IMG/VR virus record: IMGVR_UViG_3300028601_000021
Location: 1 to 64,000 of that record
DNA from: a virus
Taxonomy: Duplodnaviria; Caudoviricetes
Length of the DNA stretch: 64,000 nucleotides
Direction: 5' to 3' (one strand)
The notes under the pieces were generated by a model. That model had not been told where the DNA came from. It was given only the letters and a program-made list of their open reading frames with translations, and made no database searches. Every line of letters begins with the position of its first letter. Position 1 is the first letter of the stretch. Of the stretch, positions 1 through 64,000 are shown in pieces. The position numbers and the translations under genes were made by a program.

Positions 1-242
1 CGATAGGCTTTTTATCCTATCCTCTATCCCTCACGGGTAGTTTGGCATACCTTTTAACTTATAGTGTTCATGTAACCATAAGTCCCGATAGCTCGTGGAA
101 GCATTGTATTCTTACATATGAGTAAGGTTCAGCTTCTATGCTCTGCGCGTGTCAGATGTATTACCATGAGACTTCCGCTCTGATTAGCTCCTATGATTGA
201 GCTTTCCAGTTCTTCTATCGGTTTAACGACGGCAACGTGTTT
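1..242 (-). ncRNA. Group I intron 4 of nvRNAP beta'-like gene (3' splice site at or beyond window start)
   Basis: Starts after exon ...GACGGU; the intron 5' region has GCCGUC, giving a 6-bp P1 with the U.G at the splice site. P7-like pair GCAUA/UAUGC (CGCGCAGAGCAUA ... AAGGUAUGCC). No ORF. Confidence 0.8.
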
Positions 243-254
243 ACCGTCAAAATC
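243..254 (-). CDS. nvRNAP beta'-like subunit exon 4 (12-nt micro-exon, D-F-D-G)
   Basis: Minus strand GAT TTT GAC GGT, preceded by an omega-G at 255 and ending in U; continues the NADFDGD motif begun in exon 3 (...APNA). Confidence 0.85.
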
Positions 255-576
255 CTAGTTGTCCAGTAAATGCGCTACTATTTACCCGGTATGTACTACC
301 TGCTATATGTTTCCATATAGTACGGACTATATCTTCATCTATATCCCATTTATACAGATGCTCCCCGCTAGAGTACCAAACACTTGTACCCATATAGTCT
401 CTGAACTTTACCCTCATCAGGTCTTAGCTGCAGATTATCCATATATCTCCATACTTTTTATAACCGTCGCACTTAAGCTTATCTCATCTTTATGCTGTGG
501 TAATGGAGCTTTAGGACTTTCCCGCAATTCAAGGAGATGCAAACTATTATCACTAATAGAGTGGCCAATGTAATTT
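255..576 (-). ncRNA. Group I intron 3 (322 nt, no ORF)
   Basis: P GAAUUGCGGGAAA, Q AAUCUGCAGC, R GUUCAGAGACUA, S AAGAUAUAGUCC; 5' exon ends in U, intron ends in G. Confidence 0.9.
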
Positions 577-684
577 AGCATTTGGTGCAGTGAGAATCAA
601 AGGACTCAGCTCCAATGTCTCATCGTGGATATCTGTCTTAATCTTCGTCACGAACAATAGCTGAATAGCGTGCATTTTTAATGT
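577..684 (-). CDS. nvRNAP beta'-like subunit exon 3 (36 aa)
   Basis: Translates TLKMHAIQLLFVTKIKTDIHDETLELSPLILTAPNA, linking RNP|TL to NA|DFDG as expected for beta'. Confidence 0.9.
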
Positions 685-977
685 CTTTACTACCGATACA
701 GACGCTACTCCGTACCCGTATACCGTATAAGAAATATACGGTATGCCACCTATGTTTCCATAGGGAATAGACTATGTTTCCATCTCAGTGAGATGCTTGC
801 TCTTTCCACTAGCAATCGCTTCTAGTGTACTCCCTCACGGGATAGTCGTTACACACGCCCGAGTACGTTACATACTCTGCTGGCTCGGCGTTACCATATC
901 ACATAGTGACTTAGGCTTTCGCCGAATTAAGCAAGTTACGCACCCAATAGATCACTCTACTGGAGCCCTACATTATA
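685..977 (-). ncRNA. Group I intron 2 (293 nt, no ORF)
   Basis: P AAUUCGGCGAAA, Q AACGCCGAGC, R GUGUAACGACUA, S AACAUAGUC; intron 5' UAAUGU pairs perfectly with 3' exon ACAUUA (P10); U|...G boundaries. Confidence 0.9.
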
Positions 978-1257
978 AGGATTTCGACCTAACAAGCACG
1001 GTATTCCTTTCCATGGACACTCTCTCATCAGATCCATCATGATCTGATAGATATCTTCATCATAAACTACTAATGCTTTAAAATGCTTATACAAAGCATC
1101 ATTGATATTGTACTTCTTCCTGTGCACCAGTACATTGATGATCTGCAGCTTAAGTGCATTTACCATGAGCTTCCACGGCATATACAATTCATCTGCGATA
1201 TGTGGACCAGTGATAGGTGTACACACAGCACGATAAGACCAATGGCAACGCGTCCCG
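978..1257 (-). CDS. nvRNAP beta'-like subunit exon 2
   Basis: GTRCHWSYRAVCTPITGPHIADELYMPW...GIPCLLGRNP matches beta' regions G.R....RAV and RNP; same frame as ORF 957..1226. Confidence 0.9.
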
Positions 1258-1594
1258 CGATATGTTCAGTATAGGTCGTTAATCTATACCCGCACCACTA
1301 CGTGCAGCTCTAGGCTTTCCCTAGATGTCCAGGCTATATCAGTCCTCTATTTCTAGAGGTGGTACTGTTTCGGAGTCACTTGACCCTACTGGGAGTTTCA
1401 CCCATAGCCGTCGAACTGATATCCCTATTCGAGATATAGCTGCTGATTACCCACATATCTCTATACTTTTTATACCTGTCACGCTTGCCTATATTTCAGA
1501 GCTACGTTGTAGGGATAGAGCTTGAGGATGTCCCAGCAATTAAGTACCTTTCGATCATAGATCACTCTATGAAAGCCCCGTCTTCTTCTCTTTG
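1258..1594 (-). ncRNA. Group I intron 1 (about 337 nt, no ORF)
   Basis: P AAUUGCUGGGA, Q AAUCAGCAGC, R GUUCGACGGCUA, S GAUAUAGCC (compensatory P7 GGCUA/UAGCC). Removal joins RQHNL|GTR in frame. Exact boundary inferred; P10 not evident. Confidence 0.85.
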
Positions 1595-2544
1595 AGGTTG
1601 TGCTGACGCATGATAGCTACTTTAGCACCGACCTTTTCTTTGATCAGTGACTGATAGTAAGTGATAAGCTTACTGTATACGCTATAGAGGGTCTTATGTG
1701 TATGCTTCTTAGTGGTAATAGTATTCTTAACAGAGAACGATACCGTGGATAAGTTGAAGATAGCTTCTAAGATATCCTTGGATGATTTATCTGCTAGTTT
1801 TAGACTACCACTGCTTTTGATAAGTGGATGTAAGCTACTGTGTAGGATAGGTAACTTTGTAGTGAACAGGATACCTTTATATTGCTCATAGAACAACTTC
1901 ACCCATTCCATACTACGTCTCGAAGCTGCAGTCATCGGACAAGCATTGAATAGGTAATCAAATATCCTTTCATAGTTCTTATGGAAGTAATCAAAGCTTT
2001 GTTCTTCGATTACTCCTTTCAAATGATCAGGTAGCTCTTTATCAGGATCTAATAGGAGATCGATGACACTAGCACCACCTTTAGCTATACCGGTCCAGGT
2101 CTTTAATACGAAATACCAGACTGGGTGTACGAAAGGAGGTAGTTCAGGAGGAGTGCCTACCCATGCCGTATGTGTCAATTTATCTACAAATGCAGTAGTG
2201 ACTTCAGTACGACATTCTGGACAGAGCATACCTTCGTAACTACGACCATAGATCTTACCGCACTCACATGAGGCAGTGAATCCTATATCACCATCATTCC
2301 TATTGTAGATGGCATTACAGAATTCCTTAGATAGATCCATAGAAGTCATAGTTTCATTATTAACGATACGAGCACCGGGACTACGTCTGAATAAGTCCTC
2401 CAGATCTATAGGGCCTAGGATATTCGAAAGTAGATGAGTCTTTACCTTATTTGCGTCTATAGGTACGTAATCATCTTGCTTACGATTCATAAGTCCTATC
2501 TGTTGAGGATACTTATCGTAATGTAGCTTATCGTTGATCATCAT
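1595..2544 (-). CDS. Non-virion RNA polymerase beta'-like subunit (phiKZ gp55-like), exon 1
   Basis: N-terminal Zn ribbon (CECG...CPEC), KLPILH and K..IMRQH motifs; downstream exons restore RNP and NADFDG; adjacent to the chimallin-like gene as in phiKZ. Confidence 0.88.
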
Positions 2545-2650
2545 TCCATATGCCCCCTATGGTGATATGTGTGGATACGGCTTACACACTATTATCTCTT
2601 TCTATAAATTTATATCATAGAAAAAATAGAGATGTCGGTATAAAGTATAT

Positions 2651-2685
2651 ATCTAGAGAGGAGCCACCACAGCTCCTCTCTAGAT
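2651..2685. terminator. Stem-loop downstream of chimallin gene
   Basis: ATCTAGAGAGGAGC-cacca ca-GCTCCTCTCTAGAT inverted repeat. Confidence 0.65.
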
Positions 2686-2719
2686 ACGTCTACATAACTA
2701 AACCCAAACAGTCAGATGC

Positions 2720-4417
2720 TTAATACACGCGACCGAAGGGGTTCATGAAGACTCCACCACCACCGCCATAGTTAAAGCCCGCATTGGCATTCTGATTGAA
2801 GGCCTGGGCATTTGCGATAAGAGAAGACAGGTCGACCAGGTTCTGAGCACCGAGCACAGAGTTCTGAGAGATCTGAATCTTGTCCCGGATGAGGTTCTGT
2901 ACGGTCATCATGAAATTGAGATTGATCTCGCAGACGATGTTGGAGTACATGACTTCAAAGGACGGATAGAAGCGCTTGATCTGCTCGACACGGACCTTGG
3001 GATCGGTGTTGCGGACCAGCAGCTGGTATACGGTATTCACTTCGGATTCGAAGTGGATGATGGTGTTCAGGTAGTCAGCCCAACGGCTATCTGCCTGACG
3101 ACCATTGTGAGTGATGACACCGACATACTCGTGATACTTGAAGCCAGAGGCTACGGTATCGAGGATGTTGGCACCGAGGAAACGACCGTACATGGCGGTC
3201 ACATCGCTGTTACGCTCTGCGATGCCGTACTTCTCCAGGCCGGGGATACGGTAGGTGCCTTCGACGACGTCCAGGACCAGAGCGGGCTTTTCGAAGGTCG
3301 TAGCGAGGATCTGCTCACGCTGAGTCGGATTCTCGGCAAAGCCAGGCATATTGGTATTGGGATCACGGAAGAGCTTACCGATGTTCGGCTGTTCCTTGGA
3401 GAACTGGGAGAACTGAGTCTTCCACAGACCACTGCGGATGAATACGTCGGTGGCCAGGGGCAGAAGCAGAGTGGTCAGTTCAAGAGCAGGGATAACGGAG
3501 ATCATGCTGGTGATGTGGATCAGCGGCACGAACTTCGGTACGCTGTTGATCATGGCACCGGTCAGCTGCACAGGTTCGGTGAATGCGGTGACACAAGCGA
3601 TCGGCACATTTTCCTGAGCACCCTGATCAAAGTAACTGCCGGGATTGACACCGTAGCCACCCTGACGGTTACGACCCTTCTGGTACAGCACGAAGCCCAT
3701 ATCAGCACGAGGAGATACGGCATGCGGATAGATCTTGGTCATGAAAGCCTGGACGTCAGAGACGTTGGTAGAGATAACGAAGATGCTGTCATCGCTCTTC
3801 AGCATATCTGCAGTCATGGACTGGAATTCTGCACGAGTAGCGACCAGGAACATGTTCTGAATGGCAGTGATCATCTTTTCTACGCACTCGTAGTCAGCAG
3901 GAGTGACGATCAGGAATTCCAGAAGTTCATGGGTGCCGGATACTGCGGTGTGATAGGTACTCACTGCATCCTTCAGCACTACGGTACGGGGCAGGCCTTC
4001 GGGCAGGTTGACCAGGGTCTCGGAAGGCGTGAGCAGGATGAACTTACCGGCGCATTCCAGAGCCATCGTGTTTTCAGGAGAGGTCAGTGTATGGATCTTG
4101 ATATTGAGCTTGTTCTGATTGGATACGGAAGTAAGTTCTTCCTTGATACGATCGAAATACTTACGACCTTTATCGGAAAGGGAAGACACGGAGCCGACCA
4201 GGTTAATGAGAGACATCAACTTGGGTGCGACTACTCTTTCAGAGTTGTCAGTGAACTGCTGAGACATCTGGGGATTCTCCTTGGTTGCTTGGGGGTTAGT
4301 GGGTGCCTGACGTACCTGTTCCTGAGGCTGGGCTGCCTTAGCTGTGGGACGTTCTTCGATGACTTTGGGTGCCTGCTGTGCTTCTTCGCCACCGGTCTTA
4401 ATACTGCCTACTGCCAT
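2720..4417 (-). CDS. chmA: Probable chimallin (phage nuclear shell protein, phiKZ gp54-like)
   Basis: 565 aa, immediately upstream of and co-oriented with the gp55-like RNAP subunit; low-complexity N-terminus, Gly/aromatic C-terminal tail; strongly biased (C-ending) codons; early-promoter-like motif upstream. Mainly a synteny/size call. Confidence 0.75.
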   Translation of the reverse strand: MAVGSIKTGGEEAQQAPKVIEERPTAKAAQPQEQVRQAPTNPQATKENPQMSQQFTDNSERVVAPKLMSLINLVGSVSSLSDKGRKYFDRIKEELTSVSNQNKLNIKIHTLTSPENTMALECAGKFILLTPSETLVNLPEGLPRTVVLKDAVSTYHTAVSGTHELLEFLIVTPADYECVEKMITAIQNMFLVATRAEFQSMTADMLKSDDSIFVISTNVSDVQAFMTKIYPHAVSPRADMGFVLYQKGRNRQGGYGVNPGSYFDQGAQENVPIACVTAFTEPVQLTGAMINSVPKFVPLIHITSMISVIPALELTTLLLPLATDVFIRSGLWKTQFSQFSKEQPNIGKLFRDPNTNMPGFAENPTQREQILATTFEKPALVLDVVEGTYRIPGLEKYGIAERNSDVTAMYGRFLGANILDTVASGFKYHEYVGVITHNGRQADSRWADYLNTIIHFESEVNTVYQLLVRNTDPKVRVEQIKRFYPSFEVMYSNIVCEINLNFMMTVQNLIRDKIQISQNSVLGAQNLVDLSSLIANAQAFNQNANAGFNYGGGGGVFMNPFGRVY

Positions 4418-4519
4418 GATGAAAACTCCTTTGCTTATGGTGGATAAAGGTGGTGGGTGTTACCGCTCAGTATAATAAGTAATGGTGATTTACTTTTTTA
4501 CTGGGGTAGATTCACTAAC

Positions 4520-4529
4520 GTAATATATA
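4520..4529 (-). promoter_or_regulatory. phiKZ-type early promoter motif TATATATTAC upstream of chmA
   Basis: Contains TATATTAC (phiKZ early consensus); same motif at 44055, 58096, 62512 and a variant at 53070, all upstream of minus-strand genes. Confidence 0.65.
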
Positions 4530-4733
4530 TGCGTAACAGGGATGGAAAATATAGATATAAAACCCATACCCCATCAAATAGAAGACTATGCTTCTACTTG
4601 TGTGCTCATATAGTATTACAGGTATGTAATGAAATACACGGATATCTATTTTCTCGGTATCCCTATACTTACTGTCACGATGGTATGTATCTATGACTAT
4701 TATACATTTCAATATATAGGAAATACTAAATAT

Positions 4734-5906
4734 ATGTTACTATTACCTTTATCCGATCATTTCAGGATTGTACCTGGTCGTATGTTTCCTAGGTATAGGA
4801 CATACATAGAAACTTTACATAACTTCTTCATACGTCACTATGATAGATTTCGTTTACAGTACGGACATGAGAATAAAGCGGTAGCTATGCTACGTCAGGT
4901 CATGAACAATGCTGATTATGAATGGATGATGAAGACTAATGACGACATCGATATCTATCAGCATCATTTACGATATATCAAGACTGACTTAGATAATGTA
5001 TTCTCTAGGGTAGCTACTGGTAGGAACTTTAAGAATCATTTCATTAGTAAGAGATTAGGTGAATGTAATGAGTTCATCGTACCGGTGGAAGATGTCAGTA
5101 GCTTTAGTCGTTTACCTTTTGGTGCTAAGTGGGACAAATGGCAACATGTGAACCCTGTGAAGATTTGGTACCACGATAGCCCGGAATTCACGCTAAATAT
5201 CATGCACGATAGAGTCAATTTTACTGAAGCAGCCCCTACCTACTGCGTAGTATTAGTAGACACTGTGGCTCTGTGTATGAAGTACTATAAATGGAAGAGA
5301 TACGGGATAAATGAAGAGTTTAGAGATAAAGATACTTTGACTGGTCAGTTCTTTATTCATAAACATGTCATCTGTCCTATGATGTATGATTTAGTAGATA
5401 TTTGGTTATTACGTCAGATAGTGGATATGATCGATCATAGCTACGATAGTGAGTATGTACATCGTAGTTATAATGATGTAGTTACCAATAGTCAGTATGG
5501 TCAGGTAGGCTTACGTTACAGTGATGGTATGAAGTCCCTATCGGTAGAATTGAATAACATCAAAGAGAATAGACTCTATCCTAATGTATTCTTGAATAGT
5601 CCTTTGTTACTAAATAGCAGTATCACTGATCGTTGTAATGAAAGTCTTTATAAGTGGTCATTAAGTGGATTACGTCAGTTTGAATACTTGGACATTATGA
5701 AGGACTTAGAGTTATTAAAAGCTGTAGTCGGTATCCATGCTCTAAATCCTCAGTTGAATACTTACAAACGTCTGATGATAGAAGCTAAACGTCAATACTT
5801 TAGGTTATTGAATAGAAGACCTTGGAATCGATGTATGAATAGCGACTTAGCTAATACTATTGAGGATAAGGTATTGAATTACGGTAGATTACATTTAGGT
5901 TTATGA
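4734..5906 (+). CDS. Conserved jumbo-phage protein divergent from chmA (phiKZ gp52-like by position)
   Basis: Long ORF (track 4629..5906); ATG at 4734 follows AGGAAA. Confidence 0.55.
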   Translation: MLLLPLSDHFRIVPGRMFPRYRTYIETLHNFFIRHYDRFRLQYGHENKAVAMLRQVMNNADYEWMMKTNDDIDIYQHHLRYIKTDLDNVFSRVATGRNFKNHFISKRLGECNEFIVPVEDVSSFSRLPFGAKWDKWQHVNPVKIWYHDSPEFTLNIMHDRVNFTEAAPTYCVVLVDTVALCMKYYKWKRYGINEEFRDKDTLTGQFFIHKHVICPMMYDLVDIWLLRQIVDMIDHSYDSEYVHRSYNDVVTNSQYGQVGLRYSDGMKSLSVELNNIKENRLYPNVFLNSPLLLNSSITDRCNESLYKWSLSGLRQFEYLDIMKDLELLKAVVGIHALNPQLNTYKRLMIEAKRQYFRLLNRRPWNRCMNSDLANTIEDKVLNYGRLHLGL

Positions 5907-5913
5907 TACCATA

Positions 5914-5956
5914 TATACACTACTGTAGTACCTTAGTGGTGCTACAGTAGTGTATA
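5914..5956. terminator. Long palindromic hairpin between convergent genes
   Basis: TATACACTACTGTAGTACC-loop-GGTGCTACAGTAGTGTATA. Confidence 0.7.
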
Positions 5957-5963
5957 GATTAAA

Positions 5964-7271
5964 TTAATTATCCATTAATACTTTACCATAAAGAGCGGTG
6001 TTGATGCCTTTATTATAGGACACAAATACACTATCACCCACTTTAGTAGCTGATATATCGTATTCACTCCATCCACCGGTAGTACTAGTATTGCACTGTA
6101 CAGGAGTACCGGCAGTGATCACATCGCCACGGATAGTTAGTACCACGGCATATAAATAATTATTATGACTTTCATTGCGATAACACACCCACACAGTAAT
6201 GTCCGATAACACCACAACCGACGTATAAGCAATGTGGGTATCGTTACACGATACTGGCGCAACTGCAGTGATATCGGTTCCGTCTATAATCAATACCGTT
6301 GCATATAAGTGATAACCGTTACTGTCGTTACGGTAGCACACTACTACTTTAGTGTCGGATAATGCGACAGCCGATAAGTGTCGGCTATTGGCACTATTAC
6401 ATTGTACCGGAGTACTAGCAGTGATGTTTGTACCATTTACTGTCAATACAACAGCGTATAGATACCCACTATGACTATCGTTACGATAACTGACCAATAC
6501 CTTAGTATCGGATAGTACTGCAGCTGAAACATATATATTGTTAGAACTATTACATTGTACTGGAATACCAGCAGATATACTAATACCGTCAATAGTCAAT
6601 ATTGCGGTATATAGATAATTATTATGATTCTGATTGCGATAAGTTATCAGTACTTTAGTATCAGATAGAACCACCGCTGATATATATTCGCTATCGGTAC
6701 TATTACATTGTACCGGAGTACTAGCAGTGATGTTTGTACCGTCGATTGTTAGTATCACGGCATACAAATAACTATTATGACTGTCGTTACTATAGCTCAC
6801 CAGTACTTTAGTATCAGATAGTACTACAGCCGAGTTAAAATAACCGGTGGTATCATGGCACAGAACCGGTACTCCTGCAGATATACCACTACCACTAATA
6901 GTCAACACTATAGCATATTTGTAACTATTGTAACTACCATTACTGTAACACACTAGTACTTTGGTATCGGATAATGCCACCGCTGAGACATATAGACTAT
7001 TGGTACTATTCAAACTATGCTCGATACCATTGGCACTACCATCCCAATCACTCCATGCTAATTTGATCTGAAACTGTACTGTGGTAGACCAGCTACTATC
7101 ACCTGTGGTAGGGTGACCGTGCATACCACGAGCATATAAGTTTACTCCCTGTGGTAGTACTGCTTCAGCTATCTGTAAAGCTGTAGTATAAGCACCTTCT
7201 ACATCATGTACTATATTAGAAAAAGCAGGATCAGTAGCCACTTGTACTCTAGTCTTGTTAGGCTGACTCAT
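5964..7271 (-). CDS. Paralogue family member 1: partial Fn3-like N-terminal module + ~51-aa repeat (likely beta-propeller) domain
   Basis: N-terminal ~70 aa shared with 27152 and 44137; six full repeats SAVxLSDTKVLVxY...LTIxG...PVQCN plus a partial seventh. Confidence 0.75.
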   Translation of the reverse strand: MSQPNKTRVQVATDPAFSNIVHDVEGAYTTALQIAEAVLPQGVNLYARGMHGHPTTGDSSWSTTVQFQIKLAWSDWDGSANGIEHSLNSTNSLYVSAVALSDTKVLVCYSNGSYNSYKYAIVLTISGSGISAGVPVLCHDTTGYFNSAVVLSDTKVLVSYSNDSHNSYLYAVILTIDGTNITASTPVQCNSTDSEYISAVVLSDTKVLITYRNQNHNNYLYTAILTIDGISISAGIPVQCNSSNNIYVSAAVLSDTKVLVSYRNDSHSGYLYAVVLTVNGTNITASTPVQCNSANSRHLSAVALSDTKVVVCYRNDSNGYHLYATVLIIDGTDITAVAPVSCNDTHIAYTSVVVLSDITVWVCYRNESHNNYLYAVVLTIRGDVITAGTPVQCNTSTTGGWSEYDISATKVGDSVFVSYNKGINTALYGKVLMDN

Positions 7272-7318
7272 ATAAATATACCTCTTATAGTTTATAGTTT
7301 AAATACTCTATAAAATAG

Positions 7319-7362
7319 TAGATACCTATACAGTACCTGTGGTGGTACTGTATAGGTATCTA
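7319..7362. terminator. Long palindromic hairpin
   Basis: TAGATACCTATACAGTACC-loop-GGTACTGTATAGGTATCTA. Confidence 0.7.
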
Positions 7363-7373
7363 TATAATTCATA

Positions 7374-8615
7374 TTAATGGATACTACCGGATTCTTCCAT
7401 AGTAGGAGTAGGTGCTACTTGAAGATTCATGATACCATCCCAAATAGCACGAGATACAAAGATGATAGATGAAATCATACTAGTGGTTTCACCAAGCACC
7501 TTAGTCTTAATTGCACGATGAATATCCATCTCAGGATCAGGATCGTTACCCATATTAAGCAAAGTGTCCTCCAAAGCCAGAGTGATATCGTTCTCCAGGG
7601 CTTTAGTGAACAAAGTGAGCTTATAAGTAGAAGGATTGATCTGATGGTAATACAGACATCCATCATGGACATTAGGATCGAATACCGGATCAAGTGCAGA
7701 CAGTCTACATTCAGGAGTATTCAAGCTAATGAAGTTCAGACGGAGTTCCGTACCATCTTCTTTCTCTACAGGAAAGAGAAGTTCAAAGCTAGTATTGAAA
7801 GCAAGATAACGCTCATAAGCTTCCTGCTTGGTATTCAACACCAGACCAGAGTTATGTACTTCTTGTCTGAAGTAACGAGCAGGCTTCTGACTATTGTCTT
7901 TCTTCTTAGCATTAGCTTCAGCTTGCTTCTTCTTACTAGACTTACTCTTGAACTTATCGAACTTACGAGTGGGTTCTTCCACGATGACTTCATCCATGAA
8001 GTATTTCTCTTCTTCAAAGAGATTACCCCAATAGAGCATATTAGTTGGTGAAGTATCGAACAGAGTCTGACCTTCCAGATAGTTCTTACGATATTCTTCA
8101 TTGATACCCTGACCAGTACCATCACCGTAAAGATTCATCATGACTTCACAGTAAGGGTAATTGGACATAGGAGCGATGACGTAGGACCATACTTCGAAAG
8201 GATGATTGAAGTACGCATATTCATCTTTATTACCCTGGATATCCGGCACTTTAAAGTTACCGATAAAGTAGAAATGACTACCTTCAGGGTGGTGACCCTC
8301 ATCTCCTTCATGTGCTTTCAACAGGAAGACTTCACTCTGGGGGATATTACGAAAGAAGATGATAGCCCAGTACAGATAAGCTGCAGTAGCATTAAAGATA
8401 GGTGTGTTCTCTACCTTAATAACATAATGGGTACCGTCGGATACCGGCATAGGACGATCAGCTGCTTTATTAGTAAAGCTCTGCGATTCGAAATTAGGGA
8501 TACCTTCACCGAAAGGGATCTCGCCAAAAGGAATGACCTTTTCAGGATCTACAGGAGTCTCTTCCATTACTTCAGGTTCGATAACTTCTCCGAGATCCTT
8601 GACTTCATCAGACAT
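7374..8615 (-). CDS. Hypothetical protein (413 aa); C-terminal domain paralogous to 8644..9111
   Basis: Long ORF with AGGAG RBS; shared FISLNTP...GCLYY.Q.N.STYKLTLFTK motif. Confidence 0.7.
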   Translation of the reverse strand: MSDEVKDLGEVIEPEVMEETPVDPEKVIPFGEIPFGEGIPNFESQSFTNKAADRPMPVSDGTHYVIKVENTPIFNATAAYLYWAIIFFRNIPQSEVFLLKAHEGDEGHHPEGSHFYFIGNFKVPDIQGNKDEYAYFNHPFEVWSYVIAPMSNYPYCEVMMNLYGDGTGQGINEEYRKNYLEGQTLFDTSPTNMLYWGNLFEEEKYFMDEVIVEEPTRKFDKFKSKSSKKKQAEANAKKKDNSQKPARYFRQEVHNSGLVLNTKQEAYERYLAFNTSFELLFPVEKEDGTELRLNFISLNTPECRLSALDPVFDPNVHDGCLYYHQINPSTYKLTLFTKALENDITLALEDTLLNMGNDPDPEMDIHRAIKTKVLGETTSMISSIIFVSRAIWDGIMNLQVAPTPTMEESGSIH

Positions 8616-8643
8616 ATCTACACTCCTAGTGTATTTGGGTGAT

Positions 8644-9111
8644 TTATTTATTAAAAGCAGTATTCAGTTGATCGAGTAGAGTAGGATCTGTTTGCTTATC
8701 CCATACTGGCTTAGTTACAAAAATACTAGCGTAAACTATTACAGAATCACCATCTACTACTTTACGATCTACCAACTTATGTATTCCAGGTACGATATTG
8801 GGATCTAAAGCAAGATGGTTGAGATATGCACTCAATCGTTTACCTTCTTCGATCGGAAGCTCTTTAGTGAATAAGGTGAGCTTATAAGTAGAAGTATTTA
8901 CTTGATAGTAATACAAACAACCGATATGTTTGGTCTTATCGAAAACACATTCCAGCTTATCTGTAAGATGATCCGGTGTATTCAAACTGATAAAGTTGAA
9001 TCCTCTAAAAGCACCATTGTTATCAGGTATAGGGAATGTAATCTCAAAGCTAGAATTCAATATCGTTGGGTTGACGATAGTTGATATTTCTTTTTTAATG
9101 AAAGACAACAT
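8644..9111 (-). CDS. Hypothetical protein, stand-alone paralogue of the C-terminal domain of 7374..8615
   Basis: 155-aa ORF, GGAG RBS, shared motif. Confidence 0.7.
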   Translation of the reverse strand: MLSFIKKEISTIVNPTILNSSFEITFPIPDNNGAFRGFNFISLNTPDHLTDKLECVFDKTKHIGCLYYYQVNTSTYKLTLFTKELPIEEGKRLSAYLNHLALDPNIVPGIHKLVDRKVVDGDSVIVYASIFVTKPVWDKQTDPTLLDQLNTAFNK

Positions 9112-9180
9112 AGCTTTCTCCAGGTGGTGATTTATAAAAAGTATACCTACACTACGGGACTGTGGTGTAGGTATACTAGC

Positions 9181-9597
9181 TTATGAGATACTCGTGACCT
9201 GTGAACAGTTGTAACCGTGTGACTTCAACAACGTAATGATCGTAGCTACTTCAGATTCAGGAGTAGCGTATACCTTAAAGTATAGATCACTATGCACGTC
9301 CTGTATCCTCAATGTACTGGGATCAATATATTCCAATGCAAAGACACGATACTTAGTCACAGCTGTATTCTCATCCAACTTAAGGATAAAGAAGGTCAAC
9401 TCTTCGATAGGAGGTAAGTCGGTAATAGCTTTCTTGGCTTCACGATAGTAAGGTAGGATATCTTCCATAGTCTTAGCTGTATCGTAAGTCAAGAATCCAG
9501 CGACAGTACCTTCCCAAGCTACGGTATCGTGATCACTCAAGGACTTAAACTTAATGTCCTGTTTGATGACGATACTACCGGGTTCTACAATAGCCAT
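9181..9597 (-). CDS. Hypothetical protein (138 aa)
   Basis: ORF coupled to the end of the chaperonin gene, AGGAG RBS, followed by hairpin ~9141-9176. Confidence 0.65.
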   Translation of the reverse strand: MAIVEPGSIVIKQDIKFKSLSDHDTVAWEGTVAGFLTYDTAKTMEDILPYYREAKKAITDLPPIEELTFFILKLDENTAVTKYRVFALEYIDPSTLRIQDVHSDLYFKVYATPESEVATIITLLKSHGYNCSQVTSIS

Positions 9598-9603
9598 GAT
9601 AAA

Positions 9604-11511
9604 TTACTCCTTTTCACTACTAGAGCGAAGGAATGCCCCACCGGGTGCAATAAACTTATCCGTAGCTAACAAACGCACCAACAGTTCATTGGTACGAGCT
9701 AACAGCTCATCGTAAATACCGATAGGCTGAAGTACAGGATAAGATACACCATGAGGGATTTTAGTTTCAGTACCAGCGATTACACGAGGAATACTCTCCA
9801 CATAATCCATAAAAGACAGAGGATTAATAGTGCTCTCTTCATAAAGAGCATTGCAATAATCGTCTTTAGTCAATGTCCCATCAGTTACAGCTGTAGGGAT
9901 TTCACTATACACAGTACGAATGACATGTGAAAGTGAATGGATCATGATATTAATGATGTTTTTCTTGTAGCCTCCTATAGGATCGCTAATGTCTTTACTG
10001 TAAACATCAAGTAATTCATGCAATGCGGTATTAAAACTCAACAGACCATTTATCAGGAATCTCGTAGTGGTACTAGCCATACTAGCACCCATGGCATCTT
10101 GTACTACTGCCAGATTAGAGATATTCTCATGAGTAGTACCACCGATCCAGAGGTTAGGACTTTTCACACAGACCATCTGCTTAAAGATACGATAAGCAGA
10201 CTCGATCATCCTACCATCTTTGACATGACCATCTCTACTGAATTCAATGACCTTATTGATATTGTTCAACAGTTCCGTATAAGGCTTAAAAGCTTCAGGA
10301 TTAGAGTAGTAAGGATGAAGATTACTTTCCGGATCTACCTCATAAAAATCAAATATCTCCAGATGAGTACCATTAAACTCAATACGAGTAGCATTAAAGG
10401 TATGTGCTTCACTAATAGGTCCTACAGATTCTACCTTCTCGGCATAGCTCTTTTTACCAGCCATAGAAAGGATAGCCAGGATATCCCAAGAAGTCTTACT
10501 GTACTTATCACGTTCCAAGTTACAGAACATAGAGATAGGTTTCACTCTAGTCTTGTTCTTATTGGTGACGTACTGTACGAGCTTACCATCGATTTCCTGA
10601 GCAAGGATAGCTGCAGCTTTATCTTCAGGAAGAGCTTCCAACCAATCTCCTACTCTATCCATGACAGTAGTACCCATATGGATATCATCAGGATAGGCGA
10701 AGACCAATACATCTTCTTCCACATATCTGGTATTCAAATCAGTATTACGAAGCTGATCATTCACCATATTGGAAAACAAGCTATAACCAGCATCCTGATA
10801 TCGTACTTCAAAAGGAGTCTCAGATTCCATAGTAGACTGAGTAGTCAACATACGATCCCAAGCTTCCTTAGGAGAATTAGCAAAAATCTCATAGATGACT
10901 TTAGACAGGACAGTATTACCACCAGAGGATGACATAGACTGCATGAAGCCTACCATACCAGCAGCTACTTCATCTCGATGAGGTAGATCAGCTACACAGT
11001 AAGACTGTTTCACCAGCATCTCATGTACATCTTTAGAGATAGTCTTAAAGATCTCTTCTCTAGCAGTAGTGGTCAGATCATCGAATCTATCACTATGTTC
11101 CAGCATGCTTTTCAGGAACTGAGCAGCAAACAAGATAGAGGTGGTGGTACCATCTTTGGCTACATTATCCACACGTTTACCGATATAAGCCAATGCTTCT
11201 TTCATGTAGGCCTGAATAGGAGCAGTGTATTCGATAAACGACAAGATCTTGATTCCATCTTTAGTAAAGATGTTAGGTTCAAAATCACTATTACCCAAAC
11301 CAGTAACGATCATGGCATATGCCGATTTAGGTCCACAGTGAGCAGCCAATAGCTGACTAATATCTGCAAAAGTATCGATGATGTATTGCTTCAATGTATC
11401 AGCTGCAGCTACGTTAGTGATACCTACATTACTATCCAGTACGATACGACTAGTGTTAGCAGCATCCATCCTATCTATATCACTTGCGCGACCGTAAGTG
11501 TTTACGTTCAT
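9604..11511 (-). CDS. groEL: Divergent GroEL/Cpn60-like phage chaperonin
   Basis: CGPKS (cf. LGPKG), IFTKDGIKIL (cf. ITKDGVTV), VAKDGTTTS (cf. AGDGTTT), VQDAMGA (cf. VEDAL.A), C-terminal V.QP. Confidence 0.8.
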   Translation of the reverse strand: MNVNTYGRASDIDRMDAANTSRIVLDSNVGITNVAAADTLKQYIIDTFADISQLLAAHCGPKSAYAMIVTGLGNSDFEPNIFTKDGIKILSFIEYTAPIQAYMKEALAYIGKRVDNVAKDGTTTSILFAAQFLKSMLEHSDRFDDLTTTAREEIFKTISKDVHEMLVKQSYCVADLPHRDEVAAGMVGFMQSMSSSGGNTVLSKVIYEIFANSPKEAWDRMLTTQSTMESETPFEVRYQDAGYSLFSNMVNDQLRNTDLNTRYVEEDVLVFAYPDDIHMGTTVMDRVGDWLEALPEDKAAAILAQEIDGKLVQYVTNKNKTRVKPISMFCNLERDKYSKTSWDILAILSMAGKKSYAEKVESVGPISEAHTFNATRIEFNGTHLEIFDFYEVDPESNLHPYYSNPEAFKPYTELLNNINKVIEFSRDGHVKDGRMIESAYRIFKQMVCVKSPNLWIGGTTHENISNLAVVQDAMGASMASTTTRFLINGLLSFNTALHELLDVYSKDISDPIGGYKKNIINIMIHSLSHVIRTVYSEIPTAVTDGTLTKDDYCNALYEESTINPLSFMDYVESIPRVIAGTETKIPHGVSYPVLQPIGIYDELLARTNELLVRLLATDKFIAPGGAFLRSSSEKE

Positions 11512-11986
11512 TATTCACTCTCTCGTTATTTAGATTAGATCTAGAGAAATTAGTCGTGTGTTGGAGTTGTTGTTTACTCATATCCTGCTGTAATTTACTT
11601 ATAGCTTCTCGTTTAGGTTTCTCCACTTCTTCATAGATCTTCTTTACTAAGCTATATGTGTAGCTATCTAGCTCCATTATGTCCAAGAAAGAAAGACCTG
11701 AAAGTGCATGAAGCTCTGTCGAAAACATAAAACGTAATATATCCTCTACGATGATCTGTCCTTTAGTAGCAGCTCTATTGTCTTCAAACATAGAGTGCAT
11801 CAAATTAGGAGTCTTACAGTTACCGTAGAATTGTGGATTTAAAAAGGATATATTAAACTGCGCTATCAGGAAATAACGGAATATACCCGTTACTCCTGAT
11901 AACGAAGTCATTAGCTTAGTAAAAGCATTTATATAATCACTATATGCCTCTGGTGCTATGCAACTTTCAACATACGCATGAGACAC
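11480..11986 (-). CDS. Hypothetical protein, possibly tail/baseplate assembly chaperone
   Basis: 168 aa, overlaps both neighbours; LSFLDIMELDSY resembles assembly-chaperone motifs (weak). Confidence 0.5.
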   Translation of the reverse strand: MSHAYVESCIAPEAYSDYINAFTKLMTSLSGVTGIFRYFLIAQFNISFLNPQFYGNCKTPNLMHSMFEDNRAATKGQIIVEDILRFMFSTELHALSGLSFLDIMELDSYTYSLVKKIYEEVEKPKREAISKLQQDMSKQQLQHTTNFSRSNLNNERVNNERKHLRSRK

Positions 11987-13770
11987 ATCGTAAAAAAATG
12001 AGCCTGCATATCGTAAGGTATGAAACCATCTACAGCAGTCTCAGGTATCGTATCGCATTTATGACATTTATCATACTGCAGTGCCAAGTGAGTAAGTTTG
12101 GTACGTTTGATGTATTCCGTAGCATAGACACCAAAGTCTTGAGTCTCCATCTGACTGATATCCAAGATAGCATTAAATGCTTCACGGTTATCTTCAGAGC
12201 TATTATCGATAATAGCCAAGACTTCATCGTCCGGTACCTTACTCTTACCAAATCCTTCTTCAGTGACACATTCCAATGAAGAAATCCAAGGCAAGAATGC
12301 TTTATAGTAGTTGAGTGTCAAGAATTCCGTTACTTCTTCCTTGGTAGGCTGATGAGCGAAATCAAACAACTCAGCATTAAAAGCAGCACCACATTCCAGA
12401 TAGTCTGCACAGTTAGCAGTAGCCATCTTGAAATGCCAATACGTAGTGGTATCAGTAGCGACGTTATCTACCTTGTAGGCAAATACATCATCCAGACCCA
12501 ATGCCTTATGATACTTGACCAAATCCAGATCTGTCTTTACACCAGTATCTTTCATCATCAAGATAGCTTCAGTAGTGAGCTTAGAGGTATCTACAAATCT
12601 CATTTTGGTAAGATCTGCAGTGATTTCTTCTACACTCATACATTCTTCATTGGTGCAGAGGATCTTGATCGGTACACCTTCACGATACATCATCGAAGCG
12701 AATGCCCAGAGGATAACATCGTAGTCATGTACGGACAATACCTTCAGGAGCTTATTGGTGTTACGCCAGTTCTTATAGTTACAATCCTGCAAAGCCTTAG
12801 GAAGTAACTGCTCAAGTACCATCTTCTTAATGACATGATCCACATACATGAAGTAGTAACCACCCAGTTCACGACCGTAATCGTAACCAGAGGTATTGAC
12901 ACTATTGAAGAAAGCAGTCAGTTCTTTCAGAGAAAGAGCACGCAGTGTGATATAGATACCAGAGTTCCACAAGGGGATACGTTTGATACCCTGCATCATA
13001 CTAGCTACAGTGACTACAGCTTCCTTACCAGAGAGATGTTTCTTCTTGCCAAGGGAAGAAGGAGTACCTCTAGTGGTAGTAACACCTATGTTCTCTACAT
13101 TACGCTGCAATACATCAGCTAAAGTACGAGTAGATTCAGACTGCTCTTCGATAGCCTTCTTCATACCTTCAAACATCTCTACAGACAATTTAGTCTGAGA
13201 AGAGAAGTGTTCAAAGGCATCACGACAAGTAGCAGGTAAACTATTAGGATCTGTGAAAGCTTCTTTGAAGTTATCTGTACCCATCTTAGTACCAAGATCC
13301 ATCAACTTATCGGCAATGTCATCTGCATTAGAGATAGGTACTACGATCTTGATCTCTTTGCGTTCATTGAGGAATTCGATATTCTTCTGTTTGGAATTAC
13401 TGATAGCATCGATAAGAATAGAATTGAGAATAGTCTCAGATTCTTCCAATGCTTTATAATCCACTTTCTTATCTTCATGTACAAAAGTGGAGTCCTGAAG
13501 GAAATCGGTTACTTCCTGTTCTACTTCGGTATCTTCAGTAGTAGCTTCTTCTACTGGAGCAGTAGTGATTTCTTCCTGCTGTTCAGTGAACTTATCCAGT
13601 TCCTGAGTGGTATCGTGTTTGATCCAATCAGGCACGTTAGCTTCTTCTGCTGCTCTCTGGATAGGCTGAGAGATAATCCTAGGAGCCTGAATAGGAGTAT
13701 CGGTCTCCATATCATCCAAGTTTACATCTTCAATGATAGGAATATCGTTATCGTTCTGTTCGTTTGTCAT
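11956..13770 (-). CDS. Conserved jumbo-phage protein, possibly baseplate-hub assembly protein-like
   Basis: 604 aa, acidic N-terminus, RIPLWNSGIYITLRAL, Cys pairs (CTNEEC, CHKC). Function tentative. Confidence 0.55.
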   Translation of the reverse strand: MTNEQNDNDIPIIEDVNLDDMETDTPIQAPRIISQPIQRAAEEANVPDWIKHDTTQELDKFTEQQEEITTAPVEEATTEDTEVEQEVTDFLQDSTFVHEDKKVDYKALEESETILNSILIDAISNSKQKNIEFLNERKEIKIVVPISNADDIADKLMDLGTKMGTDNFKEAFTDPNSLPATCRDAFEHFSSQTKLSVEMFEGMKKAIEEQSESTRTLADVLQRNVENIGVTTTRGTPSSLGKKKHLSGKEAVVTVASMMQGIKRIPLWNSGIYITLRALSLKELTAFFNSVNTSGYDYGRELGGYYFMYVDHVIKKMVLEQLLPKALQDCNYKNWRNTNKLLKVLSVHDYDVILWAFASMMYREGVPIKILCTNEECMSVEEITADLTKMRFVDTSKLTTEAILMMKDTGVKTDLDLVKYHKALGLDDVFAYKVDNVATDTTTYWHFKMATANCADYLECGAAFNAELFDFAHQPTKEEVTEFLTLNYYKAFLPWISSLECVTEEGFGKSKVPDDEVLAIIDNSSEDNREAFNAILDISQMETQDFGVYATEYIKRTKLTHLALQYDKCHKCDTIPETAVDGFIPYDMQAHFFTMCLMRMLKVA

Positions 13771-13794
13771 CTGTATATCTCCAAGTAGGATATA

Positions 13795-14760
13795 TTACTT
13801 ACGGATAGGTAATGGATAATAACACACGTTTGGTTTCATGCTAATAGCGTAGATATACTCATCTTCGTATTGAGTCATTAACCTAAAATACTCATCACGT
13901 TCCACCCAGGTATTTAGAGTGTACTTGTATTGTTCATCTTCTTTCTTTTTTCTGATGAACTCTTTTAATGAAGGAGTACTGACTCCATCGAATAAAAGTG
14001 GTGTCATAGTAGGTTTATGATTAGGAAATACCAATACGCCATCGGCATTCTTAAATTCAGTGATGTCTAATTCAGCTTTAATGTAAGCTTTCTCCATAGC
14101 GACATCAGGATCTAAATCCATATCGATATTAGGATAAGACATTATAGCCAATCTTAACTTAGTAGCATATTCATACCAATACTTGATAGAACCCACTACA
14201 TTGAAATTTTTAATAGGAGAGGCAAAGATATCTTTATCGGTATGCTTTGTATCTCCAGCTACATTGGCTACTATAGATCCATTTTCTAGTGCCCATACAT
14301 CTACTCCTTCTTTCTTATATTTATTCAATACGGATAAATACTGTGAAATATTGACGACATACGGGCAATTGGTATTGTCTAATAATAGAGTTTCTTTAAG
14401 CTGAGAGAGATACCCCTGCAATGGCTCTTTGAACTCTACGACATGGAATCCCAACTCACCACTATTAGCTTGAGTAAAGAGACTACCATCTGTATTGGAC
14501 ATGATTAATACATTAGGATCTTCTACGATATTAAAAAAGACATAAGGAGACCTACGTGCACTATAAGAGGAAAAGTACATCTTAATGAAATTGACAAAAG
14601 CTTTTATCTCTTTATTCAATTCCAATTTCTTACGTTTATCAGTACTGATGCGTGCCATTTCTTTTTTAGATATGAAACACGCTTCATCGTTCATATCTAG
14701 TTGCTCGTCATCATCGTCTTCTTCTAGAAGATCATCATTGATATCGTCGTCACTAAGCAT
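13795..14760 (-). CDS. Hypothetical protein (321 aa, acidic N-terminus)
   Basis: Long ORF with GAGG RBS in co-directional block. Confidence 0.7.
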   Translation of the reverse strand: MLSDDDINDDLLEEDDDDEQLDMNDEACFISKKEMARISTDKRKKLELNKEIKAFVNFIKMYFSSYSARRSPYVFFNIVEDPNVLIMSNTDGSLFTQANSGELGFHVVEFKEPLQGYLSQLKETLLLDNTNCPYVVNISQYLSVLNKYKKEGVDVWALENGSIVANVAGDTKHTDKDIFASPIKNFNVVGSIKYWYEYATKLRLAIMSYPNIDMDLDPDVAMEKAYIKAELDITEFKNADGVLVFPNHKPTMTPLLFDGVSTPSLKEFIRKKKEDEQYKYTLNTWVERDEYFRLMTQYEDEYIYAISMKPNVCYYPLPIRK

Positions 14761-14783
14761 ACTTTTCCTCTGTCTTATTTATA

Positions 14784-15392
14784 TTACTGTACCTGCTCTT
14801 CTGTAGGTACTTCTACAGTTTCAGGTACTGAAGGTAGTTCTTCTTTTTCTTCAGTAGGGGTAGCTTCAGAATTATCAATTAGATCCAAAGTTTCCAGTAC
14901 TTTAGCCGTAGCTCCCATATCTTCATTCATGGATTCCTGGAACTTAGTCAGTGTCTCCATGAACTCAGCAAGAGCCAAGAACTGTTCAGCACGATCCTGC
15001 ATGCCTTTCAGTTTAGCCATTTCATTGACCATAGGTCTGAGCTTGGTTTCTTTAAAGATACCCATCTTCTGGATTTCTTCATCGATAGCTAGGATCATTT
15101 CGTCTACACTGGCGGTACCCCTAGTAACGATTTTACCAGTGAGCAGTTCAGCACGCAGTCTATTCAAAGTACCGGAAGATCTACCCAAGTAAGTAATGAT
15201 GTCGATCAGCATCTTTTCGACGTAAGCCACACCATCACCATGTTCTTTATTGGTAGCTTTAGCCAGTTCCATATCCAACATACGCTGAGCTTCAGTGACT
15301 GAAGACTTCTTATATTGATTACCAGCTTTAGCTGCCTTTCTCAACTTATCTCTTTTAGCGGTCTTACGTGCACGTGCAGAAGGCTTAGACAT
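14784..15392 (-). CDS. Hypothetical helical protein with basic N-terminus
   Basis: 202 aa, AGGAG RBS. Confidence 0.7.
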   Translation of the reverse strand: MSKPSARARKTAKRDKLRKAAKAGNQYKKSSVTEAQRMLDMELAKATNKEHGDGVAYVEKMLIDIITYLGRSSGTLNRLRAELLTGKIVTRGTASVDEMILAIDEEIQKMGIFKETKLRPMVNEMAKLKGMQDRAEQFLALAEFMETLTKFQESMNEDMGATAKVLETLDLIDNSEATPTEEKEELPSVPETVEVPTEEQVQ

Positions 15393-15509
15393 ATAGATAC
15401 TCCTTTAAATGTGGGTGTTTATCATCACAATGAATGGTCAATAGAAATAGAATTTTAAACATATACAGAGTAGTCCCGTTATAGGACTACTCTGTATAGT
15501 AAAGATATA

Positions 15510-16046
15510 TTAACGTAATCTAGTAGTGAAATCAGCAGGAAAATACTTACTACAAGTATCGATACACTGTTTAGCTGCAGCACAGACGATCTCTTCCACA
15601 ATAAGATCACCACTTTCATCGATGACCTTAGTAGACTTAGAGATATCTTCCATAGCCATAACCAATTTAGGATCAGTATTCTTATTGGGCTTGATCTTAG
15701 TGTAATTACACATAGCCTTACCAAGGAATACATTCTGAAGATCCAGGATCTTAAACTTAGCAGAAAGAATTTCTCCCTTCATGGCTTCAGCATCTTTCAC
15801 CAAGATGATATCGTCATCTACAGCCTTGTCCAATACCTTATCCAGTTCTTTAGCTGTTTCAGTGAAATCCTTCTTGTCTTCATCTGCCAGTTTATCTACA
15901 AAGGTAGACAACAGAGCGTGAAACATCTGCTTACGTAACACCATAGCATCGTATTCGAGCATGCTATTGAGCTTATTACCAGCAGACTGAAGTTTACCAG
16001 GAGCAATAGAATGAGTCCTAGTCTCTCTTAAATTAGAAAGTTTCAT
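15510..16046 (-). CDS. Hypothetical protein (178 aa)
   Basis: ORF with AAGGA RBS, followed by hairpin ~15462-15497. Confidence 0.7.
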   Translation of the reverse strand: MKLSNLRETRTHSIAPGKLQSAGNKLNSMLEYDAMVLRKQMFHALLSTFVDKLADEDKKDFTETAKELDKVLDKAVDDDIILVKDAEAMKGEILSAKFKILDLQNVFLGKAMCNYTKIKPNKNTDPKLVMAMEDISKSTKVIDESGDLIVEEIVCAAAKQCIDTCSKYFPADFTTRLR

Positions 16047-16145
16047 AATTAAATTCCTTATATAAGTGATAGGTATAAAAGTCCTTATAGTCTCTATATC
16101 ATAGAATGTGGTAGTAGTAATACTATATTTTTACCAGATAGGACC

Positions 16146-18326
16146 ATGGAATGCATCAATAGACCCACATTTAAATATAAAGGTATACTTATGGCACACC
16201 CAGCTACTTATAGAGATACAGATAAAATTACTAGACCTGACTTACTTCAGAGCTATTTGGCTAACGTAGGTACCTATTTGACTGTAGCTAATAAACACTT
16301 AAATGGTAGCTTTACTAAACAGGACGTGGTGAGATTTGTAAATCATGTAGTCGAAAAGACTATGAAACGTCCTAAAGTCAAATGCGTAGTACATAAGAAA
16401 TACGGTGATGCCGAAGCAGCTGAACTAGACCTATATGAACATAGCCAGAATATAAAGGATAGGATCATCTTACCTTTCGGTAGTGTATATAAGCCAGCTA
16501 CTGAAATCGTATCTTTCCTGAAAGACCAGATCACTGAACAGAAAGCTAGACGTAAGTCTTCTAAAGCTTTGATGCTAAAATATAAAGCTGAAGGTAATAC
16601 TACTTTAGCTAACTATTACAACAGCGACCAGGCATTACAGAAGATTTCCATGAATAGTATTCCTGGTGCTATGGGTAGTAAGTACAGCTTTATCAGTGAT
16701 ATAGCTGGATTCAATAGTATCACTAGTACTGGTCGTTATTTTATTATGAGTTCATATGCTAACTGTGAGAGATTGTTAGAAGGTAACTTCTATTTTCCTA
16801 ACATAGAAACAGTATGGAACTACTTGGTATTGATGGCTCGTACATGTCCACCCAAAATGGCTGTGGATAACGCTATCGATAATCTAGGACTTAAACATGC
16901 TGATGTAGATGACGTATTAGGTTTCTTAGAAGAGAACTATAGTAAGTATAGTAGTGATCCACTACCTGTCTGGGTGTATCAGTGGTTGTGTAACTGTAGT
17001 GGTAAACTGTTGGATTATATCTACTATTGTAATAATCTTAAGAATATCATGCAGTCTAATACTACTAGCTGGATGAATTGGATATCTGACTTTTACGATA
17101 TCAGTAAGATAGACTTTAATCAGGAAGTATCACCTAAAGAACTATTTAAGATAGATGGTGATCTAGTGATTGTGTTGTCTACTATCTTCAGTGAATGGTT
17201 ACCTATTGAAGATGGTAAGAAAGTCAATATCTATGATACAGTAGAAAAGCATCCTGAATTAGCTAAGAGATTTGTCTGTGTGGGTAAAAGCATGTCAGAC
17301 AAGTTATCTAATATAGATAAGAGTATGAAGTTGTTCCTAGAACACAAGACTGTTATCAGTAACGTGGTGAATCATAAGTATATGTATCGTAACTGCGTTA
17401 TCGGTAGTGATACCGATAGTATCATCTTTACCACTAAGAATTGGCTTCAGTGGTATAATGGCGATTTACGTATCAATGAACGAGCTTATCAAGTAAACTG
17501 CTTAGTGGTTTATTGGTTAAGTAAGTCAAATACATATCTTATGGATACGATCAGTCACCATAAGGGAGCATTGGGAGAGGACATAAAAGGGATAGCTATG
17601 AAGAATGAATTCTACTATCCTGTCATGACTCTGAGTAATTTAAAGAAGCATTATGCTGGTATGTACACTATCCAGGAAGGAGTTATCTTACCCAAGATGA
17701 AGTCTGACATAAAAGGTGTACAGTTTAAAGGTAGTAAGCTCTGTAATGAGACTTTGGAATTTGTCAAGGGATTCATAGATGGCACTCACGAGACTATCGT
17801 CAAAGACGGACAGATCTCTGCTACAGACTGTATATCTAAAGTGATAGCTTTTGAGAAACAGGTCTATGATTCCTTGACTTCTGGTGAAACTAAATATCTA
17901 CCTATTCAACCAGTAAAGAATGAAAATGATTATAAGGACAGTGGAATATCCTTATATTTCAACTACAAGATTTGGGAATCTGTCTTTGCTGAGAAATATG
18001 GTAATATCGAAATACCTACTAAATGCTACATCGTACCTTTAACTGATTTAACTAACCCTAAGTATTTAGAGTGGTTAAAAGGTAAGGATAAGGACATCCA
18101 TGATAAGCTAGTAAAGACTTTAGAAGGTATTAAGAAGGACGTATCACGGATACCCATAAATCCATTTCTAGATAACGTACCAGAGGAATTGATTCCCATT
18201 ATCGCTACTAATCAGATAGTGGCAGATAACTGTAGTCCTCTGTACTTATTTATGAAATCATTAGGTGTGTCCTTAGGAGCTAATAATAAGACTAAGTTCT
18301 TATTTAGTGAAGTCTACGGTATGTGA
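16146..18326 (+). CDS. Family B DNA polymerase, C-terminal/palm part (phiKZ gp50-like); start may be 16191
   Basis: Motif B QKISMNSIPG, motif C IGSDTDSIIF, MKNEFYYP, KKHYAG, IKGVQFK; lacks exonuclease and motif A. Confidence 0.9.
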   Translation: MECINRPTFKYKGILMAHPATYRDTDKITRPDLLQSYLANVGTYLTVANKHLNGSFTKQDVVRFVNHVVEKTMKRPKVKCVVHKKYGDAEAAELDLYEHSQNIKDRIILPFGSVYKPATEIVSFLKDQITEQKARRKSSKALMLKYKAEGNTTLANYYNSDQALQKISMNSIPGAMGSKYSFISDIAGFNSITSTGRYFIMSSYANCERLLEGNFYFPNIETVWNYLVLMARTCPPKMAVDNAIDNLGLKHADVDDVLGFLEENYSKYSSDPLPVWVYQWLCNCSGKLLDYIYYCNNLKNIMQSNTTSWMNWISDFYDISKIDFNQEVSPKELFKIDGDLVIVLSTIFSEWLPIEDGKKVNIYDTVEKHPELAKRFVCVGKSMSDKLSNIDKSMKLFLEHKTVISNVVNHKYMYRNCVIGSDTDSIIFTTKNWLQWYNGDLRINERAYQVNCLVVYWLSKSNTYLMDTISHHKGALGEDIKGIAMKNEFYYPVMTLSNLKKHYAGMYTIQEGVILPKMKSDIKGVQFKGSKLCNETLEFVKGFIDGTHETIVKDGQISATDCISKVIAFEKQVYDSLTSGETKYLPIQPVKNENDYKDSGISLYFNYKIWESVFAEKYGNIEIPTKCYIVPLTDLTNPKYLEWLKGKDKDIHDKLVKTLEGIKKDVSRIPINPFLDNVPEELIPIIATNQIVADNCSPLYLFMKSLGVSLGANNKTKFLFSEVYGM

Positions 18327-18334
18327 AGATAAAG

Positions 18335-18381
18335 CTATATACTACTACAGTACCTATCACAGGTACTGTAGTAGTATATAG
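18335..18381. terminator. Long palindromic hairpin between convergent genes
   Basis: CTATATACTACTACAGTACCT-atcac-AGGTACTGTAGTAGTATATAG. Confidence 0.75.
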
Positions 18382-18585
18382 TCTATTTCTTATCTATTTA
18401 CCAGTATGGATGAAATGACAATACTTGCATTTCTTACCATCGATAGACTGGTTATCTTTCAACTTGATCTGAGTACTCTCCAGCTTATGTCCACACTGAG
18501 GACACCAGTTAAGAGGAGCAGTACCAGTCAAAGTCTTACTAGTAGAGACCTTAGGTACAGTAGACATATGAATTACCTTTCCTTA

Positions 18586-19155
18586 TTAAGCGTAATCGAA
18601 TTCTCTCAACACGTCAGCTCTAGCCTGAGCCTTTTCATTGAGCAGTGCCTGGTATTCATTAGCGATAGCATCAGCTGTAGAAAGACCAGCCATACTAGCT
18701 ACCTGCCAAGCATTTAATAATGAAGCTAAAGTAGGATCGTAGTAATCATCGATAGCTTTCAATCTACGTTCCAACTCAGTCAGATCGTCATCTTCATCGA
18801 TAGGTTCGATAGCATCTACGCGAGCTTCCAAAGCAGCCAATCTAGTCAACAGACCATCGATAGCTGTCAAGATATTGGCATGGGCAGATACACTAGCATT
18901 GTGGATATCAAGTGTACTATCGATTTGCTGTGTAGCTTGTTCAGAAGTAATAAAACCAGTACCTACAGTGATAGCCATGATTTCATGACGGATATCTAAA
19001 TGAGATTCTTCATTTGCATCATGGGAAGCTAAAGCAGCCATAGTGTCGGTAAAGAGAGCCTGTGCAGCTTGTAGTGCTGCGAGTGCCTCTTCCAGTTTCT
19101 CTACTACAGATTGCTCTAAGATCCCTTCAGTGGGATTAGTTACGGGACCAGACAT
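18586..19155 (-). CDS. Coiled-coil fibre-associated protein with HxxxxxxH motifs
   Basis: HDANEESH and HNASVSAH repeats shared with 29105..31189. Confidence 0.65.
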   Translation of the reverse strand: MSGPVTNPTEGILEQSVVEKLEEALAALQAAQALFTDTMAALASHDANEESHLDIRHEIMAITVGTGFITSEQATQQIDSTLDIHNASVSAHANILTAIDGLLTRLAALEARVDAIEPIDEDDDLTELERRLKAIDDYYDPTLASLLNAWQVASMAGLSTADAIANEYQALLNEKAQARADVLREFDYA

Positions 19156-19176
19156 ATGAGTATGACCTCTTGTGAT

Positions 19177-20889
19177 TTAAGGAGTATTGACTTGAGCTCT
19201 TAAATTAGTTAACTCAGTTTCATTCTGAATCAACCTATCCATGATGATAGCTAATTGCTGCTGAGTGGATAAAAGAGCATTCTGTAATTCTAATACGACT
19301 GAAGAGTTGATATCTTCTGTACGTACTTTAGAGACTACGTAGGGGACCATATCTGAAGGTGCTTCTTCTAGCTTATTCGGGACTTTAAAAGTACCAGCGG
19401 TACTGCCTTTAAATGATAAAGAAATAGTACCGATCGGTAATACGTTTTCTGTCCACTTAGTGATTACTAAGCGATAAGTATCAGAAGCATGATTATTGAT
19501 GTAGACATCTCTTACTTTAAAAGTAGTAGTGAAATCATCAACTACTCTTTCTACGTCATACCAAATACCATCCACTAAAGCTTCTAAAGACCAACTATCG
19601 GGATATACACCATTTACAGTACCGATAGAATACTGACCAATGACTACAGACTCACTAAAAGTGATATCGTGAGTATAAGGAGTATGGTCACTACCTATAC
19701 CTGAGGCCAGTACAATGCTGTCACCAGTAACAGGAGATACACTATCTGCATACTTCTGACCACAGACAGCATAGAGTTCAGGTTCTGCTTCTACTTCTAC
19801 AGTACGACCATCTAAGATGATACGGTTACTGGGAATAAGAGGTAATCTAGTAACAGAATAACCCACATCACCGATCTCTTCATGCTTCATACCGATACCT
19901 AAATCATTAACAGGTACGACGTATGTAAAGTCAGAATGTGGAGATACGACTTTAGGCATGATAAAGCTACCGATCTTCTTACCACCCAAGTACCATCTAC
20001 GGATACCTAGTTCTAATATAGCATCAGGTCCTTCTGGTACCCACCACTCCTGTACAGTCAATCTGAACTTATTAGCAGGATTAGAGATAGCTTCTAAATA
20101 GAAATAACGTACTTCATTAGGAGCCCATTTCTCTACATTGGTTCTAGTGTCGACTACTTCCCAACTACCATCATCCAAAGCTACTTCCACTGTCCAAGAC
20201 TTAGGACTAGGACTTTCAGCGAATGGTGCAGTAGGACTACCACTACGAGCTACAAGAGCATACGTATGTAAAGTAAAAGAGATATCACCTTTCAGATCCA
20301 AAGCTAACCACTCAGGATCAACCGATGCAGTTGTAGTACCAGTGGTCCATTGATCTGTAGTATTTAACAGATTATCCATAGTGATATTAGGACCAAAAGC
20401 TTTATAACCTAAACACAATGAATTAGCATTGGACATAGATACCTGATATTCTTCAGTATCCAGAGCAGTGGCTAAAGGATGTATGGGTACCACACTAGTG
20501 TAAATTTCACTTAGATAGAAAGCTAATTCTTCCGATAACTCTTGACCATTCAGAGGTATGAGTTCTGGATGATGTTCTAAATCAGAGGTATACCACAATC
20601 TAGGACAAGCCCTAAACCATTTCTCACTATATCCAAAATAATGACTGTGGGCGATACCGCTGTACTGATCGTCGTGGCTATGGTTCTTGGTATCGGACCA
20701 AGGCCTACCTTCACCTATTTTAATGATACGCTTATCAGTATCAATCGCGAGTACATGACTCGGGATCTCTACATTGTTAAGTGCCCAGTTCTGACTAGTA
20801 TCAGCTACTTGTTTATGAAGTATATACATTTCATCTACAAGATCGACTTCACTAGGAGACTCTGGGTACAGTCTAGGGTTATCGCCCAT
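19177..20889 (-). CDS. Tail fibre-like protein (Mtd/hyaluronidase-type N-terminal motif, discoidin F5/8-like and collar-like segments)
   Basis: W..NN...LAIDTDKRIIKIGEG.PW; PKSWTVEV...W..VD and PDSWSLEA...W; LDGRTV....PELYAVCG; C-terminal coiled coil. Confidence 0.65.
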   Translation of the reverse strand: MGDNPRLYPESPSEVDLVDEMYILHKQVADTSQNWALNNVEIPSHVLAIDTDKRIIKIGEGRPWSDTKNHSHDDQYSGIAHSHYFGYSEKWFRACPRLWYTSDLEHHPELIPLNGQELSEELAFYLSEIYTSVVPIHPLATALDTEEYQVSMSNANSLCLGYKAFGPNITMDNLLNTTDQWTTGTTTASVDPEWLALDLKGDISFTLHTYALVARSGSPTAPFAESPSPKSWTVEVALDDGSWEVVDTRTNVEKWAPNEVRYFYLEAISNPANKFRLTVQEWWVPEGPDAILELGIRRWYLGGKKIGSFIMPKVVSPHSDFTYVVPVNDLGIGMKHEEIGDVGYSVTRLPLIPSNRIILDGRTVEVEAEPELYAVCGQKYADSVSPVTGDSIVLASGIGSDHTPYTHDITFSESVVIGQYSIGTVNGVYPDSWSLEALVDGIWYDVERVVDDFTTTFKVRDVYINNHASDTYRLVITKWTENVLPIGTISLSFKGSTAGTFKVPNKLEEAPSDMVPYVVSKVRTEDINSSVVLELQNALLSTQQQLAIIMDRLIQNETELTNLRAQVNTP

Positions 20890-20938
20890 ATTCAGTACCC
20901 CAAATGATATTTATAAAAGTTTATTTATGGTGCATAGG

Positions 20939-21163
20939 TTAGTTACCTTGATCGTATATTTCCTGACATCGGACACATCGAATAGCCTTAGGTAATACTT
21001 GCTTTCTTCTTTCAGGTATCTTCACATCACAATCCACACAATAAAGTACAGATTCAGCAGTATCACTATAGATAGCTTGCTTACTTTGATGAGCCCTGAT
21101 ACACTGATTTTCAAAGTCAATTACTGATTGAGATGCATTATCCATAATGTCAGCAGATTGCAT
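20939..21163 (-). CDS. traR: TraR/DksA family C4 zinc-finger protein
   Basis: N-terminal DxxDxA; CVDC..KIPERR......RCVRCQ; 74 aa. Confidence 0.85.
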   Translation of the reverse strand: MQSADIMDNASQSVIDFENQCIRAHQSKQAIYSDTAESVLYCVDCDVKIPERRKQVLPKAIRCVRCQEIYDQGN

Positions 21164-21282
21164 GATAGGTACCTTCCCTTAATAGATATGAAAGTTGTAT
21201 AAATTATAGAGATAATCATAATAAGGCCACAGACTATACGATATTGAGCTAATATACTCCGTGGCCTTATATCGACTAATGA

Positions 21283-22185
21283 CTACTTAGCATTAGCGTA
21301 TCTATCTAACAATTCATAAGTGGTTTTCGTATCCATATAGATGTGTTTAAACTCGGGGTAAGTAGCAGCGGTACGTACTACTTCTAAGGCGTGATAGAAC
21401 AACAGATCGAGATAAGTGATCTCCTTAACAAGGAGATCAGCCAATCCTACTGTACTTTTTCCCTTCACTATATGAGCAGGCAATAGAGCAGTAGGATCAT
21501 TTTCATCGTATCTACTCATGACTTCCCACCAAAGCATCTGGACCATATCGGTATGATAATCCATAATAGTCTGAGGAGTCACTACTTCTTTATCTACCAC
21601 TTCTGCTTTCTTAGACTTCTTCTTTTCAGTAGTAGTGGTTATCTTGGGTACGTGCTTATCCATTTCGGCTATGAACTTAGGATCACCATAAGTCTTAGAG
21701 ATAGAAAGAGTATGGTAAGGAGATACCTGTAGCTTTCTCACTTTAGACCAGAGATCCATATCGGTAACAGTATCATGCTCTAAAGGCATAAAAGACTGCT
21801 GAGTAGCTAAAGTTTCACCTACTAATTTGAAATTATCTTTTCTATAATTATCCATTTCATCATGGATAAACATGTGATACCATACACCCAAAACCATAGC
21901 TGCCCTACATGCTATGAAGTAAACATGAGGATATCCTTCTATGTCTCTGTCATATCCTGCCTTAAAAAGAGTCAGATGACGATGCATAGCATCTAAATTA
22001 ATAGCAGGCGTAGCAAAGGAATCTCTAGGACAACTCTGCCAGCTATAAGCGTGATACTTTACTCTACCGAATTCAAAGCTATCACACATAGCAGTAATAA
22101 CAGGTAGAATTCTATCCTTCACCGCTACCAAGGAAGGTTTACCGTTAAAACTAGGAACATCCAACAAAATTTCTTTCTTAGACAT
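21283..22185 (-). CDS. DUF5664 / dATP-dGTP diphosphohydrolase-like N-terminal domain protein
   Basis: FGRVKYHAYSWQ...DAMHRHL..F..G.D.D.EG.PH matches G..KY...NW...A..RH....GE..D.ESG..H. Confidence 0.65.
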   Translation of the reverse strand: MSKKEILLDVPSFNGKPSLVAVKDRILPVITAMCDSFEFGRVKYHAYSWQSCPRDSFATPAINLDAMHRHLTLFKAGYDRDIEGYPHVYFIACRAAMVLGVWYHMFIHDEMDNYRKDNFKLVGETLATQQSFMPLEHDTVTDMDLWSKVRKLQVSPYHTLSISKTYGDPKFIAEMDKHVPKITTTTEKKKSKKAEVVDKEVVTPQTIMDYHTDMVQMLWWEVMSRYDENDPTALLPAHIVKGKSTVGLADLLVKEITYLDLLFYHALEVVRTAATYPEFKHIYMDTKTTYELLDRYANAK

Positions 22186-22229
22186 AAGGACCTCTTTAAA
22201 TATATAAAAGATATAGGGGTATAGATTAC

Positions 22230-23882
22230 ATGCCTAGACTTACATCAGACATACAAGAGCTAAATGATCACATCATAGATCCTATTTTGCGTCAAGTGGC
22301 ACAACGTATGATCCACACATTAAATTTACAAAATGTCTTTAATGACAACATAGTAATCAAAACTAAGTATAGTAGTATCTCAGATACGACTGATGACAAT
22401 ATGAATGCTAGGCTAAGAGAGTCTAGATTTGTCATGGATGTCACTATCCAGCAGCACCCTACCAATACTAAATGGGATGTCACTACATTTAGTCATACTC
22501 CAGCTTATGGAGTAGGTAATAACATCAATAGAAACTACCCTATCTTTAACGATAAGGAATTCGGTATAGGCTTATACGAACAAGCTGCACCATGTAGTTT
22601 AATGATGCAATGTACTATGCATTTCATGGATAAGTCTTTGGCCTATAGCGTACCGTTGAAATTGTTCAATACCTATAGAGAAGGTAGTGTATTCCAAGTA
22701 ACAGATCTTATGTATGATTACAAGTTACCTAATGAAATTATTTATGTATTAGGTGAAATCTACAATAAGAAACAATACACTAAACAATTTGAGACTTTCT
22801 ATCAGTATCTACAATACTGGTCTGGAAATAAGATATCTATGAATAAAAGTAGATATACGGATAGACCAGAATTAGTAGTAAAGAAACACACTGCAGAATG
22901 TCTTACTTCTGTAGAATATGCAGATGATGAACCAGGTGCAGAGACCACAGATGCATCACCAAATAGCTTTACTGTATCGTTTGTTATGACAGTACAGTTC
23001 AATATGCCCAATACTAGCATTTTAGTATATCCGATACTTATAGAAAATAAATTGCTTCCTATCGAAGCTATGCCTATTCCTATGTCTATAAAGGATAAGA
23101 TCACTTATGCTAGTATGCCGGATAGTGGACTAGATGATTATTTTCAGGCTTATAAACAAGTGCATACTGAATACGTACAGTTACCTTATTACGACGATTG
23201 GATCGTCCCACCAGTATGTACTGCTAGAGAATACACACAACATCCTTTCTTTATAGCAGCTTGTACTATAGACGAAGCTGAAGAATATAACAGTATAGAT
23301 TTCAAAGATACCTTAGGTGAAGATTTCATGTTACCTACGATCATACAGGCTATGATTAGGAGACAAGAAGAAATTAAGAAACACGGTACTTTTGATCCAG
23401 ATTGTATATTCAATATCTCTGTATATTACGGAGATGAAGCTATACCTAGTAATTCTTTCTCTATGGAAGATCTAGTGATGCGTTATAAAGGTAGAAAACT
23501 TAACTTAGTGTATCATTTAGCTATATCTGAAATTACAGATATCCGTAAACTAAATCCCATCTACTATCCTATCTTAGTAGAATTTCATAAATTCTTAAAT
23601 GCTACTATCATAAAACAGATGTGGTATTTAGTGGATCAAGGTAAAGGTTTTGAATTTATCAGTAGTAGAAATGAAAATGATTACTATTGGATAGATGCAG
23701 ATGGTAATGTGTATGACGTACGTACTGGTAAATGGCTAGGTAAAATCGATAGTACCGGATCTTGGACAGAAGCAGATGGTACAGTACATACAGGTAAACT
23801 AGTAAATTCATCGGAGACTAGTCATGGGAATTGTTTCGTCTCGCGGGTCCTCAGGGCAAACTTCATCACAGCAAAAAGATAA
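22230..23882 (+). CDS. Virion structural protein (phiKZ gp98-like by size/order)
   Basis: First of four coupled ORFs (550/447/150/452 aa) resembling the gp98-101 block; assignment tentative. Confidence 0.55.
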   Translation: MPRLTSDIQELNDHIIDPILRQVAQRMIHTLNLQNVFNDNIVIKTKYSSISDTTDDNMNARLRESRFVMDVTIQQHPTNTKWDVTTFSHTPAYGVGNNINRNYPIFNDKEFGIGLYEQAAPCSLMMQCTMHFMDKSLAYSVPLKLFNTYREGSVFQVTDLMYDYKLPNEIIYVLGEIYNKKQYTKQFETFYQYLQYWSGNKISMNKSRYTDRPELVVKKHTAECLTSVEYADDEPGAETTDASPNSFTVSFVMTVQFNMPNTSILVYPILIENKLLPIEAMPIPMSIKDKITYASMPDSGLDDYFQAYKQVHTEYVQLPYYDDWIVPPVCTAREYTQHPFFIAACTIDEAEEYNSIDFKDTLGEDFMLPTIIQAMIRRQEEIKKHGTFDPDCIFNISVYYGDEAIPSNSFSMEDLVMRYKGRKLNLVYHLAISEITDIRKLNPIYYPILVEFHKFLNATIIKQMWYLVDQGKGFEFISSRNENDYYWIDADGNVYDVRTGKWLGKIDSTGSWTEADGTVHTGKLVNSSETSHGNCFVSRVLRANFITAKR

Positions 23883-25167
23883 TGTCGAAACTAAGTTATT
23901 GCCTGAGAATAGCACCACATTAGTAGATAGTAATAGATATGTATTACCTAGTGATGGTAGTTTTGCCAATGAACAGATACAGAAGAATGTATTCACTCAC
24001 GCTACTGCTTACAATGTAGATAGATTTCCAGATGCTCTGGGATTGACCTTTGCTTATGGCGATGGCTTTCCTATAAAGGTTACCTATTTCAATGTAGAGA
24101 ATCCTGCATTATTAGGTAGAGCCAATCCTACCGATGTCAGTACCGGACATAAACATAGTTCTCATGTTAACTATTTAAAGATAGTGAACTTTGAGATGCG
24201 TTTAGAGAAAGCACTGGATATGGTCTATCAGGAAGAAGATGGACATATGACGGTAGAAGGTGAAGCTATCATCTATCCAGGTATGAAACCCCAGAAAGGT
24301 GATATCTTCTACTATCTACTGAATGATGGTCAATGGGGTGTAATGGCTGTACGTGGAGTACAGAGATTATCTATCTCTTCTGGTACTCTACATCGCATTA
24401 CTTTTGAGTTACAGGAATACCTTACTCCTGCTAGACAAGAGTATATCGAAGCTCAAGTAACTAATACAGCTTACTTCGATAAGATAAAGTTCTTTACTCA
24501 GCAATTCACTTTGTTGAAACATGAATCTTATGTGTTGTTACAGCAGTTTAATCAGTTACGTAAAGAGATGATTTCTTATTATCTCCGATCGTACTATGAT
24601 CAAACTACAGCTACGATATTGAATCACGATGGATTATACGATCCATATTTGATTTCATATTTACAACACAAGATCAGTGTATTGGATCATCGTATTCGTC
24701 CTAAACAGTTATATGCTAGATTGTATGATTACGAATACAGTATTTGGTATGTACTGACTACAGGACAAAGACCTAATCTAGATCAGATCAAAAGTGGCTG
24801 GCGCAAACGTCATTTCCAACCTAGTTTCTGGAATGCAGATATCACCAGTCTAGTAGGTAGAGACTTTGTAGGTATAGGTAAGGAACCAGATAGAAAGAAT
24901 ACCGAATCACCTGATTATACTTCTATAGCCGATCATCCTGAAGATACTACTTATGCTAATTTATCTCAAGCTTTCTATGATGGTGATTTACCTCGTATGA
25001 ATAATTGGGAAAATATCATTTATAGTAGCATAATTAGCGAAGTAGATCCTAAAGTGATCTACGAACAAGTCAAAGGATATATGAAATGGGATAAAGAAAA
25101 AGCTTTCTATGATATCCCATTGGCTATATACCTGATAGACCGTGGTTTATATTGCATCAAGGATTAG
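23824..25167 (+). CDS. Virion structural protein (phiKZ gp99-like)
   Basis: G.PIKVTYF, YLKIVNFEMRL, GEAIIYPGMKPQKGDIF, YDPYL motifs typical of a phiKZ-like neck/head protein. Confidence 0.6.
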   Translation: MGIVSSRGSSGQTSSQQKDNVETKLLPENSTTLVDSNRYVLPSDGSFANEQIQKNVFTHATAYNVDRFPDALGLTFAYGDGFPIKVTYFNVENPALLGRANPTDVSTGHKHSSHVNYLKIVNFEMRLEKALDMVYQEEDGHMTVEGEAIIYPGMKPQKGDIFYYLLNDGQWGVMAVRGVQRLSISSGTLHRITFELQEYLTPARQEYIEAQVTNTAYFDKIKFFTQQFTLLKHESYVLLQQFNQLRKEMISYYLRSYYDQTTATILNHDGLYDPYLISYLQHKISVLDHRIRPKQLYARLYDYEYSIWYVLTTGQRPNLDQIKSGWRKRHFQPSFWNADITSLVGRDFVGIGKEPDRKNTESPDYTSIADHPEDTTYANLSQAFYDGDLPRMNNWENIIYSSIISEVDPKVIYEQVKGYMKWDKEKAFYDIPLAIYLIDRGLYCIKD

Positions 25168-25240
25168 ATATAATCGATAGTTATGGTATCTTTCACCCAA
25201 TTAAGATACCATAGCTAATTTACCACCAGAGGATATCCAT

Positions 25241-25693
25241 ATGGCTAGACCTAGATATGTAGATACAGTAGATCATATCAATAACGCTCAATATAAAGTG
25301 ATGCTATCTGAAAACTATGCACCGGTATCTGGTTATTATACTGAATTTAATGTAGCTCCTTTATACGAACACGATCCAAATAGCCAAGGTCCCATGGCTA
25401 CAGGTGTGGCTACTATCGCACAAATGATCGATATGTACGCTAATAAATATACTTTCGTTTTTTGTGATGATAGAGATATATTGGATGTGGATCAAGTATT
25501 GGCTAGGTATATCAAACAAGCCCACAGTGTAGTAATAACTGATAGAGAAGTAAAGAACTTTATAGAAAAAGCTATGGCTTTACATCAAGCTATCGAAAAA
25601 GAAAAGATGAGGGTATTCAAAACTAGTGGTATCGAAGATCCTGCAGAGAAAACTATCACTGGTCTACTGAGACGTCTATTCTACAAAAGGTAA
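25241..25693 (+). CDS. Hypothetical protein (phiKZ gp100-like by order)
   Basis: 150 aa, GAGG RBS. Confidence 0.55.
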   Translation: MARPRYVDTVDHINNAQYKVMLSENYAPVSGYYTEFNVAPLYEHDPNSQGPMATGVATIAQMIDMYANKYTFVFCDDRDILDVDQVLARYIKQAHSVVITDREVKNFIEKAMALHQAIEKEKMRVFKTSGIEDPAEKTITGLLRRLFYKR

Positions 25694-25699
25694 CCTACT

Positions 25700-27058
25700 A
25701 TGTTTTTAAAAGCTAGTAAACACTTAGAGCATGCTATCTTGGAGACTCTAGTGAAAGCTAGAACTACTCCTTGTTTCTATAAAGTAAAAACCATATTAAC
25801 CCATGCCGAAAGTAATTGGTCGTTCAAACCAGAATATATCACTGGTCTAAATATAGTGTCAGATTATGCTGGTTCTTTTATGAATGATGTGTCTATAGGT
25901 CTAGAGTTACATCCTTTACAGATTATAAATATCTGTAAGAGAGCTAAAGACTTACGGTGTACATTGATATTTGAACCACATAGCTGGAAAACTTTGCTTC
26001 CTACTCTAGAAGAAAATACTACTGTGTTAGAATACATAGCTATCTTAGAGAATCCAGAAGACATCATGAAACAATATGCAGTGGATAGCTATAAACCAGT
26101 AGAAGGTAAATCTCTAGAGCAGTACCATTTAGATATAAAAGCCCCTTTACGCTTACAGCTATTTACTGAAGTAGAATATAAGACTAGACTAAAGAAGGTA
26201 AATACTGTCTTTGGTCCAGGCACTACATTGGATGCAGCCATGCATTGGGTATTGAATTCATTTGAGATAGAAAAAGCTGAAGTAATTCCTAGTAAGAATA
26301 CTCAAGCTTTTAACAACATGACCATTCCCCCTGTACATGGGATAGATAGCGTATTTGGTTATCTACAGAATCAATACGGTATCTATGAAAAAGGATTAGG
26401 TCATTTCTTTTACAACGATACTTTCTATGTTTGGAAGTTGTACGATACCGAGGTAGAAACACCTCACACTTTACATATATTTATCGCACCTAAGAATACC
26501 TTGGAAGGATTAGAGTGCTATCATTATGTCACTCCTGAAGGTGATGTGAAATTAGTCACTCTATCCGAAATCAACACTACTAACCGTATGGAAGGTGGTG
26601 TAGAGAACTTAGGTAATCTACAAGTAGAAGTACAAGGTGATAAGGTTATAGACCATTTCGCTAAAGTAAATGCTGATGGTACTCTAAAAGTATCCGATAG
26701 TAATATGACTATGTTAAATATAGGTAGTGATAGAGCAGCTAAGACTGATATGATGAATATCAATTATAGAGGTACTAGTACCAATCCTTTTATATCGGCT
26801 AGTAAAATGGCTGAATATCAGGGTATTATCTTTAGCTGTAGCTGGAAATCGGCTGGCCTAATAGACCTACCCCCAGGTATGAAAGTAGTCGTACATTACG
26901 ACGATAAAGACAGTACCTATGTTACACAGAAAGGTATCCTTTGTGGAGTAATCCATAAATTGAATAGAACAGAGAATAATGCTTCTAATGAACCTTTCTA
27001 TGTATTTCAATCAGGACTATCTATCTTTTTAGAACCAGAACCGGAAGGTACTGTATAA
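25700..27058 (+). CDS. Virion structural protein, possible baseplate hub (phiKZ gp101-like)
   Basis: YLQNQYGIYEKGLGHFF, W......L.PGM.V motifs; block order. Confidence 0.6.
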   Translation: MFLKASKHLEHAILETLVKARTTPCFYKVKTILTHAESNWSFKPEYITGLNIVSDYAGSFMNDVSIGLELHPLQIINICKRAKDLRCTLIFEPHSWKTLLPTLEENTTVLEYIAILENPEDIMKQYAVDSYKPVEGKSLEQYHLDIKAPLRLQLFTEVEYKTRLKKVNTVFGPGTTLDAAMHWVLNSFEIEKAEVIPSKNTQAFNNMTIPPVHGIDSVFGYLQNQYGIYEKGLGHFFYNDTFYVWKLYDTEVETPHTLHIFIAPKNTLEGLECYHYVTPEGDVKLVTLSEINTTNRMEGGVENLGNLQVEVQGDKVIDHFAKVNADGTLKVSDSNMTMLNIGSDRAAKTDMMNINYRGTSTNPFISASKMAEYQGIIFSCSWKSAGLIDLPPGMKVVVHYDDKDSTYVTQKGILCGVIHKLNRTENNASNEPFYVFQSGLSIFLEPEPEGTV

Positions 27059-27062
27059 GTTA

Positions 27063-27105
27063 AGTACGTACTACAGTAGCTATGGTAGCTACTGTAGTAC
27101 GTACT
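27063..27105. terminator. Long palindromic hairpin
   Basis: AGTACGTACTACAGTAGCTA-tgg-TAGCTACTGTAGTACGTACT. Confidence 0.75.
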
Positions 27106-27151
27106 ATTTTATAGAGTCTTTTAATTTAACTTATAAGAAGGAATCATTAAC

Positions 27152-28231
27152 ATGAGTGTACCAAATAAGACTAGAGTACAGGTAGCTACTGATAGTAGCT
27201 TTAGTAACATCATAGTAGATGAAGTAGGTGACTATAAGACAGTATTAGCATTAGCTAGTGCTGAATTACCTGTGGGTAGTAATTTGTATATCAGAGGCAT
27301 GCACGGTCATCCTGATACAGGTGATAGCCCATGGTCTACAGTGCATCAGTTTAAAGTGATGACACCTTATGCTAATGAGCTGTACTATACTGCAGGTGAT
27401 TTTACCTTTACAGTACCAGAGGGTGTCACTGAAATATGTATCGCAGCTACTCCTGGAGTAGACTACAGCTCAGCTGGAGAGCTGCTGAAAGCTTACACCG
27501 GTAAAACCGTAGCCTGTGTAGCTGGTAATAATACCGTACCTGTAGGTATAGACAGTATCGAACTGAGTGGTAAGGGAGCTGCTGGTACTAGTAGTACCAC
27601 ACTTACATATACCACATGTACCATGTATATAGATGCAGATACGATACCTAAAACATTATCGTCGATTCCTTCATATATATATGCCATGGCATATCATAAA
27701 TCCGGAGATAGTACTGTACTTACAAATACAAGATTCAATTTAGCTACTAACAACAGTAGTACTGTATCGTATTCCGCTACCGTTTATTCTGTGGTTGGTG
27801 GCGTGACAACTGGATATATCCATTATAACAAATCAGTATCCACTACTACAGGTGCATCTACTACAGCTATAGTAAATGGTACTACTTATACTTTCCCGGG
27901 TGGAGTAGGTGGAGCTGCAGCAGTGACTACCCATACAGTACCTGTAAATCCAGTAGTAGGAGCTACTATCTCAGCTACTATAGCCTCTGGTGGTACACTC
28001 AGCTACTCTTATAGTGCATATGCTGAGCAAGCTATAGGTAGCCTATTAGGTGATAACTTTACCTTATCACCTGTAGCTGCCGATATCGGTACTTACTCAG
28101 GTGGTATAGCTGCATGGCGTAACGCCATACCTGTCACACCTGGTAGTACTATACCAGTACGAGTAGGCTCAGGTGGAGCTGTAAATATCATTTGGGGTAC
28201 AGGTAGATCCTTTCCTAATAGTGAAGCTTAA
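27152..28231 (+). CDS. Paralogue family member 2: partial Fn3-like module + Gly/Thr-rich fibre/adhesin domain with variable insert
   Basis: Highly similar to 44137..45177 except for a central ~80-aa segment; AAGGA RBS. Confidence 0.75.
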   Translation: MSVPNKTRVQVATDSSFSNIIVDEVGDYKTVLALASAELPVGSNLYIRGMHGHPDTGDSPWSTVHQFKVMTPYANELYYTAGDFTFTVPEGVTEICIAATPGVDYSSAGELLKAYTGKTVACVAGNNTVPVGIDSIELSGKGAAGTSSTTLTYTTCTMYIDADTIPKTLSSIPSYIYAMAYHKSGDSTVLTNTRFNLATNNSSTVSYSATVYSVVGGVTTGYIHYNKSVSTTTGASTTAIVNGTTYTFPGGVGGAAAVTTHTVPVNPVVGATISATIASGGTLSYSYSAYAEQAIGSLLGDNFTLSPVAADIGTYSGGIAAWRNAIPVTPGSTIPVRVGSGGAVNIIWGTGRSFPNSEA

Positions 28232-28239
28232 GTAATACA

Positions 28240-28282
28240 TATATACTACCGTAGTACCTCAGTAGTACTACGGTAGTATATA
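28240..28282. repeat. Dispersed palindrome, ATATACTACCGTAGTAC family, copy 1
   Basis: Same arms at 37308 and 45188; between convergent genes. Confidence 0.85.
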
Positions 28283-28290
28283 CTTTTATA

Positions 28291-29034
28291 TTAGTCACCG
28301 ACCATGCCAGATTTAAGTATCTCCATAGCTTCACGATAATCAACAGTATCCACTTTAGCCCACTCTTCTTCTGTCGAATACTGTATCTTATTGAGATGTG
28401 ATACATACAGTTTAATTAGTATGTATAAATCTCTAGAATCAAACTTATACATATGTACAGTATTCTTATTCAGATTATAAATAGGGATGGTAATCTCTAT
28501 ACAACAAAGGTATCGCACTAATTCAGCATCATTACCTTCTCTATATAGCCTAAATACATCCATGATACCATTACGTAAAAATACACCTTCTAAGTCTAAT
28601 AGACTTTTATAGGTATCACCTTCTATATTATCTATCAATTCTCTAGGTAAGGTGAATACAAAACTATCACTAGGATTATTCATCTTCTTTAAGAGATCTG
28701 TATATTTAGTCTCTTTATAGATAGCTAAGTTCTTTATTTTTACTTCTTCAGGTATCTCTTCCAATTTAGGAAATACCTGTACAGTCTTATTCACCTCATC
28801 AAATTCAGGATTTCCGAACGTGATAGTGTGAGTCATAGGGTCAAAATTAGATACTATATCAGTGATTTGATAGATATGGTCATCTAAAATAGAAATACCT
28901 AATTTAGAAAGCATTTCTTCATCACCCATAGATTTCTGTTCTTTATGCACATACCACTGTTTACCATTAGTCATGATCTTATCCTCCATAAGGGAAATAT
29001 ATTTATCATTTAGTACTATATGTTTAAAAAGCAT
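28291..29034 (-). CDS. Hypothetical protein, possibly tail-fibre assembly chaperone
   Basis: 247 aa (likely start at a downstream Met after GGAGG); follows the stalk gene; FDP.TH motif is weak support. Confidence 0.45.
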   Translation of the reverse strand: MLFKHIVLNDKYISLMEDKIMTNGKQWYVHKEQKSMGDEEMLSKLGISILDDHIYQITDIVSNFDPMTHTITFGNPEFDEVNKTVQVFPKLEEIPEEVKIKNLAIYKETKYTDLLKKMNNPSDSFVFTLPRELIDNIEGDTYKSLLDLEGVFLRNGIMDVFRLYREGNDAELVRYLCCIEITIPIYNLNKNTVHMYKFDSRDLYILIKLYVSHLNKIQYSTEEEWAKVDTVDYREAMEILKSGMVGD

Positions 29035-29038
29035 AAAT

Positions 29039-29084
29039 ACCTACTACAGTAGCTACCCATATAAAGGTAGCTACTGTAGTAGGT
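29039..29084. terminator. Long palindromic hairpin
   Basis: ACCTACTACAGTAGCTACC-loop-GGTAGCTACTGTAGTAGGT; arms related to the 27063 hairpin. Confidence 0.7.
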
Positions 29085-29104
29085 GAATCAGGAGGAGGAC
29101 CTAT

Positions 29105-31189
29105 TTACTTAAGTTCAGTGGTATAAGAAGTCAGTACCACGTCAAAATCAGGTGCTACTTCATTATTACCATCCTGAGGATACACGATCTGAGGAGCAGC
29201 AGTAACGATCTGCTGTACCACTACCTGTTCGTAAGGAGTCAGTGTAAGAGTGAATCCAGTAGCAGGTACTTCCATATCACCATGGATAGGATAGGTAATC
29301 TGAGGAGTACCGGTATACGTGGTAGCTTCATCGTTAGTCACCAATACGGTGATCACCTTAGCTACAGCAGACTTTTCATCCAGAGCATCGATAGCTTCGA
29401 TAGAGAAACTATAAGTGGTATTGATAGCTACCGTAGGTACGGTTACAGTCACGATATCGGTACTGAGGATGTTGGACATCTTACTGAATGTCAATCCTAC
29501 GTTACCAACGATGTTGTACTTCAGAGAACTACGTTCAGCATCGTCACCACCATAGATCTGCATCAACATCGAAGATCCACCAGCGATGTTATTCGGCATA
29601 GTAGTGTAAATGCTATTAGGTGTGGGTAACGAGTTAATACGAACATTAGCCGTGTACTCAGAACTAGCACCATGAGCATCTACTGCAGTAATAGTGATCG
29701 GGAATGTCGTACCACGCTGAGGATTGTTGGTATCAGCAAACATAAGCACACTTTCGTTATGTGCGATACCACTAGTCTTAGCGAAAGTGATAGGACTACC
29801 TTCAGGAGAAGCTACACTGTAAGTGATAGCGCTACCATCAGAAGAAGTGGCGCCATTGAACTTCACCGCATAAGTACTACCGGGCTTCACCAAAGTAGGT
29901 ACAGTGTGGGTAAAGGCGCTCATATCAGGCAAGATATTCACAGTGAAGCCAGTGTATTCTTTCTCACGGAAAGTACCTACGCTGTCATAGGCCTTAACCT
30001 TAAAAGTATATACATGACCACGAGCAGCATCACCAGGTACAGCAACTGTAAACTCTTCATTTTCAGTAATACTGTCCACCTTACTGAAAACCAATCCACA
30101 ACCCATATCGTCAATAACATAAGTAATGACCTGACCATCGATATCGGTGGCACCAGAAATCTTTACTGTGTAGAAATGATTAGGTTCTACCATCATCGGG
30201 AGATTAATCAGCATGTTATCGATTACAGGGAGACTATTGATCTTGGTGACCATGACCTTAGTGTTAACAGCTTCCGATACTGCATACTTGGCAGTAATAG
30301 TAAACTGCTTAATAGCACCAGGCATAGCATCTGCAGGTACCAATACTTCAAGTTCTTCACCGAGTACGATACCTTCAGTCTTACTGAATACAAATCCACT
30401 GAGATGGGGTTTGATTTCAAAAGAAAGAGTCTCACCATCGATGACAGGTACATTTTCAATAGTGAAAGTGTAGGTCTGATCTACAGCTACGATCATAGGG
30501 ATACTACAAACCATAGCAGACAGATCAATACCGTCAGTAAGTGTACCGCCACCATTAGCCTTCAGTGATTCTACTTCTAATTCAGCAGCCACCAAACGAC
30601 TACTGAGATCGGCTAATGTAGTCACATGAGTACCAAGAAGAGTGGTGTTCTGTCCTACTGCGACCTGTAGGGCAGCGATATCATTCTTATTGATCTGAAC
30701 CTGAACATCAGTAGCAGCCAGACCATCTTCCAAATCCTGAATAGCACCACTGATACTACCGCTACCCATACCGAGGGATTCGTATACGGAATCCAGATTA
30801 CTGATATTCTCAGAGTTCTCACGTACGATCTGAAATTCAGTACTAAGAGCGGTGATCAAGTTCCTGACATCAGGGTGAGCCTGATTGTTAGTGTTGTGCT
30901 GTTCGATACCAGCTGTACCAGCAGACAGAGCTGTGATAGCAGCACGGATATCAGCATGTGCGGATACAGATACATTGTGATTAGAAATAGCGGTACTGAG
31001 ATTAGTCGGAGATACAGCAGTGATATTCTGGATCATCTGCTGAATGTAAAGATGAGCTCCTTCATCAGAGTTGTGGTTGGATACCAATTCGGACTGTTGT
31101 TCAAGTTTTACAGAGGTAGCAGTGATTTTATCAGCTGCCAATTGCAGCTGCTCTAATACTAACTGATGACTGGTTAAAGTATCGGACAT
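29105..31189 (-). CDS. Fibre/stalk protein: His-motif coiled coil + four Ig/cadherin-like repeats + two C-terminal PQIxYP peptides
   Basis: HNxxxxAH x3, coiled coil, ~100-aa repeats (N.LP...P..V.PG..Y...GA.D.DG..I.Y...L.FSK...I), duplicated C-terminal motif. Confidence 0.75.
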   Translation of the reverse strand: MSDTLTSHQLVLEQLQLAADKITATSVKLEQQSELVSNHNSDEGAHLYIQQMIQNITAVSPTNLSTAISNHNVSVSAHADIRAAITALSAGTAGIEQHNTNNQAHPDVRNLITALSTEFQIVRENSENISNLDSVYESLGMGSGSISGAIQDLEDGLAATDVQVQINKNDIAALQVAVGQNTTLLGTHVTTLADLSSRLVAAELEVESLKANGGGTLTDGIDLSAMVCSIPMIVAVDQTYTFTIENVPVIDGETLSFEIKPHLSGFVFSKTEGIVLGEELEVLVPADAMPGAIKQFTITAKYAVSEAVNTKVMVTKINSLPVIDNMLINLPMMVEPNHFYTVKISGATDIDGQVITYVIDDMGCGLVFSKVDSITENEEFTVAVPGDAARGHVYTFKVKAYDSVGTFREKEYTGFTVNILPDMSAFTHTVPTLVKPGSTYAVKFNGATSSDGSAITYSVASPEGSPITFAKTSGIAHNESVLMFADTNNPQRGTTFPITITAVDAHGASSEYTANVRINSLPTPNSIYTTMPNNIAGGSSMLMQIYGGDDAERSSLKYNIVGNVGLTFSKMSNILSTDIVTVTVPTVAINTTYSFSIEAIDALDEKSAVAKVITVLVTNDEATTYTGTPQITYPIHGDMEVPATGFTLTLTPYEQVVVQQIVTAAPQIVYPQDGNNEVAPDFDVVLTSYTTELK

Positions 31190-31350
31190 TATAAAGCTCC
31201 TATTAAATATGGTTGAGGGTTTCTCTATATAAAAGTCATATCGTGATACAGGTCAACTCCATATATACTAATGGTACAAATATACATATACAAAAGACCG
31301 ATTTAATATACTCAGTATTATGTATTCCCACTCGATATAGGAGATCAAAT

Positions 31351-32700
31351 ATGCTCATGGAGAATTTCAAGTCAGTGATCGGTTACGTACCTTATGTCAA
31401 TACCGGTACTATTTTAGATGTAGCTACAGGTAAGTTTCAGCCTGGTGTAAATGGTAGATGGGTATTGAACGGTGGATTGGGTCTTATCACTGGAGTAAGT
31501 GGTAGAGCTCAGACTTATAAATCAGGTATAGCTGGTAGTCTAATGGCTAGAGCACTCTATCATTATAAAGAGACTGAAGCTACTGTGTACGAAACTGAGT
31601 TCACTATTCAGGACTCTAGTCGTTATGATGATTTCGTACCTGAGAAAGTAAGTGATCGCATTATCTTTAATAATAGAGCTACTATGAATCTAGGTGATTT
31701 CTATGATCATCTTAAAGAAATAGGTGAATTGAAATTAAAGAATAAAAAGGATATGACTGTAGATAGTCCTTTTATCGATCCTAAGACCATGAAACCTTAC
31801 CGTATCTGGATACCTACTTTTGCTATGTGCGATAGCTGGTCTAAGGCAGGTAGTGGTAAAGAAGATGAAATGTACAATAGTAAAGCTAGGATGGACGATT
31901 CCTCCATGAATACTTTGTACATGCAGGAAGGTGGAGTAAAGACTCGTATCTTGAGAGCGCTACCTACTCTGGCTGCTAAATATGGTATCCACGTCATCTT
32001 GACTGCTCATGTCGGTAATAAGATCGATATGGATATGTACAATAAAGCTCCTAAGCAGCTGCAGTACATGAAAGGTAATGATAAGATGAAGAACGTCGGT
32101 AGTGAATTTGAATTCCTCACTACTGCACTTATTCAGACTGCCGGTGTAGCTCCTCTTCATGCTAGTGATAAGAAATCCACTATGTTCCCTTTCATCCATA
32201 GTACTTTGAATGAAGTCAATGAAGTCACTGGTGTGATGTTGCGTGGTAAGAACAATGCCAGCGGTGTAGCTGTACCTTACGTAGTATCTCAATACCAAGG
32301 TATATTGAATGATGTCACTAATTTCTATCTTTGTAGAAAGAATGGTGACTTCGGTTTGAAAGCTAGTGGTCGTAGTGATTATACTCCTGTTATCGGAGAG
32401 CACAAGTCTATCAATAGATTGAATCTTCGTGATCGCACCAGTAAAGAGAAAGAACTCTGTAGGGCATTGGAAATCATGGCCCATATCTGCTATATCCAGA
32501 ACTACTGGAGCCTCTTTAATGTCGAAGAGTGGGTACGTACTCCCATCGAAACTGTAGGTGAGGTATTGTCCAATACCACCAACCCTACCGTATCTGACAT
32601 CCTCAATAGTACAGGTGTTTGGGGATATGGTAAACAGGATAAGACTTACATGAGTGCCTTCGATGTACTGGAATTGGTATCTAAGATAAAGAAGAAATAA
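31351..32700 (+). CDS. uvsX: UvsX/RecA-like recombinase (phiKZ-like)
   Basis: NTGTILD, Walker A-like GRAQTYKS, YETE, Walker B-like MCDSWS, TAHVG, LRGKNNASG; ATG at 31351 after AGGAG. Confidence 0.82.
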   Translation: MLMENFKSVIGYVPYVNTGTILDVATGKFQPGVNGRWVLNGGLGLITGVSGRAQTYKSGIAGSLMARALYHYKETEATVYETEFTIQDSSRYDDFVPEKVSDRIIFNNRATMNLGDFYDHLKEIGELKLKNKKDMTVDSPFIDPKTMKPYRIWIPTFAMCDSWSKAGSGKEDEMYNSKARMDDSSMNTLYMQEGGVKTRILRALPTLAAKYGIHVILTAHVGNKIDMDMYNKAPKQLQYMKGNDKMKNVGSEFEFLTTALIQTAGVAPLHASDKKSTMFPFIHSTLNEVNEVTGVMLRGKNNASGVAVPYVVSQYQGILNDVTNFYLCRKNGDFGLKASGRSDYTPVIGEHKSINRLNLRDRTSKEKELCRALEIMAHICYIQNYWSLFNVEEWVRTPIETVGEVLSNTTNPTVSDILNSTGVWGYGKQDKTYMSAFDVLELVSKIKKK

Positions 32701-32774
32701 ATAGCGTATATAACTCTCTAGAGATACCCAGAAATGGGTATCTCTAGAGCACATGCTATAATGTAGGGATAATC

Positions 32775-33263
32775 TTATGGTTTTATATAGCTGGGATAGA
32801 TACAGTTAGTGTCTTTAATGAACCCTGCTCTTTCCAATACATGGATAGAGAATTCATCAGGATACTGAGCTTCCCAAACTATCCTTTTAGCTTTCACACC
32901 GATGAGTAATTTCATGCAATTGATACAAGGTGAACAGGTGCAGTACAAAGTACATCCGGCCATACTGACACCATGGATAGCTGACTGAAGAATAGTGTTA
33001 GCTTCAGCGTGAAGAGCATAACACTTATCCAACATTTCCCCACTGGGTATAGAAAGCTTAGTACGAATACAGCTTTCTTTATCACAATGTTCCATACCGC
33101 TAGGTGCACCATTGTAACCAGTAGCTAGGACTCTTCCGTCTTTTACAGCTACAGCACCTACCTGTCTACGGATACAAGTGGAGCGCATCTTGGCCAGATT
33201 AGCCATATTCATGAAATACTCGTCGAAAGACATACGTTTTTGCATAAATACCTCTATATACAA
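32775..33263 (-). CDS. dCMP deaminase (ComEB-like)
   Basis: RSTCIRRQVGAV, TGYNG, HAEAN, PCINC. Confidence 0.93.
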   Translation of the reverse strand: MYIEVFMQKRMSFDEYFMNMANLAKMRSTCIRRQVGAVAVKDGRVLATGYNGAPSGMEHCDKESCIRTKLSIPSGEMLDKCYALHAEANTILQSAIHGVSMAGCTLYCTCSPCINCMKLLIGVKAKRIVWEAQYPDEFSIHVLERAGFIKDTNCIYPSYIKP

Positions 33264-33330
33264 ATGATTAAAAAGTATATAGTAGTTTGAAAAGATAAAT
33301 ATTTAAGTATCACCTAAGGAGTGGCTGGAT

Positions 33331-34344
33331 ATGCCCATAGATGATTATAATGCCAATCAAGGTAGAGTAGAGGGGTGGCAGCATATCACCACCACAGGTG
33401 GTCATGCTCAGATAACAGAAACCTTTATCAATGACGTAGCTGGGATATTAGAGAACTTAACTACTACTGGTAATATCGGTAGGTTCTTTGCTATCCAAGA
33501 AATGTTAATGGATCACATCTCTGATAAAGAACATGCTCCTCATGGATTCAATATCTCTTATTTTAAAGATGAGTTAATTCGTGAGTTGTATAAGGCTTAT
33601 AAGTTAAATGGTGGAGCTGGTGATATAGTCGATATGTATAAAGCTATCTTTCAAGCTATACCTATCGTCACTCATGCAGAAGCAGTGAAAGGTGAAGAAG
33701 ATACTAAAGCCGTCAATGCTCCTAAATTCCAATTACTGTTTAGAAAACATAGTAAGGATTTCGAGAGCCATTATGGTGCTTTAAAGTCTTTTATGTCCGA
33801 TGCTGCCTTTAACCACACACCTACTATTTCTTTATTATCCAGATATATCGACAATGAGTTCTATCAAGAGTATTTCCAACCTGATGGTACTTTTATCTAT
33901 ATGGTAAAGGAACAAGAATGGAATCCTTTTGCTGGTACAATCGTAGTAGCTTTTACTCATGTAGAAGTCACTACTAAGCAGATATTAATTGATATGCGTG
34001 GTGGCACTAAACGCTATCGCGTATATATCGATACCGACAACCACCTTTACGTAAGTAGAGTAGGTTTTGGTGAAGCTTTAGAAACAGTGATCTTTGATTT
34101 TCCTTTAGAGTTACCTACTGGTGGTAATAAGAAATTAGTCATAGCTTATAATCGTAATAAGATCATGGCTCGATACTCTATCGGAGATATGTTGTCTATG
34201 GTTACCAAGGCTGATATAAATGCGACTATCGTACATATACCAGCACCATTTCATGCCACTGAAGGTAAATGTAGGATAAGAGAATTTATCTACTACCCTG
34301 TCTGTGCTGAAAGTGAAGATGAAATGATCTTTTTATTAAATTAA
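33331..34344 (+). CDS. Virion fibre-associated protein, paralogous architecture to 34361..36091
   Basis: H...HAPH motif, LY..Y...G..G helix, GTIVV and IREFIYYP LamG-like ends. Confidence 0.6.
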   Translation: MPIDDYNANQGRVEGWQHITTTGGHAQITETFINDVAGILENLTTTGNIGRFFAIQEMLMDHISDKEHAPHGFNISYFKDELIRELYKAYKLNGGAGDIVDMYKAIFQAIPIVTHAEAVKGEEDTKAVNAPKFQLLFRKHSKDFESHYGALKSFMSDAAFNHTPTISLLSRYIDNEFYQEYFQPDGTFIYMVKEQEWNPFAGTIVVAFTHVEVTTKQILIDMRGGTKRYRVYIDTDNHLYVSRVGFGEALETVIFDFPLELPTGGNKKLVIAYNRNKIMARYSIGDMLSMVTKADINATIVHIPAPFHATEGKCRIREFIYYPVCAESEDEMIFLLN

Positions 34345-34360
34345 TAGGGGAAATACGAAT

Positions 34361-36091
34361 ATGATTTCCAGACAACAAGAATCCAGAGATATAGATCCTG
34401 GTGAAGTAGTCACTGCTATAATGTCTGGTTGGGGTGGTGGTTACCATACTAGTTCTAATACCCCAGAAGGACGTAAACCAGTACCACTCTCTGCTGCTGA
34501 GATTATCAATAGATTACGTGAATTAGAAGCTCTCTGTAACAAATCAGTAGTAGACTTTCTTACACGTACAGTAGCTAACCATGTAAGGGATAATAAGAAT
34601 CCTCATAATACAGATCTTACTCAGTTTAATACTGAGATCATGCATCTGTTATATGAGTTATATTTGGAACAAGGAAATACTGGTACCTTTGAATTCTTCT
34701 ATAAGGAATTATTCCAGGTATTTCAGATAGCTGGTATCACTGATTTACGTGACGGTATGGATGAGACCATGTTGGCTACTATCGCTGTAGTCAAGAAATA
34801 CATCAGTGAGCACAACCGTAGTCTATCGGCCCATAGTGCATTATTCGAGAGATTAATTCCTGGAGTTCCGGTACTTGCAGACCCTACTTTTTCTATGTCT
34901 GCTAATTTCCAGTTTCCGGCATTGTATCAATCTCCTTTATTGGATAGATGGAATTACATAGGTAGAGATGGATTCTTGTATGAGAATACCAACAATACCT
35001 TACCTATCGATTATACCTTTGGTGAACCGATGGTACCTATCTTTGAAGATAGAGAGAACTTGTGTATCTTTAGTAATGATTTATCAAGAGCTAGCTGGGT
35101 ACGCAATAAGCTTTTAATCGGTAGTACCAATGGTTTCTCTTTAGATAAGTTAAATCGTGGTACCACTGTAGTGGAAACTACGGATTATAGTACCCACGAA
35201 CATAAAGCCGTATTAAAAGATCTTGAGATAGAAGAAGATACTACTTACACAGCTAGTGTGGTATTTCTACCTGAAGAAGCTAAGTACTTTGCTATTCGTG
35301 TCAAAGGTACTACTTTCAGTCCTACTGATATAGCTTATTTTAATGTAGAAAAAGGTACTGGTATCGTAGGTAGTACCGATGGTAGATTTAAAGCCGATAT
35401 CGTAAAGTTACACAGTGGTGCTTGTCGTATGAGTATCACTTGGCGTAATACCAATAGTACTCTTACTGATATCGAATTTATACCTTATATCGATAGTGGT
35501 GAAGGTATGTCTTATCGTGGTAGAGGTAGAGTATTGGGTACTATCTCTGGTGTGCAGGTAGAAAAGGGAGATGGGATGTCTCCTATCATCCACACTAGTG
35601 GAGTAAAGACACTTAGACGTGGTGTAGCCATTAGTGTACCTCTCGATAGTCGATTCGATATGGACAAAGGTACTATCGTAATCGAATATAGAGCTCCTTT
35701 ACCTTTTGATGACGATCACATTAATACTCTTTACGCTATCAGAGATACTGAAGGTAAGATGGTTTGTTCTGCTGAGTATAGAGAACCTTCTGCTTTGATG
35801 TTTTCTTTGTTTGATGTATTCGGTAGTATGATTTGGGATTACCCATTAGAGAATGGAACTACTCGTAGACGTACTGTGGTGCAGATGTATAGTGATCTGA
35901 CACAGATAGTAGCTGCTACAGGTATAGTACCGAAATCTACTAATACTATCGGTGTACGATTTAAGGCAGGAAATGTCCTGGATATCGGTCATAATAATGG
36001 GCTGAATTATCTGAATGGATACGTATCAAAGGTATGGTACTACCCCACTGAATTGACTGCTAATAACGTAGCATTCTTAGCTGGAGAATAA
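34361..36091 (+). CDS. Virion fibre/spike protein with NPH motif, RxNL carbohydrate-binding-like domain and LamG-like C-terminus
   Basis: HVRDNKNPH; RENLCIFSNDL...W; VQVEKG; IGHNN..YLNGYVSKVWYYP. Confidence 0.7.
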   Translation: MISRQQESRDIDPGEVVTAIMSGWGGGYHTSSNTPEGRKPVPLSAAEIINRLRELEALCNKSVVDFLTRTVANHVRDNKNPHNTDLTQFNTEIMHLLYELYLEQGNTGTFEFFYKELFQVFQIAGITDLRDGMDETMLATIAVVKKYISEHNRSLSAHSALFERLIPGVPVLADPTFSMSANFQFPALYQSPLLDRWNYIGRDGFLYENTNNTLPIDYTFGEPMVPIFEDRENLCIFSNDLSRASWVRNKLLIGSTNGFSLDKLNRGTTVVETTDYSTHEHKAVLKDLEIEEDTTYTASVVFLPEEAKYFAIRVKGTTFSPTDIAYFNVEKGTGIVGSTDGRFKADIVKLHSGACRMSITWRNTNSTLTDIEFIPYIDSGEGMSYRGRGRVLGTISGVQVEKGDGMSPIIHTSGVKTLRRGVAISVPLDSRFDMDKGTIVIEYRAPLPFDDDHINTLYAIRDTEGKMVCSAEYREPSALMFSLFDVFGSMIWDYPLENGTTRRRTVVQMYSDLTQIVAATGIVPKSTNTIGVRFKAGNVLDIGHNNGLNYLNGYVSKVWYYPTELTANNVAFLAGE

Positions 36092-36102
36092 CGGAGACTA
36101 TT

Positions 36103-37296
36103 ATGGATATGGTGTATAAACATATCAGTACTGTTACTATCTCCAGTACTGAATGGGTAGCTTTAGGTACCTCTGATATTAGCTGGAACTTATCCAGTAT
36201 CGGTGGTGTACCTATTCAGATAGTAGAATTACCAGCTGACACTACTCCCACTGCGGAGACTAAATGTATGTTCACCTTAGGTGGACTTATCAATAACCTA
36301 GTCAGTAAGATAGGTAAACAGCTGTGGGCTAAGGTCGCTGAAGGTGAAGGAACTGTTACTTATTTTGATAATAGCTTGGATGGCTTCGAGCCTATCACTG
36401 AGCTTCGTGCTTCTATCATAGGTTTGAATAAAGAAGTGATTAAGCTTACCACTAGAGCTACTAGACTTGAACTGGACAATAACAGTAATAAGTCTAGATT
36501 GACTTCGGTGGAGAAAGCTGTCGCTAGTATCCAGGGTATCGTAGGTAACGTCATAGCTGATCTGGTAAGTATCCGAGTAGATACCACTATCACCAGATTG
36601 AATATGAAGAATGACTTACGTAGTGATCTCAATAAATTTGAGATTGATATGCTCAATAAGTTACGTACCTACTTTAATCAGTATGAAGATGATGTAGTTA
36701 CTTTAGATCGTACTGTAGCTACTTTATCCACTGCTATGAATGCAATGGTTAACGCACCTAATGAGAATGTAATTTTGATGTCCTATGCTAGTATGTTGGT
36801 GGGATGTCAGGATAGTGCTGCGTTGGTGACATTGTTGAATACTATTAAAGATATGTCCCTGTTTATCTTGGCTGCTAAGAATCAGGAACTCGTTATCTCT
36901 AATATCCATCACGACATCGCACTCAATACTGCGGATATCAATATCCTGAAAGAAGAGTTGGGTATCGGTGAAGGTTACTGGTCGTATACCGAAACTACAG
37001 GTAGAATAGCTTTGTATTGGGATTCTATGACTAAGATCTCTGAAGCTACTACTGAAGAAGAAGTAGCTACTGTATACGACGATATTATCAACGATCCTGA
37101 ATTCGATCCTACTATGACTCCTGTCATTACTGTACTTAGAGATATGATGACTTTTATCATACAGTCTAATACTGTAAATGCTGCTCAGGATGAACAAATA
37201 GATGAAATTGAGGACTATATTGATAATCCTGTAGTCGGTGCTGGATTAAATAGTGATGATCTATTCAATCTCCTCGGTACTCCTGAAGAAAGTTAA
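36103..37296 (+). CDS. Coiled-coil virion protein
   Basis: 397 aa, long heptad region, coupled to upstream fibre genes. Confidence 0.6.
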   Translation: MDMVYKHISTVTISSTEWVALGTSDISWNLSSIGGVPIQIVELPADTTPTAETKCMFTLGGLINNLVSKIGKQLWAKVAEGEGTVTYFDNSLDGFEPITELRASIIGLNKEVIKLTTRATRLELDNNSNKSRLTSVEKAVASIQGIVGNVIADLVSIRVDTTITRLNMKNDLRSDLNKFEIDMLNKLRTYFNQYEDDVVTLDRTVATLSTAMNAMVNAPNENVILMSYASMLVGCQDSAALVTLLNTIKDMSLFILAAKNQELVISNIHHDIALNTADINILKEELGIGEGYWSYTETTGRIALYWDSMTKISEATTEEEVATVYDDIINDPEFDPTMTPVITVLRDMMTFIIQSNTVNAAQDEQIDEIEDYIDNPVVGAGLNSDDLFNLLGTPEES

Positions 37297-37307
37297 GTTT
37301 ATATCGT

Positions 37308-37348
37308 ATATACTACCGTAGTACCAATTAGGTACTACGGTAGTATAT
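37308..37348. repeat. Dispersed palindrome, ATATACTACCGTAGTAC family, copy 2
   Basis: ATATACTACCGTAGTACC-aatta-GGTACTACGGTAGTATAT. Confidence 0.85.
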
Positions 37349-37356
37349 GTGTATCT

Positions 37357-38301
37357 TTATTTCACTGCACTAGTAAGAGACTTCACGACCAATAAGTAGT
37401 TGTGTTCGGTACGATGTAAGTCCTGTACACAACTAGCATGGATAGAAATGATAGTAGCCAGTACCCTAGCGGTATCCGCTAAATACTTTAAACTAAATCT
37501 ATCGATGGAGATATCTTTTTGATTTTCTAAAGCACTTTGAATCTTATCAAAGTTATCTTCGACGTCTTTGATGTAGCTATGCACCTTACTTAATTCGATA
37601 TAGTACTTCTCCATCTCTAGTAGCTTATCGCCGCTATTCTTAAACTCTTCCATAGACATGAATAGAGTAGAGAACTTTGCATCACCTGTACGTTGATCCG
37701 TATAGACTTTACCTACGTTCTCGTATTCTATCTTAATACGTTTAAGTTCTTGATTACTTAAGTTTAAGTTATCCGGAGCTACGACCTTTACTACTTTCTT
37801 ATTAGTATGTAATTCTTTTAATAACCTACCAGAAAAGTGGGTCATACCCCTAGCCTTGCTCAGGATATTTACGACTAATAAGCAAGAGTTTAATGCCCGT
37901 ATACCGTCCTTATAAGTGCCCTTAAGACCTCTTGGGAAAGGAACTAAGATATTCTTCACTTCACTATATTTCAATCTCATCACTCTACCATAGGTAAAGA
38001 CATTAGATTCATTATAGTAACGTAATTCACTTCTTTTGAAATCTCTATAAGATACAAATAAAGTACGAAAGTTATAGAGGACGTGAGAAATGATATTACC
38101 GATACCATAGATGGTATTCTTAGTAAGAGTGATAAGTCCCTCATTACCAGCTAAATATCTTTCATCACATAGAAGTAGACCTAATCTATCACTATATTCT
38201 TTAGCACTAGAAGCCAATACATCTAAAGGTATATGGATAGGATCTTCTTCATTAAATAAAGGAATTTCTAAAATACTATTATGTAAATTTAATAGGGACA
38301 T
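37357..38301 (-). CDS. Probable internal head protein with prohead-protease site
   Basis: AGNE|G near residue 54 fits the phiKZ S/A/G-X-E cleavage rule; helical, basic mature part. Confidence 0.55.
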   Translation of the reverse strand: MSLLNLHNSILEIPLFNEEDPIHIPLDVLASSAKEYSDRLGLLLCDERYLAGNEGLITLTKNTIYGIGNIISHVLYNFRTLFVSYRDFKRSELRYYNESNVFTYGRVMRLKYSEVKNILVPFPRGLKGTYKDGIRALNSCLLVVNILSKARGMTHFSGRLLKELHTNKKVVKVVAPDNLNLSNQELKRIKIEYENVGKVYTDQRTGDAKFSTLFMSMEEFKNSGDKLLEMEKYYIELSKVHSYIKDVEDNFDKIQSALENQKDISIDRFSLKYLADTARVLATIISIHASCVQDLHRTEHNYLLVVKSLTSAVK

Positions 38302-38421
38302 ATATACACTTCTCCTTACCGTACGTATATGAATATTTTACCGTAGTCTTACTATATGGTGGTATAGACTAATAGTATTACTACCGCATCTCTACGGTAG
38401 TAATACTATTAAGTAGTTTAT

Positions 38422-39471
38422 CTATCCTACGAATCCATATAAATGATATTTACTTAGGAGTGCAGAATTACCCTTAGCTGTATCTTGAGCTTTCAAGATA
38501 TGCTTAAGTTTCTGTAATCCAGAGTTATACCAGGGGTCCATATCCGGTAACCAGAAGTTCTTAAGTTTAGTAGGATCAAGATAAAGAGTCTTTATTTCAA
38601 TAACATCATTATTGAACTCTTTAAATACCTTGACTTGTTTGCTATCCCTTTTCACTAATCTACCACTAATACATATACAATCAGGTCCTTTGTTCTCGAT
38701 AGAAATCAATAACCCAGGGCGTACATTAAATCTATTACGGAGATAATGAGCATCCTTTCTAAGTGCCTCATAAAAAGCACTAATGTTCAACATAGGTTTA
38801 TGCGATATATCCTGATTGAGATTTTGTAAAATATCCACATCGCTATCTTTCAATACTACTTTATGCCAGTGTTTAATCAACAGAGGATACATGGCCATAT
38901 AGTCAGTGACTTTAGGGAGTACGATAGTAGCAGGGTGTGCCCAAGTATGCGTATCTCTCACGTATTCATCAGCTGCATCTGCGTCTGCTTCGATATCGAT
39001 GAGATAAGGCTTAATCTGATCCTTGACAGGATAGGTAGAGATATGTACTAATGAAAGAGATACGTAGTTTTTCTTTTTCTCTTCGTCATATTCGAACTCA
39101 TGTACTCTAAACATACCCACCACATAAGGATTACCATCTCCATAAATAGCACCTAAGATATGGAATCCAGGATGAATAGCGATCATAGCCTGATTGTGAT
39201 TATACTTATTACCAGGTTTAGCTACAACAATAGGAATACGAGTATGCATTCTATCATCCAAAATAGCGATACAGCAACCTTCTTTACCTACGCTACCGCC
39301 ACATTCCCACAAACTAAGAGTACTAGAATATCTATCCAGAGATACTTCTAATTTTAAAAGTACACTTCTGTCTTCTGCTTCTTTAAGGATATCATGCTCT
39401 GTGTTTGCGAATTCCAAAAGGAAAGAAGACATCCTACGAAGATTATTGTTTTTCTGAGATTTAAGAGCCAT
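38422..39471 (-). CDS. Hypothetical protein (349 aa)
   Basis: Long ORF, AGGAG RBS, bounded by hairpins at ~38371-38410 and ~39541-39576. Confidence 0.7.
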   Translation of the reverse strand: MALKSQKNNNLRRMSSFLLEFANTEHDILKEAEDRSVLLKLEVSLDRYSSTLSLWECGGSVGKEGCCIAILDDRMHTRIPIVVAKPGNKYNHNQAMIAIHPGFHILGAIYGDGNPYVVGMFRVHEFEYDEEKKKNYVSLSLVHISTYPVKDQIKPYLIDIEADADAADEYVRDTHTWAHPATIVLPKVTDYMAMYPLLIKHWHKVVLKDSDVDILQNLNQDISHKPMLNISAFYEALRKDAHYLRNRFNVRPGLLISIENKGPDCICISGRLVKRDSKQVKVFKEFNNDVIEIKTLYLDPTKLKNFWLPDMDPWYNSGLQKLKHILKAQDTAKGNSALLSKYHLYGFVG

Positions 39472-39607
39472 GGTCCTAGTACTCCTTTGTATAGGTCTTT
39501 ATTTCCCTATATGTATATCACCTAAACATAATTAAATAAACGATACAGAGGAGCCACCGAGGACTCCTCTGTATCGATATAGAGTCTAAGATAATAGCTA
39601 AGATTAG

Positions 39608-42229
39608 TTACCAATTACGCATAACGTCTAATACAAACCTATGTTCTGTATAAGTACGTACTTTGATGTATCTAGAAGATATCTCTTCCACTACAGCTGT
39701 AGGAGCTTCAGTATAATCTTCCCCACCTAGATACACTACACGGAAATTGATAGTCAATTCCTTAGTATTAAAAGGATTTGGTATATAGTACTCTTTAAAT
39801 CTAGTACAGGGTAAGAGATCATTCATACTTAAAGTACAATGTTTACCCAATACTTGATTCTCTACTACATATCCAAATCTCTGATCAGCACCAGTATTCA
39901 TTTCGATATACTTAGCTATACCTAAATAAACACGCTTTACAGGTTTATCTAAATGATACATGGTATTTAACGGAATAGAATAAAAGTCTTCTACTACAAA
40001 AGGTTTATAGTTGGTAAGACCGATACCTACATCCCCAGTGGTACGCATACACAAACGTAACTGTAAGATATTGTATTTCTCATCAAACTTCTTGTAATAA
40101 GAAGTACCAGTCAACCCATAAGGAGAGACTATATCCTTATTGACAGTTACACTATCCAATACCATATTTACTATAGTCAAATCATCATCTAAAGCAGTAA
40201 TTTCCAACGACCAACTAGTGGGCATGACACCACGAACTAAATCACTCCATTCTAACTTATATCCAGCTATGGAAATAGGCTTAAGGAAATTATGTTCGAT
40301 ATCGATGCGCTTCACACCATCGTCGCTACGATAATCACTATTAGCCACACTACTGAATACCTGCAATAAAGCATCTTTATTATTCACACCTACCATCTGG
40401 ATATCACCAAAGATAGGGTGCGTATAAGCTCCATTTGCGCTTTTATTTAAGGTATTGAATTTATCCCTAAATAAGTCAGTACCTAAACACACATTACCAT
40501 ATTCAGGTGGTATGTATGTATATCCGAATACGGGACTACCACTACCCATATCCATATAAATATGAAGGGGTAGATCTTTGATGTATTCGGTAGGTAATAC
40601 ATTAGCTTGTGATGCCAATATCGCATATACCTGAGTACTACTGTGGTTCGGTATAGATACCTTAAAAGGCATATCTGTAATACCGATACCATAAGCAGGT
40701 ACATCAGCAAAGATAGGCTCAAATCTAATACCCCAGGTGGTAATAGTCTCAGGTAACTCCACATTCATGACGTGAATAGATAATGTCTTGCAGTACACTG
40801 GTTGAGTAAAAGTAAAGACATACATATACTCTTCTACTCTAGCAGTGGCGTGATGAATAAATAAATTTAAATCAGTGTATAGATCCCAATCTATAGGCTT
40901 ACCAAGACCTAGCGGAGCATATATCTTGTATCCAGCCAATGCTCTAGTAGTATGGAACTGATAATGAATGTATACATCAGGTACTTCAAATATAGCAAAG
41001 TCATCTACAGATATAGACATAAACTTAGATAAACTATTTCCGTCTACGGTATCTACACTGGCACTAACTAAACCATTGTCAGCATCATAAGCATAACCAC
41101 TATCGTGATACAGAATAGAAGGTTTCAATAATTGCACTGGTGCTTGGATATTCTCTTCAGTGAATTCATTAGGTACTACACCCAATTCACCATCGAGAAT
41201 CAATAAAGGATCTACATCGGGTATCCTGTTGATCCGATCTTCTAACCTAGCTTCAATGATGGTTTCTGCATTTTCACCAGTGACATATTCATCATGAGTA
41301 TGTACTACTGGAGCAGCACCGATAGATAAAGGATCGTGAGTATGATTAGCAGGTGCTAAGTTCAACTCACCTGCAGTATGACTATGTTGGCTCCATGCCG
41401 CATCCACTTGTCTATAAGTTACACCATGGGGATTTTCACGATCTTCGATATGACCATTGATACCTAAAATAGTAGAAGTCATGATATCGGTAAATTTAGT
41501 ATCTAGATCATCCAATAAAGCTTGTACGTATACCTTAGTAGTGTAACCACCACCATCGATATTAGCGATAGCTTGAATCTTATCATTTAGATACTGATAG
41601 AACCTTTCTCTGATCCTATGTACACCAAGATAACTAATTCTAGCTAAAGAACTAACGCTATGATTCCAAGGTATGATCTTAAAAGTAGCTGATTGGCTAT
41701 TGGGTACGTCTATTTCAATAAAATAAGTACCCGGAACAGTAAATACTTCTAAGATGTTTTCATCTTTATCGATCAACCTAAATTCACATTCGGATAAGCT
41801 ATCAATGACTATCTTTAAAAGGTAATGATCATTTCCAGGAAAAGCTATAGAAGGAATCTTCAACCAATCATATCCATCAGGATCAGCTGCGGCTCCATCA
41901 AAAGTAGCTGTTTTATTTACTAAATGGAATCCACCATTTACAGTCCATTCTGCTTCCGGTTCCAATAAAGGAGAAACAGTAGGTTCAGTAATGACTGATT
42001 TATCAGTAAATGCATTGTCTGTTGGGTCAATTGCAGTAATCTTATCTTGTAGATCTTTAGCTACTACAAACAAAGCTCTAGCGGTAGATAACTTATCAGG
42101 AGCATTCTCCAATTCGTTAGATATACCAATAGCCTGAGCATCACCCAACTGAAGTACGCTTGAAATTAATTTACGTATATTCAGTTTGTCTTTATCTAGA
42201 CCTGAATCTATCGGAGTATTACCGCTCAT
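39608..42229 (-). CDS. Tail fibre-like protein (NPH/HxH repeats, discoidin-like domains)
   Basis: HIEDRENPHGVT, HSHTA, HTHDP, HTHDEY; P.DW and PTSWSLE carbohydrate-binding-like motifs. Confidence 0.7.
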   Translation of the reverse strand: MSGNTPIDSGLDKDKLNIRKLISSVLQLGDAQAIGISNELENAPDKLSTARALFVVAKDLQDKITAIDPTDNAFTDKSVITEPTVSPLLEPEAEWTVNGGFHLVNKTATFDGAAADPDGYDWLKIPSIAFPGNDHYLLKIVIDSLSECEFRLIDKDENILEVFTVPGTYFIEIDVPNSQSATFKIIPWNHSVSSLARISYLGVHRIRERFYQYLNDKIQAIANIDGGGYTTKVYVQALLDDLDTKFTDIMTSTILGINGHIEDRENPHGVTYRQVDAAWSQHSHTAGELNLAPANHTHDPLSIGAAPVVHTHDEYVTGENAETIIEARLEDRINRIPDVDPLLILDGELGVVPNEFTEENIQAPVQLLKPSILYHDSGYAYDADNGLVSASVDTVDGNSLSKFMSISVDDFAIFEVPDVYIHYQFHTTRALAGYKIYAPLGLGKPIDWDLYTDLNLFIHHATARVEEYMYVFTFTQPVYCKTLSIHVMNVELPETITTWGIRFEPIFADVPAYGIGITDMPFKVSIPNHSSTQVYAILASQANVLPTEYIKDLPLHIYMDMGSGSPVFGYTYIPPEYGNVCLGTDLFRDKFNTLNKSANGAYTHPIFGDIQMVGVNNKDALLQVFSSVANSDYRSDDGVKRIDIEHNFLKPISIAGYKLEWSDLVRGVMPTSWSLEITALDDDLTIVNMVLDSVTVNKDIVSPYGLTGTSYYKKFDEKYNILQLRLCMRTTGDVGIGLTNYKPFVVEDFYSIPLNTMYHLDKPVKRVYLGIAKYIEMNTGADQRFGYVVENQVLGKHCTLSMNDLLPCTRFKEYYIPNPFNTKELTINFRVVYLGGEDYTEAPTAVVEEISSRYIKVRTYTEHRFVLDVMRNW

Positions 42230-42363
42230 AACTTACCTCTATTTAAATAATTATGTTTATAGTCCTAGACCATACCATCGTCGGGGTATGTAGTTACGAC
42301 AAAAAATAATAGCTGTAATAGAAAAGCCCACTATAGCTACACTGTAGCTATAGTGGGTACTCC

Positions 42364-43977
42364 CTATTCAAATACGTATTCTTCTTCTATGTCGTTTAAG
42401 CTAGATTCATCCAGTATATCTAAAAATACACTAGTGTAATCGTCTTTAGTACGCATAGCTACTCGATACACAGAAATCAATATACCAAATACTTTATCTA
42501 TAGGCACAGATCTAGTCACTCTATCTTTAAGATAACGATCTTCGGTCTGTACCAATATACCACGTTTATCTCCATAACCAGAGAAGTTGAACATACCATC
42601 TTCCATAGTAACTGACAAATCAGTTCTACGTATACTTAGATCAGACAATATATCCCAAATATCAGCTACAGAGATCTCATGTTCATCTGCATGTATCTTT
42701 GTGACCTTATGTCTGACTCTAGGTATAGCTTCTACTGTTTTGTATTTTATGGTGGAAGAGAAGATAAGGGAATTATCCACTTCTTTATCCACATCGATCT
42801 TAGCTAGTTCAGCTACGACCATATCACTGATCTGTGTATGGAAAGGATGGACTTGGATACCTACTCCAGGTTTATATACGATACGTACTTCTGGAGGAGG
42901 TGTAGGTAGATACTCCTTATACTCTTCTATGTCCCATACAGGTGTGTAGAATGACCAATATTGGGACTTATCTAGAGGTATACCAAAGATAGTATCGAAT
43001 GAACTATCTTTATCTATAGATGGTAACATTTCAGTGATATCCATCACTTGAAATAGTCCATCATTCAAGAACAATACCTCCCAATCCCACGTATGACAAT
43101 GCGACATAAATGAAATCAATTTACTGGATACGAATACATAACTACCATCTACAAAACGTATGATATTCTCAGCTACCTTATTCTCTAAGAACTTAGGTAA
43201 GATACCAGCTCTTACGTGAGGATACACATAGTTATCATCCAGATCCATGAACCTAGACAATACTGCAGGTGTGCAATCTGGTAGGTTGTAAATGGTGGAA
43301 AGCAAGTCTAAAGCTGATTTAGGTTTTTCTCTGAATTTATAAACTGTAGTGAATGTGGGATCATCGATCCAATTTGCTCTAGAGAGTTTCTTGGTGATAT
43401 AACGTAGATTTGATAAACGTAGTTGTACGGTAGCGATATCCTCTTCTACTGTGGTTTGCTGTTGTAGTGAATCTATGGTCGGTAAAGCTTTGTATTCTTC
43501 ATTATCGTAAATGATACCTTCTATCAGCAACTCTACCAATGAGTGTAAGTTAGAGATATCGCCATCACCATATACAAATTGTGAATAAAGTTCTTGATCT
43601 CCTACAATAGAATTATAGTAGTAGTTAAATTGTTGAGCAGTGTGATTATACTTACATCTATAATCCACACATACATTCTTCACTATATCAGTGAATTCAG
43701 ATAAAGAAATAGCTGTGATATTCTTATTCATTCCTGTGGTATAAATACGTTCTTTGATAGAAGATTGTAATTTACCCATAGAATGTAAACGTACCCAGTT
43801 CTCCACTATGATAGGTTTAATAGCTAATAATCTAGCTACTTGTTCTACTGATACTTTACTGTCATTTACTAGTTCTACTAATTCTATTTTAAATGGTGTA
43901 AGGAAACCATATATTTCACCGTTACTAGCTACGATGGAATACTTGGCGATATAGCTAGGGTTGTACTTCTTTAACAT
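42364..43977 (-). CDS. Hypothetical protein with N-terminal HTH
   Basis: TPFKIELV...SVEQVARLLAI....VENWV; AGGAG RBS; early motif upstream. Confidence 0.65.
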   Translation of the reverse strand: MLKKYNPSYIAKYSIVASNGEIYGFLTPFKIELVELVNDSKVSVEQVARLLAIKPIIVENWVRLHSMGKLQSSIKERIYTTGMNKNITAISLSEFTDIVKNVCVDYRCKYNHTAQQFNYYYNSIVGDQELYSQFVYGDGDISNLHSLVELLIEGIIYDNEEYKALPTIDSLQQQTTVEEDIATVQLRLSNLRYITKKLSRANWIDDPTFTTVYKFREKPKSALDLLSTIYNLPDCTPAVLSRFMDLDDNYVYPHVRAGILPKFLENKVAENIIRFVDGSYVFVSSKLISFMSHCHTWDWEVLFLNDGLFQVMDITEMLPSIDKDSSFDTIFGIPLDKSQYWSFYTPVWDIEEYKEYLPTPPPEVRIVYKPGVGIQVHPFHTQISDMVVAELAKIDVDKEVDNSLIFSSTIKYKTVEAIPRVRHKVTKIHADEHEISVADIWDILSDLSIRRTDLSVTMEDGMFNFSGYGDKRGILVQTEDRYLKDRVTRSVPIDKVFGILISVYRVAMRTKDDYTSVFLDILDESSLNDIEEEYVFE

Positions 43978-44054
43978 AGATGCTCCTTTTATACGATTTC
44001 ATTTTCTAAATTTAGATACTCCTCTCAATTAAGTAATAGGTAATGATCACTGTA

Positions 44055-44064
44055 GTAATATATA
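44055..44064 (-). promoter_or_regulatory. Early promoter motif TATATATTAC
   Basis: GTAATATATA on + strand ~80 nt upstream of the 43977 start. Confidence 0.6.
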
Positions 44065-44136
44065 GATGAAATGTAGTTGTAAATACCGACTATTGTATAG
44101 AGTCTTTTAAATAGTTAAAATAGGAGTACAATTAAT

Positions 44137-45177
44137 ATGGCTAGTCCTAACAAAACCAGAATACAAGTAGCTACTGATCCTGCTTTTAGTAATATCATCT
44201 ATGACGTAAATGGAGCTTACACCACAGAGCTACTGATAGCTGAAAGTGAGCTACCTACTGGTACTAATCTCTATGCACGTGGTATGCATGGTCATCCTGA
44301 TACTGGAGATAGTAGCTGGAGTACTACGGTGCAGTTTATGGTAGCTGTAGCTTATGGTAATAGTCTCTACTATACTGCTGGAGACTATACGTTTACAGTA
44401 CCAGCTGGGGTAAATGAGATATGCATAGCTGCTACTCCTGGAGCTGACTATAGTAGTGCTGGAGAACTATTAAAAGCTTATACTGGCAAGACAGTAGCAT
44501 GTGTAGCTGGTAATAATACAGTACCAGTAGGTATCAGTAGTGTCACTCTCAGTGGTAAAGGAGCAGCTGGTACTAGTGGATATGGTGCGTATGTGGTAAG
44601 TTCGTATACATACGCAGCTAATGCATCACCTAGTTCATTTTCATCTCCTCCCAGTACTATACAAGCTTATATCTCTGGAACTCTATATACATTCTATAAA
44701 AGAAATACTACTACCACGCAGGTGACTTATCAATATCAGATGTCGGAACCAGGCGACGCATATGTGACGTATACCAGATCTCCAGTCACCACTACCGGTG
44801 CAGCTACTACTGCAGTAGTAAATGGTACTACATATACTTTCCCTGGGGGAATAGGTGGAGCTGCACCTATCACTAATCACACAGTAGCTGTAAATCCTGC
44901 TACTGGAGCTACTATCTCAGCTAATATAGCAGCTGGTGGTAGTCTCAGCTATAGCTACAGTGCCTACGCTATAAATGCTTTATCCAGCTTATTAGGTAAT
45001 AACTTTAGCTTATCTCCAGTAGCTAAAGATGTAGGTACCTACGTAGGTGGTATAGCAGCATGGAGGAACAGTATCCCTGTATCTCCAGGAGATACTATCC
45101 CAGTACATGTGTCTGCTGGTGGAGCTGTAAATATCATCTGGGGTACAGGTAGAGCTTTTCCTAATAGCGAAGTATAG
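44137..45177 (+). CDS. Paralogue family member 3: partial Fn3-like module + fibre/adhesin domain with variable insert
   Basis: Conserved N- and C-terminal parts with 27152..28231; AGGAG RBS. Confidence 0.75.
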   Translation: MASPNKTRIQVATDPAFSNIIYDVNGAYTTELLIAESELPTGTNLYARGMHGHPDTGDSSWSTTVQFMVAVAYGNSLYYTAGDYTFTVPAGVNEICIAATPGADYSSAGELLKAYTGKTVACVAGNNTVPVGISSVTLSGKGAAGTSGYGAYVVSSYTYAANASPSSFSSPPSTIQAYISGTLYTFYKRNTTTTQVTYQYQMSEPGDAYVTYTRSPVTTTGAATTAVVNGTTYTFPGGIGGAAPITNHTVAVNPATGATISANIAAGGSLSYSYSAYAINALSSLLGNNFSLSPVAKDVGTYVGGIAAWRNSIPVSPGDTIPVHVSAGGAVNIIWGTGRAFPNSEV

Positions 45178-45187
45178 TTTATAAGTT

Positions 45188-45232
45188 ATATATACTACCG
45201 TAGTACCATTTAGGTACTACGGTAGTATATAT
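45188..45232. repeat. Dispersed palindrome, ATATACTACCGTAGTAC family, copy 3
   Basis: ATATATACTACCGTAGTACC-attta-GGTACTACGGTAGTATATAT. Confidence 0.85.
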
Positions 45233-45240
45233 TTATCTGT

Positions 45241-45615
45241 TTATTCTAAATCGATTACGATACCATTGTTACGTAAGTGCTTACCTATGATCTCACGCCA
45301 CATATCTCTACCACCCTGATCTAAGCGCATATCAAAAGCGATACCATGCTCTTCTAATTGTTCAGGAGTAAAGAGATGAGCTACCTTAGATCTAGCTAAT
45401 CTATGTAATCTACCTGATCTACGAGAAGTACCAGTCCGTATATAGAGACGTAACCACTTCTTACATTCTGGATCTATCTCTTCGTGATATATAGTTCTAG
45501 ACATAGTTTCACCATCCCAATTACATTTGGGTAAGTTAGTAGTTGGTGGTTTAGCTGGAGGAGTCGTCCACTTCCTCCATATCTTTAATAAAAAATTAGA
45601 TTTACCTTTACTCAT
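45241..45615 (-). CDS. Hypothetical basic protein (124 aa)
   Basis: ORF downstream of helicase, ending at the palindrome. Confidence 0.6.
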   Translation of the reverse strand: MSKGKSNFLLKIWRKWTTPPAKPPTTNLPKCNWDGETMSRTIYHEEIDPECKKWLRLYIRTGTSRRSGRLHRLARSKVAHLFTPEQLEEHGIAFDMRLDQGGRDMWREIIGKHLRNNGIVIDLE

Positions 45616-45657
45616 GTCAGATACCTATCCAGTATATATGAAAGGTAACATCTAGCT

Positions 45658-47253
45658 TTATGCTACTTCTTCATCACCAAAGGATACAGTCTCACCTACA
45701 TCGAGAGGAGGTATATTTTCCTTAGGGATATCTTTCTCATTCAATAGAGGACCTTGTTCAGGTACATAGACATCAGCATAGATATCCTTTACACTCATAT
45801 CCCTACCAGCTACATCATCCTGGATACCAAATGGACCAAACCTATAAGCAGTACGTTTCCACGCTTCAGGTGTATCATTGACGTAACGGTGTTTATCTAT
45901 TCTAGCTGTCAGATAAGGTATACCAAAGTTATTCTTTTCGATGTGTAAAAAGATAACTACGTCCACTTCACGCTGTGGGTCCATACCATCGGCTAGATAA
46001 CCAATACCAAATTTCTCTACGATATTAGTTACACCGCTAGCTGCTATCTTAGCTGCATCACGATTCAACTGATGTGCAGTAAACAAAGCACTATTCTCAT
46101 GTTTCAGAAAGTTTACAGTATTGGTATAGAGTTCTCTCAACTGGAGATGATTACCCATACCATTCACATCTTTCTTCTTCATCATGTTCATATAGTCGAT
46201 GATCGTACAAAGGATCTTGTGACCAGCAGCCTTGTATTCCTTAAACAGAGCCTGTAGTTCATCTGCACCGAAAGCCTGACCTAATCTACGTTCGATGATC
46301 AACTTCCATCCATTCATATTGAAGAACTCATGAATAAAGTCGATGATCTCTTCATCTGACTTACCTTCAGCGCTAGTCTGAGATATAGCAACATATGCAT
46401 CAGTGTACAAAGTCATCATATTCTCAGCAGTTTCATTTTCCAAACTAATGAATAGAATAGTAGGGATACCATCACCTATATCCATAGGAGTATTATACTG
46501 AATAGTCCATCTAGCTATGTTCATCAACATAGAGGATTTGAAATGGTGAGATAATGCATTAAACACTACAGATTCACCTAAGCTATATCCAAGGTTATGT
46601 CCAAACAATCTGTTCATACCTTGTAAGCCTAGTTTAAAGATATTGTTTACCTTTCTAGTCTGATAGGATTTCAATGCTTGTCTAATAGCTAGTTTATCAG
46701 AGAAGTCGATCTTATCTACAGGTTTATTATAAGAACAAGATGAACTAGAGAATACCTGATTTAATTCATTAGTGAGCTGCTGTAGATCACTAAGTAACTC
46801 ATCCTTCTTACCTTTATCAGTAGTATTAGTAAAGTTGTTCAACTTACCAAACATCTTCTTGACGTTTCTACTACTATTATACCACAGTACGTTGTTACGT
46901 ACATTAGCCATTAGTTCATTGATACGAGATTCACTCAATCTCTCTTTACTGGAGAAGATAGACTGTAAACCTTCATATACATCGACATTGGCCAATACTG
47001 CAGGATTAGTACGAAACTTAAGTAAAATAGTCTTAAGTTCCAATTCACTATCCAGTAGTTTGATATCGATATATAACAACTCTTTCAGTAGAGCTATATA
47101 AAAACGAATTAAAGGTTCTTGCATGGGAGTACCAGCATGGAGTTCCTCTTCACATATAGCTACTAGATCTTTCACCATGGCTTTAGTGATAGCACTAGGA
47201 CTATGGACTATCAACATAATAGCATCGACGAACATATCGGTAGTTAGAAACAT
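45658..47253 (-). CDS. dnaB: DnaB-like replicative helicase (phiKZ gp118-like)
   Basis: ALSHHFKS Walker A variant, FISLEN, IIDYMNM, TAHQLNRD, KHR; divergent from the capsid block as in phiKZ. Confidence 0.9.
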   Translation of the reverse strand: MFLTTDMFVDAIMLIVHSPSAITKAMVKDLVAICEEELHAGTPMQEPLIRFYIALLKELLYIDIKLLDSELELKTILLKFRTNPAVLANVDVYEGLQSIFSSKERLSESRINELMANVRNNVLWYNSSRNVKKMFGKLNNFTNTTDKGKKDELLSDLQQLTNELNQVFSSSSCSYNKPVDKIDFSDKLAIRQALKSYQTRKVNNIFKLGLQGMNRLFGHNLGYSLGESVVFNALSHHFKSSMLMNIARWTIQYNTPMDIGDGIPTILFISLENETAENMMTLYTDAYVAISQTSAEGKSDEEIIDFIHEFFNMNGWKLIIERRLGQAFGADELQALFKEYKAAGHKILCTIIDYMNMMKKKDVNGMGNHLQLRELYTNTVNFLKHENSALFTAHQLNRDAAKIAASGVTNIVEKFGIGYLADGMDPQREVDVVIFLHIEKNNFGIPYLTARIDKHRYVNDTPEAWKRTAYRFGPFGIQDDVAGRDMSVKDIYADVYVPEQGPLLNEKDIPKENIPPLDVGETVSFGDEEVA

Positions 47254-47435
47254 AGCTTATATTTCCTTTTAGATAGATATATGGAATTACCGTATCTCTT
47301 GTATTTTCATGAGTCTGATTAGCATACTATACGACATAGATCGTAAAAGCTTATTCGAGTGAATATATTGTGTCTATTTATATAGGGACTACGGTAAAAT
47401 AATTAAATTATATATCTATATGGAGGTGGCTGCGC

Positions 47436-48932
47436 ATGGGTGGACTATTAGTACGGTATGCGTATACTGAGAATTCTAGATGTAGCGAACTGATACTCCC
47501 AATGCTATCTCCAGTGGACAGAGCTAGAGCAGTATTTGAACAGGTAGTATATGCTCATTACATTAAACACACTGTACGTAATATTACAGCTTGTTTAGAA
47601 GATTACTTTTCAGAAGTTCAAGAAATGGTAAATTCCTTACCTAAAGTGGCACAGAGTAATTACAATCTATCAGAAGTTTATGGTACCGCTATCGATGCTA
47701 TCCATAACTTCCCTCATGGTAATTATGCTACTTACCATAACCTTTTATCCATGCCTACAGAAAGTAAACTTTGGGAACCTACATTCCCAGCTGAAGCTTA
47801 TCTTCCTTACTTTCATCAGTTAGGCTGTGGACATCCTGTTTCAGAAGAGTATGGAGAAGTATTACCTAATGCAGTACTGTTAGTACCTACATTAGAAAAA
47901 TACCATCGTCCAGTGAGTGATGTACTCAGTGCTCCCGAAACAGGTATCCGTATCCAGTTTAGACGTATCTCATTTGGTGATTATGCTTTTACTGGACAGA
48001 TTCCTATCTTCCGTTATAATAGCCATAATCATGAGGAATTACTTTGTAACCTCCTTACCAATATGAATATGACGGATTGGGATATCGATAAACTTATTGG
48101 CTTATTCTCTATGTTTACTGTTGAACCTGGTAAATATCATATGAAAGCACCCAGTCTTTATGTTAGGGGTATTTCAGATGTTTGTTACGATATAGTAATG
48201 AATCCAGCTAAGCGTAAACCTAAATCTTGTAAAATGGATACGAGAGTAAGTGGCGTAGGAATATTCCTAAACATGTTACGTAAGTTATACGAACAACATC
48301 GTATAGCGAATCCTGCAGACATGAAAGTGTTTGCTGTGTTTTTATCTAAATGTGACGGCTTATTCAATAGGCAACTAATTGACTATTTTTATAAGCCAGC
48401 ATCTGAAATTACAGCTATGGAAGCTAATGCTTTCAAGCAAAGTGAATTTTCCCAGTACATGGAATATAAACTATCTGCTGGGATGGAGGCTATAGCATCT
48501 GAGGACGGGGATATCGATACATCCAATGATGAGCCTATAGAAGAAGATATGGATATGGATGACTCTGGTGATTTAGATAGTAGTTTGGGTGAAGATCAAG
48601 ATCAAGGTGGTCTTGGTAGCACTGATTTACCTTTAGGTGATAGCGCAGATACACCGCTCAAACGAGATCCACTTCGTCAGTTAATCGAACTAGCCAAACC
48701 GACAGAAGGTCTTTCCGACTATCTCTATCGTAGGTTAGTTCTTCAGCGTATGCTGACAGTCATTAGTAATCCACCTAGATCACTTACTACCGCCGAATTA
48801 ACCATTATGAAGCGTTGGGTGACTTACTGGATTAATCTTCTTTCTGTAGCTTCTATTAAGGATTTTCTATCCCGACTGTCATTTCAGTTGATGGATATCA
48901 AAAATGTCAAAGGTGATGAGCTACTCAAATAG
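47436..48932 (+). CDS. Head-associated protein (phiKZ gp119-like)
   Basis: Lies between helicase and major capsid; AGME|A cleavage-like site followed by acidic linker; DYLYR...W...W C-terminus. Confidence 0.6.
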   Translation: MGGLLVRYAYTENSRCSELILPMLSPVDRARAVFEQVVYAHYIKHTVRNITACLEDYFSEVQEMVNSLPKVAQSNYNLSEVYGTAIDAIHNFPHGNYATYHNLLSMPTESKLWEPTFPAEAYLPYFHQLGCGHPVSEEYGEVLPNAVLLVPTLEKYHRPVSDVLSAPETGIRIQFRRISFGDYAFTGQIPIFRYNSHNHEELLCNLLTNMNMTDWDIDKLIGLFSMFTVEPGKYHMKAPSLYVRGISDVCYDIVMNPAKRKPKSCKMDTRVSGVGIFLNMLRKLYEQHRIANPADMKVFAVFLSKCDGLFNRQLIDYFYKPASEITAMEANAFKQSEFSQYMEYKLSAGMEAIASEDGDIDTSNDEPIEEDMDMDDSGDLDSSLGEDQDQGGLGSTDLPLGDSADTPLKRDPLRQLIELAKPTEGLSDYLYRRLVLQRMLTVISNPPRSLTTAELTIMKRWVTYWINLLSVASIKDFLSRLSFQLMDIKNVKGDELLK

Positions 48933-48999
48933 TGATTTGATTTAGTTCACTTTATTTTTAACCGTATTTTAAGCAATTTAATTTGTGGAGTACACCACT

Positions 49000-51363
49000 A
49001 TGATGTTTGATGCCAATGCAAATCCCACAGCTGAGAGCATGTTCGATGCCCTGACAGTCGCGACGGAATCTTTCATGCCCCAGAATCAGGGAGCAGCCGT
49101 TCATTGGACGGATAACCTGTCCGCTCAGGACAAGTCCCTTATCGGTAAAACTTTCCGTGAAGTTTGTCGTTTTATCAATGACAATACTCTTTATGGTAAA
49201 GGCACTCCGGTCGCAGATAACCTTTTCACCACTGGTGTGGGCAACGAGTCGCTGAATCCTTCAGTGAATGTCGTGAACAACATCGGTGTGTCCAAGATCG
49301 CCGACCTCTGCAAAGCTTGTGGCGTGCGTGCTCAGGACCAGAAGAATGCAGTCATGGCTATTGGTCAGCTGCTGGTCAAGATGACTGCTGCCAACGAGAA
49401 CATGTCTCTGTATCGCGACAAACATTTCTCCAACGCTGCTGACTCCGTCGCTGGTAAGTCCATGCGTCTGGTCGACCTGCGTGAAATGCTGCCTTCTTCC
49501 CTGCATGGTGAGTTCCTGAACCAGGCAGCTGGTAACGAAGCTTTCGGTGCTGAGATTGACCGTGTCCTGCCCGACATCCGTGTCTCCATGGCAGTGACCC
49601 TGTTGAAGTTCCATCGTGGTATCCTCGATCGCATCATGCATCGTCGTACCTCTCCTTCTACGATCATCAAGTACGTCATTCCTTACGCTGAAGTGTATGA
49701 CCTGATGAAGTCCATGGATCAGTCCGCTGCAGTCCGTAACGGTAAGGTCCATCGTGTACCTTTCATCAACCTGTATGCTGATCCCAAGGTCGTCTCCAAC
49801 ACTCTGCGTCCTATCGTTGTCCTGAAGGCAAATGATACCGCTGATACCGTCCTGCGTGATGGCGTTCTGAAGCCTAACTGCAAGACCAACGTCATGGACC
49901 TCAGCCGCGTAGCTGGTCAGATCGGTAACAACCACACTGACTACACCGACATCATCGCCGATGGCGTTATCCTGGACAAGGTCTATGTACAGCTGTCTAA
50001 GGTCATCGGACCCGACACTGTCGTAGAAGAATTCGAATTGGTTACCCGTTCGTTCTCCAAGGCTCGTTTGCAGATGCAGGCTAATACCCTGGATTCCGCT
50101 GATCGTGCTACGATCTTCAACCAGTTCTTCAAGTTCAATGAAACTAAGAAGACCACCGCTGGCGCTGACAGTGTGATCCTGGCCGGTCTGACTCCTTCCG
50201 ATTGTATCGAGATCGAAGTCAACATCGCTCCTACGATCAACCTGAAGTGGCACGACGTTGCTTCTTCCGCTACTCTGTTTGTTCGTCCTTACAGCGCTAC
50301 TGGTGCAGCTCCTGCTGCTGCCGTTACCACTGCTCTGACTGGCCTGGAAGCTACCATGGTCGGTTTTGCTCTGGATGCCAAGTACAGTGAAGAGAACCTG
50401 CGTAAGTCGAATGTGGCTATCCGTTCGCATTACCGTACGATGGATTGGGAAATCCCTGTCGGTCGTAACTTCATCGTCGACTATGCGATGAACGAGTCTC
50501 TGCCCGAATACATCATGGCTAACGTGACCGAAGCTATCTCTCTTGGTCAGGATCATCGTGCTATCGATATGATCATGAAGACCATGATGGATGTCTATGA
50601 TCGTGGTCGTGAAGAGAATGCCGATCCTAACTTCCGTGAAGATCTGTACAAGCTCGGCTTTGATTATGTTGCTTCTCAGCAGGTTCGTCCTACTGTGTAC
50701 CTGGGCGCTATCGATCTGGAAGAAGTTGACACCATCCGTAGCTCCGACATCCTCGGCGATATCCGCCAGTATGTTGAACTGCAGCTGATCAACATCCTCT
50801 CCCTGCTTCATCAGAATAGCTACTACAAGACTCAGCTGAATGCCGGTGAGAAGCCTGTGTACAAGCTGGTCACCTCGAACATCATCCTGGAAAACCTGTT
50901 GAATGTCCCGCACATCCACAATCATCTCCAGGCTGCTGCTCAGGATGCTTCTGATACGGATACCGTCGAATACCGTCGTGTCCTGCCTTCCGGTGTTGTA
51001 CTGGAATGTGTGACGACTACTTTCGACTACCTGCGTGACAAGATCATCATCATTCCTTTCCGTGCGAATGATCCTGAATCCGTCCTGAATGCTGGTCATA
51101 ACTGGGATTACGGTACTTACCTGGCCCATTACAACCCGCAGATCGCCAATGGTGTCAATAAGCGTGTGTTTGCGAATGCTCGTGAAATGCCGCTGATGAC
51201 TAACCCCATTGGTCTGATCATGGAAGTCCGTAATATCGCTAAGGTCATCGATCTGTTCCAGCTCGTTGATCCTCGTGGTACTTCCGGTCTGGACATCCCG
51301 AACATCACGAGCAAGCTCCCGGATACGTCCGCTCTGGCTGCTCCTGGTAACAAGACCTGGTAA
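49000..51363 (+). CDS. Major capsid protein (phiKZ gp120-like)
   Basis: About 787 aa; AGNE|AFG maturation site near residue 180; NHTDYTD, SEENLRK; strong codon bias; synteny with DnaB; ATG at 49000 after GGAG. Confidence 0.88.
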   Translation: MMFDANANPTAESMFDALTVATESFMPQNQGAAVHWTDNLSAQDKSLIGKTFREVCRFINDNTLYGKGTPVADNLFTTGVGNESLNPSVNVVNNIGVSKIADLCKACGVRAQDQKNAVMAIGQLLVKMTAANENMSLYRDKHFSNAADSVAGKSMRLVDLREMLPSSLHGEFLNQAAGNEAFGAEIDRVLPDIRVSMAVTLLKFHRGILDRIMHRRTSPSTIIKYVIPYAEVYDLMKSMDQSAAVRNGKVHRVPFINLYADPKVVSNTLRPIVVLKANDTADTVLRDGVLKPNCKTNVMDLSRVAGQIGNNHTDYTDIIADGVILDKVYVQLSKVIGPDTVVEEFELVTRSFSKARLQMQANTLDSADRATIFNQFFKFNETKKTTAGADSVILAGLTPSDCIEIEVNIAPTINLKWHDVASSATLFVRPYSATGAAPAAAVTTALTGLEATMVGFALDAKYSEENLRKSNVAIRSHYRTMDWEIPVGRNFIVDYAMNESLPEYIMANVTEAISLGQDHRAIDMIMKTMMDVYDRGREENADPNFREDLYKLGFDYVASQQVRPTVYLGAIDLEEVDTIRSSDILGDIRQYVELQLINILSLLHQNSYYKTQLNAGEKPVYKLVTSNIILENLLNVPHIHNHLQAAAQDASDTDTVEYRRVLPSGVVLECVTTTFDYLRDKIIIIPFRANDPESVLNAGHNWDYGTYLAHYNPQIANGVNKRVFANAREMPLMTNPIGLIMEVRNIAKVIDLFQLVDPRGTSGLDIPNITSKLPDTSALAAPGNKTW

Positions 51364-51377
51364 TATCTGCTTTATAC

Positions 51378-51426
51378 TAGAGGTAGGGTACTTCGGTACC
51401 CTACCTCTATCTCTTTATACAAAAAA
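51378..51426 (+). terminator. Hairpin after major capsid gene (TTCG loop)
   Basis: TAGAGGTAGGGTAC-TTCG-GTACCCTACCTCTA. Confidence 0.75.
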
Positions 51427-51494
51427 TTAAATAGTCGATGTATTAAAGTACCCTGTCTCCACTATGGTGTAGTGGAGACAGGGATGATGAATAC

Positions 51495-51677
51495 TCAATC
51501 GATATTAAGAGGGGTGAGCTCGATACTCATCATCTCTTCCATGGGTGCCGCTAGTATAGCTTCCATCTTCTGATGGAGCACCTGGAGTTCCTCGTCGGTG
51601 CGGTAACACATGAAGTTACTCTTCAGTGCCGCCATACTAGCTTCCATAGGATCTTCGATCCATTCAATATTACTCAT
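51495..51677 (-). CDS. Small protein, tandem paralogue A (60 aa)
   Basis: Shares I.WI.DPM....A.LKSNF.CYRTDEEL with 51907..52074. Confidence 0.7.
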   Translation of the reverse strand: MSNIEWIEDPMEASMAALKSNFMCYRTDEELQVLHQKMEAILAAPMEEMMSIELTPLNID

Positions 51678-51848
51678 AACAATACCCTATTCCTGTCGAA
51701 ACTAGATACCCCTACCATGTCAGTGTGGTAGGGGTATCGTTTCTCTATATGATTAAAAAGATAAACCTTTAACGGAAAGCACAGCTATCCGATTTTAAAA
51801 TAGGTATAGTACCTATAGATTTCATCCTTCTAATCTGACAGAAGGGTA
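51678..51848 (-). ncRNA. Candidate structured leader/ncRNA, copy A
   Basis: Four hairpins with conserved linkers, matching copy B with compensatory stem changes. Confidence 0.5.
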
Positions 51849-51906
51849 ATACGGTATCTATCATTACCTATCTCTACTATTTTGTAGTAGAGATAGGGGT
51901 TTGGTT

Positions 51907-52074
51907 TTAGATCTCTGTATCTTCTGTGTGGTGTGATTTGTACTCTTCGGCGATCTTAGTCACTCGTTCGTACAAGGTAGCTAATTCTTCATCGGTGCGG
52001 TAACACCAGAAGTTGCTTTTTAGCATAGCTTCCATCACGTCCATAGGATCAGTGATCCACTTAATATCAGTCAT
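51907..52074 (-). CDS. Small protein, tandem paralogue B (55 aa; below the ORF-track cutoff)
   Basis: MTDIKWITDPMDVMEAMLKSNFWCYRTDEELATLYERVTKIAEEYKSHHTEDTEI; AGGAGG RBS. Confidence 0.75.
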   Translation of the reverse strand: MTDIKWITDPMDVMEAMLKSNFWCYRTDEELATLYERVTKIAEEYKSHHTEDTEI

Positions 52075-52247
52075 ACTGGTACCCTCCTATTGAAACCAGA
52101 TACCCTACCGAGTTATATTCGGTAGGGTATCGCATTTCGCTACACGATTAGAAAGATAAACCTTTATACGAATAGTACCTACTACTCGATTTATACATAG
52201 GTAATAGTCCCTATAGATTTCATCCTTCCAATTATAACAGAAGGGTA
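52075..52247 (-). ncRNA. Candidate structured leader/ncRNA, copy B
   Basis: Same four hairpins and linkers as copy A. Confidence 0.5.
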
Positions 52248-52295
52248 CAAAAAAGATAGACACCTTACTGTAATAGTAAGGTGTCTATCTATGGA

Positions 52296-52727
52296 TCAGA
52301 TGTTGAAGTGAGAGACCTTGAAAGCCAAGGCCTTGTTGATGACAAGAATGTCACCTTCCACGAGTCCTTCCATCCAGATAGCCGGAAGATAGGAAGGGAA
52401 CAACTCAGGACGGAAGTCGCCTTGGGTCACCTTGGTAGCCACTGCCTTCTGAGGGGCACCGTGGTTCGACCAGTCGGTGTTCCCTGCCACACGGTGTGGC
52501 CTAGAGAACGCACCAACCATCAAATACAGAGAGTGTTCACGGTCTTCAGGGAGACCGAACCATTCTCTGAGCTGCTTCGGGGTACCCGACAGCTCATCAA
52601 ACTTACGAATCTGGTTTACGTTCATGACGACCAGATGCGCGAGCGGCACATCCCTACCATCGAGATCACTTTCAACGATGGTAGAAATATAATTCTCAGC
52701 CACGTCGATATTTCTAATAATGCTCAT
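52296..52727 (-). CDS. Hypothetical early protein (143 aa)
   Basis: AAGGAG RBS; terminator-like hairpin with U-tract at ~52249-52290. Confidence 0.65.
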   Translation of the reverse strand: MSIIRNIDVAENYISTIVESDLDGRDVPLAHLVVMNVNQIRKFDELSGTPKQLREWFGLPEDREHSLYLMVGAFSRPHRVAGNTDWSNHGAPQKAVATKVTQGDFRPELFPSYLPAIWMEGLVEGDILVINKALAFKVSHFNI

Positions 52728-52760
52728 GACAAATCTCCTTATTTGAAAGTTGATGAAATA

Positions 52761-53027
52761 TTAATTAGCCACGATAAGACCATTCTTGAACTGCTTATGG
52801 AACAAGAATGATTCAGTGGCATTACTGAACTTAAAACACTTGATCCGTGGTTCATCATTACCGCAGTATACACATACGGTAACTTCGTCGTCAAAACCAG
52901 CACGATTGGTTCTGATGACTACCTCACCACGATCGGTCGATACCACCCAATGATGGATACGACTGTGCAGCTCAAGAGCTGCTAATGCGCCATCATCAAT
53001 GGCGACTTCCAAAGAAATCCCTAACAT
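52761..53027 (-). CDS. Hypothetical early protein (88 aa)
   Basis: AAGGAG RBS; early-motif variant TATATATAAC at 53070. Confidence 0.65.
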   Translation of the reverse strand: MLGISLEVAIDDGALAALELHSRIHHWVVSTDRGEVVIRTNRAGFDDEVTVCVYCGNDEPRIKCFKFSNATESFLFHKQFKNGLIVAN

Positions 53028-53150
53028 ATGCAGCTCCTTTACATGATTTAATTGGTTTACTTCACTTAAGTTATATATACGTGAAAAAAATTGATCAGCT
53101 ATATAGAGACTACGGTACCAGTAGCATGAGCTACTGGTACTGTAGATATC

Positions 53151-53588
53151 TTATCTGATCTTATAATTTTTAGCTTGCTTAGCTAGATGAGCCAAGGCAG
53201 CTTCCACATCATCATTCATCAGTGTGGAAATATCACCCACTAAGCGTTTGATATCTTCTGCATCTTCTTCGAGATCAATACCTTGCGCAGTACAGAGTTC
53301 CAATTCACCACGATTGGGTACGATACAGAGAACAGGATTGAAATCATCATCCATGATGTTGATACATTCCACATCACCACCTGATGTTTCCACCACAACC
53401 AATCTCTCCACACCCATTTCGGTATTGAGATCATCTACTACTTCGGATACGTGTTTATCAAAAAGATACACTGGCGTATCATCAGCCATATCTTCTACTT
53501 GGTCATAATAATCTTCTTCGTCGATACAGTCATTTATATTTACCGTAGAATCCGCTTTTATGTGATCGTACAGTGTAGTTCTAGGCAT
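53151..53588 (-). CDS. Hypothetical acidic protein (145 aa)
   Basis: GGGAG RBS; very Asp/Glu-rich. Confidence 0.65.
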   Translation of the reverse strand: MPRTTLYDHIKADSTVNINDCIDEEDYYDQVEDMADDTPVYLFDKHVSEVVDDLNTEMGVERLVVVETSGGDVECINIMDDDFNPVLCIVPNRGELELCTAQGIDLEEDAEDIKRLVGDISTLMNDDVEAALAHLAKQAKNYKIR

Positions 53589-53643
53589 AGGTGATGTACT
53601 CCCTTGATATGCTTTATTTTAATGTTATCGAATGGTACAGATA

Positions 53644-54075
53644 TCACTTCCGTGTGTTCTTGAGAAGGATTTTGGCCTCTTCGTGTGTTAGATTTCGAAA
53701 ACCACTGAAATATTCGACAAGGATCTTCTCCAGATAGATCATCGCTTCATTGTGTGACATATTACGACAAGTTACCATGTAACCCAACATGATCTCTTCT
53801 ATTTCTGAAGACTCCAGGGAACTTAATTCATTCCGAAAGTACTTCGCTAGCTGACTCCATCTTTTGACAGAATCAGTACCGAAGAAATGATCGAGTTCAG
53901 TTCGAACTTCTGAAGTAAAGAACTCTTTACCCAATCCTTGTGACATAACCTCGAACAATGGTCGTACCGCATACATTTCCGCTATTTCCCACAATTCCTT
54001 ATACAAATCTGTTTTTGCGTCAGCAATTGCTTGGTGATGGTATCTTACCATTATCTCGATGTCTTTCTTACTCAT
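53644..54075 (-). CDS. Hypothetical protein (143 aa)
   Basis: ATGA-coupled to upstream ORF. Confidence 0.65.
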   Translation of the reverse strand: MSKKDIEIMVRYHHQAIADAKTDLYKELWEIAEMYAVRPLFEVMSQGLGKEFFTSEVRTELDHFFGTDSVKRWSQLAKYFRNELSSLESSEIEEIMLGYMVTCRNMSHNEAMIYLEKILVEYFSGFRNLTHEEAKILLKNTRK

Positions 54076-54431
54076 AGATGTTCCGTTTTCTTATCCAACT
54101 GCTTCTGGATAGTCATATAAGCTGCTTTCCTAGCTGCTCTTTCAGCTGCTTCATGTAATGCCTTCTCAAAGTATTCTTCGAAGATAGCTTCGGCTTTTCT
54201 TTCGATCCTTGCTTTAAATTCAGGCTTGAGCAACATATCATCGATCAGCTCTCTGATAGCCCCATACCCGAAGCCGCACGTAGCATTCTTATATGTCCCA
54301 AAACCCCTGAAGTGATCTGCGATAACACTATCTGCTATCATCTTAGCTCTACGATCACTTTGCGCTTTTGCATAGCTGTGTATATCCCTAGCGATCTCAT
54401 CCGTATCGATAAGGATCTTGATACCGCTCAT
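54072..54431 (-). CDS. Hypothetical protein
   Basis: Start at 54431 after GAGG; helical. Confidence 0.65.
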   Translation of the reverse strand: MSGIKILIDTDEIARDIHSYAKAQSDRRAKMIADSVIADHFRGFGTYKNATCGFGYGAIRELIDDMLLKPEFKARIERKAEAIFEEYFEKALHEAAERAARKAAYMTIQKQLDKKTEHL

Positions 54432-54491
54432 ATAGCACCTCACAAATACCCACCAGCTACAAATCACTGTAGCTGGTGGATAGATAAATGA

Positions 54492-56765
54492 TTACATTTT
54501 GTTGAGCTTAAACGTGATAGCACACATAGGAGCATCCCCGTATGCCATATACTCCACTACGATATCGGATACACTTGTGTGGTTCTGTCCCATAGTGGAA
54601 TCGGATACAGGAAAAGTCTTCTTAATAGTAGCCATCACATCCAACAGAGGATTATCCCAAATAATGGAATTCTTGGGGATATCCATTTTCACCACAGACA
54701 GAGTGTCTACTTCTACACCTAGTACATTGAAATGACCTTTAGATTTCTCCAAAGGTGTCTGTATGAGATAACTGGGTGAGATGAAAATACCAACCTTAAC
54801 TTCTTCCAATCCGGTCCTACGGAAGTTGTGCACGACCTGTAGAATGTTATCTCTTACTTCGTCGTAAGCCAACTGTCTGATATCTTTCGTTTTGTTGTTG
54901 AAAGATTCCATATGTGGAAATGTAAAAGGCACCTGCTGTACCTTTTGTTTAAAAGGAGAATCCATCTTGGTACCATCAGTGGGCCAAGGTGAAAGTAAGT
55001 TCTTCAAGAATTGCTCAGTGAAATCTTCACCGTCATCCTCTTGATCGGATACTTCTTCTTTACCGATGGGATCTTTTACGACTCTCTGTTCCTTGAGCTG
55101 TTCTACACCATCTACCAATACCTTCATCTGCGTATTGATAGAAGAAAGCTGGGTGTAGATATAGGAGAACTTAGAGTCGAATACTTCACCACCTTGAGAA
55201 GGCTGCCTCATATATACCTGCTTGGGTGCTGGTACTTCTTCTACATTTTCCAGGTTGTCTACCTTTTCGACCAATTCCGTCATAGAATCCATGATGGTAT
55301 CGATCTTTTCTGTATGCTTATCGATATACAGAAGTCTGTTATCGAAAGCATTCATTTTGGTATCCACAGCAGACAACTTTTCCCACAACTGACGGAAGTC
55401 CGTACGAAGTCCATTGACTTGATTTGCATTGGCATTCTGGCATGATCTGACTGAAGCCAATGATTCTATCGTACTGGTACTATTACTGTTAACGATATTA
55501 ATGGACTTAGACACACAAGATACATTATTGGAGATTTCATTTATACGCTCATCCATCTTATCCATACGGGACAAGATGGTATTGAGCTTTTCATCGATAC
55601 TATCCAGAGTCACTTTTGGCTTTTCATCAGTGACAACAGATTTGTTTACCTGTACAGTATCACTCACCTTGTAAGTTGGAGAGGGTGCGTCGACTGGTTT
55701 TATTACACTAACAGACATTTCATTATCTCCTTTTTCGATAGTGGATTGGTTTATTGGTTTGACAGCCGATATAGGTTCATACAAACCTATCAATTTCGGA
55801 GAAGCACTATATATTACCTTGTCATTTCTATTCTTGGAGGGGTCATATCCTTCACGAAGCAGATAACCACGATCGCATAACAGACCCAATACATAGTTCT
55901 CGGAACCGTATTTGACCAAGTTAGATGTTCTTATATCCCTCGTAGTTATCGTTTTCGGAAATGTCAGGTAAATAAATTCGATAACTGACTTGACCGCATC
56001 GAATACAGCTGTGGTGCAGCTAGGGAATTCCTTTAGAAGTTGTTCTTTTACACGGAGTTCATCGTTCATCTCGGATTCCTCTACCGTAGTATTATCAGGC
56101 ACTACTGCTCCATGTGATTTATACAACTCCAATAACTTTTCAGTAGCCACATACCTTATTCTTGTATTACCCGCTATGTATTTACCAGAAACAGTAACCC
56201 GTTCCACATAACCAATCTTTATCAATTCAATGATACAATATGTGACTTTATTCATATCTGATTTTTTCAAGTCACACATTTCTTTCTTGGATATAGGTTT
56301 AGGATAGTTCCGGAAAAGAGATTCAGTTACAGAATAATATCTATCTAACACGGTAGATGTGGAAAAAGGAAAGAGTTTCTTTAGATCTTTTACTATAGAA
56401 ATAGTAAATTCACTAGTATTCGTAGCATTCATGATTTCTCCTTTTTGTATAACGGAATTACCGTTATCCTTTTTACCCCTAAGTATTTCATTGAGTTCCA
56501 GTAACTTGGAAGTAGCTGCCAGACACAATACACCTTCATATATTCCTGTTCCAGTAGTGGTGGTTATCCACCCATGACTACGAAGCATGTCTACTAAACG
56601 CGAGAATAATGCTTTAGGTAACTCCATACTGTTACGCATGTCAGTGTATCTAGCAGCTTCCGGATGATCCCATGTAATGAAATTCAATATATTACACGTA
56701 AGCTCTTTTTCAATTTCATTACAGGATTCTAAATCTCTCTCTAATTTTGTTGAGAGTTCATCCAT
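54492..56765 (-). CDS. Multi winged-helix-like + coiled-coil protein (757 aa)
   Basis: Three repeats ending L...G(W/Y)...A(T/S).KL(L/I).L; long central heptads; AGGAG RBS. Confidence 0.65.
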   Translation of the reverse strand: MDELSTKLERDLESCNEIEKELTCNILNFITWDHPEAARYTDMRNSMELPKALFSRLVDMLRSHGWITTTTGTGIYEGVLCLAATSKLLELNEILRGKKDNGNSVIQKGEIMNATNTSEFTISIVKDLKKLFPFSTSTVLDRYYSVTESLFRNYPKPISKKEMCDLKKSDMNKVTYCIIELIKIGYVERVTVSGKYIAGNTRIRYVATEKLLELYKSHGAVVPDNTTVEESEMNDELRVKEQLLKEFPSCTTAVFDAVKSVIEFIYLTFPKTITTRDIRTSNLVKYGSENYVLGLLCDRGYLLREGYDPSKNRNDKVIYSASPKLIGLYEPISAVKPINQSTIEKGDNEMSVSVIKPVDAPSPTYKVSDTVQVNKSVVTDEKPKVTLDSIDEKLNTILSRMDKMDERINEISNNVSCVSKSINIVNSNSTSTIESLASVRSCQNANANQVNGLRTDFRQLWEKLSAVDTKMNAFDNRLLYIDKHTEKIDTIMDSMTELVEKVDNLENVEEVPAPKQVYMRQPSQGGEVFDSKFSYIYTQLSSINTQMKVLVDGVEQLKEQRVVKDPIGKEEVSDQEDDGEDFTEQFLKNLLSPWPTDGTKMDSPFKQKVQQVPFTFPHMESFNNKTKDIRQLAYDEVRDNILQVVHNFRRTGLEEVKVGIFISPSYLIQTPLEKSKGHFNVLGVEVDTLSVVKMDIPKNSIIWDNPLLDVMATIKKTFPVSDSTMGQNHTSVSDIVVEYMAYGDAPMCAITFKLNKM

Positions 56766-56789
56766 CTATTATCTCCTATGTAAATATTA

Positions 56790-56975
56790 CTATTTTACTT
56801 TCTTATTGCGAAAGTAATTAGTGATTATATTGGTCACTATACCTATCATAAAGCCACAGATCAGATATACCCATGGGTATATCTGATCGGGTATATCGAA
56901 AAAAGACACATAACCAAACAAACTAAAAGTAATCAAAATGACAATCGTATTAATCACATGTTTCCATGTGGACAT
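56790..56975 (-). CDS. Small two-TM membrane protein (61 aa)
   Basis: Two hydrophobic stretches, basic C-terminus, AGGAG RBS. Confidence 0.6.
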   Translation of the reverse strand: MSTWKHVINTIVILITFSLFGYVSFFDIPDQIYPWVYLICGFMIGIVTNIITNYFRNKKVK

Positions 56976-56979
56976 AAGT

Positions 56980-57312
56980 TTAACTCTCCTTTAGAATCGG
57001 ATGGTTCAAATTGACAGTGTACCCATAAATGGGTTTCTTCTTACTGGCTACATTCGACATTTCTTTCTTAGAAACGACGTCATATTCCAGTAGTGTATAG
57101 AGGATCTTTTGTACCCGCTGGGTCTCTATACAGCTGTCCTTTACGATGTCACGAATGAGGACATCATTACCTTTACATTGGATAGTTAAGATGATAAGTT
57201 TCATTGCTGTTTTAGTCTTTTCCAATAAACCATGTCTAGTACATTTATCCTTTTCAATGTATTCGACTAATCTATCGTACTTATCCATAAATGCTCTATC
57301 GACCATACCCAT
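56980..57312 (-). CDS. Winged-helix-like DNA-binding protein
   Basis: Start at 57312 after AGGAGG; IRDIV......RVQKILYTLLEYDVV...YGY. Confidence 0.55.
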   Translation of the reverse strand: MGMVDRAFMDKYDRLVEYIEKDKCTRHGLLEKTKTAMKLIILTIQCKGNDVLIRDIVKDSCIETQRVQKILYTLLEYDVVSKKEMSNVASKKKPIYGYTVNLNHPILKES

Positions 57313-57368
57313 GTATCGCCTCCTATATACACCAGTAGCTATAATAGCTACTGGTGTACTATTTATTA

Positions 57369-58040
57369 TTAACGAATAGAAGTAAAAGGTAACTTCCAAT
57401 TACGCTCTACCACATCAATGAAGTCATTAAGATGATCCATTGAGAACCATGCCTTTTCTCTCATATGGTTGAACCATTTAAAAAATCCCTTCGATATATC
57501 GGTACCGTATCGAGTATCTCCAAGAGTATGGATGTTATATCGATGAAACACATACTTATCTGCATGCATCTGCAATAAGAAATGTCTAGATCCATCATCC
57601 ATTTTTCTAAACAATACTCTCTTGGTTCTATCGATGTCTGTTTCGAGCATAAAGTCTTCACCACTCATGACATCAAATAGTGGATGTTCGTATTTAACAA
57701 TTGTGTCATGTATCTTTTTATTTTCCACGAACAATTTATTCCACAGATAATCACTGTCAAAATGGTCGTCACCGTGCTCGATCATATATTGCTTGTGATC
57801 TGTATCGACATAGAACTGAACACCGTTATATTCATCGTAGAACCATGAATTGAAATGTGCTTTCATTGTGGTATAGTTATCTTTAATTTCCCCTAAAGGA
57901 AAAGACCATTTGATATCATCTGTGTGTTTATCATCGCCTTTAGCTATAATAATCGAAATGAAAGGTTTACCAAACTCACCTTTCTCTGTATAAACTAATT
58001 TACTCTGTTTTGTCTTCTTAAATACCACATCGCTACTCAT
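57369..58040 (-). CDS. Hypothetical early protein (223 aa)
   Basis: AGGAG RBS; early motif at 58096. Confidence 0.7.
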   Translation of the reverse strand: MSSDVVFKKTKQSKLVYTEKGEFGKPFISIIIAKGDDKHTDDIKWSFPLGEIKDNYTTMKAHFNSWFYDEYNGVQFYVDTDHKQYMIEHGDDHFDSDYLWNKLFVENKKIHDTIVKYEHPLFDVMSGEDFMLETDIDRTKRVLFRKMDDGSRHFLLQMHADKYVFHRYNIHTLGDTRYGTDISKGFFKWFNHMREKAWFSMDHLNDFIDVVERNWKLPFTSIR

Positions 58041-58095
58041 GACTACTCTCCTTTTATTAGGATCTATATGTTGGTTTAAATACTTTACTACTTAT

Positions 58096-58105
58096 GTAAT
58101 ATATA
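58096..58105 (-). promoter_or_regulatory. Early promoter motif TATATATTAC
   Basis: Heads the minus-strand block 58040 to 53151. Confidence 0.62.
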
Positions 58106-58162
58106 TCTATTTTTAGATCCAACGACGATACTTTACCCCACCTTAAATAGAGGAGTATATGT

Positions 58163-59911
58163 ATGAGTGAAATAGTCCAATCCGTACCTGGCTGGGTGCA
58201 TAGTTTACATATCGTAGATAAAGAAGCTAAGATCAATACCTTAATGGTAAAAGAAAAGATTTACCAGAAGGATGCAGAAGGTAATGTCACTTATAGAGAT
58301 AACTTAAAGTTTATAAATGATCCAGTTAGACCTGTGTGGGTCACTAAGCCTGGATGTAGAAATCATCAGTTTAAAAAGGAATTTGAATATCTTACTAATC
58401 TGGATAGATACAACGTACCGGATAGTAAAGTATGCCAGACAGCTCAGAGTGCCTTAGATGGTAGATATAGTAGTTATGAACCCAGACTACGTAATCTTTG
58501 TAGTAGTCCATTTGTATATGCTGCTGATATCGAAGCTGGTGTGTTCACTAGATATAGATATCAGAAACAAATAGAAGACTTAGGTGGTATACCTTTCAAA
58601 TACACAGTAGGTTGTCTGGACATCGAGAACGAAGTACGTGGTGATGGTCGTATCAATGCTATTACCTTTATACATGAAAATGAAATCTTTACTACGGTAT
58701 TAGACGATTACATGTATATCCACGATAGGGATAAAGGCACTAAAGTAAAAGCTACTAGAGAAGATGCTTTAGCTGCTATTAAAGAAACAGTAGGACCTTT
58801 GTTATCTGAGCATAAGTTTAAATTGACTTTTGCCATACATACCAATGAAGTAGATATGATCAAATGGATATTCAAACATATCCATGAAAAGAAGACTGAC
58901 TTTATCGGTATCTGGAATATGCGTCACGATATTCCCCACATGATGTATAGATTACTGAAGAATGATGTATTACCAGAAACAGTCATGCCTCATCCTGATG
59001 TACCCGTGAATCTACGTTTTGTTAGATATAATGATGACAAGACTAAAGATCTTCAGCATATCACCGACAGATGGGATTGGTGTGAAATACCTGGACATAG
59101 TCAATTCGTGGATGCTATGTGTCTTTACGCTAGGATACGTAAGACTAGTGGTCGTAAGTCCAGTTATAGTCTAGATGCAGTATCTAATGAAGAAGTAGGT
59201 AAAGGTAAGCTAAAGTTAGGTAGAATCACTAACCACTGGTATGAACAGAACTATAGATTCTTACCTTATATAGCTTACAACATCAATGACTGTGTATTGA
59301 TGCAACTTATGGAATGGAAGAATCACGACTATAGTCAGTTATTATCTCTTAGTGGTGTATCTATGTTGAACGATTTCAACAAACAGACTGCTATGGGCAA
59401 GAACAGTACTTTTATCTATGCTTTAGGTAAAGGACGAGTAATCGCTAGTGTAGGTAAGGATATGCTCACTCCTTTTGATAAGGATATCCCTAAATTAGGT
59501 GGTGCAGTACTATCCCCCGCTAGAGCTAAAAACATCGGTAGTAAGATACTGAAAGAAGCCCCAGGTATAGAGACTCAAGTAGTCATGAGCGTGAATGACT
59601 TAGATGTCACCGCAGAGTATCCAAGTATCACCGCTACGTTTAATATCTCTAAAGAGACTAAGTTAAGCACAGCACTCACTATAGAAGGTATGCCTAGATC
59701 TGCCACAGAAGGATTCTTCAGTGAATTACCTTCTCCTTTAGAAAATGCAGTACCTCTTTGTAGTAATTACTTCGGGTTACCTAATTACACCAAGATGGGT
59801 GAGTTATTCGATCAATATGTCACTATTCTTCTTAAACAGAAAAGCGATCCATTGATAGCAGATATAGATCCATTAGAATTACTAGATATACCTCTAGTAT
59901 TATCTAAGTAA
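58163..59911 (+). CDS. Family B DNA polymerase, exonuclease + motif A part (phiKZ gp82-like)
   Basis: ExoI LDIENE, ExoII WNMRHDI, SYSLDAV, ExoIII YNINDC, motif A DLDVTAEYPS, NISKET. Confidence 0.9.
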   Translation: MSEIVQSVPGWVHSLHIVDKEAKINTLMVKEKIYQKDAEGNVTYRDNLKFINDPVRPVWVTKPGCRNHQFKKEFEYLTNLDRYNVPDSKVCQTAQSALDGRYSSYEPRLRNLCSSPFVYAADIEAGVFTRYRYQKQIEDLGGIPFKYTVGCLDIENEVRGDGRINAITFIHENEIFTTVLDDYMYIHDRDKGTKVKATREDALAAIKETVGPLLSEHKFKLTFAIHTNEVDMIKWIFKHIHEKKTDFIGIWNMRHDIPHMMYRLLKNDVLPETVMPHPDVPVNLRFVRYNDDKTKDLQHITDRWDWCEIPGHSQFVDAMCLYARIRKTSGRKSSYSLDAVSNEEVGKGKLKLGRITNHWYEQNYRFLPYIAYNINDCVLMQLMEWKNHDYSQLLSLSGVSMLNDFNKQTAMGKNSTFIYALGKGRVIASVGKDMLTPFDKDIPKLGGAVLSPARAKNIGSKILKEAPGIETQVVMSVNDLDVTAEYPSITATFNISKETKLSTALTIEGMPRSATEGFFSELPSPLENAVPLCSNYFGLPNYTKMGELFDQYVTILLKQKSDPLIADIDPLELLDIPLVLSK

Positions 59912-60041
59912 GTATAAAGGTGAGAGATGTAGTAGACTGTAATACATACGACCATATATGTAGGGACTATTACACCGGTACGTTTACTACATCTCAGTAC
60001 CCTAAACTTTCAAACTAGATAAAAGTGCATCAGAGGTATAT

Positions 60042-60635
60042 ATGAAGAATGGCGATAATGTCTACGTGAATAACATCAACCCTGACTCTAAGATAGTGAA
60101 GATACTATCTATAGATCCAGGTACAACAGTTACTGGTTGGGCTATGTCCACCTTCAATATACCTAACAATACATTCGTTGTACATAAGTTTGGTATGATA
60201 ACGCCTATCAAATTAGCTAAGAAGGACAAAGAGGATTGTCTTAAGTATACACAACAATTGATAGCCTTAGATTATCTAGCTGTTAAATTCGATGAATTGA
60301 TGGCTGTATGGAAACCTAACTTCGTAGTTAGTGAAGATGCATTCATGAATGCTAAATTCGCTAATGCACATGCTGCTTTGACTTTATGTTTATTTGTGAT
60401 GAGTAACCTATGTAGAAAGAAATACCATATGCCTTTCTATAAGTTAGCCCCTTGTCATGTTAAACGTATCGTCACTAATAGTGGTACTGCTAACAAATTA
60501 TCTATTCAGGAAGCTATTTTAAATAATCCAGAAATTACAGTAGATGCTAAGTCCATGGTGGAACATGAAGCAGATGCTATCGGTGTAGGTTATACTTTCT
60601 CGAAACAGATTCCTATGATTTTGGCTAGTTTATAA
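60042..60635 (+). CDS. ruvC: RuvC-like Holliday junction resolvase
   Basis: ILSIDPGTTVTGWA, VVSEDAF, P..VKR.VT.SG.A.K, HEADAIGVG. Confidence 0.9.
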   Translation: MKNGDNVYVNNINPDSKIVKILSIDPGTTVTGWAMSTFNIPNNTFVVHKFGMITPIKLAKKDKEDCLKYTQQLIALDYLAVKFDELMAVWKPNFVVSEDAFMNAKFANAHAALTLCLFVMSNLCRKKYHMPFYKLAPCHVKRIVTNSGTANKLSIQEAILNNPEITVDAKSMVEHEADAIGVGYTFSKQIPMILASL

Positions 60636-60660
60636 AAAATATGTATACACGACATAGGCA

Positions 60661-60698
60661 CTATAGCAGTACTCCTGTAATAGGAGTACTGCTATAGC
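60661..60698. terminator. Palindromic hairpin between convergent genes
   Basis: CTATAGCAGTACTCCT-loop-AGGAGTACTGCTATAG. Confidence 0.7.
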
Positions 60699-60717
60699 AC
60701 CAATTATAGTCTCTGTA

Positions 60718-61803
60718 TTACTGCTTCTTTTCCGTACCAGCACCGATCTTGGTGGCCTTACTACCAGTACCGACCACAGGAGCTGCTGCAGCTTCAGGAG
60801 CAGCTGCCGGTGCTGGAGTATGCAGCATATCTGCGGATACTTCCATCATCGGCACGGCCATATCCAGCTTCTCGATAGTGGAGAGGATATGAACACACTT
60901 TTCTTCATCGCTGAGTGCGATCTTTTCTTCAGGCTTCTTGATCATATCGCAAGCGACAGACACCGCCATACCGGTGGCGATAGAAGACTCGGCCATTTTC
61001 TTGGGACCACCATAGAAGAAGTCTACGATGTTACGGGCCATACCGAAAGCAGCCATAACACCGACCTGTTCTTCAGTGAGTGAGAACTCCTTGTTCTCCA
61101 CGGTATCGAAGAAACCTTCCACACCGAGCAGGGATTCGATATCCTGGCTCAGCTTTTCAACATCCACCATGGCAGCTTCTTCGTGGCGCTGCTGATCCTT
61201 GGTGGTGTACTTCAGTTCCTTGCCCTTGTAGTTGAGCATCTTGTGACCCCAGAGCATCATCTTCTGGACATCGACAGCACTCTCATTCAACTGGACGATA
61301 TTAGAAGCGAAGTAACAGGCTTCAGCCGAAAGGATGTCTTCGACCACCAGAGTGACCATGGACTGAATAGCTGCCAATTCAAATACCCGAAGGTTACCGA
61401 AGCCGATGGTACCGATAGCCATACCACCGATGTTGGTGGCACGGCAGTCGCCGATGTACAGTCTTTCGACGTTATGGATGAAGACGACCTTGGCCTTGAC
61501 CTTCTTCAGATCAACTACACCGCAATCTTCGATGATCAGCAGATCTGCTGCGATAAAGTCAGCACTGAAGTCATTCATTCCACAGAGACGGATGATGTCA
61601 CCGGTATAGTCATTCTGTACCGGCGTATCCTTACTGATCAGCTGCTGATCGGACTGATGGAGAAAGTGCTTTGCCTGCCCGATGATCTTGGAGAATACTT
61701 CACCAAAGTTCTTACCTTTCTTGGGTGCAGCTGCAGCTACTTCAGTGACTTCGGTGGTGGGGACAAAAGAGGCACGACGGACGGAGAAGATGTTCTTGTT
61801 CAT
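60718..61803 (-). CDS. Hypothetical, likely highly expressed protein (361 aa)
   Basis: Codon bias like chmA/MCP; Ala/Pro-rich ends; beta-solenoid-like central region. Confidence 0.7.
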   Translation of the reverse strand: MNKNIFSVRRASFVPTTEVTEVAAAAPKKGKNFGEVFSKIIGQAKHFLHQSDQQLISKDTPVQNDYTGDIIRLCGMNDFSADFIAADLLIIEDCGVVDLKKVKAKVVFIHNVERLYIGDCRATNIGGMAIGTIGFGNLRVFELAAIQSMVTLVVEDILSAEACYFASNIVQLNESAVDVQKMMLWGHKMLNYKGKELKYTTKDQQRHEEAAMVDVEKLSQDIESLLGVEGFFDTVENKEFSLTEEQVGVMAAFGMARNIVDFFYGGPKKMAESSIATGMAVSVACDMIKKPEEKIALSDEEKCVHILSTIEKLDMAVPMMEVSADMLHTPAPAAAPEAAAAPVVGTGSKATKIGAGTEKKQ

Positions 61804-61942
61804 GATAAAACTCCTAAATTGGTTTATGTTTTTATTTTAGGCCCATGCCATCATTGATTCGACTAAAAAGTAAATACTACCAGAGGATACCGGTTAGGTA
61901 TCCTCTGGTAGTGATATAGCTGACTGCTATATATAGAACGTA

Positions 61943-62410
61943 TTACATGACAGCGCGTACTGCTTCAGCAAGTGCGTCGATCTGAGCATCGTCGATCAGT
62001 CTGGTCTCGGTGACCTTCAGTTCAACTACACCATACACTTCAGTGTAGGTACCGGGATCGCGCGGCTGGGGGTAGCGACGATGAGCGTGGCCAGTGATGA
62101 CAGTCTTACCTGTCGGGGTAGCTGTCTTCAGGATGACCTTCTGCTGCTTCGGGTTCTCGCCAGCCTTCTTGGCAGCGGCGACTACTTCAGGAAGCTTTTC
62201 CTGAATGAAGTCAATACCACCGGCAGTCATGGCAGCCTTTACTTCGGTGAAGCGCTTCTGCACGTCTTCAGTCAATCCCTGCTGCTTGAGGAACTTCACA
62301 TAAGCAGACTGGTTTACCGAATACAGGTTCTGCTTTTCGTCCTTCTTGGCATTCTCGTTAAAGAATGCCTGGGCTGCCTTTCTCATTTCCTGGTTCACTG
62401 CAATAGCCAT
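61943..62410 (-). CDS. Abundant early basic protein, possibly DNA-binding
   Basis: 155 aa, strong codon bias, GGAGG RBS, early motif at 62512, hairpin at ~61876-61912. Confidence 0.65.
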   Translation of the reverse strand: MAIAVNQEMRKAAQAFFNENAKKDEKQNLYSVNQSAYVKFLKQQGLTEDVQKRFTEVKAAMTAGGIDFIQEKLPEVVAAAKKAGENPKQQKVILKTATPTGKTVITGHAHRRYPQPRDPGTYTEVYGVVELKVTETRLIDDAQIDALAEAVRAVM

Positions 62411-62511
62411 TTGTTTTTCCTCCGGAGGAATGGGTGTGGGTGATAAGGATAGTTGTACGCTGCAGCTACAAAGTATCCTTAGGACTAGATATACAACACT
62501 ATATCACCTTT

Positions 62512-62521
62512 GTAATATATA
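62512..62521 (-). promoter_or_regulatory. Early promoter motif TATATATTAC
   Basis: GTAATATATA ~100 nt upstream of 62410. Confidence 0.6.
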
Positions 62522-62560
62522 CTTAAAATTACATTGGAATACAGTGTTGTATATCTTTGA

Positions 62561-63430
62561 TTACGCTATAGACCATTTCACTAACTTTTCTAAGATCTCT
62601 CTATTGTTAGACATATCAAAGAAAGCAGATACCCGTTCACGATGCACTTCAGTCAGTTCATTCTTCTCATCATAGATAGAAGAAAGTTTGTTCTTATCTA
62701 TCGTATCTAGGAATTCATTATGATCAGTCATAGCACCCAAAGTCTCTATGAAAGACCTACTGACATTTGGTATCTTAAATCCTATCAAGATATTCAATAA
62801 AGTAGCATGCTTCTTATGACTATTTATAAAGCTCATAAACTCAGCAGCATTTTCTCTAGTGATCATGATGTTCTCTAATTTGAGAATAGTATCGACATCG
62901 ATATAAATCAAATCAGCGATAGAGGAAAGTACACCAGTGGCTAGCAAATGACTATAAATACGATAATGAGTATTATTGAAATACATCTGGAAAATTGCTG
63001 AGAAAGCAGACAAGGTAGTGTATACCTGCGCTTTACAATCTCTCGATAAGCAGACTCCACCATAAACACCTAAGGTATTGTGTCTGAAGATATCAGAGAA
63101 ATACTTAGGGTGACTATAAATCAATGGAGTACCACATACTGGGCATACACTAGGGTATAAGTCGGTTTCATTATCCGATACCCTATTTTTCACTTCGATG
63201 GTGGAAACAGTACCACTATAGTTGGAAGCTATAGAGAGTTCATCACCAATGGCTAACTTAACTTTACTAAAAGGTCTGGTGTAAGGTGGTAGGTGATACT
63301 TTAAAGATAGGGAAGGATTAGTTAACGTAGTGACCGATAAGATAGGGGTGATTTCACCATATACACCATATCGATATAATCGCCTATCTAGCCTGACGTG
63401 CTTTACTACATCCGTAGCTAATGTGGGCAT
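62561..63430 (-). CDS. NAD-dependent DNA ligase C-terminal-like protein (OB, Zn finger, HhH; no adenylation domain)
   Basis: G..GEITP (OB), L.IGD, PSVCPVCGTPL...C....C.AQ, SSIADL, L..ILIGFKIPNVS (HhH). Confidence 0.65.
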   Translation of the reverse strand: MPTLATDVVKHVRLDRRLYRYGVYGEITPILSVTTLTNPSLSLKYHLPPYTRPFSKVKLAIGDELSIASNYSGTVSTIEVKNRVSDNETDLYPSVCPVCGTPLIYSHPKYFSDIFRHNTLGVYGGVCLSRDCKAQVYTTLSAFSAIFQMYFNNTHYRIYSHLLATGVLSSIADLIYIDVDTILKLENIMITRENAAEFMSFINSHKKHATLLNILIGFKIPNVSRSFIETLGAMTDHNEFLDTIDKNKLSSIYDEKNELTEVHRERVSAFFDMSNNREILEKLVKWSIA

Positions 63431-63607
63431 GATTTATGTCCGTTTATGTTTTGAAGTTTACTAAACGACGGGTCCAGTATCTCTGCTATAATAGAGATGG
63501 GGATGCGTAATAATTTATACAAACTTAGAGAGCTTGGTAGGTGTACCATTTTATACGTGTGGAAAAGCTTTACTCACGGGTAATTCGAATTAACAAGGAT
63601 TTTAGAT

Positions 63608-64000
63608 ATGGAATTGAAAGTGATACAATACGATGGGGCCATCGTCCCATTTGATATAAAGAAAATGATAAACTCATTAGTGGTATTAGGATACCCAGAC
63701 ATACTTGTTTCCAAGTCCATAGCTAAAGAGATAGCAGAAGAAGCAAGGAATCGAGCGACTATACGCTATGGAGAAAACCCTATATATGTAAAGCTACTGA
63801 TAGATATAGTAGAGGAGATCCTCATCGCTCACGATTATCACGAAATAGCTAAAGTGTATAGGAATCAACCAACCACCTTTGTTGATATAGATAGAGACTA
63901 TGGTGGTTTAGCTATAATGGATGGTATTGATTTTCATATATCGGAATTGAATTTCTATGCTTGTAATTTATTTAATTTTAAAAATGGAGTACTGGGTACT
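63608..64000 (+). CDS. ATP-cone domain protein, truncated by window end (possibly ribonucleotide reductase-related)
   Basis: MELKVIQYDGAIVPFDIKKM...IDIVEEILI.....IAKVY; frame open to 64000. Confidence 0.7.
   Translation, partial: MELKVIQYDGAIVPFDIKKMINSLVVLGYPDILVSKSIAKEIAEEARNRATIRYGENPIYVKLLIDIVEEILIAHDYHEIAKVYRNQPTTFVDIDRDYGGLAIMDGIDFHISELNFYACNLFNFKNGVLGT

What the first reader, a model, noticed from the sequence alone, without database searches (positions are those of the whole stretch)
1..1594. Four ORF-less group I introns in one RNA polymerase gene, with a 12-nt micro-exon carrying the catalytic DFDG
Seen: within 1.6 kb, four segments with group I P/Q/R/S cores and U|...G boundaries (1258-1594, 685-977, 255-576, <=1-242). 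Removing them gives a continuous beta' sequence RQHNL|GTR...RNP|TL...PNA|DFDG|. The NADFDGD active-site motif is therefore spread over three exons, and exon 4 is only 12 nt, most of it used in P10 of intron 3 and P1 of intron 4. Known: introns in phiKZ-like RNAP genes exist, usually singly and often with homing endonucleases. Inference: this density, the lack of any endonuclease ORF and the micro-exon are unusual; splicing order could gate nvRNAP production, and separation of transcription from translation in nucleus-forming phages may tolerate intron build-up.
Basis: partly seen in the sequence, partly recalled or inferred. Interest (0 to 1): 0.9.

Follow-up and report, generated by a model that had tools for sequence, protein, structure and literature searches.

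The report
Four introns split a phage polymerase gene
An uncultivated giant phage carries four small self-splicing introns in one essential RNA polymerase gene, leaving a 12-base exon that encodes part of the catalytic site; this is real and striking in degree, but it extends a phenomenon already known in giant phages.

Summary

- **Gene and exons.** The minus-strand gene starting at 2544 is the phiKZ gp55-type non-virion RNA polymerase beta'-N subunit. Exons 2544-1595, 1257-978, 684-577 and 254-243 join in frame. The product aligns without breaks to intronless homologues.
- **Introns 1-3.** Introns 2 and 3 pass Rfam's group I model at 66.6 and 91.7 bits. Intron 1 scores 33.3 bits, below the cut-off, but it is a clear relative of phiKZ's own gp55 intron.
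- **Intron 4.** Rfam does not detect it. It belongs to a group I family found in 29 other metagenomic loci, with compensatory changes in 27 of 39 predicted pairs. The contig end removes only about 11 nt of it, plus all of exon 5.
- **Micro-exon.** The 12-nt DFDG exon between two introns recurs in two divergent relatives, L032 and L049. There, synonymous codon changes are matched by changes in the intron guide sequence.
- **No endonuclease.** No intron carries an endonuclease ORF.
- **Nucleus context.** The upstream gene folds as chimallin, so a nucleus-forming phage is plausible.

What lowers the score: interrupted jumbo-phage RNAP genes, including phiKZ gp55 inside NADFDGD, and three-intron phage genes are already known. 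Gating by splicing order is unsupported. The contig has only five detectable introns, four of them here, so this is a local homing hot spot and not genome-wide build-up.

The parts
1595..2544 (-). Exon 1 of the nvRNAP beta'-N gene (ATG at 2544; 316 codons plus 2 nt). It contains the CxC...CxxC zinc motif.
   Evidence: PHROG 2987 'RNA polymerase beta subunit', E 9e-29. 18 homologues found. tblastn with intronless P0006 ends at 1600.
1258..1594 (-). Intron 1, group I, 337 nt, no ORF. Its 5' splice site follows CCU and it ends ...AUCG. It is inserted at QHNL|GTR.
   Evidence: RF00028 33.3 bits, E 2.7e-6 in 1.7 kb, below the gathering score. It aligns along its core and 3' domain with the phiKZ gp55/gp56 intron, which scores 75.6 bits. 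P7 reads GGCUA/UAGCC, a compensated variant of GACUA/UAGUC. The 95%-identical relative L053 has it at the same site, with 2.1% substitutions against 6.3% in exon 1.
978..1257 (-). Exon 2 (280 nt), GTRCHWSYR...LLGRNP.
   Evidence: tblastn 1256-978 against P0003, 70% identity, E 1e-41. Colinear alignment.
685..977 (-). Intron 2, group I, 293 nt, no ORF. Inserted at GRNP|TL.
   Evidence: RF00028 66.6 bits, E 1e-14. The ORFs of six relatives stop at the same GRNP site. It is 84% identical to the 293-nt intron at that site in L049.
577..684 (-). Exon 3 (108 nt), TLKMHAIQ...LILTAPNA.
   Evidence: tblastn 684-580. Alignment.
255..576 (-). Intron 3, group I, 322 nt, no ORF. Inserted between the NA and DFDG codons.
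   Evidence: RF00028 91.7 bits, E 3e-22. Homologous introns sit at the same site in L032 (78.7 bits) and L049. The L049 copy is 939 nt and carries a frameshifted HNH-like ORF. P1 and P10 covary with the exon sequence in the three copies (sequences).
243..254 (-). Exon 4, a 12-nt micro-exon GATTTTGACGGT encoding DFDG.
   Evidence: Needed for colinearity with ...N[AI]DFDGDE... of the intronless homologues. The same 12-nt exon between two introns occurs in L032 (GACTTTGACGGT) and L049 (GACTTCGACGGT), differing only at synonymous sites.
1..242 (-). Intron 4, group I of a family that RF00028 misses. 242 nt are present, and about 11 nt of the 3' end are lost at the contig end. P1 pairs GACGGU with GCCGUC.
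   Evidence: No RF00028 hit. It is 80% identical to the complete 233-nt L032 intron, whose removal joins DFDG to DELY.... The family motif occurs in 29 other loci. RNAalifold predicts P3-P8, with 27 of 39 pairs compensated. Helix table.
2720..4417 (-). Upstream gene encoding a 565-aa chimallin-like (phage nuclear shell) protein. Context only, not part of the split gene.
   Evidence: AlphaFold2 model, pLDDT 61.5, pTM 0.65. The top 9 Foldseek PDB hits are all chimallin/PhuN, E 3e-12 to 1e-10, and the next hit is at E 0.02. No sequence-level hit in PDB, Pfam or PHROGs.

Best explanation
The gene is the beta'-N subunit of the phage's non-virion multisubunit RNA polymerase, the phiKZ gp55 type. Four different group I introns have invaded it, each at the coding sequence of a conserved motif: RQxNLG|xR, GRNP|TL, NA|DFDG and DFDG|D.

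The introns have no endonuclease genes. They are most likely late-stage products of homing. Relatives carry HNH-bearing introns, or introns with a decaying HNH gene, at the same sites.

Each intron should fold on its own in the primary transcript. Free guanosine would attack after the U of a U-G pair in P1, and the terminal G would then be exchanged at the 3' splice site, ligating the exons.

The 12-nt exon 4 is recognised from both sides. Its first three bases pair with intron 3's guide (P10). Its last six bases form P1 of intron 4. All four introns must be removed to give an mRNA encoding an intact NADFDGD magnesium-binding loop.

Shown here: the anatomy, the homology, the covariation and the colinearity of the spliced product. 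Inferred: splicing itself, and the origin by homing.
For: - Rfam hits for introns 1-3.
- The spliced product is in frame and colinear with intronless P0006, P0011 and P0003.
- P0006 hits phiKZ gp55 (7ogp_A) at E 1e-30, then the AR9 nvRNAP beta' chain.
- Relatives' ORFs break at the same sites: GRNP| in six, N[AI]| in five, DFDG| in two.
- L032 shows the complete layout of intron 3, 12-nt exon, 233-nt intron 4 and exon 5 starting DELY. L049 shows the same micro-exon.
- Intron-4 family: RNAalifold finds P3, P4, P5, P6, P6a, P7.1 and P8, with 27 of 39 pairs compensated. P3 has seven different, fully complementary strand pairs, and P7 switches between GCAUA/UAUGC and GACUA/UAGUC.
- Intron 3's P1 and P10 covary with the exons: window GCU/GGC and GAU/AUU; L032 GCU/GGC and GACU/AGUC; L049 ACU/GGU and GAC/GUU (read).
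- Introns are more conserved than the flanking exons: 73-84% against 57-67% nt between divergent relatives, and 2.1% against 6.3% differences in the close relative L053.
- HNH ORFs sit in the introns of relatives.
- No Pfam domain in any intronic ORF of the window.
- Independent assemblies reproduce the arrangement.
Against: - There is no RNA evidence. The runs laid were contigs, probably of DNA, and showed no spliced joints.
- Intron 1 is below Rfam's cut-off, and RF00028 misses intron 4 entirely.
- The exonic parts of P1 are short for introns 1-3, at three base pairs each.
- Exon 5 and the 3' splice site of intron 4 are not on the contig, so the complete gene is inferred from relatives.
Confidence: 0.9

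Rival explanations
1. Regulatory gating. The tandem introns and the micro-exon are kept because splicing order, efficiency or exon-4 skipping controls when and how much active nvRNAP is made. Skipping exon 4 would be in frame and would give a beta'-N lacking DFDG.
For: Exon 4 is 12 nt, so skipping keeps the frame. The micro-exon layout persists in three divergent lineages. The phage has a chimallin-like shell gene, so transcription and translation may be separated. Exon skipping by tandem group I introns was reported for Twort orf142 (Landthaler and Shub 1999, cited in PMC11878797).
Against: Intronless relatives exist (L010, P0006, P0011) and intron occupancy varies between relatives. That is the pattern of selfish elements, not of a conserved regulator. 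P10 of intron 3 and P1 of intron 4 use non-overlapping parts of exon 4, so no order is imposed. Exon 3's end (…AUGCU) cannot pair with intron 4's guide GCCGUC, which disfavours skipping. There are no expression data.
Confidence: 0.08
2. Dead gene or dead introns. The interruptions no longer splice and the beta'-N gene is a pseudogene or is expressed in pieces.
For: No RNA evidence for splicing. P1 helices are short. The ONT-cappable-seq study of phiKZ found no evidence of splicing at the predicted intron loci gp56, gp72 and gp179 (PMC10914365).
Against: All exons are open and conserved. The cores keep all pairings, with compensatory changes. The introns evolve more slowly than the exons. A four-residue exon cannot be translated on its own, and exons 2-4 have no start signals. 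No second beta'-N copy was found on the contig, though only about 54% of the genome is held.
Confidence: 0.02
3. Assembly artefact. Repeated intron cores caused a chimeric contig, and the tandem arrangement does not exist in one molecule.
For: Intron cores at 300-342, 804-853 and 1302-1411 match very many other contigs in metagenomes. Three independent contigs (the window, L005 and L006) end inside the site-4 intron.
Against: Logan contigs of the probable source run tile 1-403, 374-639 and 610-2600 with no differences. L053, from another sample, reproduces intron 1, exon 2 and intron 2. L032 and L049, from other studies, reproduce intron 3, the micro-exon and intron 4. The joined exons are in frame.
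Confidence: 0.01

Closest known systems
phiKZ gp55 / gp56 / gp56.1 (nvRNAP beta'-N gene interrupted by an HNH-bearing group I intron)
   Same: Same gene family, and the same gene order downstream of the nuclear-shell gene. The phiKZ intron lies inside the NADFDGD coding sequence at APN|ADFDGD, one codon upstream of intron 3 here. Its ribozyme part scores 75.6 bits on RF00028 and is homologous to the window's intron 1.
   Different: phiKZ has one intron with an endonuclease ORF. This phage has four introns with none, and DFDG sits on its own 12-nt exon.
Staphylococcus phage Twort orf142 (three group I introns in one gene, with exon skipping) and the Bastillevirinae DNA polymerase and terL genes with two or three introns
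   Same: [quoted passage not shown]
   Different: Four introns instead of three, a different host gene, and a 12-nt internal exon. I could not read the Twort paper to compare exon sizes.
AR9 / MarsHill-type jumbo phage RNAP genes disrupted by introns
   Same: [quoted passage not shown]
   Different: A different phage lineage (chimallin-encoding, only about 25% identical to cultured phiKZ-like homologues), and a higher density in a single gene.
Intron-rich gut phages (Jug phages, crAss-like phages)
   Same: Many ORF-less group I introns of about 200 nt fragment essential genes (PMC12880540 reports 18.5 per genome).
   Different: Here the introns are not spread across the genome. Four of the five detectable introns in 156 kb sit in one 1.6-kb stretch.
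Organellar genes with micro-exons between self-splicing introns (for example fungal and placozoan cox1)
   Same: Very short exons flanked by self-splicing introns (PMC12308204 and PMC5436844, from search results only).
   Different: Those are mitochondrial genomes with protein-assisted splicing. I found no phage example in the searches I ran.

Membership tests
Group I self-splicing intron | Catalytic core (P3-P9, with the P/Q/R/S elements) recognised by a covariance model | tested here: met
   Met for introns 3 and 2: RF00028 91.7 and 66.6 bits against a gathering score of 50. Intron 1 scores 33.3 bits, E 1e-4, below the cut-off. Intron 4 has no hit.
Group I self-splicing intron | Core helices supported by compensatory changes (tested for intron 4, which the covariance model misses) | tested here: met
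   RNAalifold on 8 family members predicts 39 pairs in P3, P4, P5, P6, P6a, P7.1 and P8, and 27 have changes on both sides. P3 has seven different complementary strand pairs. P7 reads GCAUA/UAUGC or GACUA/UAGUC. One member, L036, reaches 34.9 bits on RF00028.
Group I self-splicing intron | 5' splice site after a U that forms a U-G pair in P1 with an internal guide sequence | tested here: met
   Read. Intron 1: AACCU|C with GGGCUU. Intron 2: CCU|UAU with GUAGGG. Intron 3: GCU|AA with UUGGC. Intron 4: GACGGU with GCCGUC. The exonic part is only 3 bp for introns 1-3.
Group I self-splicing intron | Terminal guanosine (omega-G) at the 3' splice site | tested here: met
   Introns 1-3 end in ...AUCG...AAAG and ...CUAG. 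Intron 4's end is off the contig; its homologues end ...UUUG (L032)...AUAUG (L047) and ...CCUG (L050).
Group I self-splicing intron | Precise removal restores an open frame colinear with uninterrupted homologues | tested here: met
   for the window. for the complete intron 4 in L032.
Group I self-splicing intron | Guanosine-dependent self-splicing | not testable with these tools
   No usable RNA run. It needs an in vitro or in vivo assay.
phiKZ gp55-type nvRNAP beta'-N subunit | Full-length similarity to gp55, stronger than to cellular beta' | tested here: met
   The intronless family member P0006 hits 7ogp_A (PHIKZ055) at E 1e-30 over residues 39-465 of 506. AR9 nvRNAP beta' follows at E 2e-22 and cellular beta' at E 1e-5 or weaker. 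Window exon 1 is 49% identical to P0006. In PhiPA3 the one match listed falls on gp054, the gp55 homologue.
phiKZ gp55-type nvRNAP beta'-N subunit | Complete NADFDGD catalytic loop | tested here: inconclusive
   N-A (exon 3) and D-F-D-G (exon 4) are present. The last Asp should be the first codon of exon 5, which is off the contig. In L032 exon 5 starts GAT GAG.
phiKZ gp55-type nvRNAP beta'-N subunit | Gene order: immediately downstream of the nuclear-shell (chimallin) gene | tested here: met
   The product of window 4417-2723 matches only chimallin structures by fold. The same order is seen in PhiPA3 (gp053/gp054) and phiKZ (gp54/gp55).
Mobile (homing) group I intron | Intron-encoded homing endonuclease | tested here: not met
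   Introns are 293-337 nt. The longest sense-strand ORF overlapping an intron is 56 aa and the longest antisense ORF is 103 aa, none with a Pfam hit at E 0.1 or better. Relatives have HNH_3 ORFs in introns of this gene, and L049's intron 3 has a frameshifted one.

The most novel reading that the evidence does not exclude
The roughly 21 nt that encode NADFDGD in this chimallin-encoding phage clade are a multi-element homing hot spot. There, tandem ribozymes separated by 10-12-nt exons are stably maintained.

Each intron's guide sequence is locked to the catalytic codons. No intron can then be lost except by exact deletion. The uncoupling of transcription from translation in a phage nucleus is what makes such stacked introns tolerable.

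In its strongest form, exon-4 skipping yields a catalytically dead beta'-N that modulates nvRNAP assembly.
Probability: 0.1. Interest if true: 0.8.

Novelty: new member of a known kind. Interest (0 to 1): 0.5.

Why it matters
**Annotation.** This is a clean natural example of how far self-splicing introns can fragment an essential phage gene. Gene callers report only a 325-aa stub ending in the intron. The whole family would be mis-annotated, and its active site missed, unless the gene is spliced in silico.

**Detection.** Rfam's group I model misses a widespread phage intron family, found in 29 further loci here. Intron counts in phage metagenomes are therefore underestimates.

**Assembly.** Three assemblies break at this intron.

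**Biology.** Two ribozymes share a 12-nt exon, and P1 and P10 co-vary with synonymous codon changes. That makes a compact system for studying splice-site choice, exon skipping and steric interference between tandem group I introns. Several independent elements crowd into NADFDGD: four insertion positions within about 13 nt, counting phiKZ and the group II-like introns in relatives. This is a sharp illustration of homing into the most conserved sequence. A link to the phage nucleus is plausible but untested.

Tried and rejected
- **RNA evidence.** The look-up of sequencing runs listed no holder on record as RNA. The four runs laid (X1, X2, X11, X3) were Logan contigs, probably of DNA, and gave no spliced joints. 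The 'joints' are cross-matches between conserved intron cores of other organisms, with other letters in between. This says nothing about expression.
- **Recovering exon 5.** The other contig end does not continue the gene. tblastn of intronless homologues finds no exon 5 in the 156-kb contig. Exact-pattern scans for the micro-exon plus intron-4 start (viral contigs) and for an internal intron-4 stretch (metagenome contigs) found nothing. An exon-5 profile found only other phages. One Logan contig of run X1 runs 52 nt past window position 1 (record 1), but its letters were not shown.
- **megablast against cultured phages.** No match.
- **Single-protein scan of IMG/VR.** Nothing found.
- **Chimallin by sequence.** No PDB, Pfam or PHROG hit. 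The profile-profile comparison was inconclusive (probability 2%, E 0.025). Only the fold search settled it.
- **MAFFT alignment of the intron-4 family with a hand-mapped structure.** It was out of register in several helices. I used anchored helix extraction and RNAalifold instead, and built no covariance model.
- **The Twort orf142 paper.** It could not be read.
- **P0002 (84% identical).** It diverges after ...VGAK, 8 codons before site 1, but its contig ends 6 nt after the stop. I could not tell whether that is a fifth insertion site.
- **Recent duplication of one intron.** Considered and rejected. Only introns 1 and 3 share a 38-nt stretch at 89% identity.
Full report
**Source.** The window is the first 64 kb of a single 156,029-nt linear viral contig (IMG/VR). 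CheckV rates it about 54% complete, and its GC content is 38%. The finding lies at the contig's very start, on the minus strand.

**Observation.**
It encodes ...AIMRQHNL|GTRCHWSYR...LLGRNP|TLKMH...LILTAPNA|DFDG.
- A search of 5.8 billion proteins with exon 1 found 18 relatives. Three of them (P0003, P0006, P0011) run uninterrupted across junctions 1 and 2. Two (P0006, 506 aa; P0011, 495 aa) run across all four junctions and continue ...N-I-DFDGDELYG... to a stop about 70 residues later.
- The boundaries are fixed by the frame together with the group I rule of a U before the 5' site and a G before the 3' site. Only junction 1 allows a one-base slide, and the rule resolves that.

**Are the intervening segments group I introns?**
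- *Introns 2 and 3.* Rfam RF00028 scores intron 3 at 91.7 bits and intron 2 at 66.6 bits. The gathering score is 50.
- *Intron 1.* It scores 33.3 bits, E 2.7e-6 in 1.7 kb and 1e-4 over the window. It aligns through P4, P6, P7 and the whole 3' domain with the ribozyme part of phiKZ's gp55/gp56 intron, which scores 75.6 bits. Its P7 is GGCUA/UAGCC, a doubly compensated form of the usual GACUA/UAGUC. That may contribute to the low score.
- *Intron 4, the family.* RF00028 gives no hit. Its conserved stretch AATCAGAGCGGAAGT...CACGCGCAGAG occurs in 15 viral and 14 metagenome loci. There it interrupts other genes or carries ORFs.
- *Intron 4, the structure.* RNAalifold on eight members predicts P3, P4, P5, P6, P6a, P7.1 and P8. 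Of 39 pairs, 27 are kept through changes on both sides. An anchored helix table shows seven different, fully complementary P3 strand pairs. P7 switches between GCAUA/UAUGC and GACUA/UAGUC. The extra helices between P7 and P3' are, to my knowledge, typical of subgroup IA.
- *No endonuclease.* No intronic ORF has a Pfam domain.

**The micro-exon.**
- L032 is a 1738-nt contig from another project. It shows the complete layout: intron at GRNP|T, then a 108-nt exon 3, then intron 3 (78.7 bits). Then come 12 nt GACTTTGACGGT, a 233-nt intron of the intron-4 family, and exon 5 (DELYALPIFEY...YYEELS, stop).
- The window's intron 4 is 80% identical to the L032 intron. The two align to within about 11 nt of the L032 3' splice site. 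Almost the whole intron is therefore present in the window.
- L049 has the same 12-nt exon (GACTTCGACGGT) between an intron-3 homologue and an intron with the same P1.
- The three micro-exons differ only at synonymous positions. The last six bases, which form P1 of intron 4 with GCCGUC, never vary.
- Intron 3's guide follows the exon changes. P1 is GCU/GGC (window and L032) against ACU/GGU (L049). P10 is GAU/AUU (window), GACU/AGUC (L032) and GAC/GUU (L049).
- Relatives with only the site-3 intron (L007) or only the site-4 intron (L005, L006) show that these are two separate elements.

**What the gene is.**
- P0006 matches PDB 7ogp_A (phiKZ gp55 fused to gp56.1) at E 1e-30 over nearly its full length. 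AR9 nvRNAP beta' comes next. Cellular beta' chains match only around the double-psi barrel.
- Exon 1 hits PHROG 2987.
- In phiKZ, gp55 is itself split by an intron carrying the HNH endonuclease gp56. That intron is inserted at APN|ADFDGD, 3 nt upstream of intron 3 here.

**Context.**
- The 565-aa protein encoded just upstream has no sequence-level match. Its AlphaFold2 model (pTM 0.65) matches only chimallin/PhuN structures: nine hits at E 3e-12 to 1e-10 and TM 0.5-0.56, with the next hit at E 0.02.
- The shell-then-beta'-N order is that of phiKZ and PhiPA3.
- The phage is therefore a divergent member of the chimallin-encoding jumbo phages. Cultured homologues of the polymerase subunit are only 23-29% identical to the intronless relative P0006.

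**Origin and mechanism.**
- The four introns are not copies of one another.
- Between divergent relatives, introns are 73-84% identical while the flanking exons are 57-67% identical.
- In the 95%-identical relative L053, intron 1 has 2.1% differences against 6.3% in exon 1.
- Relatives carry HNH ORFs in introns of this gene (L008, L050). L049's copy of intron 3 holds a frameshifted HNH-like ORF.
- This fits the homing cycle: invasion at conserved sequence, decay and loss of the endonuclease, and persistence of a still-splicing intron.
- P10 of intron 3 uses bases 1-3 of exon 4 and P1 of intron 4 uses bases 7-12. The sequence therefore imposes no splicing order. Whether two ribozymes can act at once on a 12-nt tether is open.

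**How unusual.**
- Already reported: intron-disrupted jumbo-phage RNAP genes (bioRxiv 10.1101/2020.12.14.422802; PMC11620839 for PhiPA3). Also phage genes with three introns (PMC11878797 and the Twort paper it cites), and intron-rich phage genomes (PMC12880540).
- In the papers I searched I found no phage gene with four introns and no phage exon of 12 nt between two group I introns.
- The contig holds only one other detectable intron, in terL. The density is therefore local.

**Verdict.** The regulatory and 'build-up' inferences are unsupported. This is a new and extreme member of a known kind.

Noticed in passing
window 2720-4417 (-): The 565-aa protein has no Pfam, PHROG or PDB sequence match. 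Its predicted fold matches only chimallin (phage nuclear shell) structures, at E about 3e-12. It is a very divergent chimallin, next to the beta'-N gene as in phiKZ and PhiPA3.
   Followed up: yes
own genome G000:C1 93165-93443 (-), outside the window (locus L003): A fifth group I intron (RF00028 38.2 bits, below the cut-off) splits a terminase-large-subunit-like gene into ORFs of 233 aa and at least 488 aa.
   Followed up: partly
L047 6265-7301 (relative, 76-kb contig): A more extreme version of the same locus. After ...IIKP comes a group I intron (82 bits), then a 10-nt exon GCTAATATTG. Next is an intron whose 3' end hits the group II model RF00029 (58.8 bits), then an 11-nt exon ACTTTGACGGT. 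An intron-4-type group I intron follows, then GACGAA... That spreads A-N-I-D-F-D-G-D over four exons. L050 looks similar. The exact boundaries of the group II-like intron are not resolved.
   Followed up: partly
L008 7695-7799, L012 6598-6687, L048 5629-5698, L050 3359-3429: Group II intron domain V/VI hits (RF00029, 51-67 bits) sit in introns inserted inside the first Asp codon of DFDG in relatives. Those in L012 and L048 belong to introns of only about 430-460 nt with no ORF. In L008 and L050 the hit overlaps the start of, or lies just inside, an HNH_3 ORF.
   Followed up: no
L049 4716-5654: The homologue of intron 3 is 939 nt and contains an HNH-type endonuclease reading frame broken by a frameshift (segments of 85 and 122 aa in two frames). 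It is an intermediate between endonuclease-bearing and ORF-less forms.
   Followed up: partly
window 1; L005 end; L006 end: Three independent assemblies stop inside the intron at the DFDG|D site. Intron cores at 300-342, 804-853 and 1302-1411 match very many unrelated contigs in wastewater runs. These introns probably break short-read assemblies.
   Followed up: partly
loci L016-L044: The intron-4 family (AATCAGAGCGGAAGT...CACGCGCAGAG) occurs in 29 further viral or metagenome loci. It is inserted after other conserved peptides (for example ...ENTRMKYSG| and ...AQAGMN|). RF00028 did not report it at its gathering score in the 15 viral loci that were scanned. The host genes were not identified.
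   Followed up: partly
L052 2320-2358 (84% relative of exon 1): This relative's frame leaves the window's sequence after ...KVGAK, 8 codons upstream of intron 1's site, just before its contig ends. It may be a further insertion site.
   Followed up: no
L047 3326-3580: In one relative, an 84-aa ORF with an RNA polymerase alpha C-terminal-domain Pfam hit (PF03118) lies between the chimallin-like gene and the beta'-N gene.
   Followed up: no

What the first reader, a model, noticed from the sequence alone, without database searches (positions are those of the whole stretch)
29105..29320. Candidate split-Fn3 docking system: a stalk protein ends in two donor-strand-like peptides that could complete the truncated domain at the start of three dispersed tip proteins
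Seen: the 694-aa stalk ends with two tandem peptides (TPQITYPIHGDMEVPATGFTLTLTPY; APQIVYPQDGNNEVAPDFDVVLTSY) and then stops. Three other genes (5964-7271, 27152-28231, 44137-45177) begin abruptly with PNKTR(V/I)QVATD..FSNI..D...LP.G.NLY.RG.HGH...GDS.WS...QF. From my recollection of phage virion Fn3-like repeats, these read PxIxxPxxG..V......(F/Y)...TxWQ(I/V)AxDxxFxxIV...LxxxxxYYxR....SxWS...F in one chain. Here the first strands and the remainder are on separate polypeptides. Inference: beta-strand complementation lets one scaffold with two sockets per chain display interchangeable receptor-binding modules, a protein-level mix-and-match host-range system. I do not know of this being described.
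Basis: inference. Interest (0 to 1): 0.88.

Follow-up and report, generated by a model that had tools for sequence, protein, structure and literature searches.

The report
Split Fn3 plug joining phage fibre parts
A fibre protein of an uncultured large phage ends in the first two strands of a small beta-sandwich domain, and three separately encoded, probably receptor-binding proteins begin with the rest of that domain, so the tips most likely snap onto the fibre by rebuilding one domain from two chains, a docking mode I did not find described for phages.

Summary
The 694-aa stalk (29105-31189, minus) ends in two tandem peptides. Three dispersed genes start at residue 1 with a shared 70-residue module. 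An exhaustive profile search shows this module is strands C-G of a widespread Fn3-type repeat. The stalk peptides align in register with strands A-B. Joined in silico, stalk end plus tip start fits the full-unit profile without any indel, and these are the two best "completing" peptides among 46,295 windows of the genome.

Four other stalk homologues (658, 659, 1098 and 2591 aa; the 659-aa collinear orthologue is 29% identical to the window's stalk) also end in one such peptide. The 1098- and 2591-aa stalk genes are flanked by genes that start with the truncated module. A fused single-chain fibre also exists.

Modelling gives only weak support: score 0.41, best control 0.00. The stalk tail is disordered alone, and the tip module lacks a stable E strand alone. 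Binding itself is untested.

I read this as split-domain (strand-complementation) docking of exchangeable tips, at about 60% confidence. I found no paper describing it for phage fibres. Earlier AI notes of this scan report other split-Fn3 cases on other DNA (a 206-kb phage, a giant virus, CPR bacteria).

The parts
29105..31189 (-). Stalk gene (P0004, 694 aa), including the stop codon
   Evidence: ORF. It is a collinear orthologue of a 659-aa protein of a 286.7-kb phage (29% identity over 653 aa, E 1e-56).
30557..31189 (-). Stalk residues 1-211: helical, probably a coiled-coil shaft, with repeated H-N-x(5)-A-H motifs
   Evidence: The AF2 monomer model is all-helical here at low pLDDT, as expected for an oligomeric coiled coil. 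The motif recurs in P0179, P0180 and P0181. The oligomeric state is inferred.
29336..30517 (-). Stalk residues 225-618: four Ig-like beta-sandwich repeats
   Evidence: AF2 gives pLDDT 70-85 and an all-beta fold. The same repeat occurs about 9 times in P0180 and about 24 times in P0179.
29231..29308 (-). Donor peptide 1 (residues 628-653): candidate A-B strand hairpin
   Evidence: Aligns to full-unit profile positions 3-34. It is the second-best completing window of 46,295 (80.4 bits).
29198..29230 (-). 11-residue linker between the two donor peptides (residues 654-664)
   Evidence: Read from the sequence. It is conserved in four close relatives.
29123..29197 (-). Donor peptide 2 (residues 665-689): candidate A-B strand hairpin. 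Five residues and the stop (29105-29122) follow.
   Evidence: Aligns to profile positions 5-34. The exact C-terminal 39 residues are the best completing window in the genome (80.5 bits). The junction with each tip has zero indels.
27152..27361 (+). Acceptor module of tip protein P0002 (residues 1-70): strands C-G only
   Evidence: Profile positions 41-108, E 2e-16.
27152..28231 (+). Tip protein P0002 (359 aa). Its 3' end faces the stalk gene's 3' end, 0.9 kb away.
   Evidence: The same arrangement is seen in a relative's contig, L011.
44137..44346 (+). Acceptor module of tip protein P0003 (residues 1-70)
   Evidence: Profile positions 39-108, E 2e-17. This chain was used in the complex model.
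44137..45177 (+). Tip protein P0003 (346 aa), a paralogue of P0002
   Evidence: 67% and 66% identity in the module and the rest.
7062..7271 (-). Acceptor module of tip protein P0001 (residues 1-70)
   Evidence: Profile positions 40-108, E 9e-18. AF2 gives strands at 7-12, 20-26, 44-52, 59-61 and 65-68, and no strand at 30-40, where pLDDT is 56.
5964..7061 (-). Beta-propeller body of P0001 (residues 71-435), the probable receptor-binding part
   Evidence: AF2 pLDDT is about 90. Foldseek matches sialidases, TolB and WD40 propellers at E about 1e-8.
31223..31229 (-). TATAGAG promoter-like motif, 33 nt before the stalk ATG
27110..27116 (+). TATAGAG promoter-like motif, 35 nt before the P0002 ATG
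44096..44102 (+). TATAGAG promoter-like motif, 34 nt before the P0003 ATG
7306..7312 (-). TATAGAG promoter-like motif, 34 nt before the P0001 ATG

Best explanation
The stalk is a virion fibre shaft: a helical, probably oligomeric N-terminal rod, four Ig-like spacers, and a floppy C-terminal tail. The tail holds two copies of the first two strands (the A-B hairpin) of an Fn3-type beta-sandwich. Each of at least three separately transcribed tip proteins begins with the other five strands (C, C', E, F, G) of that same domain, followed by a variable, probably receptor-binding body (a beta-propeller in P0001; an unassigned fold in P0002 and P0003).

During assembly a stalk hairpin inserts into the open side of a tip's incomplete sandwich. 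Strand B would pair with E, and A would close against G. One complete domain is thereby rebuilt from two polypeptides, and this fixes the tip to the fibre. Because all tips in a genome keep nearly the same acceptor half while their bodies differ, tips can be exchanged or added without changing the shaft.

Shown by computation: the complementary halves, their conservation, their genomic linkage, the fused ancestor-like form, and the disorder of each half alone. Inferred: actual binding, the strand pairing, stoichiometry, location on the tail rather than the head, and the role in host range.
For: 1. The tip module is the C-G part of a known single-chain domain. The exhaustive search gave 499 hits, mostly tandem complete units. 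Complete units hit Pfam fn3, Ig_Rha78A_N, Pur_ac_phosph_N and PhoD_N.
2. The halves are complementary with no overlap or gap. Tips map to profile positions 39-108 and donors to 3-34. Stalk end plus tip start aligns to positions 4-108 with zero indels and gains about 19 bits over the tip alone.
3. Specificity is high. Of 46,295 39-residue windows from all long frames of the genome, the two best completers are the two stalk peptides (80.5 bits at the exact C-terminus, and 80.4). The best non-stalk window scores 75.6 and the median is 61.6.
4. The feature is conserved. Stalk homologues of 2591 aa (P0179), 1098 aa (P0180), 659 aa (P0181/P0182) and 658 aa (P0183) each end in one such peptide at the extreme C-terminus. 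The 659-aa one was found by a donor profile that did not include it (E 1.8e-7).
5. The gene types are linked. Acceptor genes flank the stalk gene in L009/L013 and in L010, and one lies 0.9 kb from it in the window and in L011.
6. The tips are mosaic. Their modules are 84-94% identical where their bodies are 27-43% identical. About 29 clusters at 50% identity or less start with the module at residue 1 and carry different bodies.
7. In the 286.7-kb phage the donors of two different stalks are 18/27 identical, while the 300 residues before them are 32% identical.
8. A fused form exists. P0035 has a fibre N-terminus, a coiled coil, an Ig domain, complete units and a propeller-like end in one chain.
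9. In models, the stalk tail 619-694 has pLDDT about 30 and no fold alone. The E-strand region of the tip module is not formed alone.
10. Complex prediction gave weak support: score 0.41, best of 3 controls 0.00. The mark was reached by 58 of 80 solved complexes and 2 of 110 mismatched pairs, but at 0.60 or under by only 7 of those 80 solved complexes and by both mismatches that passed. The runs agree in at least 99% of contacts, and partner pLDDT is at least 55. The tip module's pLDDT was 75-77 with the stalk tail, against 54 with unrelated partners.
11. All four genes have their own TATAGAG motif 33-35 nt before the ATG, consistent with co-expression.
Against: - No experiment and no confident interface. 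The complex score is in the band where, by the tool's own calibration, a pass is more often wrong than right unless the guess was likely beforehand. Halves of a split domain can also pass by likeness to intact domains.
- Each donor alone scores only 3.9-4.6 bits inside the full protein, and a junk antisense frame scored 7.0.
- The numbers do not match simply. The window has two donors for three tips; the 286.7-kb phage has two donors (one per stalk) for at least four tips of two module types.
- For the tips on L001, L003 and L007 no donor was seen within 10 kb, and their whole contigs could not be scanned.
- The alignments behind the stalk model are shallow (5 close sequences), so the disorder of the tail could reflect a lack of information.
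- Nothing shows that the stalk is part of the virion, apart from its architecture and neighbouring structural genes.
Confidence: 0.6

Rival explanations
1. Ordinary anchor domain. The 70-residue module is a self-sufficient, trimmed sandwich that docks the tips to the baseplate or to the stalk's Ig-like domains through surface contacts. The stalk's C-terminal peptides are a leftover of an ancestral fused unit, or serve another purpose such as folding or oligomerisation of the stalk end, or host binding.
For: Conserved N-terminal anchors with variable bodies are the rule in multi-RBP phages (PMC6872550, PMC8825819, PMC13352976) and do not need fold complementation. The complex model gave only a weak pass. 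AF2 still places four to five strands of the module at pLDDT 66-88 without a partner. Donor and tip numbers do not match one to one.
Against: A leftover would not stay at the exact C-terminus, in register and with the native loop length, in five stalks whose bodies are about 30% identical. The module keeps the core-facing pattern of complete units, and its E region is unformed alone. The stalk peptides are the best completers in the proteome.
Confidence: 0.22
2. Complementation occurs but with other partners. The tips' missing strands come from a protein other than this stalk (for example one encoded in the unsequenced half of the genome), or the stalk hairpins pair with each other or between stalk chains to cap the fibre.
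For: The record is only 54% complete. The 286.7-kb relative has two different donor-ending stalks, so partner choice is open. The two tandem hairpins in the window's stalk could in principle form a four-stranded sheet.
Against: No other frame in the 156 kb carries the motif or completes the module as well. Stalk and tip genes are adjacent in three lineages. The stalk tail does not fold on itself in the monomer model.
Confidence: 0.12
3. Artefact: a broken or mis-assembled fused gene, or exons joined by splicing in this intron-rich genome.
For: The genome holds group I introns (Rfam; scan notes), and one relative's tip gene is frameshifted (L010).
Against: Tips lie 1-23 kb from the stalk on either strand. 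Each has its own promoter-like motif, Shine-Dalgarno sequence and ATG. No intron model matches near them. The same break point recurs in about 29 protein clusters and five stalks from independent assemblies.
Confidence: 0.02

Closest known systems
Donor-strand complementation/exchange in chaperone-usher pili (Fim/Pap) and related fibres (archaeal bundling pili, PMC9245690; CPR pili preprint, PMC13278184)
   Same: An Ig-type sandwich is encoded incomplete, and the missing strand(s) come from another polypeptide, which makes a very stable non-covalent joint.
   Different: In pili a single G strand is missing and is given by the next identical-type subunit, so a polymer forms with help from a chaperone and an usher. 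Here a two-strand A-B hairpin is missing. The donor sits at the C-terminus of a different protein (the shaft), the joint is heterotypic and terminal rather than polymerising, and no chaperone or usher was identified. The setting is a phage particle.
Branched receptor-binding complexes of phages: KP32/K11/KP34 RBP1 branching domain plus RBP2 conserved docking peptide (PMC6872550, PMC13352976); CBA120/Ackermannviridae TSP1-4 (PMC8825819, PMC11414711); RaK2/phiK64-1 and phiKp24 (PMC10253068, PMC9700779)
   Same: Several receptor-binding proteins per genome share a conserved N-terminal attachment element and have divergent bodies. They hang on one primary fibre protein, and the modular design allows swapping.
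   Different: Those systems use a complete T4 gp10-like branching domain on the primary protein and a short peptide or anchor domain on the secondary one. Here no gp10-like domain was detected. The polarity is reversed, with the peptide on the shaft and the domain on the tip, and the two elements are halves of one Fn3-type fold.
Single-chain phage tail fibres with tandem Fn3-type units before the receptor-binding end
   Same: The same domain family, the same order of parts (coiled coil, Ig-like domain, Fn3-type unit, propeller-like end), and local similarity to a stalk homologue (P0180 residues 58-166, E 7e-4).
   Different: In those fibres everything is in one chain. Here the chain is cut in the B-C loop of the last unit, and the distal part is multiplied into paralogues.
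Engineered fragment complementation of FN3 monobody scaffolds (mentioned in PMC11666773; original work recalled from memory, not read here)
   Same: It shows that an FN3 sandwich split into two fragments can reassemble non-covalently.
   Different: That system is laboratory-made, with no natural biological role.

Membership tests
Fn3-type beta-sandwich repeat (Pfam fn3 PF00041 / Ig_Rha78A_N PF25788 / Pur_ac_phosph_N PF16656 group) | Sequence signature of strands C-G (Q-[VI]-[AS]-T-D, Y-x-R-x-x-H, W-S, F at the end) | tested here: met
   Tips match the full-unit profile at positions 39-108 with E 1e-16 to 1e-17. Complete homologous units hit the Pfam families. The nearest PDB sequence is the N-terminal domain of 3A0O, at a weak E of 0.09.
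Fn3-type beta-sandwich repeat (Pfam fn3 PF00041 / Ig_Rha78A_N PF25788 / Pur_ac_phosph_N PF16656 group) | All seven strands (A to G) in one polypeptide | tested here: not met
   Tips start at profile position 39-41 with Met at residue 1, and only 5-9 open codons lie upstream. The stalk stops at about position 38. Neither chain alone is a complete member.
Fn3-type beta-sandwich repeat (Pfam fn3 PF00041 / Ig_Rha78A_N PF25788 / Pur_ac_phosph_N PF16656 group) | The stalk tail peptides are homologous to strands A-B of the same unit | tested here: inconclusive
   The register is right, but each peptide scores only 3.9-4.6 bits within the whole protein. Scored as a 120-residue tail, E is 4e-4 for the window stalk and 1.8e-3 (14.4 bits) for P0179. 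The peptides are the top two of 46,295 windows in the junction test.
Donor-strand complementation systems (chaperone-usher type) | Acceptor fold incomplete and unstable on its own | tested here: inconclusive
   Two of seven strands are missing by profile coordinates. The E region is unformed in AF2. Module pLDDT is 54 with unrelated partners against 75-77 with the stalk tail. Stability was not measured.
Donor-strand complementation systems (chaperone-usher type) | Donor strand(s) from another polypeptide bind in the groove | tested here: inconclusive
   Complex prediction gave weak support: score 0.41, best control 0.00. The mark was reached by 58 of 80 solved complexes and 2 of 110 mismatched pairs, but at 0.60 or under by only 7 of the 80 and by both passing mismatches. 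No interface was reported.
Donor-strand complementation systems (chaperone-usher type) | Dedicated periplasmic chaperone and outer-membrane usher; homopolymerising subunits | tested here: not met
   The four proteins themselves gave no Pfam or PHROG hit to chaperone or usher families, and 20 neighbouring window proteins gave no PHROG hit to them. Tips carry no donor of their own and the stalk carries no acceptor. The system therefore works like DSC but is not a member of that pilus family.
Branched RBP complexes with a T4 gp10-like branching domain | gp10-like branching domain on the primary fibre | tested here: not met
   The stalk has no Pfam or PHROG match to such a domain. The AF2 model shows only helices and Ig-like sandwiches.
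Branched RBP complexes with a T4 gp10-like branching domain | Several RBPs share a conserved N-terminal attachment element and have divergent bodies | tested here: met
   Module identity is 84-94% against 27-43% for the bodies among relatives. There are three tips in the window and at least four in the 286.7-kb phage.

The most novel reading that the evidence does not exclude
A natural plug-and-socket made from a split Fn3-type domain is the general way a lineage of phiKZ-related large phages hangs interchangeable receptor-binding tips on fibre shafts of very different length (4 to about 24 Ig-like spacers). Donor hairpins and acceptor modules co-evolve within each genome and so define compatibility groups. 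Duplicating the hairpin, as in this window, doubles the number of tips per shaft. This would be the first viral use of fold complementation for host-recognition modularity, and a ready-made non-covalent tag/catcher pair.
Probability: 0.5. Interest if true: 0.82.

Novelty: new variant of a known kind. Interest (0 to 1): 0.72.

Why it matters
How multi-receptor phages attach and exchange their receptor-binding proteins is known in only a few systems, all of which use complete docking domains. A domain split between shaft and tip would add a different principle, fold complementation as in pili, to phage assembly. It would explain how tips dispersed over a large genome are recruited to one fibre. 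It would also give a sequence rule for predicting which tips fit which shaft in metagenomic phages: one protein ends in the A-B hairpin and another starts at strand C. The pair is small (about 30 plus 70 residues) and could be tested directly as a protein-docking tool.

Tried and rejected
- GenBank phages: no DNA or protein match for the stalk or the tip module.
- IMG/VR: no relative of the window's tip module or of P0142. The 24-sequence module alignment was too diverse for the locus finder.
- Short contigs around distant tips (L001-L007): no donor motif within 10 kb. The 1234-aa fibre next to P0160 ends differently. Whole JGI/ENA contigs could not be scanned, so absence there is untested.
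- Scoring the donors inside the full stalk frame was not significant, and an antisense junk frame (150877-151020) scored higher. I replaced this with tail-only and junction tests.
- Trans-splicing or intron-half idea, prompted by the introns in this genome, was rejected. Each gene has its own promoter-like motif, SD and ATG, and Rfam finds introns only at 303-990.
- The 247-aa gene downstream of the stalk as a conserved partner or chaperone: it has no detectable similarity to the 235-aa gene in the same position in the 286.7-kb phage, no family hit in the one library tried, PHROGs, and its role is left open.
- PDB sequence search for the P0073-type tip body found nothing.
- Literature searches for strand complementation or donor strands in phage fibres found nothing relevant.
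Full report
OBSERVATION. The four ORFs are as described. The stalk P0004 (29105-31189, minus strand, 694 aa) ends in two related peptides, residues 628-653 and 665-689. An 11-residue linker lies between them, and five residues follow the second. P0001, P0002 and P0003 share a 70-residue N-terminal module that is 60-77% identical, with 43 invariant columns, and that starts at residue 1. Only 5-9 codons are open upstream of each ATG.

In the six-frame translation of the whole 156,029-bp record, the acceptor signature occurs three times. The motif P-x-[IVL]-x-x-P-x-x-G occurs twice, both in the stalk tail. The record is only 54% complete by CheckV, so these counts are lower bounds.

WHAT THE MODULE IS. 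A profile of the three modules, scored against 1.84 billion representative proteins, gave 499 hits at E<=0.001. Most are large proteins with up to 26 tandem matches. Extending those matches upstream shows a unit of about 95-105 aa. It starts with a P-x-I-x-x-P-x-x-G segment and a second strand ending in S-x-F. A loop follows, and then comes the part that matches the tips. Complete units hit Pfam fn3, Ig_Rha78A_N, Pur_ac_phosph_N and PhoD_N, so the unit is an Fn3-type sandwich. About 29 clusters (at 50% identity or less) instead begin with the module at residue 1 and carry quite different bodies behind it: propellers and at least two other types. The truncation is therefore a conserved architecture and not a gene-calling accident.

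COMPLEMENTARITY. I built a full-unit profile from 120 complete units. The tips align to positions 39-108 (E 1e-16 to 1e-17) and the two stalk peptides to positions 3-34 and 5-34. Scored inside the long stalk frame, the peptides are not significant (3.9 and 4.6 bits), and a junk antisense frame scores 7.0.

Three better tests followed:
- Scored as a 120-residue tail, the window stalk gives E 4e-4, and the tail of the 2591-aa homologue gives 14.4 bits.
- Placing the last 39 stalk residues in front of a tip's first 75 residues, in a script only, gives one alignment over positions 4-108 with no indel. It gains about 19 bits over the tip alone. The pairs from two other phages need only 1-3 inserted residues. 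The cut thus lies in the B-C loop, and nothing is missing or duplicated.
- I repeated this with every 39-residue window of all 145 other long frames of the genome (46,295 windows). The two best positions are the exact C-terminus of the stalk (80.5 bits) and donor 1 (80.4). The best window outside the stalk scores 75.6 and the median is 61.6.

INDEPENDENT GENES. Each of the four genes has its own Shine-Dalgarno sequence and ATG, and a TATAGAG motif ending 33-35 nt before the ATG. Two of them follow a terminator-like hairpin. Rfam finds group I introns only at 303-990. Splicing or a broken fused gene is therefore not the explanation.

COMPARATIVE EVIDENCE. Close relatives of the stalk (84-96% identity) keep both peptides. 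More distant homologues were found next to distant tips.
- In a 286.7-kb IMG/VR phage (and its 300-kb JGI twin), a 2591-aa protein (P0179) has the same N-terminal H-N-x(5)-A-H-P-D-I-R motif and about 24 of the same Ig-like repeats. It ends in one A-B-like peptide. A tip gene lies divergently upstream (P0084) and another directly downstream.
- A 1098-aa homologue (P0180) ends the same way and is flanked by tip genes on both sides.
- A donor profile searched against the whole 286.7-kb record found, besides P0179, one further hit (E 1.8e-7). It lies at the extreme C-terminus of a 659-aa protein that is the collinear orthologue of the window's stalk (29% identity over 653 aa, E 1e-56).
- A 62%-identical relative of that orthologue (P0183) keeps the peptide too.

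So five stalk proteins, with 4 to about 24 spacers, end in this hairpin, and only the window's lineage has two copies. The 286.7-kb phage has at least four tips.

Tips are mosaic: modules are 84-94% identical where bodies are 27-43% identical. Within one genome the donors of two different stalks are 18/27 identical, while the 300 residues before them are 32% identical. This fits selection to match shared acceptors, though that reading is inference.

A fused form exists. P0035 (1290 aa) has a fibre N-terminus, a coiled coil, an Ig-like domain locally similar to P0180 residues 58-166 (E 7e-4), several complete units and a propeller-like end in one chain.

STRUCTURE PREDICTION. The AF2 model of the stalk monomer is helical at residues 1-211, has four sandwiches at 225-618 (pLDDT 70-85), and has no fold at 619-694 (pLDDT about 30). 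The alignment has only five close sequences.

The AF2 model of P0001 has a confident propeller (pLDDT about 90; Foldseek hits sialidase, TolB and WD40 propellers). Its N-terminal module has strands at 7-12, 20-26, 44-52, 59-61 and 65-68. It has no strand at 30-40 (pLDDT 56), the position of strand E, which in an Fn3 fold pairs with B.

Complex prediction of the tip module with stalk residues 620-694 gave weak support. The score was 0.41 and the best of 3 controls was 0.00. The mark was reached by 58 of 80 solved complexes and 2 of 110 mismatched pairs, but at 0.60 or under by only 7 of those 80 and by both mismatches that passed. The runs agree in at least 99% of contacts, and partner pLDDT is at least 55. 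The module's own pLDDT was 75-77 with the stalk tail and 54 with unrelated partners. No interface was reported. Because the two chains are halves of a known fold, the pass may reflect likeness to intact domains.

MECHANISM. I consider fold complementation most likely (about 0.6). The A-B hairpin at the stalk's end inserts into the five-strand tip module and rebuilds one Fn3-type domain across two chains, fixing exchangeable tips to the shaft. Because A and B form an antiparallel hairpin, both of its ends leave on the same side. An internal hairpin (donor 1) is therefore topologically as usable as the terminal one. Stoichiometry, oligomeric state, tail-versus-head location and the host-range role are all inferred. 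Neighbouring genes include tail and head-tail joining proteins.

RIVALS.
- An ordinary self-sufficient anchor module with a vestigial stalk tail (about 0.22).
- Complementation with other partners (about 0.12).
- An artefact (about 0.02).

COMPARISON AND NOVELTY. In function this resembles the branched receptor-binding complexes of KP32-, CBA120- and RaK2-like phages (PMC6872550, PMC13352976, PMC8825819, PMC11414711, PMC10253068, PMC9700779). No gp10-like branching domain is present, however, and the polarity is reversed. In mechanism it resembles donor-strand complementation of pili (PMC9245690, PMC13278184). It differs in that a two-strand hairpin is donated, the joint is heterotypic, and no chaperone-usher machinery was identified. 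Four literature searches found no description of strand complementation in phage fibres. Earlier AI notes of this scan describe other split-Fn3 arrangements on other DNA: a 206-kb phage, a giant virus and CPR bacteria. I did not test those. They suggest the principle may be more common than the literature shows.

CAVEATS. All evidence is computational. The window's genome is a fragment. Only a handful of lineages are available. Donor and tip numbers do not match one to one. For several distant tips, the rest of the genome could not be examined.

Noticed in passing
window 303-609 and 748-990 (minus): Two group I introns reach Rfam's gathering score (91.7 and 66.6 bits). Earlier notes of the scan place them inside an RNA polymerase gene and report more introns elsewhere in this genome.
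   Followed up: partly
window 7306-7312, 27110-27116, 31223-31229, 44096-44102; also genome 71004, 77846, 131948, 68077: A TATAGAG motif ends 30-36 nt before the start codon of the stalk, the three tips and a few other genes. It is probably one promoter class. There are 59 copies in 156 kb, and 21 have an ORF of 80 aa or more starting 20-60 nt downstream.
   Followed up: partly
window 27152-28231 and 44137-45177: P0002 and P0003 are about 66% identical overall but differ in a central stretch. Their shared C-terminal 19 residues match the end of phrog_4474. The fold of this tip body is unassigned.
   Followed up: no
whole record G000: CheckV completeness is only 54%, and a 92%-identical stalk lies on a 254-kb ENA contig. 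The 156-kb record is therefore probably about half of a jumbo-phage genome. Relatives carry phiKZ_IP and Phage_TTP_15 genes.
   Followed up: partly
G001 (IMGVR_UViG_3300004151_000006) positions 2-43 and 286646-286687: The 'inverted terminal repeats' of this IMG/VR record are the first 14 codons of tip modules at both contig ends. They are probably an assembly break at paralogous tip genes rather than true genome ends.
   Followed up: no
L019 6811-7377 (minus): A 188-aa helical protein of the 286.7-kb phage carries the same H-x(5)-A-H-P-D-I-R motif as the stalk N-termini but has no Ig-like repeats and no donor peptide.
   Followed up: no
L010 3767-3994 and 3948-4772: The tip gene downstream of the 1098-aa stalk is split into two overlapping frames just after its module. 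This is either a frameshift or a sequencing error in a Logan contig.
   Followed up: no
L002 152-784: A 210-aa paralogue of the P0073-type tip body lacks the N-terminal module and sits directly upstream of the full tip gene.
   Followed up: no
window 28291-29034 (minus): The 247-aa gene directly downstream of the stalk is conserved in close relatives (L011, L012). It has no PHROG family hit (the only library tried) and no detectable similarity to the gene in the same position in the 286.7-kb phage.
   Followed up: partly

Follow-up and report, generated by a model that had tools for sequence, protein, structure and literature searches.

A tandemly duplicated small-gene cassette with a predicted structured minus-strand leader RNA in an uncultured phiKZ-like giant phage

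The cassettes and their small proteins

The window analysed here, 64,000 nucleotides of the IMG/VR virus record IMGVR_UViG_3300028601_000021, comes from an uncultured phiKZ-like giant phage and carries, on the minus strand beyond the convergent capsid gene, a cassette of about 400 bases in two diverged tandem copies. Each copy is composed of a non-coding leader of about 175 nt, an acidic ORF of 55-60 aa and a conserved 3' hairpin. Leader B (52075..52250, about 176 nt) precedes ORF B (52074..51907, 55 aa), and leader A (51678..51850, about 173 nt) precedes ORF A (51677..51495, 60 aa). A preliminary description of this DNA had listed two diverged copies with their hairpins, linkers and ORFs on the minus strand, and all of these are present in the sequence. 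The repeat unit, which it had put at about 400 bp, does occur in tandem copies but is larger, as it also takes in a homologous hairpin 3' of each ORF: T2 after ORF B (51865..51897, minus strand) and its homologue T3 after ORF A (51452..51484, minus strand). T2 and T3 differ by two compensatory pair changes; T2 is without a minus-strand U-run and is terminator-like on the plus strand. Judged from the sequence, the cassette has been duplicated in tandem.

Upstream of the cassettes lies T1 (52254..52290, minus strand), a 16-bp hairpin followed by a U6 run (52248-52253), which by terminator scan and sequence is a predicted intrinsic-type terminator of the upstream operon orf88-orf143. This operon (orf88, 53027..52761; orf143, 52727..52296) is headed by the early-promoter-like motif GTATATATAACTTAAGTGA (53062..53080, minus strand). 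On the other side, the convergent capsid gene has a hairpin at its 3' end (51378..51409, no strand assigned), which is the capsid terminator and possibly the remnant of a third cassette unit. This hairpin carries GGTAGGGTA / TACCCTACC, a motif that recurs in the long hairpin P5 of both leaders, and the contig has only these three sites. The 19-mer GAAGGATGAAATCTATAGG occurs exactly twice, at 51812-51830 and 52210-52228 (chance expectation 0.05), as does the 15-mer TAAAGGTTTATCTTT, at 51757-51771 and 52152-52166 (chance expectation 0.26).

The proteins encoded by the two ORFs are homologues (E = 2e-17, with 56% identity over 41 aa) and are hydrophilic and strongly acidic, with 12-13 acidic versus 3-6 basic residues and a pI of 4.15 (A) and 4.5 (B). 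ORF B is predicted to be helical, and for ORF A helices are predicted at residues 10-21, 28-43 and 46-49; an AlphaFold model of the small protein reached only a low-confidence pLDDT of 63. Neither product has a family match: searches of Pfam and PHROGs gave nothing, the best Pfam E-values of 0.02-0.09 being far short of the cut-offs, and an Atlas search with the small protein returned generic helical hairpins only. Because both proteins are strongly acidic, the earlier suggestion that the small protein binds the RNA and regulates itself is unlikely.

An antitoxin-like pair, also proposed earlier, finds no support in the features of either candidate type. For a type I pair, a small hydrophobic or membrane toxin is absent, the proteins being hydrophilic and acidic, and the search for an antisense promoter gave 4 sites versus 3.9 expected by chance. 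The cassette does resemble type III systems of the ToxIN type in having a structured or repeated RNA just 5' of a protein gene with a hairpin between. Unlike those systems, however, the cassette lacks an array of short (~36-nt) RNA repeats, the repeat here being the whole RNA-plus-ORF unit, and the ORF of 55-60 aa is acidic, without a ToxN-like domain and without a Pfam match.

Fold, strand and conservation of the leader

The leaders had been described as independent hairpins joined by linkers. This is neither the minimum free energy (MFE) nor the consensus fold: in both, hairpin 1 and the linker segments form two long-range helices, P1 and P2. P1 pairs the 5' strand UACCCUUCU with the Shine-Dalgarno (SD) region. 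It encloses P2, an 18-bp helix of GAAGGAUGAAAUCU paired with AGGUUUAUCUUU that is the closing stem of a three-way junction whose other arms are hairpins 2 and 3, and the 18-bp hairpin P5. In leader B (minus strand), P1 is formed by 52248..52239 with 52088..52079 and includes the SD sequence AGGAGGG, P2 by 52238..52215 with 52163..52139, P3 (hairpin 2) by 52214..52197, P4 (hairpin 3) by 52188..52169 and P5 by 52138..52119 with 52111..52092. The corresponding helices of leader A (minus strand) are P1, 51848..51837 with 51697..51683, including AGGAAUAGGG; P2, 51835..51817 with 51768..51751; P3, 51816..51800; P4, 51791..51773; and P5, 51743..51726 with 51717..51698. Hairpins 2 and 3 and the long GAUACCC(C)UACC..GGUAGGG(G)UAUC hairpin had been described correctly. 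The stems of the latter, P5, measure 13 and 5 bp in both copies in spite of a C/G indel or shift, and P5 of leader B has a 2x2 internal loop.

The structure of the leaders is far above chance level. Leader B folds with an MFE of -72.2 kcal/mol (z = -8.4) and leader A with -68.3 kcal/mol (z = -9.0); among 145 gene-upstream regions ranked on the 156-kb contig they have the two lowest folding energies and are 3rd and 10th by z-score. Measured against column shuffles, z for the consensus fold is -9.4.

This stability belongs to the minus-strand RNA. With MFEs of -68/-72 versus -59/-49 kcal/mol (consensus -46 versus -22), it is 10-24 kcal/mol more stable than the plus-strand RNA because of conserved G.U pairs, of which there are at least five, in P1 and P2. 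The same asymmetry bears on the idea of a structured DNA element, be it a cruciform, a replication or packaging signal or a set of protein-binding inverted repeats. Many inverted repeats are present, the site lies between convergent transcription units and the GGTAGGGTA motif is common to the capsid terminator. Yet the conserved G.U pairs would be C.A mismatches on the other strand, the stems covary with differing sequence, which a sequence-specific DNA-binding site would not tolerate, and the long-range pairing of P1 and P2 covers 50-160 nt. We regard a DNA element, at first mentioned as also possible, as highly improbable.

Between the two copies, the leaders are 76% identical (ungapped columns), whereas the ORFs share 58.5% of their nucleotides, with 61, 71 and 44% at the three codon positions. 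The leader alignment contains six single-base gaps and the leaders are therefore non-coding. Within the 52-pair consensus, four pairs are altered on both sides and seven on one, and none is broken, so that 11 of 11 differing pairs stay paired; P1 contributes two compensatory pairs, and P5 has further double changes beyond the four in the consensus. The loops of P3, P4 and P5 differ. The original observation that loops and stems vary while pairing is kept is therefore borne out by four double changes and no broken pair, but the covariation is not significant, since only two sequences are alignable: at least four compensatory pairs arose in 41/300 column shuffles. The sequence of P2 is nearly invariant across 18 bp. 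Part of the leader identity could be due to gene conversion between the copies and not to purifying selection.

The earlier view that the element is unnamed agrees with Rfam 15, which at gathering thresholds gave no family match at the cassettes; an E-value search of 51350-52350 gave ncr1575 as the best match, at 29.1 and 24.5 bits versus a cut-off of 60. Two group I introns at 303-990 are the sole Rfam matches at the gathering threshold in the whole window. Several RNA classes were considered and rejected. A known riboswitch class is disfavoured by the lack of an Rfam aptamer match, by the narrow distribution and by the differing P3, P4 and P5 loops, and a hammerhead or other ribozyme by the lack of any Rfam signal at E up to 10. 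For an RNA thermometer, P1 is a GC-containing helix of 10-12 bp inside a fold of -70 kcal/mol. A leader peptide could start at the AUG within GGAUGAAAUC, with a reading frame of 18 codons in A and of 10 in B; a 1-nt indel changes the frame past codon 7, GAAGG touches the AUG with zero spacing, and this candidate was dropped as well.

Transcript context and distribution

The nearest recognisable promoter upstream of the cassettes is the GTATATATAACTTAAGTGA motif at 53062..53080. The leaders hold neither a sigma-70-like site on the minus strand nor the phage early-promoter motif, and no promoter was recognised between T1 and P1, where the gap from the end of T1 to leader B is 2-3 nt. Metatranscriptome contigs of run X17 span ORF A (51526-51685), ORF B (51899-52099) and the capsid 3' end and leave the leaders uncovered; these contigs show neither transcript ends nor strand and the RNA library may hold DNA, so that this coverage is no evidence either way.

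The cassettes invite comparison with the phage phiKZ, for which many structured 5'UTR RNAs and 17 5'UTR-derived ncRNA candidates were described (Putzeys et al. 2024, PMC10914365). In both cases a phiKZ-type jumbo phage has a structured untranslated RNA directly 5' of a gene, comparable in length (71-196 nt according to that study) and kept only among close relatives. In contrast to the phiKZ RNAs, the leaders here resemble no catalogued RNA in sequence or by covariance model, their closing helix holds the SD and the element is duplicated in tandem together with its ORF. Abundant short RNAs arise in phiKZ by premature termination within 5'UTRs (PMC10914365), and by analogy the leader could in the main be a small RNA of about 150-165 nt, either free-standing or derived from the 5'UTR, with P5 stopping transcription under some conditions. 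Such an RNA would act in trans, as a decoy, as a protein sponge or by base-pairing through its two pyrimidine, anti-SD-like strands, and the ORF would be expressed by read-through only. The leader is better conserved than the ORF, its fold is more elaborate than SD occlusion requires and the near-invariant 18-bp P2 would suit a sequence-specific partner. In addition, GAAAC / GUUUC flank P5 and resemble a weak bidirectional terminator, and the scan calls the hairpin of A on the plus strand. However, the terminator scan does not call P5 on the minus strand, where its tail reads UAGUUUC / UGGUUUC, no target in trans came to light and there are only two copies of the element per contig. The 3' strand of P1 lies 3' of P5 and overlaps the SD, and an RNA stopping at P5 would lose the closing helix that both copies have kept. 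A small RNA acting in trans seems rather unlikely.

Across the databases searched, a single phage lineage was found to carry the element. The covariance model (CM) that had been proposed for searches of phage genomes and Rfam does score both leaders highly (204 bits for B, 199 for A) but gave no homologues beyond this lineage. GenBank phages had no match by DNA or by capsid protein, and in IMG/VR leader patterns as well as small-protein, capsid and neighbour peptides gave chance matches only, as checked by nhmmer and CM. All 31 matches in GTDB genome contigs were due to chance, and protein alignment and DNA pattern search of metagenome contigs gave 0 true matches. Capsid relatives at 28-50% identity (L036-L053) are without the locus, the small protein or the RNA. 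Certain homologue carriers are the Logan/ENA contigs encoding P0002/P0003 (Logan, 3378 bp), P0008 (ENA, 3718 bp), P0011 (254 kb) and P0012 (29 kb). ORF A has relatives of 87-92% identity (P0001, P0002, P0008), and identical or near-identical proteins to ORF B (P0011, P0012, P0003) occur in other assemblies. The capsid protein has closer relatives as well, P0013-P0019, with 60-97% identity.

Differences between strains follow the predicted structure. In runs X7 and X17, 6/9 leader substitutions are at unpaired positions, 3/9 keep a pair and 0/9 break one, among the differences listed (40 of 95); the pair-keeping changes are U.G to C-G, C-G to U.G and G.U to A-U. In the X2 strain, the three changes at 52270, 52272 and 52274 all fall within the T1 loop, and the cassettes are without listed substitutions over the parts covered by contigs, while the upstream gene is about 8.5% diverged. 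In X7, the 3' part of a B-like leader runs into a different start (AUG UUU AAU GAA GAG...) and one joint "goes back 159"; both suggest that the number or content of units is variable among strains.

Such variation recalls the PeSL cassettes of T4-type phages (Arbiol et al. 2010, PMC2839356), which are likewise non-coding modules repeated around small ORFan genes, each gene being followed by a stem-loop, in a large virulent phage, and the hints of unit shuffling between strains add to the likeness. PeSL is, however, a short promoter and terminator module, whereas here no promoter was recognised and the module is an RNA of 175 nt with five helices, in which base changes preserve the pairing. On this precedent (PMC2839356), the module could chiefly be the boundary of a recombination and expression cassette that shuffles small accessory genes, its similarity being due to gene conversion and its hairpins being only terminators or stabilisers. 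Tandem duplicated units that each end in a conserved hairpin, the X7 start and joint, the mosaic pattern of X2 and the absence of the locus from the capsid-related phages would all fit. Against it, the differences between copies are patterned by structure, lying in loops or keeping pairs, which is unlike recent gene conversion, and the minus strand of the module lacks a sigma-70-type promoter and the phage early-promoter motif. We consider a mere cassette boundary unlikely as the chief role, and it would be compatible with a cis-regulatory RNA and not exclusive of it.

The Shine-Dalgarno sequence and a role in cis

With AGGAGGGUAC as the 3' strand of P1 in B and GACAGGAAUAGGGUA in A, the helix stops 4 and 5 nt short of the AUG, respectively; in B it is perfect and 10 bp long. 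The SD thus lies inside a leader helix in both copies. Its probability of being unpaired is 0.13 in B (rank 11/145) and 0.29 in A (rank 40/145) versus a genome median of 0.38, and SD occlusion as such does not stand out clearly in this genome. Prefix folding gave the order hairpin 1, P2, P1. Hairpin 1 (CCUUC/GAAGG) can fold as it was originally described but is predicted only as an early intermediate, in transcripts shorter than about 100 nt. When hairpin 1 was enforced in leader B (a single fold), the SD region was still paired, apparently to the second pyrimidine strand released from P2, a behaviour that in this model reads more like a lock than a switch.

Long-range occlusion of ribosome-binding sites is known from phages, as in the T4 e/soc early transcripts and the MS2 long-distance interaction, and from riboswitch-type expression platforms. 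As in such SD-sequestering leaders, an upstream pyrimidine strand pairs with the SD, hairpin 1 and P1/P2 are mutually exclusive and a three-way-junction domain lies between; in contrast to them, the hairpins of the junction have variable loops here.

Since the SD of the ORF lies within the closing helix, a cis-regulatory leader, one of the readings offered at the outset, is also the best reading of the present data, and the leader is best seen as a new, lineage-restricted cis-acting RNA. The fold, strand, conservation and position of the leader are established by the analysis. We give an even chance to the full proposal that each unit is a phiKZ-like jumbo-phage small-gene expression cassette with a minus-strand leader RNA acting in cis on the small ORF, and translational gating by the leader is plausible though only moderately supported. 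In the nascent RNA, hairpin 1 would form first. As the pyrimidine strand UUUAUCUUU emerges, P2 would displace hairpin 1 and release the anti-SD strand UACCCUUCU, which would close onto the SD once this is made. Translation of the finished mRNA would then be damped, and the mRNA would probably be long-lived through its paired 5' end and 3' hairpin. For release, a factor acting in trans would be needed: a protein or a helicase, or else a cut in one of the long helices. We infer transcription of the P1 5' strand, an effect on translation or stability and any trigger.

Cleavage is central to a further explanation. RNase III-type cutting of early transcripts has precedents in the T7 early RNA and the lambda N-leader. 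The long helices (stacked P1 and P2, and P5) could be such processing sites in a polycistronic early transcript, and cutting would remove the anti-SD strand and activate translation. Two near-perfect 18-bp helices per leader, the 2x2 internal loop in P5 of B and the position of the cassettes downstream of an early-type operon without a recognisable promoter of their own would fit, and the 3' hairpins would shield the products. However, 18 bp is rather short for an RNase III substrate, and removal of the 5' part in silico does not clearly expose the SD; in none of the 5' truncations was it freed. We consider processing as the main function very unlikely.

A bolder form of the cis-acting reading, which we hold to be improbable as it stands, would make the leader a new class of phage RNA switch. 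The purine strands GAAGGAUGAAA and SD and the pyrimidine strands UACCCUUCU and UUUAUCUUU would pair in two registers, and either cleavage of the P2-P3-P4 junction or its recognition of a phage or host factor would time the release of small acidic host-takeover or anti-defence proteins; alternatively, the folded RNA could itself act as a decoy in trans. Should the switch be real, such a pre-folded lock would be the main control point, given a phage in which transcription and translation are kept apart.

Jumbo phages like phiKZ carry out transcription by themselves, and their post-transcriptional control is poorly understood. The leader offers a compact and experimentally tractable case, a closed five-helix RNA of 175 nt physically linked to the ribosome-binding site of a very small gene for an acidic protein, in which two naturally diverged copies act as mutual mutational controls. 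If the fold does not gate expression, it would be one more uncatalogued structured RNA of narrow distribution. If it does gate translation or the life-span of the mRNA, it would provide a handle on how phages of this kind dose small host-directed proteins, and a portable regulatory part.

Organisation of the repeat unit

The cassettes lie on the minus strand, which is the best reading direction for this region, of an IMG/VR contig of 156,029 nt. This contig is estimated to be 54% complete and encodes a phiKZ-type major head protein and a divergent family B DNA polymerase (PF20286). An upstream ORF of 143 aa (52727..52296) ends at T1 (52290..52254), where a terminator scan found a hairpin of 16 perfectly matched bp with a U6 run behind it. 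Two or three bases past T1 begins leader B (176 nt, 52250..52075), followed by ORF B (55 aa, 52074..51907) and hairpin T2 (51897..51865). The second copy consists of leader A (173 nt, 51850..51678), ORF A (60 aa, 51677..51495) and hairpin T3 (51484..51452), all likewise on the minus strand. The products of ORFs A and B align with 56% identity over 41 aa (E = 2e-17), which makes the two genes paralogues, and T2 and T3 are homologues in which two pairs have changed in a compensatory manner; the repeat unit thus comprises leader, ORF and hairpin and measures about 400 nt. This confirms the preliminary description of two diverged tandem copies near the capsid gene, and the blocks it called invariant indeed occur exactly twice each, with no other site in the contig.

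The region closes with a terminator hairpin (window 51409..51378), located where the convergent capsid gene (792 aa, phrog_3231, 48985..51363) ends. It shares with the long P5 hairpins of both leaders a common core, GGTAGGGTA / TACCCTACC, of which these are the contig's only three occurrences, and the 60 nt preceding it on the minus strand are leader-like in short pieces (TTTTTTGTA, GTATAAAG). The hairpin region may be what is left of a third cassette.

Leader fold and its conservation

RNAfold predicts one architecture for leader A (-68.3 kcal/mol, z = -9.0) and leader B (-72.2 kcal/mol, z = -8.4), and the RNAalifold consensus of both yields the same fold with 52 pairs. Among 145 upstream regions of the contig, the two leaders have the lowest folding energies. 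The 5' strand of helix P1 is the leader 5' end, (G)UACCCUUCU(GUC), exactly where conservation between the copies begins, and its partner is the Shine-Dalgarno (SD) region (AGGAGGGUAC in B, GACAGG-AAU-AGGGUA in A). P2, formed by GAUUAGAAGGAUGAAAUCU and AGGUUUAUCUUUUUAAUC (18 bp in A, extended to 23 bp in the MFE of B), closes a three-way junction containing P3 and P4, and the long hairpin P5 has 5 + 13 bp in both A and B. P3, P4 and P5 correspond to hairpin 2, hairpin 3 and the long hairpin proposed before. In the lowest-energy fold, hairpin 1 and the separate linkers did not hold, since the 3' arm of hairpin 1, the segment described as a linker (AUGAAAUC) and the one described as invariant (UAAAGGUUUAUCUUU) are two strands of one helix, P2. 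When growing prefixes were folded, the predictions showed hairpins 1, 2 and 3 in transcripts of up to about 95 nt; at about 105 nt P2 displaced hairpin 1, and P1 was predicted to close once the SD is made. Enforcing hairpin 1 costs 12-15 kcal/mol.

A structured DNA element had also been considered. Plus-strand transcripts, however, fold much worse (-58.6 and -48.6 kcal/mol; consensus energy -22 vs -46 on the minus strand), and P1 and P2 contain at least five conserved G.U pairs. This asymmetry argues for a minus-strand RNA over a DNA cruciform, and a DNA element is the least likely of the alternatives.

The leaders share 76% identity over ungapped columns, compared with 58.5% for the ORFs over their first 123 nt (44% at third codon positions), so the non-coding part is better conserved; six single-base gaps in the leader alignment show that it is not coding. 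Between A and B, four consensus pairs changed on both sides, seven on one side and none was broken, and P5 retains 13 bp despite a compensated C/G indel. The suggested structure-preserving variation therefore stands as far as intact pairing is concerned, but its covariation is statistically not significant with two sequences, as four or more compensatory pairs also arose in 41 of 300 column shuffles.

Occurrence and strain variation

No Rfam family matched the leader, in agreement with its earlier description as unnamed, and searches of GenBank phages, IMG/VR, GTDB genomes and metagenome contigs did not recover it. In phages with capsids 28-50% identical, neither the protein nor the RNA is present and a different gene follows the capsid. 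Given that the leader was not found elsewhere and the cassette is absent from these capsid relatives, we regard the cassette as a lineage-specific accessory locus. Family searches with the small proteins gave no match, and an HMM search against 1.84 billion representatives returned only one A-type and one B-type cluster; the four remaining matches were discounted as long unrelated proteins.

Part of the stretch is present in 20 public runs, which come from 12 studies and represent landfill, wastewater, compost, manure and bovine sources. Substitutions were mapped from four runs with 40 of 95 differences listed, so that counts are partial. Six of those listed in the leaders fall at unpaired positions, mostly in the hairpin 2 loop and junctions. 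The three in helices all preserve pairing: in A, a U.G pair of P2 became C-G; in B, a C-G pair of P1 became U.G and a G.U pair became A-U. None of those listed breaks a pair, although 69% of leader bases are paired. In the wastewater run X2, all three changes in T1 are in its loop. The same run differs at 27 of 317 positions in the upstream 143-aa gene (window 52260-52450), and the covered cassette parts (51483-52260) show no listed substitutions and one 1-nt insertion in T2. This mosaic pattern suggests recombination at or near T1.

Another run, X7, has loose ends at window 52085 and 52192. There, a B-like leader 3' part runs into another ORF start (..AUAAGGCAACAACC AUG UUU AAU GAA GAG), which hints that in related strains the leader also precedes other small genes. 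A further X7 contig has a variant hairpin 2 (AUAGGUAUUAUACCUAU). Together with a joint that 'goes back 159' between A-leader parts, the loose ends suggest that cassette number or content varies among strains. A PeSL-like shuffling cassette (PMC2839356) is a rival explanation of the whole element, but the features that define PeSLs are lacking here.

Transcription and proposed mode of action

An intergenic motif, (A)GTATATATTACTAnnnTGA, recurs at no fewer than 13 sites, lying 50-130 nt ahead of genes (window 4527, 44062, 53062-53080, 58103 and 62519 on the minus strand, plus at least eight sites beyond the window). It resembles the early motif of phiKZ and is taken here as a candidate early promoter for the virion RNA polymerase of this phage. 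The unit orf88-orf143, directly upstream of T1 and terminating there, is headed by a close variant at 53062-53080(-). Within leaders A and B and immediately ahead of them, the minus strand showed neither this type of promoter nor a sigma-70-like site; transcription of the leaders could occur via read-through of T1 and T2 or from an unrecognised middle/late promoter. Between convergent genes, a 46-nt near-identical palindrome, ATATACTACCGTAGTACC-N5-GGTACTACGGTAGTATAT, recurs in at least four places (window 28244-28290, 37311-37357, 45193-45240; contig 103185-103231) and probably serves this phage as a standard bidirectional terminator, with a TTTTAT-like tail behind the hairpin.

The predictions show a very stable RNA domain on the minus strand, closed by a helix that includes the SD of the small ORF, and comparison of the sequences shows that both diverged copies and the strain variants retain it. 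The simplest interpretation is that the leader acts in cis: P1, by holding the SD, would damp translation of the ORF, and the paired 5' end and 3' hairpin would probably stabilise the small mRNA. Alternatively, the leader could yield a short RNA that stops at P5 and either acts in trans or is simply derived from the 5'UTR; phiKZ makes many 5'UTR-derived short RNAs (PMC10914365). The helices could also be RNase III-type processing sites.

Within the cis-acting reading, we treat a specific 'switch' version as tentative, because among 145 genes the degree of SD occlusion puts B only in 11th and A in 40th place and the SD stays unexposed after 5' truncations in silico. Moreover, in the one fold of B examined with hairpin 1 enforced, the SD region is still paired, apparently with the freed pyrimidine strand of P2. 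This looks closer to a lock that an outside factor would have to open than to a switch that works by itself. Autoregulation by the small protein is disfavoured: both products are strongly acidic (pI 4.15 for A, 4.5 for B), with two or three helices predicted at low confidence (pLDDT 63), and we infer that an acidic 6-kDa protein is unlikely to bind its own leader RNA. The suggested antitoxin-like RNA-protein pair is likewise disfavoured, as the cassette lacks the defining features of type I and type III toxin-antitoxin loci; those of riboswitch classes are also missing from the element.

Two group I introns (window 303-609 and 748-990 (-); 91.7 and 66.6 bits) exceed the Rfam gathering threshold. 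Several other regions, upstream of genes that start at window 62410(-) and 61803(-) and at contig 91500(-) and 130637(-), fold much more stably than shuffles (z -6.8 to -9.4), and some such strongly folding regions directly follow early-promoter motifs. The leader would work in the manner of structured leaders and 5'UTR RNAs described for phiKZ and other phages; by sequence search it belongs to no catalogued RNA family, and the phage seems to be rich in structured 5' regions.
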